Shown: positions 1 through 64,000 of the stretch, piece by piece | Layout of the letters: every line of letters begins with the position of its first letter | Position numbering within the stretch: position 1 is the first letter of the stretch | The notes under the pieces: model-generated | Told to the model about the DNA's origin: nothing | The model's input: only the letters and a program-made list of their open reading frames with translations | The model's database searches: none | NCBI GenBank assembly: GCA_002269645.1 | Contig: NIVC01003967.1 | Span: 3,331-67,330, forward strand | Reading direction: 5' to 3' | Source: Macrostomum lignano | Taxonomy: Eukaryota | Length of the DNA: 64,000 bases | Translations under genes and position numbers: made by a program

Positions 1-395
1 ACGCTAGTTTAACAAATTCTTTGCCCGAGATTGTAATCCATGCCCCCAAATGCTCGCGGGTTCTTTTTAATTTGTTGAAGAATTTGACCACAAAAAAGAA
101 CTGATTGGATTGGAAACAATAATCTTGGAGATTATCCCTGAATAAAAACTTTGGAGCAATTTATTTGCATTGGAAGACACAGTGTAATTTTTTTTACTGA
201 ACACACCTGTTTATTTAAGAAGTGCAGCATAAAGTTGGCTTTATACAAAATGAACAAATAGAGCTTTTGAGCAACTATAGATTTTCCAAAAAGTGGATTT
301 AGCTAGATCTTGCACAAAACACTGTTGGATTGCACATGATGCATTAGTATGTCAGTAAATTTTACAAAAAATAATACAATTTTTTTGGATACATT

Positions 396-1209
396 TTACA
401 TGAAAACACTATATTGTCTGTGTAGGTCTTACATGAAAACACTATATAGTGTCTGTGTAGGTCTTACATGAAAACACTATATAGTGTCTGTGTAGGTCTT
501 ACATGAAAACACTATATAGTGTCTGTGTAGGTCCTACATGAAAACACTATATAGTGTCTGTGTAGGTCTTACATGAAAACACTATATAGTGTCTGTGTAA
601 GTCTTACATGAAAACACTATATAGTGTCTGTGTAGGTCTTACATGAAAACACTATATAGTGTCTGTGTAGGTCTTACATGAAAACACTATATAGTGTCTG
701 TGTAGGTCTTACATGAAAACACTATATAGTGTCTGTGTAGGTCTTACATGAAAACACTATATAGTGTCTGTGTAGGTCTTACATGAAAACACTATATAGT
801 GTCTGTGTAGGTCTTACATGAAAACACTATATAGTGTCTGTGTAGGTCTTACATGAAAACACTATATAGTGTCTGTGTAGGTCTTACATGAAAACACTAT
901 ATAGTGTCTGTGTAGGTCTTACATGAAAACACTATATAGTGTCTGTGTAGGTCTTACATGAAAACACTATATAGTGTCTGTGTAGGTCTTACATGAAAAC
1001 ACTATATAGTGTCTGTGTAGGTCTTACATGAAAACACTATATAGTGTCTGTGTAGGTCTTACATGAAAACACTATATAGTGTCTGTGTAGGTCTTACATG
1101 AAAACACTATATAGTGTCTGTGTCGGTCTTACATGAAAACACTATATAGTGTCTGTGTAGGTCTTACATGAAAACACTATATAGTGTCTGTGTAGGTCTT
1201 TCATGAAAA
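396..1209. repeat. 35-bp minisatellite (~23 copies) containing the 14-bp palindrome ACACTATATAGTGT
   Basis: Head-to-tail unit TTACATGAAAACACTATATAGTGTCTGTGTAGGTC, nearly invariant, no spacers. Confidence 0.95.
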
Positions 1210-2570
1210 TACTAGACAATGTTCGAAGGTACGTTCGTATTAAGCATTAGTGGCTGCATAGGTTCATACAGGAAACTTCATTATTTCACTATTATGATTT
1301 TCAACTTCAATCTTTTAGTCGATCGAATAGTCTCTAAGCGCCTATCGTGTTACGTCATAGCCTGTATTAGAAATGTGTCAAGCGCGATCAAATATTCCAA
1401 CAGGTCTGTCAAGTCATACATTATGATAATACGCTCGTACTTATTGTAATTTAATTTCCCAGAGTCCAGTGAAAACTGGTCAATAATTTAATAAACAAAT
1501 ATAACGAATATACATTGGCGATTTAGAGGAAGCTAATACAGAGAGAATAAAATGACAGATTAAGCGATTAATACTATCAGCTTTCAGAGGGAAATTAAGT
1601 CTGAGTTGCCAAACTTGCCAATGGAGGCGCTTTTCTCGCACTTCTCTTCCTCGACTTCCCCTGAATTTGCAGGAGAGGAGAGGAGAGGCCTTCTCAGCTG
1701 ACTGCCTGGTTGCAGCTCGGTGCACTGGGCTCGGAGCTGCAGTACTGGGATCGCGTGAGGGGAAAGAGATGTAAAAAAGTTTCATCCTCCTAAAGCGACG
1801 TTCCGTGAAGCCAAGAAGCGCGCGAGAAGCGTTGGCAGTTTTTATTTCACTTTGGCTGCTGCTCAGGGAAGCATCACGACTTGCGTCAGTTTTTCAGACC
1901 CGCAGGTCCGGAACAGTTTAGCAGTTAGCGAGGTGGGCAATCGGAGAAATTGTTGCTTGTAGTTGCACTTTTATCCTCCGTAAATTAGGCTTGAGAAGCG
2001 CCGTTTTTAGTGTTTGAGGCGTCGCTGGTGCTGCGGTGTCGCGCACAGAGATCCGGTGGTGCCGGTGTCCTCAGCGCGGTCCCCCTCCGGAGAGTCCAGG
2101 AGGTGGATGGTCGCTCGCCCGGTAGTCCTCAGGGTAGCGAACGACACTGGTCACCGCCCTGATGTCCCTGCGGTTGAGTCCAAGCAGGGCTCTGCGGAGG
2201 GCGGGGGTTCAAGCCACCACAAAATTGAAGCTGCAGTTTCGTAAGAAAACGATAGTTGATGACTCAAACAGGATCTGAGCAGCTCTTTTTTGAGAGTCTA
2301 AATTGATTAAAAATTAATGCTCAACTCTGTTTGGCTAACAGAGAGCAGCTTCTAAAGAAATCATTTAGCTTTTAATCAAGCTGGACACACAGGACCGAGT
2401 AAGTCACGCTTGGCTCAGTTGGGAAAGCTTTGAACAAAAATTGCAAAAAAAGCAAAAAGTCAAAGGAGACCATTCTTTCCTTTTCCGTTGAAATGTGTTC
2501 TCATGAAATTTTAATCTGCAATGAAGCAAGGCCAGTAAAGTACAGTTAATTTATATTTCACATGGCGAAA

Positions 2571-2910
2571 GTTTCATTGATTCGGCGCCATTTCGTTTGA
2601 TTAGGCGCCATTTCATTTGATTGGGCGCCATTTCATTTGATTAGGCGCCGTTTCATTTGATTAGGCGCCATTTCATTTGATTAGGCGCCATTTCATTTGA
2701 TTAGGCGCCATTTCATTTGATTAGGCGCCATTTCATTTGATTAGGCGCCATTTCATTTGATTAGGCGCCATTCCATTGATTAGACGCAATTTCATTTGAT
2801 TAGGCGCCATTTCATTTGATTAGGCGCCATTTCATTGGATTGGGCGCCATTTCATTCGATTAGGCGCCATTTCATTTGATTGGGCGTCATTTCGTTGGAT
2901 TGGGCGCCAT
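2571..2910. repeat. 20-bp minisatellite (~17 copies) with GGCGCC core
   Basis: Unit TTAGGCGCCATTTCATTTGA repeated with minor variants. Confidence 0.93.
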
Positions 2911-3471
2911 GGACTCTCATTAGCAGTCTTCATAAATTCAGTTGCCAATACATTCGAGTCCATTTTATATATTAAAATCGAATATGAAAAAGCCAGACCA
3001 TGAAGCCATTTTTATTGCGTGTCCCGAATTTTCGGTCGTATCTAGCTATTTCATTGCCAAAAAAATAGCCAGCATAAAAGAACAAGCCGGGTATTTCGGG
3101 AACCGACTGAGAAAATAATGGAAGGAGGAACTGGTGCTTCGGGATTGAACTATCAAATAATGGGATTGATTTAACCCACAGAGAGGATTTCGCGAGTCTC
3201 TGTTGCTCTCATATGTGGCTTGGCACACGCCATCTAGAGTTCCATCTGCTCTGTAAAATTCTTGCTGTTGTCGGGAGCCTTCCACTCAGAGTTGAATCAA
3301 AGCAAGCGCCGACCGACCAGCAACCGTCTCTCGACCGATCCATTAGTTAAATTGAAATTCGTCGGCTTTCGTGAGCATCAACCGCCATCATTCTTTTTTA
3401 CTTCTCTGCTCCTAATTTTACTCCTTATTTTGGTTCCTACATTTCGAAATATGCCGGAAATTTTTTTTTAG

Positions 3472-3925
3472 AGGGATACCAATGTACACGATTCTCTGTC
3501 TGTCAGGGATACCAATGTACACGATTCTCTGTCTGTCAGGGATACCAATGTACACGATTCTCTGTCTGTCAGGGATACCAATGTACACGATTCTCTGTCT
3601 GTCAGGGATACCAATATACGCGACTCTCTGTCTGTCATGGATATTAATGTACACGACTCTCTGTCTGTCAGGGATACCAATGTACACGATTCTCTGTCTG
3701 TCAGGGATACCAATATACGCGACTCTCTGTCTGTCATGGATATTAATGTACACGACTCTCTGTCTGTCAGGGATACCAATATACGCGACTCTCTGTCTGT
3801 CATGGATATTAATGTACACGATTCTCTGTCTGTCAGGGATACCAATGTACACGATTCTCTGTCTGTCAGGGATACCAATGTACACGACTCTCTTTCTCTC
3901 AGGGATGCCAATGTACACGATTTCT
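3472..3925. repeat. 33-bp minisatellite (~13 copies, two alternating variants)
   Basis: Unit AGGGATACCAATGTACACGATTCTCTGTCTGTC; open in several frames, so the ORF track shows spurious 11-aa repeats. Confidence 0.93.
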
Positions 3926-4944
3926 TATCTTTCCAGGGGCTCCAATCTACATCTCTGTCAGCGGAAGAACTCATCGAAAATGTAACTATAAAGGAAATTT
4001 AAAGACACTGTTGCGTCGCATGTTTGCAAAAGCACTTCTAAGGAGTCAATCACTCTCAATGCAGCATAAGACACAGCTACTCGTCATTCTGCATAATTTA
4101 TCACCCCAGCTAACTCCTATCAAGCTCAATGATCTTAAACGCAGTAGAAATCACTCACCAAGCCCCCAGTCAGTTTCAGCGGACCAATGAGGATCCTGGT
4201 AGCTACCGGAGCCCAATTCTATTTGTATTAAATATCCCATCCCCCAAAGCCACTGGGCTGGCCCTAGCCATAAAAATCTAGAGGAAATTGAAGTTATTTC
4301 AGCTGAAAATTTGCTCCGACTAAAACCGTGCATTTCGATTATCTGGATGAGGCAGAATTTTACAAGCAGCAATTCTACTGCTCCTGATGAGTTCGAGATG
4401 AGTAAGTATTTCACTCCCCAAACCTGTAGACAGTCAGCAATAATGAAATCGTATTTGTTTTATTAGGCTCTCGACTCAGAGTGATCTATGAGACCTCGGT
4501 TGAGACTAGCCTGGTATAGGAAGGCATATATTATTTAGCTGCATTAAGTAACGACTTGTTTTTTTCTGCGAGGTGTGCAGTAAACAGTTTTTTATTCCTC
4601 GTTTTCACTGCTGCTCTCACCGCGGCCAGCAAGTGTCAGAGCTGCGACGCGGGGCAGCTTGTAAATCAGCTGGCCAAAAATGCTTTATGTCGCATTTCTA
4701 GTCAGTATGAGTCTGCCTAGCTCGGGGGCCGCTTGCTTGGGAAGGCAGGGAGAGCAAAATGCTCGTCCATTTCTGCGGAGTGCCCGGTTGCAGTGGCGTC
4801 AGTCTCCGATGGGTGGGGGAAATGATGGACTGACCGGCACTGACTCGCTCCCGGGGCTAATGCTGCCCGGATCCGAAAGCTGCTGGGAGGAGTGTCTAAT
4901 GATGAAGGATACCAGAACAATGGGAAAGTAAGAGACTTTAAAAA

Positions 4945-4949
4945 GATAG

Positions 4950-4982
<33 letters not shown>

Positions 4983-4991
4983 TAGGTAGAC

Positions 4992-5085
<94 letters not shown>

Positions 5086-5416
5086 ATAAGTAGATAGATA
5101 GGTAGATAGATAGGTAGATAGATAGGTATATAGATAAGTAGATAGATAGGTAGATAGATAGGTAGATAGATAGATAAGTAGATAGATAGATAAATAGATA
5201 GATAAGTAGATAGATAGATAAGTAGATAGATAGATAAGTAGATAGATAGATAAGTAGATAGATAGGTAGATAGATAGGTAGATAGATAGATAAGTAGATA
5301 GATAGGTAGATAGATAGATAAGTAGATAGATAGATAAGTAGATAGATAGATAAGTAGATAGATAGATAAGTAGATAGATAGATAAGTAGATAGATAAGTA
5401 GATAGATAGGTAGATA
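4945..5416. repeat. Degenerate (GATA)n microsatellite with GATAAGTA/GGTA variants
   Basis: Direct reading. Confidence 0.95.
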
Positions 5417-5991
5417 TGAATAGCCAGTTTGACATGTGGATGATCGGGCAGATAAACAAAGGCACACAGGAGATGGACAGAGTCGACTGCTTCAAAGAGG
5501 GAATCAAATATGAACTCCTGCCGTCATTAGAAAATTCAGAGGCGGATTGTCCGAGGTCGGCAGCTCCATTCACTTTTCCAAATCCCATTCATAGCAGTCA
5601 ATGGGGAGTCCGCTGTCATTGTTGAAAAGATAATTAAGCCTTTCAATGGCAGCTGTCAATCAATGCGGGCCATTTCTTATCGATTTTTTACACAATAAAT
5701 ACCTTTTTTGTGACCACCGCTCCCCGCAGAAGACCTGGAGGCTGAGCTGCGTCAGGTGTTTATTGAGAAGCCAAGCAGTCCTGAGCAGCTCGGAGGCCGC
5801 GCTGAACTTCGTCAACAGAAGAAGATAAAGGCGCCCGTTTCAGGTAAATGCTTGGGCGGAGGTGGCAGCGCATCTGCTCAGCTCTTGTTCACAGCAATCA
5901 TGAGTGCTGCGGAGCATGTACTGGTAAAATGTAGACAGAGAAGCTTCTGACTCTCGCGCCGCGAAACCTGGTGCGATCAGTATACGCACAA

Positions 5992-6557
<566 letters not shown>

Positions 6558-7868
6558 GTGTCAGTCGGTTTCTTATTGGCTGACAGGAGGCCCCAGCAGG
6601 CCAGAAGAAGCCGGCCGAATGCACCGGGAAGGGGAGGGGGCAGCCAAGCCAGATGTTCAGGGAGTGTCGAGGCGCGGCATAATGAGTCGGGCGGCATCCC
6701 CCCTAGCAATATGTATATGAGCATATGAGTATAAATATCCGCGCGGACGAACTCGGGCTTTTATGGCTGGACAAGGCAAAAGTGGAACTTTTTCTTCAAG
6801 CCTCGAAGTTGCATTTGCTGCAGCTCTGATCAAGACCGACCGGAACAGAAGGCGCTTGTCTGTCAGATTTAGAAGAGAGTAAATGGACCAGCTGGGCGAG
6901 TACTCGAGAATGCGGGATGCTCAGAGCGTCTGCGGGGCTGCTAAATCTGGCGCAGCTGCACCGCCATCGGCTGCCCACTCAGCCCAACATCGTGAGCCTC
7001 CCTGAAATGTCCACCAAGTAGCGCCGTATAATAAATAAGCGTAACTCCCTTCATTAGTCCTTTAGCATGCAATACAGGAAGGCAGAATATTAGGCCGGAG
7101 CCATCCATCCAGGTTAATTCGTTTAGTAAATATTTTTAATGCTTCACTCTGTTACACGCGCTAGAATATTGAAGCTGTCTCGGCCATTCGATCATATGGG
7201 GACTTTAAATCCGCTGTTAATTGTGCCTTGCTTCTAACACCGTTTTTTTAACAGGAAATTTAAAATTTCTACCTTCCGTTTTCAATGTTTGGCACCTTTT
7301 TTTGCATTTTGCATTTCGCACTTCAAGAAGACAGATCAGCTCAGATACGGCCGTCATCTTGGACTTTTACCAGACTTATAACTCTATAGTGCATTAGCAC
7401 ATCCCCGTCTGAAGTAAACTCAATCAGTTAATGCAGCGCTTGCTTTAACTTGCCGTAATAAATCAGTTCAGTTATGCTACGCGCTCTCGCTGGTTCTGTA
7501 AATGGCATACTTGAGTCGTTAATAAAAGCATTGCCATTGGGTTTTTGTCAAATTTCAGTAAGTAAATGTATTTCAATAGCAGCGGAACAAGGGAATAACA
7601 ACTGTGATGTATAATGCTGTTAATAACAAAGAAGGCTTTACAGATGCTGTGTCCCAACTTACAATGATTCTAAAGCATTGAAGCATATTGACGCTATTGA
7701 CGCCTAGTGGGTATTTGAACAGGATAAAATACATGTACACGCTTTCAAGATTTCGTATGTACTTTCAGTCAAAATATCAAACACAGTGATAGAATTGCAT
7801 TTGCTGAGCCATGCAATTTAAAAAGTTGCAAGCATCCCGGACACGACCCCCACCCCTCAGGTGGCGGC

Positions 7869-9716
7869 ATGGAGCGGCGCAAGAACGGCGTCATGCTGTT
7901 CTGCGAGTGCAGCTCGATCCGAGGAATGCCAAAGATCGCTCGCTCGTCATCAAAATTTCTACGCAAAATGTGGCTCGCATTTGTCGTTGGAATGAGTCTG
8001 GCGTTAATAGTTTCCGTGTCCTTCTCTGTCCATCGCTATCTCAACTATGACGTCATAGTGCATATTTCCGACAAGCAGAAGTTCAATTCAAAGTTTCCAG
8101 CTATAACGGTGTGCCTGCACCAGCCGTTCTCACGAAGCGCGTTCCCGTTGTGGTCCAACAAATCGGTGATGTCGCCGAGAAGCTACAACCGACTACTGCG
8201 CGATCTCGCGTTGAAAGCGATCAATAGGACTGGCGATTTCTCAGCTATTAGCAACGATAACATGGACCCCATAGAATATGCCCTGTACTACGACTCTGTT
8301 GAGGTTTACTATCAGAACATTCCTTACGAGAGCATCATCAGGCTCAGTCACGCACAGAGCGTTATTCGAAAGTGCATCGTCCGCCAAATGGGCGTTATCT
8401 TCTTCAAAGATCCCTGCGACCTCAGCGAGCACGGCTTCGATATAAAACTTTTTTCGCATCCCAAGCACCTAAACTGCTACACCGTAGAGCCAAGAGAACA
8501 GAAAACCTCTCTAGAAACCTACTCCCTTGGACTGGCTGTTGACCTGGGACCCAAGCCCGACTACGCCAACCATCAGCAGGGCTTTCTAAACGACGTCTTT
8601 GATCAGGCGGCGGGTCTGCGCGTGGTAATCCACGAACCGAACCGCTATCCAGATGTCGAACATCAAGGCATGAACATTGAGGCGGGAAAAATGACTGAAC
8701 TGGCCTACACACCGACTATCTGGAACCGGAGCAACACGCCCGTGAATCCGTGCATCGAGGGCGAGGGTGAGTCCTACATGGATCTAGGTCGGAACTTTGA
8801 CTACTCCCAAAAAGAGTGCATCAAGCTCAACAGGCAGCAACTAGTGATGGAGAACTGCAACTGCATCCTGGGCGTGCCGGGCTACCCCAGGCCCCGAGTG
8901 CCCACCAAGGAGAATGCCTACTGTGCTGCTTTCAGCGAGGCCTTCAACAAAACCTTCAAAGACTTCATAGACCGTGTTAGCTGCGTCGGCGAAATCATGA
9001 GTCGACCTGAGCCGCCTTGCCTATCCCGTTGCGTGCTGTTCGAATACGAAACGAAGATCTCTGTGACCGAGTGGGGCGCCACAGACTGGCAGGTAGACTG
9101 GTCAGGCAGGTACGTGAACGATATTGAAACTCTGGTGAAGCTAATCGAGGCAAGAGAGACAACGCCTGAAGACTCTCGATCACCGGGATGGCGTAAGAAT
9201 TTTGACAACGTCAAGCAGCGTCTACTGCGCTACCTAGAGGAAGACAACCTGACTTCGACTGCTCAGACCAACGATCGCATGTTGGAATCGAAGAGTTTCG
9301 CGTACGTTTTGCTGAAACGAAAGGGCGACAACCTAATTTTAAAGGAGGAGAAGCAGGTGCTGACATTGAATGCCCTGATGTCTCAGATTGGCGGGCTCTG
9401 CTCCCTAACCATCGGCCTCACTTGCGCTGTCGCCGTTGAAATTGTCGAGTTTGTCTATATCTACCTGACGTCAAGGCGAAACGACAGCACTGAGAACTCC
9501 GCTAATGCCACGGCCGCTGCGGCGGTGACAACAGCGGCTGCGACAGCGGAGAGTCAAGCAGCCGCAGCTGCGACATCCATGTCAGCCGATGCCATGCGCC
9601 TTAGGGCCGCTAATTCTGGATCTGACGGGGACGACATGGACGTCGATGCGGACGGCGATGGCAGCGACCAGCTTCCGATGAACTGCCACCGTCGGGCGGA
9701 TGTCTCCCGGCTATGA
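7869..9716 (+). CDS. Intronless DEG/ENaC (amiloride-sensitive, ASIC/FaNaC-like) channel subunit, 615 aa
   Basis: TM1 after CECSSIRGMPKI, post-TM1 FPAITVC motif, GLRVVIH motif, Cys-rich thumb (CIKLNRQQLVMENCNC...CLSRC), TM2 SQIGGLCSLTIGLTCAVAVEIVE; single uninterrupted ORF. Confidence 0.92.
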   Translation: MERRKNGVMLFCECSSIRGMPKIARSSSKFLRKMWLAFVVGMSLALIVSVSFSVHRYLNYDVIVHISDKQKFNSKFPAITVCLHQPFSRSAFPLWSNKSVMSPRSYNRLLRDLALKAINRTGDFSAISNDNMDPIEYALYYDSVEVYYQNIPYESIIRLSHAQSVIRKCIVRQMGVIFFKDPCDLSEHGFDIKLFSHPKHLNCYTVEPREQKTSLETYSLGLAVDLGPKPDYANHQQGFLNDVFDQAAGLRVVIHEPNRYPDVEHQGMNIEAGKMTELAYTPTIWNRSNTPVNPCIEGEGESYMDLGRNFDYSQKECIKLNRQQLVMENCNCILGVPGYPRPRVPTKENAYCAAFSEAFNKTFKDFIDRVSCVGEIMSRPEPPCLSRCVLFEYETKISVTEWGATDWQVDWSGRYVNDIETLVKLIEARETTPEDSRSPGWRKNFDNVKQRLLRYLEEDNLTSTAQTNDRMLESKSFAYVLLKRKGDNLILKEEKQVLTLNALMSQIGGLCSLTIGLTCAVAVEIVEFVYIYLTSRRNDSTENSANATAAAAVTTAAATAESQAAAAATSMSADAMRLRAANSGSDGDDMDVDADGDGSDQLPMNCHRRADVSRL

Positions 9717-11813
9717 CAAGGTACAGGTGGCAAACCAATTATAATTCAACAAATCAAAGCGGTAATTAGAGTGACTGAAACAGTTCTTATCTGTGCCGCA
9801 ATGATAAAGCTCTGAATGACAGGCTGGGCTGAGGACACTGCAGCTTATAAACTGAAGTTTGGTTATAATCAATTTTATTAGTTACAGAAGTTCAGACGGT
9901 CGTAATACTGGCACCGTCATCCCTGTTACTCAGTTATCGTTTTGTCCAATTTCAAATTGAAACTCTGGTTAAAGGGCGTCTCAAAATAACCTTGTCATTG
10001 TACAAAGACACAACGGTAGAGTGGCAGAGTTAAATATTGCTTTTTGCTTCTTCAATAATCTTGCCCGTCAGTGTTGTGGCTCATGGTTAGGATCGGTTTA
10101 AATTTATTTTTGAGACATGCTTTATGAAACAAACTAATTGGCTGAACATTTTCGTGCTTTGAAAAACGTTCTCTACAGTAACTTTGTTACGACTGTAATC
10201 TTTGTTACTGTAGTAACTGTAATACTGTATCTTTGCAGTAATGTTTATTAATGCATTATTGTACGCTTCTTAGTCATGGACATTCATCATGATTTTAATA
10301 CTACGCACGTAAGTAGCCATGCACTTTATTATATACACTTATGAGCTAGCTACTAAAACAACTCCCTAAAACCGCTTTTACAGCGAAAACTAGCGATCAG
10401 TGGAGGCTTATCGATGACAGGCCCTCGCCCTCTAGTTGCCTTGGCCGTAGCGGCGATATGTCGCTAAGCATTAGGGCTGTCGGATCGTTGCAGAGACAAA
10501 ATTGATCCCCACGCCTATGGGCGGCTACTGGCTATCTTCCAACGCGTTTTGACGGTTATAATATATGATTGAAGCGGGGGAGATCGGGCAAACACCGCCA
10601 AGGGCTGCGATTTTGTAATGCACTTTTTTTTTACTTTTGCGTGATCACGCTTCACATTTCTAGTAGAGTAGAAAAACTTTCCCGACCCTCCGAGAGACCT
10701 CGCCCCGATCACCTCCACTCCCCTCTGATGCGTGATTTCCCCCACACCCCGGTCTCTCTGTTCTGCAGGCAAGTTTGTGGGGGGGGGGCTAAAATGCTCG
10801 ATCAGAAAGACCTGTATTGATAGAGATAGATTGCGGTCCGCCGGTCAGTCCCGCTTTTTTATGCCCAGATCGCCAGTTGGAATGCACAGCTAGGAATTAA
10901 TAACTTCAAAACAAGAGCCTCGTTCTCGTTTGTTTCGTTGTGAGCTTTTTGTTTTACTCTTTCTTTTGTCTCGTTCGTCTGGTGGCGGTGGCGCCAGACA
11001 GCTAATTCCAGTTATGGACGACAACGCCTAAAAGCATGCCAGTTTAACAAAAATTGCACGAATCGTGTATCGTCTGCGTCTGCTTGTCAACGACTACGTA
11101 ATGAAAATAGATTACATTTGAATCGATTTATTTCAATTTGTTATACACAGTGAAAGAAATATCCAGCAAAATAAATGCCCGTATTTCTGTCGCTTATACG
11201 CATGTGTCAGTGCCGTTTAAAATATCTTTGCTAAAGACGACCAGTAAATGGTGAATGTTACTCAAAAGTTATTATTGATAGATATTCAATATAATAATGA
11301 CTCGCATGCTTGCTCTATGAAACTAGTTGTATCTACTTTTGATTCCCTATGCAAGAATATGAATAAAAAAGCTTTTCAAAGCACTGCCGCAACTCCAAAG
11401 TTTGGCAAAGTTTTAAAATCATCTATTTGCCTTTAAAATGGATTTGGAATTCAATCTGAGGCACCCATAAGCAGTAACCGTTTTGTCTAACTTTTATAGA
11501 CTTAAATCACATAATTGAATAATGCTACCCTAAGTAGACAAATAGGAATTTTTTAGTTTCAAATTTACAATCAATTATTAAATTTTTGCGATGGATCCTA
11601 CTTATAGTAGAAACTCAGAAGTGGTCTTAAAAGACACGGTAGGAAAAAGTAGGGACGTAGCGTAAAGGTATGATTATAATTGGACGATAAATTGCTCATC
11701 TAAAAAGTAGTAACTAGGAGATGCTAGAGACCAATGGCTGGTAGCTTTTAGGTCATACACATCTAGAGGGCTGGGATAGAGGGCCGTATGATACAGTAGA
11801 GTCCAGTATTCAT

Positions 11814-12504
<691 letters not shown>

Positions 12505-13157
12505 ATGCCTAAGTTTTGCAAGAAAGCTAACCCAAAAACGGCAAAATTCATTTCAGACTTTAACCAATTGATATAACAACAAACAGGTGATTTCTTCAAT
12601 GTACATGGAGGTTCCATAAACGACCATAAAAAGCTGGATAGAAATGCGCATGGTATGAACAGTGCGGTTGCTTAGTACATGTAGGTGATGGGGAGTTTTG
12701 AGTAGAGGGACGGAGAGTGATTTTAAGCAGTGAACCCACGTTGCTAACGAGGTGGGTAAGCAATGTTCCCTCCTCTCCCTCCATCACTAAGGCCTATTAT
12801 TCTTCTTTTTGAGGAAGTTGGAAAATGGAATAGAAGTGTACAGTGGCGGGGGCAGGGTAGGGCAGTTTGTGTATCGCATTCAAAACGTCTTGCAGCTCCG
12901 ACTTCTCGCTTCAGGCAAGCCGCAAGTTCACCTGTTAAAAAAGCAAACGCTTTATTGTTCTGTTTAGCTGACTGCGTCATTATGAAGAGCAGGCAAAATG
13001 GCAGCGACTCCCAACAGTTGATGACAATGTTTCCCCAACGCAGTCAAGGTGCAAACAGTCGCTACCTGGCTCCGCTACCGCCGCCGCCACAGCATCCAAG
13101 AGCATTCGGTAATGCGCCTGCATCCGCATCAGTGCGCTCACATCAGCAGATGAACAG

Positions 13158-13463
13158 AGTAGTATAGAAAAAGACGCTTACAGACCCAGAGCACTTTATT
13201 AATGACCGTTTTAAGGGTCTAGAGGGGGGACACGGGGGGTAAATAAAAAAACACATCTAAACACCATTAATACATCTAATCACCCATAATCACCCCTAAC
13301 AATAAAAATCATTCCCAACACTTCCAAACACTCCCCAACACCCCCTCGCGTCCCCCCTCTTAAGACCTTAAAAACGGCCATTAAAATAAGGTCTGATCTG
13401 TAAGCGTCTTTTTCTATACTACTACTCTATAACCCCTTGCCCGCGCCGCAGGCGCGAAGGGTC
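13158..13463 (+). repeat. Left terminal inverted repeat (306 bp)
   Basis: Reverse complement of 30025-30330 with one mismatch (13198). Confidence 0.97.
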
Positions 13464-13648
13464 GGAAAGAATAGAAGCTATTTATAGTCAGCTCACCTAC
13501 CCACCCAACATTCCATTTAGACCAGATTTTAGACCAAACAAAACTAGACTATCGTTTTGGTTTTCGTTTTCAAAAATTTGGTCTAAAATCTGGTCCAAAT
13601 GGAATGCAGACAATCTTTTTTCTGTTACTAAAAATAGAACAAAAAATG

Positions 13649-24654: not shown

Positions 24655-25408
24655 TTAATCCTCATCGTCCTCTTTCATCAGATCTTTTAAGATTCGATTT
24701 TTCCTTTCTAACCTTGGGTTGATATATATATGTTTGTATTGGCTATCATCCCAAATTTTTTTACACAACTTTTAAATGTTTTGTATCCAACCCAGGATTA
24801 AATCTAGCGTGTATATTTTGTAAATCATAATTATCTAAATCAAACATTACACAACAACTTGCATTCTTTTTTATAATCGATTCTAATTCTCTAAAGGACT
24901 GTGTTAGATAAAAAGCTCCAATTCCATCTCCTCTACCACTAACAAAAATTTCCTTTTGCAATTCTTGATCACCGTCATTAATACAATCATCAAAAATAAT
25001 TAGTGTTTTATCATGTTTTGGAATTTGATCATAGGCTAATCGGGTTGATACTCTAACAGTTGGGGCTCGTTCGGTGATGTTTTCTGGTTGTTGTGCCATT
25101 GTTTTACATAAATCCTCAATGTCATCGAGTGTAAATCGCGGTTCGTCATCATCCTCATATTGCTCATATGCTCTTAACATTCTAAACAAGACATCTTTTT
25201 TTAATTTGTTTTTTAATCCATGTTTAAGAAATTCATAATATTTTATTCTAGGTTTGTTAGTATAAATTATTAAATTATTATAGTCTAACATTCCATCTGT
25301 TGTTAATAAATCGTAAACAAAGTGTGTTTTTCCTTTACCTGATCCTCCGATTACTAAACAAAGAAAAGGATCATTTGGAAATATCTTATCGTGTTTTGCC
25401 TTTACCAT
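24655..25408 (-). CDS. A32/FtsK-HerA-like genome packaging ATPase; C-terminal frameshift near 24770
   Basis: Walker A GGSGKGKT, Walker B LIIFDD, GRG..YLTQS; the other frame continues LCKKIWDDSQYKHIYINPRL...EDDED* to 24655. Confidence 0.92.
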
Positions 25409-25423
25409 TTTTAAAGAAATAAT

Positions 25424-26896
25424 TTAAATAGGCGCGTCCCGAACAATCGTGCCATCAGCTTTAGCAATTGACATATATTCCTCTAGAAACAATACGTGTG
25501 CGTCTATTGCCTGATTACCAGTTTTATTAATCTCTAACATATAATTAAGTCCAATATTGGCTACGTTTTCTTTCTGTGCCGTTAGATCATAAACAACCAC
25601 TGGATGAATGTTTAGAAACTCTGTGGGTGTGTACTGAGGGACGGCATACGCTTCATTTTTGGCATAATCTTGATAATATTTTATAAAATCATTAACATTA
25701 TTATTTGCTATATTTAAATTTAGGGGGTCTTTAACCGGATAATATTGATCATCAACCTGCAGGCGGATATTCTGAACATTAAACTCGTTAATAGCTGCAG
25801 CCGCATTGTCTGTTGCGGTGGCTGCTTGTTCTGCTATGGCACCGGATTGAAGCCAATATAAATCCCCATTTGCTCTTTTACTCCTTCTGTTTGTTATTTT
25901 AAACCAAACAAAAATATATCTCACCCGACGTTTTGATGTCAGTATTTGCCACTGGAATGAATCCTGGTTATTATTAATGGTTCGCATAAAATGTCGACGA
26001 TTCAAATAAAATATTTCCTGATCATGCGTTAACTGATTATCAATGTGTTTTAAAAGTGGGGCTGTTACCTCAATAGTTGGTACGACTAATTGAATTGAAT
26101 CTATACGAACTGCTATATCGGTTGAAATTGAGGTTCCATAAAGTATCCTAGGCTGATATCCACCAGATATTTGCAACTGTATCCCAAATTTTAATCCTTT
26201 CCATACCCGATTTGGTGAGAAGAACCCAAATAGCGGGAAGATTGAAAAGTCCTGCTCATATGCCGTTGCCGTGGTTAAAACTGCAACTGGGAATTTATTC
26301 TGGCGATCTATAAAGCCGGTGTTAATATCTTTTGTATTAGTCATAGTGGTTACAACTGGAACTATGTTTGTATTAAGGTAAGCAATTAGAGCTGCAGTAT
26401 CTGCACCAGCTGCGTTTTGTACATTAGGGAAAACTACTGCTTGACCGTTACCTTTATCCGGCATCCACCCAACATTATCACCAACTTGTTTTGATAAATA
26501 AGTATAATTTAAATGTTTCAAAACTCCATTAATCTCTGCGGGGTTTGATGATGTCTCAACCTCAGCACCATTAACAGTTAGTTGAGCTTGGGAAAAACAT
26601 TTATAAAACCAATCATTTTCTATTATTATTCCGGATCGATCTGCGATATCTCCGGCTGCAAGAGCAGTTCCATCATTTCTAGTATACAACCATCTAACGC
26701 GGAAAAACGCATTTTTCATATCCAATATAGTGTTGGTTGCGCCGATGTCAAAAGTTACCGTTCCAGTAGTAAAGTTATTTGAATTATCACTTGTTGGTAG
26801 GGTATAATTTAAATCTCTTGCTCTGACCTCATTAATATACTGTCGGTGCTTTTTGAAATGAAATTTATCACTCCACATAGTTTTTGTTTCAGCCAT
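25424..26896 (-). CDS. Major capsid protein (double jelly-roll, PY), 490 aa, intact
   Basis: Size; beta-rich sequence; position next to ATPase and penton; NDWFYKCFSQAQLTVNGAEVE, RVRYIFVWF, NIRLQVDDQYYP and VVYDLT segments typical of Polinton MCPs. Confidence 0.88.
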   Translation of the reverse strand: MAETKTMWSDKFHFKKHRQYINEVRARDLNYTLPTSDNSNNFTTGTVTFDIGATNTILDMKNAFFRVRWLYTRNDGTALAAGDIADRSGIIIENDWFYKCFSQAQLTVNGAEVETSSNPAEINGVLKHLNYTYLSKQVGDNVGWMPDKGNGQAVVFPNVQNAAGADTAALIAYLNTNIVPVVTTMTNTKDINTGFIDRQNKFPVAVLTTATAYEQDFSIFPLFGFFSPNRVWKGLKFGIQLQISGGYQPRILYGTSISTDIAVRIDSIQLVVPTIEVTAPLLKHIDNQLTHDQEIFYLNRRHFMRTINNNQDSFQWQILTSKRRVRYIFVWFKITNRRSKRANGDLYWLQSGAIAEQAATATDNAAAAINEFNVQNIRLQVDDQYYPVKDPLNLNIANNNVNDFIKYYQDYAKNEAYAVPQYTPTEFLNIHPVVVYDLTAQKENVANIGLNYMLEINKTGNQAIDAHVLFLEEYMSIAKADGTIVRDAPI

Positions 26897-26929
26897 TTTT
26901 TTAAGTTAAAAATTTTTTTATGTTAAAAA

Positions 26930-27601
26930 ATGAGTCAATTTATGGACGTTGATGGAGAGTTAGCGATTTATAAAGAGAAGCAAAGATATTCTGATTTTGT
27001 TAGAAATTTACAAAAAAGAAAGTTAGGAATACAATTAGCTGGCGAAAGATTTGCTGCTCCTTTTGTTAATCCTATTACTGGGAAAATTAGTGAACTAGAA
27101 AAAACAGATAAAGATCTTCTGGAAAAAATTGCTACGAATACTGAGCCAAAAGAGGATGAAATTTTGGATGAGCCGCCTACTTATGGTGTTGCTCATGCAC
27201 AATTGAGAGTTGCAGAGATTAGACGTGCAGAAAGGAATGGAGTTGAACAATATCAGAGAGCTGCACCACAAAGTATTGCTGTGATGGATTTAGGTAATGA
27301 TAATTATCGAATTGGTGGAGTTGATAAAAATCAGAATGAACTATATACAGAATTGGGTGGAGCGTTTAATATTATTATGAACCCTAGGGTAAAGTTTAAC
27401 CCTGAATTATATACTAGAGATGAATTAGTAAGTGCAAAAATTTTTTATGATGAGTTGGGAATAAGAGCTGCTAAAAATACCAGCTTGTATAAAAGGATTG
27501 TTGATTCTATAAATAACAAACCGGTCGTTGGTGAAGGATTTAAAACTCCTAGAAAACTTGTTTTAGCTGCTGCGAAAGCTGCTGGACATACTGGTGTTTA
27601 A
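26930..27601 (+). CDS. Polinton PZ-like protein, 223 aa
   Basis: C-terminal GEGF...KLVLAAAKAAGHT resembles the PZ-type L..A.K.AGNT motif; divergent from MCP. Confidence 0.6.
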   Translation: MSQFMDVDGELAIYKEKQRYSDFVRNLQKRKLGIQLAGERFAAPFVNPITGKISELEKTDKDLLEKIATNTEPKEDEILDEPPTYGVAHAQLRVAEIRRAERNGVEQYQRAAPQSIAVMDLGNDNYRIGGVDKNQNELYTELGGAFNIIMNPRVKFNPELYTRDELVSAKIFYDELGIRAAKNTSLYKRIVDSINNKPVVGEGFKTPRKLVLAAAKAAGHTGV

Positions 27602-27628
27602 TTAATTGTTAAATTTATTTTTTATAAA

Positions 27629-28198
27629 ATGGATGAAACAAAAATTTGTACTACGTGTAAAATTGAGAAACCGATGACTAAAGAATTTTTTTGTTGGAGA
27701 AACGATTCGAAAAAATTTAGAAATGATTGTCGATCATGTCATAATACTTCGTCTACAATGTGGATGAAAAACAATAAAGATAAATGGAAAGAATATAGAA
27801 AAAATAAATATCACACCGATGAAAATTACAAAAATATTACTCTAATTAGAAATAGAATAAATTGGGCGTTGAAAAATTTTAATGACAAGGACTATATCTC
27901 ATATCTTGGTTGCACAAAAGAATTCTTTTTTGATTGGTTAAATTTCACAAGAAATTATTATGTATCAAAAGATTATACTGGAAAGTTAGATATTGATCAT
28001 TTGATCCCCGCTTCTTCATTTACTTACAAAGATAATGACCAGATGAAAAAGTCTGAAAATTGGAGAAATAAAAGATACTTAACTAGCGCAGATAATCGCT
28101 ATAAAAAAGTTAAGCAACCAACTATCGAAGAATTTGCAAAACAATTAGTGTTAACTTGTATTTTTAAGGCTATTAAAAATGAACCAACTTGTGTTTGA
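27629..28198 (+). CDS. Zn-finger + HNH endonuclease-like protein, 189 aa
   Basis: CTTC..CRSC N-terminus; LGCT; DIDHLIP...NWRN..L...DN..K C-terminal HNH pattern as in NCLDV HNH nucleases. Confidence 0.75.
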   Translation: MDETKICTTCKIEKPMTKEFFCWRNDSKKFRNDCRSCHNTSSTMWMKNNKDKWKEYRKNKYHTDENYKNITLIRNRINWALKNFNDKDYISYLGCTKEFFFDWLNFTRNYYVSKDYTGKLDIDHLIPASSFTYKDNDQMKKSENWRNKRYLTSADNRYKKVKQPTIEEFAKQLVLTCIFKAIKNEPTCV

Positions 28199-29453
28199 AG
28201 GAGGATTGTTAGATGTTCAAAAAGGATTAACAAGCTTACCACCAATCTTTACTACTGGAAGGTATACAAATGAATTACACATCCCATCTTACAACTTCGC
28301 AGGCCCGGGGACTAGGTTAGATTTGAGATTAAATCCTGATAATACTCCAAAAGCCGATTCAATTCCCATTAACGGTATTGATTGGTTAGCATACTATCAT
28401 GACTTAGCATACAGAGATGCTGATAAGAACTCACCCGAGGAAGCATTAAGATTAAAACATGAAGCCGATAGAAAAATGATTCAAGGATTAGATAACTTAC
28501 AGGGCTTATCGGTAGGTCAAAAATTAACTAGATGGATGGTTAAAAAAATCTTACAGTCTAAAGTTAAATTTGGTTTGGGAATTAATTATAATCAACATGG
28601 AAATAATTGTGTTGAGTGTTTATTATTAAGTGGTAGTGGGTTAAGTTCTGATGAGGCAAAAGTTCTTCATAAAGAATATCGAAAACCTAAATTTTATAGA
28701 AAAATCATGAACTTCAAAAAGAATGAAATTTGGTATGCTGATTTAATGTCATTGCCGAGCGACAGAGGATATAAATATATTTTAACCATATTGGATGGTT
28801 TTACTCGATACGCGTGGGCAGTTCCTTTAAAATCCAAAAAGGGAGAGGAGGTTGCTGCTGCTTTTAGAAGTCTTGATGAAAAAAGTGAACGGTTGTGTGT
28901 TGATGAGGGAAAAGAATTTTACAATCCTCATATGTATAAATTATATCATTTTGAAAAAGGACAAGAAAGGAAAAAAGACGCGAATGGGGAGTATATTAAT
29001 AAAATTTATTCTATTTATGGAGAAAGTAAAAACGCATTAATAGAAAGATTTAATCGAACTTTAGGTAAGAAATTATGGTTTCAGTTTAGTCTTAATGGAA
29101 ACCAAAAGTGGGTAAAAATATTACCAGACGTTGTAAAAGATTATAACAATTCATATCATTCGGCTATAAAGATGACTCCTCAACAAGCTTATAACAATCC
29201 TGAAAAAGTTAAAGTTACTTTTGGAGAATTTGAAAAAAAGAAAACTAAAGGTTTTAAGGTTGGTGATTCTGTTTATATCTATAAATGGAAAGATAAGTTT
29301 GAAAAAGGAAGAAAAGGATATTGGAAGATAAGTGAGAAATTTACCATCAGTAAAGTTTTAAATACAAATCCTACAACCTATATAATTGCTGATAAGGATG
29401 GTGAAGAAATATTGGGTTCTTTTTATGAGAATCAGATATTATCTGCAAACTAA
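28179..29453 (+). CDS. Fusion of parvovirus VP1u-type phospholipase A2 and retroviral-type (RVE, DDE) integrase, 424 aa
   Basis: PLA2: YNFAGPGT Ca-loop and YYHDLAY catalytic HD. Integrase: WYAD, LCVDEGKEF, LIERFNRTL (D,D,E intact), then FKVGD..SH3-like C-terminus. One uninterrupted ORF. Confidence 0.93.
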   Translation: MNQLVFEGGLLDVQKGLTSLPPIFTTGRYTNELHIPSYNFAGPGTRLDLRLNPDNTPKADSIPINGIDWLAYYHDLAYRDADKNSPEEALRLKHEADRKMIQGLDNLQGLSVGQKLTRWMVKKILQSKVKFGLGINYNQHGNNCVECLLLSGSGLSSDEAKVLHKEYRKPKFYRKIMNFKKNEIWYADLMSLPSDRGYKYILTILDGFTRYAWAVPLKSKKGEEVAAAFRSLDEKSERLCVDEGKEFYNPHMYKLYHFEKGQERKKDANGEYINKIYSIYGESKNALIERFNRTLGKKLWFQFSLNGNQKWVKILPDVVKDYNNSYHSAIKMTPQQAYNNPEKVKVTFGEFEKKKTKGFKVGDSVYIYKWKDKFEKGRKGYWKISEKFTISKVLNTNPTTYIIADKDGEEILGSFYENQILSAN

Positions 29454-29463
29454 GTTCGAACAG

Positions 29464-29631
29464 TTACTTAAGACAACAAGGTAGTAAATTTTTTATAACA
29501 AACAAAAACAATATTATTACTATTATTGTTACTAATATTATTATTGACATTTGTTCAACTGTTATCAAACTTAAATTTTCATTAAGTTCATTAATCGGCA
29601 CATTTCCGATGTAGGAATAATTTACCTTCAT
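29464..29631 (-). CDS. Small single-pass membrane protein, 55 aa, with C-terminal CC (below the ORF-track threshold)
   Basis: TAAAAAAAATG start; MKVNYSYIGNVPINELNENLSLITVEQMSIIILVTIIVIILFLFVIKNLLPCCLK. Confidence 0.5.
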   Translation of the reverse strand: MKVNYSYIGNVPINELNENLSLITVEQMSIIILVTIIVIILFLFVIKNLLPCCLK

Positions 29632-29692
29632 TTTTTTTATATATATTTTTCATAATAAATGTCGTTTCTGTTATAGAATAATAATTCATTTT

Positions 29693-30007
29693 TTACATAA
29701 AAATTTCAATTTCATTCTCAGAATCACTGGTTTCATATGAGCTATTTGTTGATTCGGAATCTGTTGATCTAACCTCCCAATCATCCGAATTTAAATAATC
29801 TCCAAGTTGAAATATTAACTCTCCCTCTTGTTCTAATTCATACATCTCATCTAGCTCTAATGGATAAAGCTTTAGGTCATGCTTGTCGTCATATTTTAAA
29901 TAAACTTCATCAATTATTCCATTCAAAATATGTTGTTTTATTATCTCTGCATTTTTAGCAACAGTCTCAAAAGTATCACTAACAGAAAAGGTGTAAACTC
30001 GGGTCAT
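29693..30007 (-). CDS. Polinton acidic hypothetical protein, 104 aa
   Basis: CTAAAAATG start 17 nt inside the right TIR boundary. Confidence 0.6.
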   Translation of the reverse strand: MTRVYTFSVSDTFETVAKNAEIIKQHILNGIIDEVYLKYDDKHDLKLYPLELDEMYELEQEGELIFQLGDYLNSDDWEVRSTDSESTNSSYETSDSENEIEIFM

Positions 30008-30024
30008 TTTTAGTAACAGAAAAA

Positions 30025-30330
30025 GACCCTTCGCGCCTGCGGCGCGGGCAAGGGGTTATAGAGTAGTAGTATAGAAAAAGACGCTTACAGATCAGACCTT
30101 ATTTTAATGGCCGTTTTTAAGGTCTTAAGAGGGGGGACGCGAGGGGGTGTTGGGGAGTGTTTGGAAGTGTTGGGAATGATTTTTATTGTTAGGGGTGATT
30201 ATGGGTGATTAGATGTATTAATGGTGTTTAGATGTGTTTTTTTATTTACCCCCCGTGTCCCCCCTCTAGACCCTTAAAACGGTCATTAAAAAAGTGCTCT
30301 GGGTCTGTAAGCGTCTTTTTCTATACTACT
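30025..30330 (-). repeat. Right terminal inverted repeat (306 bp)
   Basis: Reverse complement of 13158-13463. Confidence 0.97.
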
Positions 30331-33300
30331 GAACAGGTCGACGCATCGCTCGATCGAGCAGTGCCGAAAATCCGCTAACGCTGACGAAGCTTACAAGCAG
30401 TTGTGGCTGCAAGCCTGTCACCTGCCATTCGACAACGATCTGGAGACCAGCGACATAAGGGAAGGCATAGAGTGCGACGATTTTCGAGTTTGGCGCAATT
30501 TCAGCACCGATCTGGGACTCGATCTGTCGAGTGTCGGGTCCGAACGAGGCCGTCGAACCGCCGCCATTGCCGAGTGCTACCCGTTCAGAGTGCCACCGCC
30601 AAGCCGCATGGGCGTCAGTTCGCTCGGCGAGTAAGTGCTGCATGGCGTTAGGCACGCAGATTTAAGACCACAAAGTGTCTTTTGATAGACAAAGAAGCCT
30701 CGCTGAGAAGGTTAACGATAATTTATGGTCGGATCACTACCAACGGCCATATCTCGTATGCATTAGCAAGCTCAATGAAATCTCAAGAAGGCCTTCTGCA
30801 ACGACAGACAGTAAAAAAGAAGACAATAAGACACACTAGGGTACACTAATACAATAATAAAACTCATAGATAGTACTAAGACAGCTTAAGACTAAAAAGT
30901 GCATCAGCCAGAGACTTATGTACAAAGCGACGAAAAGAGATATGCAGGCTTTGTGAGAAGGGAAAAAACTCCTTCTGTGTATTTGATGCCAGTGTGAACG
31001 AACATTATAGCTCTCTATAATAAATTCTCTATATAGTTCTCTACAGTTAAACTATTGTTGCATGCCATTGATCGATGTATGCATGGAGAAAGTGAACAGG
31101 AAGATTAGCAATTTTGAACGACTTGGAAAATTGTTCAATAAGTGAGGACCATATACGAGATTGAATGATTTCCAGTTTAAAAAAACTGAAACCATTTTAG
31201 TATATGGGGACTAGACAGTGCACCCCCAGGGGGGATAGTCAGGTAAATTATTTTCGATTTTCGACAGCTGACACTGCCGCATACAGAAACTGCTCTCAAC
31301 TTTGTGCAGCTATCTCGAATCCTCTGTCGTTGGGCGGCAGAAACGGAGCCGACAGCTCGCCCAGATGCGCCGCTTTGAGTCCCGAACGGCGGCGCAACTC
31401 GCCGGCTTGTCGTCAGTTCGTCGGCCGTCCCTGGACGCTGTCGGCCGAATCAAGCCGCCGCCGGGCTACAAACGATACCCGCCGACGCGTTTGTCGAAAC
31501 CAACGGCTCTCGTTGACGAACTGGACCCGGACTCCGCCGAGGTGATCACGGCTGACATGCAGCCGGACCTGTTTGGAAAGCTGGTGAAGAAGCGCCCGCC
31601 AAAACTGTGGAAGCTCAGCTACAAGACTGCTGGCGGCGGTGGCGACCAAGCCTTGAAGCGACAGCAGGCGCCTGCGAAGATAAAGACCCGATTTGAGCTG
31701 GCGAAATCTCCGACTAAATCGGCGTTTGCTACCGCCGACTGCATGCTGGCTCCGTCTGGAGGCAGAGACTGATTTGAGTGTTGCTTGTTTGGTGCACTCA
31801 ATTTGACTAACAACATAAGGGGCAAATCCGGGTGTAAAGTCGGGATTTTAATTGGTGAATCACGGCAATCTTTAGTGACGTCAATTCATTGGAGTATGGA
31901 GCCGAATAGTTACTGGGACCGCACCCTAATTGCGGCCATTCGATCGCTATGTACAGTTAACTCGTACACCATCATGTACATGAACACCAACTTTTTTCTA
32001 GTGATAAGTAAGCAACGGAATGATGTGAAATTTGGTTTTTCAAAGAGTTGAATAATCGTGTTTCTCTTGCGACTTTTATAAACAAAAAGTTGTCTCTCTT
32101 TATATTCGTGAAGAAACAATAAAATATACCCATTCTTATATTGCAAAATGTTGAAGATATACTTAAAAAATCTTACAATTATTACTGCCAGTAGTGCAAA
32201 AAGCAAAAAAAGCTTATCCTCGGAAGGAGAGAAATCAAAGCTAAATACTACGTAGCTTTTCTATGCATAGATAGAATTACGTAGGGCATTAGCTAGGATA
32301 TAAAAAATGCGAGCATTCGAACACTCAAAGCCATCTACACTTGAGACAGTCAAACTCTCGCTTTATAATTAAATTTTTATCTATAAAGCCTATAGAAAAG
32401 ATGGACCAGGGACAGACGCGTGCCAAACACTGACAAGTTGCTGTTTGCATTGCCACTATGATGAATAGAAAAATAAGAAGCCTCGATCGCTTAAGCTGAC
32501 TACCTGCAACGGCAAGCTGGTACTCACAGAAGGAGAAGGCAAACCCTGTGTCTTTTCGTAGAGCTAGTTTGAGACACTGGGCAAGACAAGCAGTCAAATT
32601 TCTGTGACATGTCAGACGTGATTTTGTGCTTGAAGAAAAGAAATAAACGCGAGATTGAGACTTTTTTATCTTTTTATTTAAACTAAACTCAAACCAGAGA
32701 GTTGTTTTGCTGCAAGGAAAATACTGACGGCAGCAACTGACAGAATTATATTTAGTAGTCAGTAGTTTTAACCAATAATTTATCCGGGGCCCACAGCATG
32801 GCCGCACACCCGGAAATGGAATTCAGTTCTAGCTGATAAGGGCGCTCCAGACATTTTTATGGTGCTTAACACCCCTAAAGCAGCTGGCGCACCGTCTGTT
32901 CAGTTTAATGTCAAGGATGCCTATGGTAGTCTTAAGTCCTTGTTAAATTCCATAGCTAGCAGTTATTGAGACCAACAATAGATGAAAAGCTCGATTTAAT
33001 TTGATTATAAAAAACTGACAACCCAAAGTTCTGATCATTTGAGTGATTTTTGCAGAAGCGAAATATGGGCATAAAATTGGGTTTTAGCGCAAAATTCAGG
33101 ACTGGAAGTCATACGCGTATTATTCCTACAGGTTTTCTCAGGTTCTTTTCATTCAAAAGGCTTTTGCAAAATTCAGACGCAATGCATAAGACACGACAAT
33201 TTAAGTAACCAGCATGTAGAGACAGAGTACAACGGTCACAGCGGTAAACGCGTGACTCGGACTGGTTGTTCACACCTATAAGTGGCCCCCAGGACAGTGT

Positions 33301-33391
33301 ACATGTCTGACTATTAGAAAGTCAGGGCCCCTGTACACCCTGTGTGAGCGTGTGCATGAGTCCAGGGTGCTCTCAGATCTCCTACGAATAC

Positions 33392-33540
33392 TATAGCATT
33401 TCTCAAGCCAATTGATCCTAGGAGCAAGCAATTTAATCCTTAGTGGGAAAATCAAGCTATTGAAGACTTGCTTTTCATCGTCTATGGCCTAAGGATTAAA
33501 TTGCTTGCTCCTAGGCTCAATTGGCTTGAAAAATGCTATA
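33392..33540. mobile_element. 149-bp fold-back MITE (TA-bounded, Tc1/mariner-type)
   Basis: 52-bp inverted arms 33392-33443 and 33489-33540 with 2 mismatches; TATA ends. Confidence 0.8.
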
Positions 33541-34441
33541 TTACTATTTACACTGTTCGAGATTTGTATTTCACACTACACACTACTACGCTCGTATTTG
33601 ACAAGAGAAAATAAAAAGCAGAAGATACGAGCATGCATGCAAATAATTCTGTGACGGAACACCTCAAATTCCGCAGGTTTTCCTTATTATTTTTAATCCA
33701 AACTTCATTTAAATACAGGTAAAAGAGGGTTAAAATTATTTTCGGAGTCCTTGAATGAGTAGTAAAAGATAATCACATACTATTACGGCCATAGACATCA
33801 AATCTGATTGGTATTTAAAGTCATTTGAAACAAGGTGTGGCTCTGCCAGTCGATCCCAAAACAACTAAAACAGCTACTCGCACATTAATCGACTATAAGA
33901 AGTTGCATTCTTACTTTCTGGCAAGTCAACATAGCAAATATAGCAAATAATTTGCTTTGCACTTTGTTTCTGTTTTGACTGACTCTGCATGGTTCCACGA
34001 TTGCTTTCTGGCTGCATTGCTGATTCGGACATTTAAAATTATTTTAGGCTGAGTAAATAATCGTACGAGCAGATCGTATTTAACTTAGGTACGAATTAAT
34101 TAAGCGACTTAGCACTGGAGGTCGGTCTGCAGGAATGTTTAACCAAAGTTCCCAATAGCCTAGTGTCGGTCAGGACACTTCCCTACGTTCCCTTCTCTAA
34201 AAAGCCTTCCCTACGGGGCTTGAATTACATGAATTGTACTAAAAAAGACGACAAAGCAAAGCTGCGCGTTCGAGAATAAAATTTGCCAGGTGTTCAAGCA
34301 AAACTAATAAAACCCACCAACAGCATTCACCGGCGCGGTAGAAAAGACCGCTAGATAACGATTATAAGAGACCTTGCTCAGGCCACAACAGGGGCTAAGA
34401 TAGGCGCTGGAAATTCTGTCCGGCCTTAGCACTTTTCCGCC

Positions 34442-34487
34442 ATTGGCTGGCCGAGCGACTTCTGCACGAACTGACCGTATTTAAATA
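34442..34487 (+). promoter_or_regulatory. Possible core promoter of the GPCR gene (reverse CCAAT box plus TATA-like element)
   Basis: ATTGG at 34442 and TATTTAAATA at 34478, ~150 nt upstream of the ATG; motif match only. Confidence 0.3.
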
Positions 34488-34628
34488 AAAAAGCAACGCT
34501 GATTATTTTGTTGCGCGCAGTAGAACAGACGGCAGAGTTATAACAGCTGGTAGCTCTGAACTCAATCTAAATTGAAAGCATAGAAACAAACAACATTATA
34601 AACCTGTCAGCTCGACTGCTTGGAAGAA

Positions 34629-35801
34629 ATGGACACTTACAGCGGCGAAAACGCCACGGACTGTATGCAGAGTCTCGAAGATCGCTACAACAGCACCCTG
34701 GGAGTGTGCAGCGCATTTCTACCGGGTGTTGTCACCTTTGCCCGAATCATCATTCCGATGTGGATAGCCCTAGGCGTGCCAGGTTCGCTCCTGAGCTTGC
34801 TGGTGTGGAGCAGCAAGCCGATGCGCTCGTCCTCAAGCGTCTACCTCTGCGCACTGGCTATTCTAGACCTGATGTTCCTGCTCTGCCAGCAGCTGCCGTT
34901 TCACCTGTATTTATACTACGACATCAAGGTAATGTACAATCCACTCATGTGCAGAGCATTCCCAGTGTACAACATGTGGCTGCAGTACCTGTCGCCCCTG
35001 CTAACCCTCGGTTTCACTGTCGAACGCTACATCGGCATCTGTCATCCATTCAGCCGGAAAGAATTCTGCACAGTTCGACGCGCTATTATCGTTGTCTCAT
35101 GCATGACCGTTGCCTGTCTAGTACTGGGCCTAGTGCAGCTGCACTTTTACCGGTACAATCCAGTCGAAGCCACTTGCTCGGAGGATTTGCGAATATTCGA
35201 TCCGAGCACGTTCGAGCATCGGTTCTACAGCGGCTGGTCCAAGCTCACCGAGGTGCTGTTCTTCGCCCTGGCTCCAGTAGCCATTCTAGTCTTCAACATT
35301 CTCGTGCTAGTCGAGGCTCGACGTGTCATCCGGAAACGACCAGCCGGTACTGGTCAGAGAAAATCCGCCGCTACCACGGCCACTCTGCTAACCGTCAGTT
35401 TCTATCAGATTGGCGCGGTGCTACCCGTCACGATTCTATTGTTTGTCGGGCTGGCAATTCTCACCGAGGCGCCGCAGCTTCCGTGCGGCATTTCAGACTC
35501 GGACGCGCTGCATCAAATTACCGATGGCCAGTGGCCGGTGGCCAGGTCCTACCTGACCTACCTGACAGTGAGCCGAATAGTCGACTGTCTGGCTGTCAGT
35601 CATTACGCTATGAAGTTTGTCATCTACCTGGCAACAGGCCAAGGCTTCAGGCGCCAACTGGGTCAAAGCCTGCCGCGCTTCCTGCACTGCGGCAGCGCAG
35701 ACGACTACGACGGGATCCGACAGCACAGGAGTCAACAGCGGAGAAGGAAGCGAGCGGCGAACAGCTGCCTGGCGTCGGATGGTACAGCAATGCTGCCATA
35801 G
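34629..35801 (+). CDS. Intronless class A (rhodopsin-like) GPCR, probable neuropeptide receptor, 390 aa
   Basis: Seven hydrophobic segments; TM1 GVPGSLLS, TM2 LAILD, TM3 FTVERYIGICHP, extracellular Cys pair, TM7 HYAMKFVIY; first ATG at 34629. Confidence 0.9.
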   Translation: MDTYSGENATDCMQSLEDRYNSTLGVCSAFLPGVVTFARIIIPMWIALGVPGSLLSLLVWSSKPMRSSSSVYLCALAILDLMFLLCQQLPFHLYLYYDIKVMYNPLMCRAFPVYNMWLQYLSPLLTLGFTVERYIGICHPFSRKEFCTVRRAIIVVSCMTVACLVLGLVQLHFYRYNPVEATCSEDLRIFDPSTFEHRFYSGWSKLTEVLFFALAPVAILVFNILVLVEARRVIRKRPAGTGQRKSAATTATLLTVSFYQIGAVLPVTILLFVGLAILTEAPQLPCGISDSDALHQITDGQWPVARSYLTYLTVSRIVDCLAVSHYAMKFVIYLATGQGFRRQLGQSLPRFLHCGSADDYDGIRQHRSQQRRRKRAANSCLASDGTAMLP

Positions 35802-36000
35802 AAACTGACATTTTGTTGAATAGTTCACGGTAAATGTGCATGCATTGACTTCTCCACTCTGTAATTCTAAGTGTATGATATAAAAAAGGAAAATAAATTC
35901 TATTGACTTTCAGTAGCGTGCTAACAGTAGCAATGATGCCCATTTTTAGGGCTCCTTAATTATATTCAAATCAGTCATTCAGTCGGTAACAGATAGATAT

Positions 36001-36035
36001 TTAGGTTAGTTAGTTCGTCAGTTAGTTAGTCAGTC

Positions 36036-36090
<55 letters not shown>

Positions 36091-36215
36091 CAGTCAGTTA
36101 GTTAGTTAGTGAGTCAGATATTTAGTTAGTTAGTTAGTTAGTTAGCTAGTTAGTTAGTTAGTTAGTTAGTTAGATATTTATTTAGTTAGTTAGTTAGTCA
36201 GTCAGATATTTAGTT
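36001..36215. repeat. (TTAG)n/(TCAG)n microsatellite
   Basis: Direct reading. Confidence 0.9.
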
Positions 36216-36528
36216 ATTCGGTCGTTTATTGTTCCTACCTAAAAATAGAATCGCATTGGGAACAAATAATGACAGCTAAGCTGATAAAGTTAGGGAATCG
36301 AATACAAAAGATAATTTTTGTCTAAACCGAAAATACCTTCGGATAGTAAAGCTTACAAATATTTAGCAAAACACAAAAACATGTGACGTCGAAAATATCT
36401 TTAGGATAATACAGAAAATATCTGCATTAGGCCGGCTTCAAGGACTAGAGACGAGAAAAAATATGGCTTCCATGATATGTAAGGTTATTGAAATCCCACA
36501 AGAAAAAAAGAATCGACATCGAATGTAC

Positions 36529-37146
36529 AGCTGAATCTTATCCATATCTATCGGCTGAATCTCATCTATATCTATTAGCTGAATCTCATCTATATCTATC
36601 AGCTGAATCTCATCTATATCTATCAGCTGAATCTCATCTATATCTATCAGCTGAATCTCATCCATATCTATCAGCTGAATCTCATCTATATCTATCAGCT
36701 GAATCTCATCCATATCTATCAGCTGAATCTCATCTATATCTATCAGCTGAATCTCATCTATATCTATCAGCTGAATCTCATCTATATCTATCAGCTGAAT
36801 CTCATCCATATCTATCAGCTGAATCTCATCTATATCTATCAGCTGAATCTCATCCATATCTATCAGCTGAATCTCATCTATATCTATCAGCTGAATCTCA
36901 TCTATATCTATCAGCTGAATCTCATCCATATCTATCAGCTGAATCTCATCTATATCTATCAGCTGAATCTCATCTATATCTATCAGCTGAATCTCATCCA
37001 TATCTATCAGCTGAATCTCATCCATATCTATCAGCTGAATCTCATCCATATCTATCAGCTGAATCTCATCTATATCTATCAGCTGAATCTCATCTATATC
37101 TATCAGCTGAATCTCATCTATATCTATCAGCTAAATCTCATCCATC
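36529..37146. repeat. 24-bp minisatellite (~26 copies)
   Basis: Unit AGCTGAATCTCATC(T/C)ATATCTATC. Confidence 0.95.
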
Positions 37147-37629
37147 TCTAAAACATTATGCAGATTAGGATAAAAAATAAATCATAAAACAGAGCAGAAC
37201 TATTTCACAGGCATTTCCAGCTTAATGCTAAGTTTGTTTTAATTACACTTTTGCAGATAAGGTCGGTATATTTTACAATGGGAAATTCAACCAAAAGACA
37301 AAAAGTACAAAGTTAAGAGAGGAAAATGTTTATAAGAAAAATAGCATATATTCTTAGTATAGGCGTACGAGTATACCATTGTACATACATAGTGTTGAAA
37401 GTAAATGTGTATAAATGCTTCATATAAAAGTTCACACGTACTTTTATGCGCAAATATATTAAAAAAGCATGCAAAACTTCAACAACATAAGATAAGTGTG
37501 CCATTTCAAACTTACGCCTACACGGTGAATTGCAGCCTACAATCACCGAATCTCACATTAAATCCTACAAATTCTAGGATTCTCAAGTCCAAAGAATTTT
37601 GAAATTCCAAGGACATACCAAATCTTTTT

Positions 37630-37970
37630 GAATCTCACCCTAAAACCACAATCTTACCCTGAAATTATAATCTCAGCCTAGAATCGAAATCTCACCCTAG
37701 AATCACAATCTCACCCTCGAATCACAAGCTCACCCTAGAATCACAATCTCACTATAGAATCACAATCTCACCCTAAAATCACAATCTCACTATAGAACCA
37801 CAATCTCATCCTATAATTAAAATCTCGACCTAGAATCACAGTCTCACCCTGAGATAACAATCTCACCCTAGAATCAAAATCTAACCCTAAAATTGTTAAA
37901 ATCTCGCCCTAAATCAGTAAATTCTCACCCTTAGGCACGAATATCTCACCCTAAAATCACAAAATCTCAC
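37630..37970. repeat. Degenerate ~19-bp tandem repeat
   Basis: Recurring ATCTCACCCTAGAATCACA. Confidence 0.8.
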
Positions 37971-38012
37971 AGGCCCAGCTTATATCCCGAAAAATTGTCT
38001 CACTATAAAAAG

Positions 38013-41000
38013 TCAGACATCCTCGCCAAGGAAGCGCCTGGTCTTACGCAGAGCAGCCTCAACATCCGGCACACCACCCGCCGGTGGTCCATCATCGCGC
38101 AGAGCATTCCGAATTTTCTCCAACTCAAAGCGAGCCTCCTCAGGCGACGGTCCGAATTCGACTTCGTAGAATCTGCCCCGATCTGAGCTGTTCAACCACA
38201 TGGACCACTCCACAGCCGCTCGAGCATATTTGCTGTAGATCGACGGCGGTTCCGACAGGTTCAACGTCAATTCGCTACCGTCTCGAGCGAGCAGACGAGC
38301 AAAGCCCATCGGCGGCAGGTCGATAGGAGGCGCCAATGCAACTCGGCTACAGGCGGCTGGGAGAAGCTCCGGCCTCAGCTGGATGGCGTAGTCTAGCTGG
38401 ACTCGATCATCGAATACGATTCGTGCACGGCCATTGACGTTGACAGAGAATCGACCGACGCCAGGCACTTGGCGACAGTCGAGACCCACAGCTGGCTTCA
38501 CGTCAGACTCTGTTGGCTGGAGAGATAAATGCGTCATGTACTATGTATACATTATGGGGATTACCGCTTGAACACACGATGGGAATTACCACTTAAATAC
38601 ACGATGGGGATTCCCGCTTGAACACACGATGGGGATTCCCGCTTGAACACACGGTGGGGATTTCTCCCTTGAACACACGATGGGGATTCCCACTTGAACA
38701 CACGATGGGGATTTCTCCCTTGAACACACGATGGGGATTCCCACTTGAACACACGATGGGGATTTCTCCCTTGAACACACGACGGGGATTCCCACTTGAA
38801 CACACGATGGGAATTACCACTTAAATACACGATGGGGATTCCCGCTTGAACACAAGATGGGGATTTCTCCCTTGAACACACGATGGGGATTCCCGCTTGA
38901 ACACACGATGGGGATTCCCGCTTGAACACACGATGGGGATTTCTCCCTTGAACACATGATGGGGATTCCCGCTTGAACACACGATGGGGATTTCTCCCTT
39001 GAACACACGATGGGGATTCCCGCTTGAACACACGGTGGGGATTTCTCCCTTGAACACACGATGGGGATTCCCGCTTGAACACACGGTGGGGATTTCTCCC
39101 TTGAACACACGATGGGGATTCCCACTTGAACACACGATGGGGATTTCTCCCTTGAACACACGATGGGGATTCCCACTTGAACACACGATGGGAATTACCA
39201 CTTAAATACACGATGGGGATTCCCGCTTGAACACAAGATGGAAATTTCTCCCTTGAACACACGATGGGGATTTCTCCCTTGAACACACGATGGGGATTTC
39301 TCCCTTGAACACACGATGGGGATTCCCGCTTGAATACACAGTGGGAATTCCCAATTAAAAACGCAAAATGAGGATTCCCACTTAACACGCAATGGGAATT
39401 CCCTCTTGAACACAAGATGGGGATTCCCACTTGAACATACGGTGGGGATTTCCACTTGAATAAAAGATGGGGATTCCCCCTTGAATACACGATGGGAATT
39501 CCCCCTTGAACACAAGACGAGGATTCCCGCTTGAACACACGATGGGAATTCCCGCTTAAACACACGATGGGATTCCCGCTTGAACACACGATGAGAAATC
39601 CCGCTTAAACACACGATGGGAATTCCCGCTTGAACACACGCTGGGGATTCCCACTTAAACACAAGATGGGGGTTCTCACTTAAATACACGGTGGGGATTC
39701 CCACTTGAATAAAAGATGGGGATTCCCCCTTGAATACACGATGGGAATTCCCCCTTGAACACAAGATGAGGATTCCCCCTTGAATACACGATGAGAATTC
39801 CCACTCGAATACAGGATGGGGATTCCCGCTTAAACACACGATGGGGATTCCCACTTGAATACACGATGAGAATTCCTGCTTGAATACACGATGGGAATTC
39901 CTACTTAAAAGCACACTTCTCAAAAAGCAACTACGCAATAAAATTGATATTAAAAAAGCTAACTTACGTCAACATCTCGATCGTCTTGATCGATATTCCA
40001 ACAGCACTGAGCCGGAACTGACAACTGAGACTGCTCAGCTTCGATGGCCAGCAGTGAGCACAGAGCAGCAGCTCTCTTAACAGTCCGAGCCAGATACTGG
40101 TCGCTGCTGCCTCCGCCGCCCCGACAGACCAGATCCGCAGTACGGCACCAGCTCTGCGACCCGTCGCCAGCTAAGCGTTCAAAATAAGCGCCGCGTAGGT
40201 CGCGAGAAATCAAAACGGATTTGTCGCCAGGTTGCACCAGAACTGCTGGCGAGGCAGCGCCACTGCCGCTGCTGCGTCTAGCGAGTCTGATGATGGAGAT
40301 TGGGCGAAACATGAAGATTGGCCTTTATGGGCGTGAATCGCAGAAAACCCCACCTGGACAATTCTCGAATCTTCCAGGCCGTCAGGAAGAACAAGCATAA
40401 TAGATATTTCACAAATTTATCCAATTCAACTTGCAGATCTGTTTACACTACTAACAGTAGGCTCGCTTGCAAATCACCTGTACACGACGCCATCTCGGCA
40501 GACGATGCGTATGGATTTCAGCTCAGGCGCCGCCGCAGACAGCCATTGAAGGCCCGAAGGTGGAGTTGGAGCTGAGGATGCGCCGAAACCGAACTCGTGC
40601 AGATGTGGCTGACGACAGCGGCGGGGCACTGGCTGAGTACGGGGAGTGGCCACCGCCCACCGCGACCCGGACTGGCCTCTGTGTGATAATTTATTAACCA
40701 ATATGTATGCATAGGTGTGATGACTTACCATTTAGGATTGTGAAATCAGCGAACTCAAATAGCGCATGCTTTACGAATTCAGTTATAATGCGATTCACTA
40801 ATTCAGAGACACAGATTCACTGATTCCGAAATACAGATTCACCAATTCAGAGATACAGATTCACCAATTCAGAGATACAGATTCACCAATTCAGAGACAC
40901 GGATTCACTGATTCAGAAATACAGATTCACCAATTCAGAGATACAGATTCACCAATTCAGAGATACAGATTCACCAATTCAGAGACACGGATTCACTGAT

Positions 41001-44000
41001 TCAGAAATACAGATTCACCAATTCAGAGATACAGATTCACCAATTCAGAGATACGGATTCACCAATTCAGAGATACGGTTTCACTAATTCAGAGATACGG
41101 TTTTACCAATTTAGAGACACGGATTCACTGATTCAGAAATACAGATTCACCAATTCAGAGATACAGATTCACCAATTCAGAGACACGGATTCACTGATTC
41201 AGAAATACAGATTCACCAATTCAGAGATACAGATTCACCAATTCAGAGATACGGATTCACCAATTCAGAGATACAGATTCACCAATTCAGAGATACAGAT
41301 TCACCAATTCAGAGACACGGATTCACTGATTCAGAAATACAGATTCACCAATTCAGAGATACAGATTCACCAATTCAGAGACACGGATTCACTGATTCAG
41401 AAATACAGATTCACCAATTCAGAGATACAGATTCACCAATTCAGAGATACGGATTCACCAATTCAGAGATACGGTTTCACTAATTCAGAGATACGGTTTT
41501 ACCAATTCAGAGATACAGATTCACTAATTCAGAGATACAGATTCACCAATTTAGAGACACGGATTCACTGATTCAGAAATACAGATTCACCAATTCAGAG
41601 ATACAGATTCACCAATTCAGAGATACAGATTCACCAATTCAGAAATACAGATTCACCAATTCAGAGATACAGATTCACCAATTCAGAGATACAGATTCAC
41701 CAATTCAGAGATACAGATTCACCAATTCAGAAATACAGATTCACTAATTCAGAGATTCGGATTCACCAATTCAGAGATACAGATTCACCAATTCAGAGAC
41801 ATGGATTCACTGATTCAGAGATACAGATTCACCAATTCAGAGATACAGATTCACCAATTCAGAGATACAGATTCCCCAATTCAGAGATACAGATTCACCA
41901 ATTCAAAGATACAGATTCACCAATTCAGAAATACAGATTCACCAATTCAAAGATACAGATTCACCAATTCAGAAATACAGATTCACCAATTCAGAGATAC
42001 AAATTCGCCAATTCAGAAATACAGATTCACCAATTCAGAGATACAGATTCACCAATTCATAGATACAGATTCACCAATTCAGAGATACAGATTCGCCAAT
42101 TCAGAAATACAGATTCACCAATTCAGAGATACAGATTCACCAATTCAGAGATACAGATTCCCCAATTCAGAAATACAGATTCACCAATTCAAAGATACAG
42201 ATTCACCAATTCAGAAATACAGATTCACCAATTCAGAGATACAAATTCACCAATTCAGAAATACAGATTCACTAATTCAGAGATTCGGATTCACCAATTC
42301 AGAGATACAGATTCACCAATTCAGAGACACGGATTCACTGATTCAGAAATACAGATTCACCAATTCAGAGATACAGATTCACAAATTCAGAGACACAGAT
42401 TCACCAATTCAGAGATACAGATTCACCAATTCAGAGATACAGATTCACCAATTCAGAGATACAGATTCCCCAATTCAGAGATACAGATTCACCAATTCAA
42501 AGATACAGATTCACCAATTCAGAAATACAGATTCACCAATTCAGAGATACAAATTCGCCAATTCAGAAATAAAGATTCACCAATTCAGAGATACAGATTC
42601 ACCAATTCATAGATACAGATTCACCAATTCAGAGATACAGATTCGCCAATTCAGAAATACAGATTCACTAATTCAGAGATTCGGATTCACCAATTCAGAG
42701 ATACAGATTCACCAATTCAGAGACATGGATTCACTGATTCAGAAATACAGATTCACCAATTCAGAGATACAGATTCACCAATTCAGAGATACAGATTCAC
42801 CAATTCAGAGATACGGATTTACCAATTCAGAGACACAGATTCACCAATTCAGAGATACAGATTCACCAATTCAGAGATACGGATTCACCAATTCAGAGAT
42901 ACGGTTTCACTAATTCAGAGATCCGGATCTACCAATTCAGAAATTCGGACATGTCAACTCAGATAGGATATTCACTGAACTCGAACTAATAGAAGAAAAA
43001 GTCATAGTAGAGAAAGCATTAAACTTTACCTACCTAGCTCCCAAATCAGGCCAATGTCCTATGTGGTTTATTTGAACCAATCGACCAAACTTTTCCGGCG
43101 TTGTTGCGGCGTCAAACGGTTGGCCAAGAGCCAAACCGACAGGAACCTGAAATTGATTGGTTGACTGAGAAAATGAAACTCAAACTTTTAGTCTAGGGGC
43201 CAATCTGGGGGCGCCAATGTTAAGAAAAATGTATTATTAAATGTACGTATGAGGGTATCCAATCTAGGGTGCTAGGGGGCGCCAATCCGGGTGCTAGGTG
43301 AGGCGCCAATCCGGGTGCTAGGTGAGGCGCCAATCTGGGTGCTGGGGAGGCGCCAATCCAAGTGCTAGGGGAGGCGCCAATCTGGTTGCTAGGAGAGGCG
43401 CCAATCTGGGTGCTGGGGGAGGCGCCAATCTGGGTGCTAGGGGAGGCGCCAATCTGGTTGCTAGGAGAGGCGCCAATCTGGGTGCTGGGAGAGGCGCCAA
43501 TCCAGGTACTAGAGGAGGCGCCAATCCAGGTACTAGGGGAGGCGCCAATCTAGGTGCTGGGAGGGGCGCCAATTCAGGTGCTAGGGGAGGCGCCAATCCA
43601 GTTACTAGGGGAGGCGCCAATCTGGGTGCTAGGAGAGGCGCCAATCCAGGTACTAGGGGAGGCGCCAATCTGGGTGCTAGGAGAGGCGCCAATCTGGGTG
43701 CTGGGAGAGGCGCCAATCCAGGTACTAGGGGAGGCGCCAATCTAGGTGCTAGGGGAGGCGCCAATCAGGCGCCAATCTGGGTGCTGGAAAAGGCGCCAAT
43801 CTGGGTGCTAGGTGAGGCGCCAATCTGGGTATTAGGTGAGGCGCCAATCTGGGTGCTGGGGGAGGCGCCAATCCGGGTGCTAGGTGAGGCGCCAATCTGG
43901 GTGCTAGGTGAGGCGCTAATCTGGGTGCTAGGGGAGGCGCCAATCTGGGTGCTGGGAGAGGCGCCAATCCAGGTACTAGGGGAGGCGCCAATCTGGGTGC

Positions 44001-45812
44001 TAGGAGAGGCGCCAATCCAGGTACTAGGAAAGGCGCCAATCTGGGTGCTAGGAGAGGCGCCAATCTGGGTGCTGGGAGAGGCGCCAATCCAGGTACTAGG
44101 GGAGGCGCCAATCTAGGTGCTAGGGGAGGCGCCAATCAGGCGCCAATCTGGGTGCTGGAAAAGGCGCCAATCTGGGTGCTAGGTGAGGCGCCAATCTGGG
44201 TGCTGGGGAGGCGCCAATCCGGGTGCTAGGTGAGGCGCCAATCTGGGTGCTAGGTGAGGCGCTAATCTGGGTGCTAGGGGAGGCGCCAATCTGGGTGCTA
44301 GGAGAGGCGCCAATCCGGGTGCTAGGTGAGGCGCCAATCTGGGTGCTAGGTGAGGCGCTAATCTGGGTGCTAGGGGAGGCGCTAATCTGGGTGCTAGGAG
44401 AGGCGCCAATCCAGGTACTAGGGGAGGCGCCAATCTGGGTGCTAGGAGAGGCGCCAATCTGGGTGCTGGGAGAGGCGCCAATCCAGGTACTAGGGGAGGC
44501 GCCAATCTGTGTGCTAGGGGAGGCGCCAATCAGGCGCCAATCTGGGTGCTGGAAGAGGTGCCAATTTGGGTGCTGGGAGAGGCGCCAATCTGGGTGCTAG
44601 GGGAGGCGCCAATCTGGGTGCTGGGAGAGGCGCCAATCTGGGTGCTGGGAGAGGCGCCAGTCTGGGTGCTAGGGGAGGCGCCAGTCTGGGTGCTAGGGGA
44701 GGCGCCAGTCTGGGTGCTAGGGGAGGCGCCAATACCTCACAAAAAATCAACTCTCTCACAATCCAACAATCCGGAAGATCTTCTCCCGGCATGAGCGACA
44801 GCTTCAGCCAAGTGGTACGAAATCGGCCCTCCTGCTCTTCAGGGGCAGTTGAAAGTCTGGTGGAAAATTCTGCGCAAATTTCTCGCCCATTGGCTGACAC
44901 CGTAAGAAAGGCGCGCCCGTCTATTGAGGAAAATCTGTTGATTTTGGCAAGTTTATTCCATTATTTTTAAATAAAAAATAATTTACATTTCTACCCATCC
45001 ACTACTTTCTTTACTTATAGTAGTAAGTAAAGAAGAACTGCATTATTTTAAGTAATAAAGAAACCAAAAAAATTATGTCGTATCGTTTTGTATGTCAGCC
45101 AGACTGTCAGTCAGTCAGAAACCCACTCAAGTCAGTCAGTCAGTCAGCCACTCACTCAAGTCAGTCAGTCAGTCAGCCACTCACTCAAGACTGTCAGTCA
45201 GTCAGCCACCCACTCAATTAAGTCAGTCAGTCAGTCAGTCAGTCAGTCAGTCAGTCAGTCAGTCAGTCAGTCAGTCAGTCAGTCAGCAAAATGCTTACCT
45301 AGTTGACCTTCCTAGTTGCCAATCGCTTGGATCGGATGGCCAATAAAAGTGGCTGCTATCAAACAACTCATCATCATAGTTGCTGGCCCATTCAACTCCG
45401 TGACGCATCAGTGACGGCAGCAGGCAGGGTTGCCAAGCAAACATGTTGCGGAGATGCAGCGCTTCGGCCACTTTGCCGTGAAATCTACTAGTAGCAAATT
45501 CCGATTTCTGTTGAATTGTTCGGCTACCCGAGGTGTCTGAAAAACAATAAAGATGATATATGACTTCTGCAACTCTCAGGGATCTCACCGCAAAATTCAG
45601 CATCTTCGATATACAACTAAATTATAAATACATTACTAAAGTAATCGATAAAAAGCTTACCAAGCAGAGAAACTTCATGCGGCGGCAATTCAAACTGAAA
45701 CACAGTGCCGCATGGTGACAATTGAAGTGTAGACTCATCACTGTACTCAACTAACACAGCATCATTTGAGTACACAACAAACAGCACTGGTATGGGCTCT
45801 GATTCTGGAACC
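38013..45812 (-). CDS. C5orf34: C5orf34 homologue (DUF4524/DUF4520-like); 7 exons recognised: ~45812-45661, 45536-45299, 44934-44760, 43146-43034, 40678-40478, 40322-39968, 38516-38013; start exon not located
   Basis: GT-AG junctions with consistent phases. Segments match human C5orf34 as recalled: STLQLSPCG, ALHLRN, SIDGRAFL, CWIVPVGLAL, CRQPHLH, DGVVYR, GDKSVL, QCCW, PGVGRF, ELEKI, ALRKT. Confidence 0.85.
38560..39905. repeat. 25/26-bp minisatellite in a C5orf34 intron
   Basis: Units GATGGGGATTCCCGCTTGAACACAC / GATGGGGATTTCTCCCTTGAACACAC. Confidence 0.93.
40795..42945. repeat. 22-bp minisatellite (~2.1 kb) in a C5orf34 intron
   Basis: Unit GATTCACCAATTCAGAGATACA. Confidence 0.95.
43275..44733. 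repeat. 24-bp minisatellite with GGCGCC core in a C5orf34 intron
   Basis: Unit GAGGCGCCAATCTGGGTGCTAGGG. Confidence 0.95.
45100..45286. repeat. (CAGT)n microsatellite in a C5orf34 intron
   Basis: Direct reading. Confidence 0.9.
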
Positions 45813-46858
45813 TTAGAGGTGTCTTTTTCGCCGATTTTAATTAGTGATGATGCCTGAAATGATGAATTATTGATTGTAGTATTTTATTGCTCTAAAATAG
45901 GGGTCTATTGGGTCATTTTGAAACTTTAAACTGACAAATGGCAATCCTGTTTACATAAAATTTGTATCTCTTCTTAAGTTATTTCGTTCATTTCCTTTCC
46001 TTTCTCTCCCCTTTTTGTATTTCCTCCTGTATCTCTCTTCTAGTCCCAACTTAAGCCACTTTTAACCTATCAAGGGGCCTAATCATAATCAATTCAGTGG
46101 AGATACAAATAGGGAATACAAAATCCTAAGTTTGACTTTGAAAATCCCAGGATTCTTGGGAAAGTTTAAAAAAAATAAAAAAGTAAAGTTTATAATCTTT
46201 GTTGGTGCAATTTTGGTTTACAAAGCCATCTAATCTGATTTTAAAGGGCTTTAAAAATATAGTAGAACAGTAAATCAAAATTGCTAACAAGAAATTGATA
46301 GTGAGCTCTGAATTGGAGTGTGATATATGGGCTGGTGTAATAGACTTGTTTTTTATATACCAATATAAGCACAAGAAAATCACACTTGATTGTGATTGTG
46401 ATGTCACCTGCATAGGAGAATGATAGCTTACAGAGCTACAGCCTGAGGTATTGACACCAGGGTAAAAGGGGATCAGACATTCCCTCCCAGGGGCACCCGC
46501 CTTAGAAGGAGAATTGGTAGCTTTGGTTCTGGTCCAATAGCAAGGTCCCACTGTTCTAATCCCAACTATAGCCAAGGAGTTTTGAAGTTATGGACTGCTT
46601 AAAGTACATGTAGTTCTGCCACCAACCCTATGCTGGGCATCTAAAGGGTGTCCTAACAGTGCTGAGAACAAGGTCTTTTGCATAGGGGGCTTCTGATCTA
46701 TGCAAGGTCAAGACCCCCTAATTTAGCTAGGTTTGAGATACAGGAAAAGTTCAAATGAACAATGATTTGACTCTTATCTAGCAAGCTATAGCACTTTGAT
46801 AGGAAACAATGGGGTATTGGCTAGTGTTCCGCTGTAAGGGAGGTCCATGGGCCATAGC

Positions 46859-48178
46859 CAGTGTTGGGCAAAGTTCTGGCACTTCTGGCACTTTTAGTAC
46901 CGGAAGTTACTTTTTTTTAAAGGGGCACTTTTTTCCGGTTCTTTTTTTTTAGAATGCTGGACTTCGGTAACGGAAGTTACTTTTTGATAAGTCCGGTCCT
47001 CCGGTACTTGAACATGAAATTTTTGGTGCCAAACAGTCAATTTAATGCTAAATATTTCCCAAAAGCACAAAACTTTCACCAAAATGCTTGCAGTACAGTT
47101 ATAAAAGGTAAAAGATGATCATAGATCATGTGGTTTTTTATTTTTAAGTTAAAGGACGTTTTAAGCATCATATACAATCAGAATGAAGTACGTGTAGTTA
47201 ATGGCAACTACTAATGCGGAAACAAGATGCATTCAAAACAATAAACATCCTTGTTTAACAACTCCTTGCAAGTTTTCTAACAAGCAATAACTACATGTAG
47301 CAGTACATCAAGATGCTATTAACACTCGTGATTCGTGGAACATTTTTTGAAGGCCGATTTCCTCATTTCAATGTTTGTGCAGGAAGACACAAGTAATGCA
47401 TTCTAAGAAGCTGGTTTTGAGTTTTAACTCTTTTGAGGCTAATTTTAATTTTTTGATTGCAGCGCAAAGGCACTATTAATTCAAGCTATTTTAAAGTCTT
47501 GTGCATTGGTTCATCTATCAAATTCCAGCCATTTGTTGTTCAACATCTTCTTTGTTAATTGTTAACTGGCATTTCTAAGGCTGCTAGAATATTATTTTTG
47601 ACTATAAATGATCCAGCAGTACAAAAGTACTTACACTACTGTAAAAGTATGCTGCCATAAAACTACAGCATAATCTATAGTAGGGCGACGAGAATGGCCC
47701 ACACAAACTAAAAGTCGCCTTAAGTATTCTACACTGATCATTGTGACACATCTATTGGACAAAAATTACTTCTCAAGAGTCAGAATCAACATTTGAAAAT
47801 TGGCCTCCAATTTTTTTCTACGAATCGCGAGTGATTCATCCTGATGTACTCCTAATCTTTTTTGTAAAGGTATTGTATATTCACTCAAATTTTGGATGCG
47901 ATAATAACAAAAAACATTATGTAGCATCTTTATTTGAGGAATAACATCGTGTTTAACTCAAGACCAACACATTTTTTTTTTGTTTTTCTCACAAAGACAT
48001 GTTTAAGTACTTTTTAATTGGCGGTTATTTAAAATTAGAAAGGACCGGTAACGGAAGTACCGGAAGTTACTTTTTTTAAAAAGTACCGGTACCAGAACAA
48101 GTGTCAGAAGTTACTTTCCTTGGAACTGGAAGTTACTTAACCGGAAATTACTTTTTCAGAGTAACTTGCCCAACACTG
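46859..48178. mobile_element. Non-autonomous hAT DNA transposon, 1320 bp
   Basis: TIR CAGTGTTGGGCAA (13 bp perfect), perfect 8-bp TSD GCCATAGC, subterminal GGAAGTTACTTT repeats at both ends; no long ORF. Confidence 0.88.
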
Positions 48179-49020
48179 GCCATAGCCATAGCCATAAGCA
48201 AAAATATAGCTTATTTTAATTCTTTATATTCTGTAATTGTAGCCATAGCCATAGTTTTAACAAAAAGTCTAGGAAACAAAATATTTTTAATCAAGAAGAT
48301 AACCTGGTGTTTAAACAACTGCAAATTAAGTTAGAAAATAAAACAAATACTTGATTGCCTTTGTAAGATTATATTTCATCTTTTTTACAAAGAGTAACAA
48401 TACTTAATCACAACTGAAAGTACTAATGCTGAACTTTTTCACATTGATAAAAGTTAGAGTTTGCTAGTGTTTTATTGTACTTTATTAGTATAACCTATAA
48501 GTTTTTAAGTCTATAATATAGTTTACCAAATTATCTTTGTTTTAGAGCCTACTTTACCTGTTTCTAATATTTTTTTTAAATTAATAACTATGGCTATAGG
48601 AATCTATGGAATGTGATAACTATGTGATAACTATATTTCCATAGTTGTAAGAGCAGCTATCTACAATATAGGCATATCTATAGTTGCCATAGGCACTTGT
48701 TTTACCATATTTGCTATAAGATCCTGCAGCCATAGCTATGGCAGAATACTAGTATTGGCCTCTATTGCTTTAAGCTCTGTGTATAGAATAAAGAACACAA
48801 TAAGTTTCAGAATTATTATTACATTAGTCTATGAGTACCATATATATATATATAATTAAACATACATTATTACACTTAATCTCCTTATAATCTGCCAACA
48901 GCTTTAGTTTTGTATCCCTGCATCCTTGGTCTTTTTACTAGCCTATATGCTAAAAAGATAAATAAATCAAAGCAGGACAACTAGGTTATAATTTTACCTA
49001 ACAAATAGCTCAGCTGCAGA

Positions 49021-50438
49021 TATTTGGTTGTTGAGAAAGTTCTTGGGGTTTCTAGAAAATTTGATCCCAAAACTTTATGGAACATTCTAAAAGCTCACTA
49101 TGTCGGTATATAGTGAGGGTGGGTATGTGCAATCTTGACAGACTACTTTTCATGATTGCTGCTATCAAAGCCAGACCAACTACATGGATCTTTCTTGACC
49201 TTATATTTGTGGTACATTACTCTATAACTTCAAATTTGGTATCAAAGCAGCAAAATCAAGCCCCTATACTAACAGTGCATTTGGTGCTAGTACTGTGTCC
49301 GAATGCATTGTGCAAGATTGGTTTGCTCACTTTCACCAAGGAGATTTTAGCCTCAAAGACTTGCCCTGATCAGGGCATCCTTCTAAGGTAGATGATGACC
49401 ACCTATGCACACTCATTGAGGCTGACCCCCGACAAACCATGCATGAGTTGGCGCAAGTCCTTGGGGTAAACCATCAAACAATTGCTACTAACTTGCATCA
49501 ACTGGGCAAAGTGCACAAGTTGACTCAATGGGTACCCCATGAATTGTCCAACCAAGACTGCAAATGCAGGGCAGATGCAGCCATTACTCTTCTCTCCTAT
49601 AGGCATATGCACAATTGGCTGAAGTCAATTGTTACTGGCAATGAAAAATGGTGCTTATACGTGAACATCAAGCATTGACAATTATGGGTAGATGCTGACG
49701 CAACCCCTGAGCCACAGTCTAAAGCCAGACTCCATCCCCACCTAGTGACTACTATCTTTTCTTGGCCCTGACCAAAGCCTTGACAAGCAAAAAAATTGCT
49801 GATAAGGAAGCTCTGGATAATTAGCAGGGCTTCCTTATCAGGATTTTGCCTCAAAATCTGAGAAATTCTATGCTGATGGCTAGAGGTTGGACGGGATTGA
49901 AATCTACAGGCAGGATCAGGATCAGGAATAATTTTTTTCTCGGGATCGGGATCGGGATCGGGATTTGGATTTGGGAATCAGGATCAGGTCCTTTAATGTA
50001 TTATAGCTTGTAGGTCCATATAAAGTTAAACAAAATTGAGCTAAAAATGTCAAGATAAAAAAGTAGAATACAACAAAATTGATGCAAAGTTTTGTAACCA
50101 ACAAATTAATAATGTAATGAGTATAAGGTAAAACAAAATACATTCAAGTAATCACTAATTCTATAAATTTTTAATCAAAAGACCTGTTCCCGTTTTTTTA
50201 TGGTTGGGATTCTAGTCTTGGGGGAATCCAATTTTCCTTGGGATCCCAAGATTTCAGGATCGGGATCCTGTCCGACCTCTACTGATGGTATTGCCATTAT
50301 GTCTGCCTGAAAAATGCCAGAATGGCAGGTGATTGATTCAGATAGGAATTACTTTGTCTTAAAGTCTTTCCATATTTAAAAAAACTTAGTTTAGAAGAAG
50401 GTTCTAGAAACTGCAAGAGCTTTCTCAATAACCAAATA
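49021..50438 (+). mobile_element. Decayed, internally deleted mariner transposon
   Basis: 37-bp TIRs with 4 mismatches, TA ends; transposase remnants WVPHEL, IVTGNEKW, LPE.WQ..GNYF with stops and frameshifts. Confidence 0.88.
49881..50281. mobile_element. 401-bp hAT-type MITE nested in the mariner
   Basis: TIR TAGAGGT(T/C)GGAC(G/A)GGAT; 8-bp TSD CTGATGGC/CTGATGGT; internal CGGGAT repeats; mariner sequence resumes after it. Confidence 0.85.
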
Positions 50439-52239
50439 CTATTACTTGAGAATGAATGATTAAATTATTGCAAACTGGGTTAATTGAAATCTTAGGATTC
50501 AGAATCCTAGGATTTGGGTCTAATCTTGGGATTATAAGATCCTAGGATCTAGATCCTGTAGTGACTGGATCCTGTATTTAGATCCTGTATCCTAGATCCT
50601 GTTTCATGCGCTCACCGCATGAAACTCACGTGACTTTTGGGGTTCCGCTCGGCTATAAATATGGAGCATCTGCGAGCCATTTTTCTCCAGACTGCAACGT
50701 CTCATGGAGTAACACGGAGCCAAACTGCATCGTCTCGCGGAGCATCGTGGCTGACTCGTGAAGCCTCCTCTGAGCTCTCCTCTCTCATTTCAGGTTTTAC
50801 AGGTTTTCAGGTTTGAGCAGCATTCTACTAAGACAATCAACTGTTGAGACATTTTTCAGATTTGCCTTTGCTCCGAGCGACTTTGTTATTTTCTTTCAGG
50901 TGACGGATAGACAACTCTGCCAATGCGTCGAGTCCACACACCAAGGTGGCAGCAACCCTACCAAGTCACGGCTAACGTTTTAGGTTCATTTTTAGGCAAC
51001 TTGATAGGTAGTACAATGGTGCTATCTAGCTTCTTCAGGAGCAGCAGGTTCTATTTCTAGGAACATCTTTAAGAACCCGAGAAGGAGAAGTACTTCAATC
51101 CCAAGGTTATATAATATATCCTATTACCAAACCAAGGCAAATTTTAAAATTTATTTTAATAGGCCTTATGCCAACTTTAAATAAAAATGCAAAAGAGATA
51201 GCAAAAGAACCTTAGGCCTAAGGTAGGATAAGAAACTTTGGCCTATAAAGAAGATACAATTAAAAATAAAGAGACAACCAAAAAAGTAGGCCTAGAAAAA
51301 AAGGAAGTTTAAACTAGACAAATAGATGAAAAAAGATGCAATTCAAGCTAGGCCCTATTGTATCCAAGCTAAAATTAATAAAACTAAGTTATATAGAGCC
51401 TGTATAAATTACTAATGAGACATGTCTGATTTGCTGATTATTATTAATAATATAAAGTTCTATATTAATTATATATTATGATTTATGGGCCTAAGTAATT
51501 AGGCCTAAGTTATATTTTCGTTGTATTGACACCATGTTCCATTCATTAAATTTAATTGTACATGTTTAATTAATTAAAGTTAAACACATTTTGTAGATCA
51601 CTTTGGCAGTTGATACAATTTTATAATTGCTAGTGCCTACCTAGGCCTACAAAAATATTACATTTAGCAAGTAGGCTAATCCACTAGTAAAGACTACAGG
51701 CAGAGTTAGAAGGAATCATTTCTGTAGCTTTAGAAAGTCAGAAAAGTGATAATTTAAAGTTTAAACATGCTAGATCCAAAAAAGCATTGCATTGATGATT
51801 CCCTGAATCATCGGTGGTCGTAATCACGCAGAACAAAGTTAAATTACAATCATCAGATTTCTTAGAATACGTTAAGAGCCGTTAGGCGGAATAGTGACAT
51901 CCATGCTTCATGCTTCGTGCTTAAAAGTTGCTAACACGTAGATATCGCTGACTAACAGTGCGCTTCTCACTAATTTTTAACTCCGTTTAATAATTCCGCT
52001 TAAACTATTTTGGATATGCTCAAAAACCTTGTATTAGTTATGACTGTTTACTACATATTTAAAATTGGCAACATATTAAATGCGTGCAAGTAAATAAGGA
52101 TTTATTAGCAAGTATACTTTTACACTACACCGACTCTAAACTCAGCAAATAAATCAAATAACTGAAAAATAAATTCAAAGCGTGGACGCTGGAACATGCA
52201 GGGCGTACATGACATAACCCATCTGTCATAGACAGAAAT

Positions 52240-52500
52240 ATATGCATGCGCATGCGCAGCGTCCAGCTGCTTCTCCAAGGTCTCGGCGTTGTACAAGACA
52301 GTGTCAGCGACTGCCTGAAACAGCCAAGCCTTGAGCCCGTCATCCAGGGTCTCAGAATGTAGCACGGAGCGCACAGAACGAAACACGACCCAGGCCACCA
52401 GATCGTCGGCAACGTCCGGCACGAGGCCGCTGAGGTGCAGGAACCGCTGGCAACGGGTAAGCATGATTGCCGATCCCCGGCAGCGTCTCGGTAGTTGATC
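52240..52500 (-). mobile_element. Degenerate fragment of an RTE-like non-LTR retrotransposon ORF (region downstream of RT)
   Basis: FLHLSG...AWVVF...LKAWLFQAVADTVLYNAET..LD resembles F.YLGS...AW..F...K.RLF.A.V.SVLLYG.E. Confidence 0.5.
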
Positions 52501-54147
52501 TCGGCAGGCAGGTAAGAACAAATGTACGACATTTGTTCAAACAAATGAAATGAACACGAACAAACAAATGAACAAGAACAAATGAAACTCGTATAATGTT
52601 CTGATGGGTTTCGACCTTTCAGGCCCCTTGTGAGGAAGCCTTCGGGCCTCAGGTCTCAGAAATAAATCAATTAGAGTCCTGGCCCCCCACTCCTGTCAGA
52701 TGGTCAGCCCCATGGTAGCTTGATCGTGTGGCGAGCAGTCTAGGTCCTATAGCTAAGAGAGGGACAGCGAGAGACAAGCAGGGAGAATTTTGAAGGTAGA
52801 AATTAGCTAACCCGCAGACTAAGCTAACTCGCTGCCACCAGCCCGTGCGTCCTGGCTCACCACACCGGGACTCTCGAAATCGGGCTTCCGACTAGAAGGG
52901 GCTTTGCACTTACCTGCCAACTAGTGTCTTTTTGCTGTCAATCTCGAAGTCATAGCCGATGATAAGGGACACTGCTGGGACTAGATCGCATTGGCCATGC
53001 AGGTACAGAGGGGACTTGTGCAGGGGATTCTTGCAGTTGGCGAGACTATGAGGTAGCTACATGTACTATTACATTGCTAAATACGAAGATATGTACTTTT
53101 GGCCTTCAACGCGCCAACTAGCCTCTCATAGCGCTGATGATAAACTAACTCGAACTTCAGAGACCGCATGATTCATTACCCGAGCCGCTTGGCTAACCTA
53201 GAGTGCACAAAGTACATCTCTGGCGCCGATTCTGCACTTCTGGCGGTTTTGCTCACTGATTTGATAGATTGATCGACTGAGAACCGCCTTGCCATTGGTC
53301 CACTGTGACCGGCGCCTACTAGCTTAGCTACTCATCTGAGCCATCGGCGAACAAAGAACTAAAACCGATAAAAACAACTGTTAGATTTAACCTTCTCCTT
53401 AGATCACTTCACACTTCAGATCGAATTGGAGTTTCAGACTACTAGCCGTATTATTAAGTGATTTCTGCCTCAGCAACAGCACTACTGAACAAAATGAGCA
53501 AAAGTGTGCGCCTAATTCAGCTACTGAAACAGGGGACAGATAGGGGATCACCCAATCAAGCAAGTCTAGGTAGCCTCTCACCCAACCAATCAGAAACTCA
53601 ACAGCCGGAGACCAGGTAATCCACAGTGACCGAATCGGCTTGATGCTTCGCAGCTGTAGACTCGGGATGATGCTGACACAATCTTCGCTGATAGCTAGCA
53701 GGTGATGATCTTCGCTTGATGTTCGCTGCTGACGACCGGGGGTTTCGTCCTTGATGATGATGGGGGGGGGGAAGTCGCAATCCGAGGATCAAGAAACGAC
53801 GGTCGCGCTACGGGAACCAGAAGTTGCGTGCTGGGCCCGAGCAAGTTGGAGTCCGAGCGGGCCAAAAACTCCAGTTTAAATAGCCGCCAACTGGACCGCA
53901 GTTTGTTATAATGGAACACGTCGATTCTGATTGGCTGAGCCGTTTTGTTAAAATGAGCGCCGAATTTTCTGATTGGCTAAGCTTGTTGCTACCCAGAATC
54001 ACGTGACCGAGAGATCCTGTCAGTTCCCACAGGGTCGTAAAAAGATGACAGGTGCGGCCATAAATCACTCAAAATCGCAACAAAATGATTTATGACTTTT
54101 CGCGTAGGATTGACAGAAATTAATGAAAAAATATACATTGATAATGA

Positions 54148-55470
54148 TACGAGGGGTGATCAAAAAGTTCTGCAAGTGACCTCACAACTCTGTGCTACAG
54201 CAGCCGAGGCGTCTAATCAGTGTCACATTCCCTAAAAGTACTTTCCACCACTATCTATGCACCGTCGCATCCGTGTGCACCATGTCTGAAAGCAGTCCTG
54301 GTACTCCGAAGTTGGTATGCCCTGTAGAGCTGAATGTACCGCTTGGGCAAGGTCTTGCATGCGTGAAAACGGCCTCCCAGAAATGACGGATTTGATCCTC
54401 GGGAACAGCCAAAAGTCGCAAGGTGCTAGGTCTAGAGAGTAGGGTGGATGGGGCAGCAGCCGGACCCCCTGCTGCTCCAGGTACGCCATGGTTGATGCCG
54501 CTCTGTGCGGTGCCGCATTGTCATGGTGCAGCAGGAGTCGAGGTCCATGCCTGGTTCGCGCACGTTCCTGCCGCTCCTGCAGCACGCCTGGCAGAACAGT
54601 GTCTGTGTAGTACCTGGCAGTCACTGTGGCACCCGCTGGAAGGATGTTCACCGATACAACACCCTGAGAGTTGAAAAAAATGGTGAACATCCGCTTCCGA
54701 CTGCGGAATCCGGTCTTCAGCACCTCAGGCCTTGGCTCATCTTCTGCCAGCCAGACCATGTTGGACTGCTTATCCTTCATGGTAAAAGAAGGAGATCCAA
54801 CATTCGTCTCCTGTGATGACATCCGACAGTCGTCGTGGGCCGTGGGGCTCAAAAATTTGCAGCCACAAGCGACAGATGCGCACCCTCTCTGCTTGCTGCT
54901 CCGGAGTGAGAAGATGGGGTACCCACCGAGCGCAGGTCTTTGTGCGGCCTAGTTGCTCATGCATGATGTTATGAGCACTTCCACAGCTGACACCAAGCTC
55001 ATAGGCAATGAATCTTAGCATAATGCTTCAATCCTCACGAATTATTGCATCGGCATGGGCCACGACATCTTCGGTCACGGATGTCCGGGGTCAGCCAGAC
55101 CTCGGTTCATCGTTGAAGCTGTCCCAGCCTTCCAAGAAATGGCGCAGCCAGCGGGCAACCATGTCAAATGATGGAGCAGAGTCAGCTAAAACATTCACCA
55201 GATCGGTGTGAATCTCAGTCACTTTGCAACCAAGTTGCATGCACATAAAGATATAGAAGCGAACACTGTCTTTTGTTGTTTCCATCAGCTACTGAAAACA
55301 CATGGAAAATATATGGCTGTGAAATTTTACTGGAGCACATTTGGAAGCCAAAAATGCATATAAATATAGCAAACAGATACAGCTGCATATGTGTAAGTTT
55401 TTGTCTTTTCCCGATTCTATAACTAAAAGCTATAACAAAAGGTTGCAGAACTTTTTGATCACCCCTCGTA
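54148..55470 (-). mobile_element. Full-length mariner (DD34D) with inactivated transposase
   Basis: Perfect 28-bp TIR including TA (TACGAGGGGTGATCAAAAAGTTCTGCAA); WVPHLL, VITGDE, HHDNA, YSLDLAPCDFWLF; two in-frame TGA stops and one frameshift at ~54790. Confidence 0.95.
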
Positions 55471-57466
55471 ATGAAGAGAAATTGCTAATCGCTAATCCCG
55501 AAGTACTTTTAGGGGTAAAACGCATAGCTGTCAAAGCTGTCACACGCTTGAGTGAACACGAACAATAGGCTCTGACCTCATAAATCTTGATGGCCTGTCA
55601 AAATGATGAGAAAAAAGCTACCGCCCGCATCCTCTCAGACCATCTGGCGCCCGTCTCAACACTGAGTGAGGCGCAGGTGGCTGTCAGACCAGCTTCGAAA
55701 GCGATGATTTATGACCCAAAAAGCTGCGCCTATGTTATTATGACTACTAGTATGACCCGACATTATATCTAGTATAGATTCTATGACTATTCGCAGAAAA
55801 GGGATAAAAATGCCCATTGCCCACTGTTACGAGTAGTAGGCTAGTAAGTTTAGAGCCCATGTGCTAGCGCGGGGTTTGGAAAAAAGTGCGTCCTCATCAG
55901 TTCAATATATGCGGATGACTTACAATGTACTATACATGTATGTACTAATAATTGTATACTGAGGCCTGATCTACGATATATCAGTTTCCAAAAAAATTCT
56001 TCGATACACGTGCAGAGAAGTATCGATCGTCAACGAAAGCTTTTCAGGATCAAATTAGGTGACACTCATATCCGTGAAAAAATTGGCAGTTCTGTCAGAT
56101 ATGGAAATAGGAAATTGAGTTCGTTGCTGCTGTTCGATTCGGGACGATTCCCCTATACAAAGGCTTAAATTGTTCTAGCATGCCTGAAAGACGTAGAGGA
56201 AAAGACGTGTGGAACGGAACAATTGAGCGCTACAAATAAGTTCCATATCCAAGAACTTGCAGCAGCTGGTAAACTTGTCGTCTTGATGATCGATCCTCCT
56301 CAGTGGGCAAATAGTGTGTGTAGGATGATGTGTACTTACTGTATTTGACTGTTAGCTAAATACGCTATGTATGCACTCGTTGCTGCTGGCGTTAGTAGCT
56401 ATTCTTTCTATATGTCACGAAAAATTGGATTTTAGTTTGCTTTCATTTTGGAAACGGAGAATGATCGTTAACAGTAGAAGCTTAATCGCCTTGACCCTGA
56501 CTAGATTTTGCTGCGCTTGAACGGAGCAACACAGGCACAAGAAGTTAAGCAAGAATGTGACAAACATCAAGTCGAAAGCCCCCCAGACCGTCGGGTTGTT
56601 CAGCGATTCTGCCAGATTTTTTCTGTACATGTGAGTGGTTAGTGCGTTCAGTACACCCCACTTGTATAATCTGCAGCATTTCACATGAGTCTCGATCTAT
56701 CCTTCACTTAGGCAGAGTCTTTGGACCTTCAAAGGTGGCACCAGATGACTTTATGAACACCCTGTTATTGCGACTGTTGGAATTTTCTGATTTAAGCTAA
56801 ACTGCTGGACATCTTCAACAGTTTAACTCAAGCAATAGGTGATCATCCTGGCGCCGTCGGAACCTTGTGCAGGTGGCACTAGGTGACTACATGTATGGAC
56901 TCTAGAACTGTGTATAACAAAGATCGAAAAAATGATTAAGATTGCGAAAAAAGGAATTTGCAATGAAAAAATGAACAACTTTTATGGTCAGACGCCATAT
57001 AGAAACCAGTCTTAGCTATATCAACTCAAATTGGTAATTTTGTATTTGCCAAATCATCGATTTTAAAACTGGGTGCTAAAGGTAAAACAAGTTGAAATTC
57101 AGCTGGCTTCTTCACGTCTTTGCGATGCGAACATGAAGAAAGATAACTATAGATCGAAGTTGAAATTATTAAAGTTTGATTATCAGAAACTGAAACAGAA
57201 TTTAGGAATAGAAACAAAATAGATTGGTAAATTAATCAAAAAGGGTTTTTTACATGCATATGTAATTTCTAAGCAATATTTTAAACTTATTGTGATAAAA
57301 TGAACAACGTAAAATAATTTAAGCTACTTTGAAAACGCTACAGAAGTTTTTAATCCGGAGCTAAAAAAGCAATCATAGCTCGTACTTACAATTTTTGTTC
57401 AACTTGACAACATTTGGAAGATCGAAACACGGCAGCAGTCGCTCAAACCTAATCGAATTCATTCTT

Positions 57467-58846
57467 CTAGTCGCCTCTGGTCAAAATCCATATTGACACA
57501 GCCAGATTCAAGACAAAGTAAATGATGAGAAAAACTCTGTCCAAAATGATTCCTAGAAAACGCCATTTATTCTCGTCCTGTCCGAAATGACTCTCTGGGT
57601 TTGTCGTCGACAGCGGCACCTCAGAATCCTCGTGACGCGTCACCGGATTCTGTCCGGCCTGGCGTGGCTTCATCGCGAACGAGATGACTTTGACAGCGGC
57701 CTCATTGTGATGCGTCAGCGGCAATCCGACGTACTTGCCGCTTTCCAGTATCTTAATGAAGCAGGCTGGCATGCAGAAGTCCTTACCCTTCAGCGATATG
57801 TTGTAGCTGATTATAGTCTTGATGTTGGCGAGGCTCACTAGTGCTATGGCTATGCAGAAGTAGATTCCTAGCACCGGTACAGCGTCGCCTGATCGGGGAA
57901 TGTTGTCCGACACCATCAATAGGAAAACCATCAACGACAGTAGAATAGTGGTGACGTAAGCTATCTTCTCGCCGCACTCGGTTGGCATGATAAAGACGAA
58001 TAGCGTCAGCCAAGTGAGCAGCATGCACGGGAACAGCATATAGACCTGCTGGAACATGTACTTTCGCTTGAGCCGCAGTTGGAAAGCAACCTCGCTATAT
58101 TGTCTCGAACGACCAGAAGCTTCATCGAGACCGACTTTTCTGTCCGCTACGCGATCGAAGGACGGGAAACCCTCCACCATCCACTCACCGTTGCTGGCAC
58201 TGACAAAAGCATGATCTTCTTTTTTGCCGGGCGCTTCTTCTTTCTTGACAAGCAAGAAATTGCTGGTATCCTTCGTCCAAGAACTGAACGTGATGTTGCA
58301 GCGCTGTCTATCGTACGGAAACTGTGCTATGTTGATCCGACAGAAAGACTTGAACACAGCCTGAGCTCCTAGCTGAATGGAGCCATCGCTAAAGATTCTG
58401 GCCTTGGACTCGCCGTAGATGAACATGCCCTCTTCGAAGTTTCCGTGCAGAGACTCGTAGAATATAAGATCGGGGTACCAGATCTCCTCCGCCTTGATGA
58501 CAAAGTTATCAATATTGTTAAAGCGCTTCGGATCCCATGTCAGCCGACAGTCTTTCCATGTCGATTCAACCCAGACGTCAACCGTGAGCATCTGGGTTGG
58601 TTCGTCAAGATCGAACAGCTGAATAAGCAGCATATCCTGTTGAATCTTCAGCTTCTTTCCCAGCTCGCAGATTGGCATAGCGTTCGCCTTGTACGGCGTT
58701 GTCTCGTTTTCAAATAAATAAGCCAGTAGGCCATCGTAGATGGTGTTCTTCGGCCCCAGCTGGCCCGAGGACGATGCGACAACGCTAGGAAAAACTGAAA
58801 TACACGATGGTAGGACCAGCAGAAGTATTAGACGCACCAGATGCAT
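57467..58846 (-). CDS. Intronless Cys-loop ligand-gated ion channel, nicotinic-receptor-like non-alpha subunit, 459 aa
   Basis: Signal peptide; WKDCRLTWDP, WYPDL, Cys-loop CRINIAQFPYDRQRC; four TMs with ECGEKI before M2; no vicinal CC in loop C. Confidence 0.93.
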   Translation of the reverse strand: MHLVRLILLLVLPSCISVFPSVVASSSGQLGPKNTIYDGLLAYLFENETTPYKANAMPICELGKKLKIQQDMLLIQLFDLDEPTQMLTVDVWVESTWKDCRLTWDPKRFNNIDNFVIKAEEIWYPDLIFYESLHGNFEEGMFIYGESKARIFSDGSIQLGAQAVFKSFCRINIAQFPYDRQRCNITFSSWTKDTSNFLLVKKEEAPGKKEDHAFVSASNGEWMVEGFPSFDRVADRKVGLDEASGRSRQYSEVAFQLRLKRKYMFQQVYMLFPCMLLTWLTLFVFIMPTECGEKIAYVTTILLSLMVFLLMVSDNIPRSGDAVPVLGIYFCIAIALVSLANIKTIISYNISLKGKDFCMPACFIKILESGKYVGLPLTHHNEAAVKVISFAMKPRQAGQNPVTRHEDSEVPLSTTNPESHFGQDENKWRFLGIILDRVFLIIYFVLNLAVSIWILTRGD

Positions 58847-59746
58847 TATGACCTCGATAAATCGATGATGTCAGCAGGGGGCCAGTAATATAGAAGTATC
58901 CAGTCAATTTTACTCAACAAGCTTCTTTTTTCTTGCACTAAGTGGCTCTAAAGCTGGGCATTTTTGCTGTTATAAAGAAAAGCAGAAAGCCTCGAGGGTC
59001 GTTTCGAGCTTACAGACCGAAATCTCATTGTCTGCCAGTCGCAATTGGGTGTGTGCGAGTGTGCGGGTACGATTTGCCTTTCTGCCTTGCTCTTTATTGT
59101 GCTGCAAAAGCCCTAAACCCAACAAGAACTCCAGTACAGTGCAGCAAGCAGCCCAGCATTCTTCATGCCAGCTTTCTTATTCTCTAAAGCTCGGGCCGCA
59201 ACTTGTGTGTGTCAAGCGGTGGAGAAGACTGTAGAGAAGCATTGGGACAACTCATAAACACGGCTCAGATGTAACAGACACTATAGATACACTAACCTCT
59301 TTACTGTATAACCGATATGCAAAACCGCCTACGATAGTAGAGGTACAGCTGTCATTCCGCGAAGCCTAATCTCGTACCTCGTAGGATGCAAAGTTCCTTC
59401 ACTAAGTTTTCTTACCACTTTTTTAATTTTTTGATGCAATATTAAAAATGCACAGCAACGACGCTTATGAGAGAACCGGCAACAAGTCCCTCTGGCTAAT
59501 TGACCGGGAAATTTCAGTTAGGGAACGATTAAGACGTGAAATTTATAAAATATCATCAACTATAGCAGGCAGCAATTGTGGGCGTTATGAAAGTTCATAA
59601 AGTAGATAGATAGCGAAAGAGTAAGTCACGAGCAGTGTGACGATGAATTGAACACAGGCCAAGGCAAACAAATTTCCCAATCAAAATACAATATTTCATA
59701 CCAGTTTAATTGTAAGTAGCTACCTCTGCAATATTAATCATATATG

Positions 59747-60156
<410 letters not shown>

Positions 60157-60367
60157 CAGTTCCTATGGCATCACCGTCAATTGGCTGTGGCATTATCTAT
60201 CCAATAAGACGCTGCTCTGTATGGAGCATATACCGTTTTGTAAGGATTAAATATCTGCAGAAGAGAAACCAGGAGTGTCTCCTAGGGACAGGAAGAGTAG
60301 ATATCCTGACCAGGAATACGGCGTATTTGCTAAAAGCCAGCCGCAAAGCTCCTCTACTCTGTTAACG

Positions 60368-61689
60368 ATGCGATTTCTAATATCCATAGCCATAATTCTA
60401 TGCAGCCAAATGTCGGAGAGAAGCGTCCACCTGGCCGCCCCGTCGCGACAGTCGGTTCACATCCTGCTCGTAGGCAGCACAGCCGAACTGTTTTACAACG
60501 ATGTCTTCTTCTTGAACTATTCGATCGACTACGTGAACAGTCGCGAGGATTTGTTTCCGACGATGCAGCTGGTGCCGGAGTTTCGATTCGCTGCAGGGGT
60601 CAGTGCTGCTATTGCTGCTGAATGCTCACTTGAAATTAATTTGTTGCTTTTACATGTACTCTTGGCAATTAGTTTTTCGCCTCTTTGACTTCCGGAGGTC
60701 GATGCCATTTGCTCAGAACTTGCTTGTTGGGACCTCTCGTTGTGTCCCAACAAGGAAAGTAAAGATTCGTCTCTCTCTTTCTGATCGTTTGATCTGGTAG
60801 GCCTGTTTCTTTTTCTCTTTGTTTCTGCAGCTACTTTTTGCTGCTGCCAAATCAATACGGTACACTTGTATAAGAATAAGCAATGGAGCAAAAACACAAG
60901 TACGAGCGTATGTATGCTACCGGTTTCAATGTCTCTCAACGCATGCAGTCAGATTTGTCCAATTAATATTAACGAAATTTCAATTTGACAATTCACGAAT
61001 GCTGAATGCTTTTTAAATTATTGCAGTTATCCAAACATCCACACTATGCATCCACATAGGCTGTAAAAGCAAGTTTTGCACCCCCCCCCTGCTCACTGGC
61101 ACTGCTTATCCCCGAGACAACAATCGCCAGGCAACACAGAAGCGCATTCTAATAAAACAAATATTAGCTTTGTTTCGATTTTCTTCCGCAGCAAAAATCT
61201 GGGAGCGCTTCCAAAGCATTCATTGACGGCTACCTGAGGGCTTTAACAAGGCGATATTGCTGGGAGCGACCTACTCTCATCAGTCCCAGGTTGTTGCTGA
61301 CCTGGCTCAGTATTATTACCTGCCTCAGGTGAGCTTAAATAAAAATGCAATAAAGTAATGCAATGTAGGACTTCCGTGAGAGTGTAATTAACCAACTGGA
61401 AGGGGTTATGATTCCTAAGTGCCATGCTAAATACGAGTCATAGAAGTCACTCTCGAGCAAGTGGCTTTCTAAATAAATGACGAATCACCCAGCCAACCAC
61501 TACTGATTGCTCTCATCCAGATCGGGTACTCGAACACATCGCCAGCTCTAAGCGACAAGGCAACTTATCCGTTCTTCATCAGAATGGCCATCACCAATAG
61601 CATATATATTGCGCCAGCTGTTAACCTACTAAAACTGTTCCGCTGGAAAAAGATTGGAATTATCACTACAGATTCGCCAATTTTTATCC
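60368..61689 (+). CDS. Partial gene: Venus-flytrap (ANF-receptor) domain of a GABA-B-like class C GPCR or related receptor; exons ~60368-60598 and 61521-61689
   Basis: Signal peptide and SIDYVNSREDLFP; second exon IGYSNTSPALSDKATYPFFIRM...LFRWKKIGII flanked by CATCCAG and GTATGT; intervening and downstream exons not resolved. Confidence 0.6.
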
Positions 61690-62911
61690 GTATGTTTATC
61701 TTGGATTAGTTAAAACAAACTTTGCAGTTTAAATATGCTATACGGAAGTTTTGTGCATTTATATGTGTTAACTACAGTGTCACGCTATGAAATAAGTATC
61801 AAGTTTCTACAGTCTATTCGGGCTCATACGCATTACAACTTAAATAATCTAAGCAAGTTGTAAAAAGGGACAAAGTGAATTCAATTTATCCATGGTCGTG
61901 AAGTCAGCCAATGCAGCATTTACATGTAACTTGGTTTAAATCTGCGCCTGTAAAATTCGGTCACATGCAGCTCCGTGATGCCTATGTTAACTAACAATAT
62001 CATGCAACGTCAGAAAATTTGATCAAGTATTTCTAAAAAAACAAAATAAAAACGCCTAAATTGCTTTTAGGCAAGCATGGTCCTTTCAACTAATCTATTT
62101 TGCGTTCAATACAGCGGAACAAAACGGAATCCGTCAAGTAATAATCGTTGCTTTTATCGGAGAGAAGATGGTAATGAGATGATAGGATAGCAATTTTGTA
62201 TGATCAAGCGAGCATGTTTTAAAATATTTAGGGCTGCTCAATGGGCTTTTCTATAGCTGTTGACAGCCGATAGCTAAGCAGGGAATTACGTGCTGAAGTA
62301 GACTCATACGATATCGGAATTGAAAGGGAGAAATTTTTTATTGTAGCCTTCGTTTCCCAATTCTTCATCCGGGCTCAATATAGTATAATTATAGAAGCTT
62401 TTGCTCGTACATCTCATGCCAATGCAATTGTGTTTAACAATTACCCATACAATAGAATATTCAGAGCTTTATTCTCTTAAGTCTTTACTTAAATAGGCTT
62501 TCCACTCGGGCGAATGAAGACAAAAAACAGAATCTTCTGGATCGGTTTTCGCCCGGGACGGTTATTGCTGCCTCATCTGTCTCTTCTGCAACTTCTGCCT
62601 ATAGCGTCTGTGCCCAGCAGTGATCGAGTCAAATCTGATTTTCTAAAGCTAGAAAGAATTTACTGATGCTTAACCTACATATATGACGGTTCACACTAAA
62701 TTCCTAGGCTCCTTCTTTTCTAGTGGAACGATAGTCTATGGCCAAACCTCACTAAAAAACGAAGCCTAAGAACTCAAAACGAGGCCTGTTAACCGGTTAA
62801 CAGGCCTAATAACAAGGCCTGAGAACATTTTAGTACGACTATAATTTGTCAGTTAGTCCATTAGAAGTATAAACTATCAACAGCAGTAAAGACCGATTCA
62901 TTCTTGCCGAT

Positions 62912-63430
62912 TCACTCGAACATGATTTCTACGGTGTTGGTGTCACCGTGGACAGTCATGCGCATCTTCTTGGTAGTACCCTCAGACACGACATCTTGCT
63001 CATTGGTCCGCCCATTGGACTCCACGGCTCCTCCGGCGTGTAGAGCGTAGGTCATACGCGAATGGTCCTGGACGTCTAGCCGTATGTAACTCTCAATTGC
63101 GTTGGACGAATGTTCAGTGACGCGGGCTATATCGTCCCTAGCCAGTCCAGCCCGATGCAACGTGCTGGCACATGTCTTCCTTAGAGACTGGTTTGAGAAT
63201 TTACCATCCGTAGACACGGGCTTGGTGATATTCGCCACAATGGAGTCGAGAGTATCCGGCCGATAGGTCCATTCTGGTACAATCTGTCGCTCTTAATGGC
63301 AGACTTACTTCGAAACCAAGTCAGAAAGAGGTTCTCGTGCTTACATTGCTCCGGTCGGTAGCCGTCGTTGATTTTATAGATGCACGGAAGGCAGCGCTCA
63401 TGATCTGGGGTGTGCCCAAGCTGCCCAAAC
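62912..63430 (-). mobile_element. Crypton-like tyrosine recombinase (DUF3504-type) remnant
   Basis: LFLT..YQNGPIGR, frameshift, then FSNQSLRKTCAS..AG..VTEHSS..IESY, corresponding to the H-x-x-R...H...Y pattern with His replaced by Gln. Confidence 0.7.
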
Positions 63431-64000
63431 CTTTCCTTTATCGCTTTTAATTTAAGCATCGAATCTTTTACTTTAATTTTTATGTTTATGGTTAAATGTG
63501 GGGGGGCTGCGCCCCCACACCCCGCTTTTGACGAATACCTCACTCCCACTCCAGTCGCTTCCAATATCTGTAGATTAAGTACGATCTTCGTCTGTTCTTT
63601 TGGTGTCTATGGCAGAAAGACCTCGGACGCAATTCTAAGGCCTCGGCTTCGCCTCGGCCTGAGAACAGCGTCCTCGGCCTTTCTCTGCCATAGGAACCAA
63701 AAGAACAGACAAAGATTATATACTTCCTTTTGTTGTGTATAAGTATTCTAAGCTTGTTTTTCAGTCGAGTTTCTCAGTCCGAAATTTGCGTGTTGTCTCT
63801 GGCACAACCTGTCTTTATACGTAGCGATTTTAAGTAAAAAGCGTAATCCAATTGCAGCAATTGGGACATGAAACTAACCATGTTGCTGTTATGACCAACC
63901 TGAGGGGTTAGTGTAAGAGCATTGTGTTGTCTCTGTTTTGGTACACTGCACCTTCTAGAGTTCCACAATATTTCGCTGATTCGCTATTTTGAAAAGCGGG

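Follow-up and report, generated by a model that had tools for sequence, protein, structure and literature searches.

Animal Polintons/Mavericks (adintoviruses) have been described with (AGT)2//(ACT)2 ends (PMC8097293). The portions of the published accounts used here give them 6-bp TSDs, TIRs of a few hundred bp, a length of about 17 kb, and genes for pPolB, an rve integrase and an A32 ATPase, all of which the element described below likewise has (PMC8097293, PMC8502044, PMC10748475). Those portions mention neither a fold-back nested in the TIR nor arms that evolve together, and neither interchangeable types of TIR nor solo cassettes (PMC8097293, PMC8502044, PMC10748475). We found no description of such an architecture for Polintons in the literature searched, a search that stopped short of Kapitonov and Jurka 2006, Pritham 2007 and Repbase. 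The nearest described feature is the short terminal palindromes of the endogenous virophages/PLVs of Halocafeteria seosinensis, where, in the part of that work used here, an inverted repeat likewise lies within the TIR beside the TSD and hairpin priming has been proposed (10.64898/2026.07.28.741278). Those are 52-nt palindromes (gap limit 10), mostly in elements without pPolB, and that part of the work offers no evidence of exchange (10.64898/2026.07.28.741278), whereas the Macrostomum lignano element has imperfect arms of 80-90 bp, a loop of 60-100 nt, pPolB, conversion tracts and one extended end. For adenovirus and PRD1 the standard model is a panhandle formed with the far end, for which direct evidence is said to be lacking in the section we draw on (PMC11886824). 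There the pairing partner is the far ITR, whereas each end of the present Polinton has a partner of its own. Mutants of adenovirus are known in which the ITRs are embedded. To our knowledge, Polinton replication and exit from the chromosome have been modelled and never demonstrated.

The window, by which we mean the whole 64,000-nt stretch of M. lignano DNA analysed, contains an element of 17,173 bp (32.5% GC) that runs from 13158 to 30330 between two copies of the 6-bp TSD GAACAG (13152-13157 and 30331-30336). Its 306-bp TIRs, at 13158-13463 on the plus strand and 30025-30330 on the minus strand, differ by one mismatch. The pPolB gene (15614-19106, plus strand) carries an endonuclease VII-like insert (PF02945) and is represented in this copy by three ORFs (15614-17926, 18013-18480 and 18423-19106); among its 288 homologues are some that bear the name DNA-directed DNA polymerase or contain PF03175, and in sister copies PF03175 scores above cut-off. 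The HNH-type insert is like that of nematode and oomycete pPolB2 as far as the cited accounts describe it (PMC8097293, PMC8502044, PMC10748475). On the minus strand lie an A32-like packaging ATPase at 24761-25408 (PF04665, 30 bits, above cut-off) and, at 25424-26896, a 490-aa ORF that from its size and position is a probable major capsid protein and has three homologues, all unnamed. Size, position and motifs are also the basis for a tentative assignment of major and minor capsid proteins and an adenovirus-type protease; for these the ORFs scanned gave no informative Pfam match. At 28179-29453 on the plus strand, an N-terminal phospholipase A2-like domain and the rve integrase core (PF00665, E 1.1e-6, with 29.2 bits below the curated cut-off of 32.6) share one ORF; PLA2X is given as a separate gene in the part of the adintovirus literature used here. 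With a split pPolB, an A32 ATPase and an rve ORF among its genes, together with TIRs, a 6-bp TSD, (AGT)2//(ACT)2 ends and a length within the 13-25 kb range, the element is a Polinton/Maverick.

A retroviral-type integrase is in line with the insertion sites of the family. A 6-bp TSD was present at 17 of the 22 end pairs examined, with one more pair not parsable, and the target sites in the flanks of 108 TIRs are symmetric, with G first and C last in about 40%. The host DNA of the window contains long microsatellite and 22-bp minisatellite arrays (about 4800-6570, 11850-12500 and 40660-43000); two 4-bp host arrays are inverted to each other and lie 5.3 kb apart.

Each TIR starts with an outer arm (TIR positions 1-83), followed by a 101-nt loop and the mirror-image inner arm (185-266); a short linker then leads to a GC-rich hairpin. 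At the left end the outer arm with its (AGT)2 tip occupies 13158-13240, the loop 13241-13341 and the GC-rich hairpin 13434-13461 on the plus strand, while the inner arm, mirroring the outer one, lies at 13342-13423 on the minus strand and is perfect over its last 27 nt. At the right end the GC hairpin is at 30027-30054, the inner arm at 30065-30146, the loop at 30147-30247 and the outer arm at 30248-30330. The first-pass annotation had placed the terminal 27-mer forward at 13158 and 30065 and as a reverse complement at 13397 and 30304; these positions are correct and no further copy exists in the window. It had followed the similarity of the arms to about 75 bp. That similarity is real and extends to about 83 nt. 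Across the TIRs compared, identity between arms is 96% at positions 1-27, 56% at 28-36 and 86% at 28-83. The inner copy, described there as facing inward, is indeed a mirror copy; as an origin, however, it faces outward, to the host flank. Folding of both strands gave -74 and -75 kcal/mol (z about -12.8, with none of 100 shuffles as good). The loop is G-free on the plus strand and predicted to be unstructured (MFE 0). Rfam returned 14 matches, all to microRNA hairpin models, far below thresholds and none at gathering score, and a bacterial promoter scan gave no usable result.

Genome-wide, the exact 27-mer has 28 matches. Four are those within the window element; 22 of the other 24 were checked and are all inner arms, and two are unclassified. 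Its presence at an outer tip is therefore special to this copy. The architecture itself is shared by related Polintons: an inner arm was present in 40 of 40 scored TIR matches among 253 candidates, and searches with a degenerate arm pattern and a GC-hairpin pattern found 232 and 230 genome matches, respectively, each against none for its control. Moreover, the TIR is covered by contigs from four runs of four studies, and together with the spread through the family this rules out an assembly artefact; among the sequencing runs listed, no RNA run turned up.

From the loci retrieved we parsed 108 TIRs with distinct flanks, which are not independent, since the set includes both ends of certain elements as well as a small number of mis-registered rows. 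They fall into 85 of type I, the type of the window element, and 23 of type II. Type II elements have bodies about 84-95% identical to the window element and a TIR that is barely alignable with it, sharing with type I only the first bases and the GC hairpin. Arms of the two types align with a best score of 20, against a shuffled maximum of 26 (means 14.1 and 12.8), so that their similarity is at background level. Type II TIRs also fold back, with z of -8 to -26 at five ends. The stem is kept in 21 of the 23 type II rows, where its first pair falls at position 9-14 because the inner arm is without the terminal tip (9-10 nt). The idea that the element has four ends consequently fails as a conserved trait: what is conserved is a stem near the end rather than another end for the integrase. 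A type II arm that had been perfected was seen with two different flanks. In one type II insertion little of the inner arm is left at either end, while the TSD is still perfect. In type I, loops contain 1.6% G.

A deletion derivative of only 1.97 kb (L191, L193, L212 and L213) has a 6-bp TSD and the cassette at both ends; its right end is the fold-back cassette alone, with no GC hairpin, and its flanks are identical on three contigs. Elsewhere in the same genome the fold-back is absent at seven ends of five other pPolB elements, and Polintons in general therefore do not need it. Among the pPolB elements seen are some of 9-10 kb (L083-L085 and L089-L090, on G000:C173 and C491) with TIRs of about 1 kb that start with ACTACT, show no fold-back and hold internal tandem repeats.

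The first-pass annotation had made compensatory conservation between the arms a point to check, and the arms do co-vary. We compared the first 27 nt in 30 distinct pairs of type I arms. Arms of the same TIR differ there at 1.3 positions on average, and the inner arm of another TIR differs at 6.8. For 23 TIRs chosen for diversity out of the 85, RNAalifold gave 65 pairs, 29 of them with double-sided changes. At the tip, 97.4% of pair cells are paired, with 71 double-sided against 4 one-sided changes, and controls slid out of register were 29-54% paired. None of 10,000 permutations matched the arms within TIRs as well (one mis-registered row was dropped) and none of 500 shuffles equalled the 15 of 27 tip pairs with double changes, counts that are not probabilities, the rows being related copies. 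Changes are nearly all double-sided with few G-U intermediates. Such a shortage of G-U is more readily explained by copying of DNA than by selection for a helix in RNA, and we favour the former.

Traces of the copying can be seen in individual TIRs. Patchy conversion between arms runs in both directions (L029, L030, L033, L035, L055 and L159), with outer-to-inner tracts that in L033 and L035 extend to about position 53; L029, L030 and L055 have interior patches. At positions 23-24, 34 of 53 window-subtype rows are outer-type in both arms, 17 are mixed and two are inner-type in both. These two are both ends of the window element, and since the inner type is found at both outer tips the conversion preceded the insertion. 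Such inner-to-outer copying, together with a self-primed end described below, backs the earlier suggestion that the fold-back could act as a template for end repair. We consider the evidence that the arms pair and exchange to be good; a function is inferred.

Copying between arms yields co-variation without selection, and co-variation alone is thus compatible with no function. The fold-back may be a neutral by-product of a one-time snap-back duplication, its arms kept alike by quasi-palindrome template switching, and we hold this to be possible though rather improbable. Mutations that arise when synthesis switches template within imperfect inverted repeats are a known type in the part of the literature cited (PMC3820800), other families are without the feature, one insertion has lost it, and a second fold-back within the left end (see below) rearranges too. 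However, the same geometry and an unstructured loop have been retained in two barely alignable sequences, the best pairing is near the tip in both TIR types, and the cassette has been retained even in the minimal 1.97-kb derivative.

The self-primed end lies on G000:C2245. Here the outer tip is followed by another 19 nt copied from the sequence just inside the inner tip, and the extension stops one base into the 6-bp inner stem of the GC hairpin. Beyond the extension, 291 bp match without a difference the stretch of equal length that precedes the tip on C1480, which is intact. There is microhomology of one base, and other copies of the same host repeat continue unbroken at that point. C1480 and C2245 carry non-overlapping parts of the element and probably belong to one element. 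We read the C2245 end, a single case from assembled contigs, as a 3′ end that was free, folded onto its own strand and primed its own extension. The C1480 end would then have been put in by integrase and the extended C2245 end by host repair. In HIV and ASLV, DNAs of which a single end is defective produce similarly large duplications, and in such one-ended retroviral integration the bad end is likewise inserted with a duplication of hundreds of bp, according to the portion of that work used here (PMC5041404).

We propose, with about an even chance of being right, that a hairpin on the strand displaced in protein-primed replication gives a duplex end on the spot, acting both as a local panhandle and as a template for the end. 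We propose this because the architecture occurs in two barely alignable sequences, the arms co-vary, the orientation of the loop is fixed and one tip has been lengthened. Replication would start at a protein primer and proceed by strand displacement, as it does in adenovirus and PRD1. The displaced strand would pair at its 3′ end with the inner arm about 180 nt off faster than with the TIR 17 kb off. The full TIR-TIR duplex is predicted at -402 kcal/mol, compared with about -75 per hairpin; the far-end duplex is thus much more stable, and the local form would prevail on speed only. The local panhandle would serve as a complementary-strand origin, and each end could restart copying without finding the far end. 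Template switching within the hairpin would copy patches both ways between the arms and correct the type I tip as well. Self-priming from the folded 3′ end would happen rarely and by accident, and the GC hairpin would probably stall it; an end made in this way would be unusable by integrase, and host repair would insert it with an oversized duplication. The end, at about 300 nt, is a small defined substrate for tests of origin use and end processing.

The arms could instead be two inverted binding sites on duplex DNA for the polymerase-terminal protein, the integrase or packaging proteins, with pairing incidental. The near-perfect block of 25-27 bp near the tip in both types would suit such sites, as would the persistence in most lineages of the mismatch block at positions 28-36 (56% identity). 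Yet it is complementarity that is conserved between lineages and types and not the sequence of a site, and the extended tip requires strand pairing; we consider this explanation unlikely. Less likely again is an excision signal, in which the base of a hairpin formed in chromosomal single-stranded DNA would mark the junction, either for the integrase or for pPolB's endonuclease VII-like domain. The base of the type I stem does coincide exactly with the element-host junction, and pPolB does contain PF02945. However, the type II stem begins 9-14 nt inside, and the same nuclease motif occurs in three elements without a fold-back. A tie between the fold-back and the endonuclease VII-like domain was rejected, since the domain is also found in elements that have none.

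The ends had also been compared with those of parvoviruses, whose hairpin telomeres occur as flip/flop isomers. The feature they would share is a 3′ end able to fold back and prime. In type I this end pairs flush with its template, and one extension was seen. Rolling-hairpin replication has moreover been proposed for palindromic virophage ends in the part of that study used here (10.64898/2026.07.28.741278). As the main mode of replication in this Polinton we consider it very unlikely. The terminal isomers that a flip-flop would leave are missing, as 0 of 107 attached loops are inverted (the remaining one of the 108 rows is a mis-registered tip). In MVM, asymmetric resolution keeps one orientation, and such a mode would leave no inverted loops. 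Inversions do get seen when present, as shown by a second fold-back at 13509-13606, found at the left end only: of 26 copies, 5 have its 38-nt loop (13539-13576) in the inverted orientation, in both type I and type II elements. The top of this second structure is predicted to be branched. Unlike the parvoviral ends, the type II tip is unpaired at its 3′ end. No HUH/Rep nicking endonuclease family was detected by Pfam in the 19 ORFs scanned, a scan that a remote homologue would escape. Body-cassette-body palindromes of the window subtype numbered zero at spacings of 296-326. No strand-change joints were listed in four contig sets, such contigs being of a kind that cannot show ends. The preferred reading remains the hairpin on the displaced strand.

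The bases just past the inner tip allow a further and more doubtful suggestion. The first-pass annotation had noted an extra ACT at the inner copy; it is present here (13424-13426, plus strand), and only its first two bases are constant across variants, these being nearly invariant in type I. Of the 85 type I rows, 80 have AC directly after the inner tip, and the other five are four register errors and one substitution. Among 11 distinct 8-mers past the tip +1 is A in 10 and +2 is C in all 11, while +3 splits 7 to 4. Retroviral integrases remove two terminal bases. The type I inner arm might therefore be a built-in copy of the unprocessed viral end, with AC as the dinucleotide trimmed by integrase, although we think this improbable. 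An excised or displaced strand would fold back and refill its end from the inner arm, and the GC hairpin would stop the copying. Were this true, the arm would be a self-contained device that restores free ends to an integrated Polinton. AC past the inner tip could equally well be due to shared descent and the AGT repeat, and type II has no template for bases past the tip. Extra GT in the flanks, as a sign of untrimmed ends, was seen in 2 of 108 TIRs, which is no excess. Four outer-type arms are followed by ACT: two are conversions, one is the extension, and one is a 3-base match within chance.

Lastly, the integrase had been suggested to mobilise the cassette alone, in which case the Polinton would be a composite of two mini-elements. 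The search for solo cassettes found none at a site of its own with its own TSD among the 100 of 232 type I and 100 of 120 type II arm matches listed. Among the matches listed, no window-subtype inner tip adjoins host DNA and no window-subtype insertion starts at the inner tip as a usable inside end would. Solo window-subtype cassettes were absent from the 25 odd loci examined; one search for them gave a single apparent match, which is a normal TIR with a mutated extension, and another gave none. The one clear solo, on C2173, is of type II. It measures 242 bp, has both tips and is flanked by a TSD that agrees at 5 of 6 positions, as a mini-element might leave. However, its flanks are those of a 7.8-kb element on C578, so this solo shares the site of a full element, and its loop has the orientation of that element's right end, as a crossover predicts. 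By its flanks and orientation, the C2173 solo is best read as the product of a crossover between same-direction arms, and as solo-LTR-like rather than a MITE. A solo LTR arises when the body is deleted between same-direction repeats and a unit is left at the old site. In the Polinton, same-direction repeats exist only by virtue of the mirror copy that lies within each inverted TIR, and here too the body would have been deleted between them with the solo unit remaining. Transposition of the cassette by the integrase thus appears highly improbable.

For annotators, this means that a short palindrome with AGTAGT tips that passes for a "MITE" can be a deletion remnant of a Polinton. The genomic copies keep the marks of strand pairing in the form of two-way conversion, a self-primed tip with a one-ended scar and a remnant like a solo LTR. 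At L218 (G000:C986, 337.2-337.8 kb) two type II cassette remnants lie around a host tandem repeat; one of them may be a second solo, and it has no matching TSD. A left-left structure on C87 was considered as a trait of the element and rejected, being an inverted duplication that takes in the host flank. At L219 (G000:C2506) the tip of one element adjoins the linker of another's TIR, apparently a nested insertion. The linker also varies: a 9-bp C/A-rich unit expands to arrays able to replace the loop and inner arm, and an insertion can be intact on one contig and array-replaced on another (L196 vs L206; L136, L143-L145; L040).

Outside M. lignano, no relatives of the feature were found in viral contigs or in a first metagenome scan, and a second metagenome scan gave 33 loci, none with a recognisable AGTAGT tip and fold-back. 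One of the 33 (L234, 183-453) has a comparable 271-bp fold-back with z of -13 ahead of ORFs leading to a related polymerase; it is a candidate end only. The fold-back of L242, also from a metagenome, is weak (z -2.7), and L245 is a 16.8-kb metagenome contig with 114-bp TIRs.

Just inside the left GC hairpin, window positions 13464-13615 form an exchangeable cassette, which here is 152 bp long and contains the second fold-back. In other copies it is an unrelated sequence of ~345 bp or is absent (L010, L011, L014, L017, L019, L021, L027 and L040). The ~345-bp version contains what we take to be AP-1-like and TATA-like words, and these exchangeable left cassettes are possibly swappable promoters.
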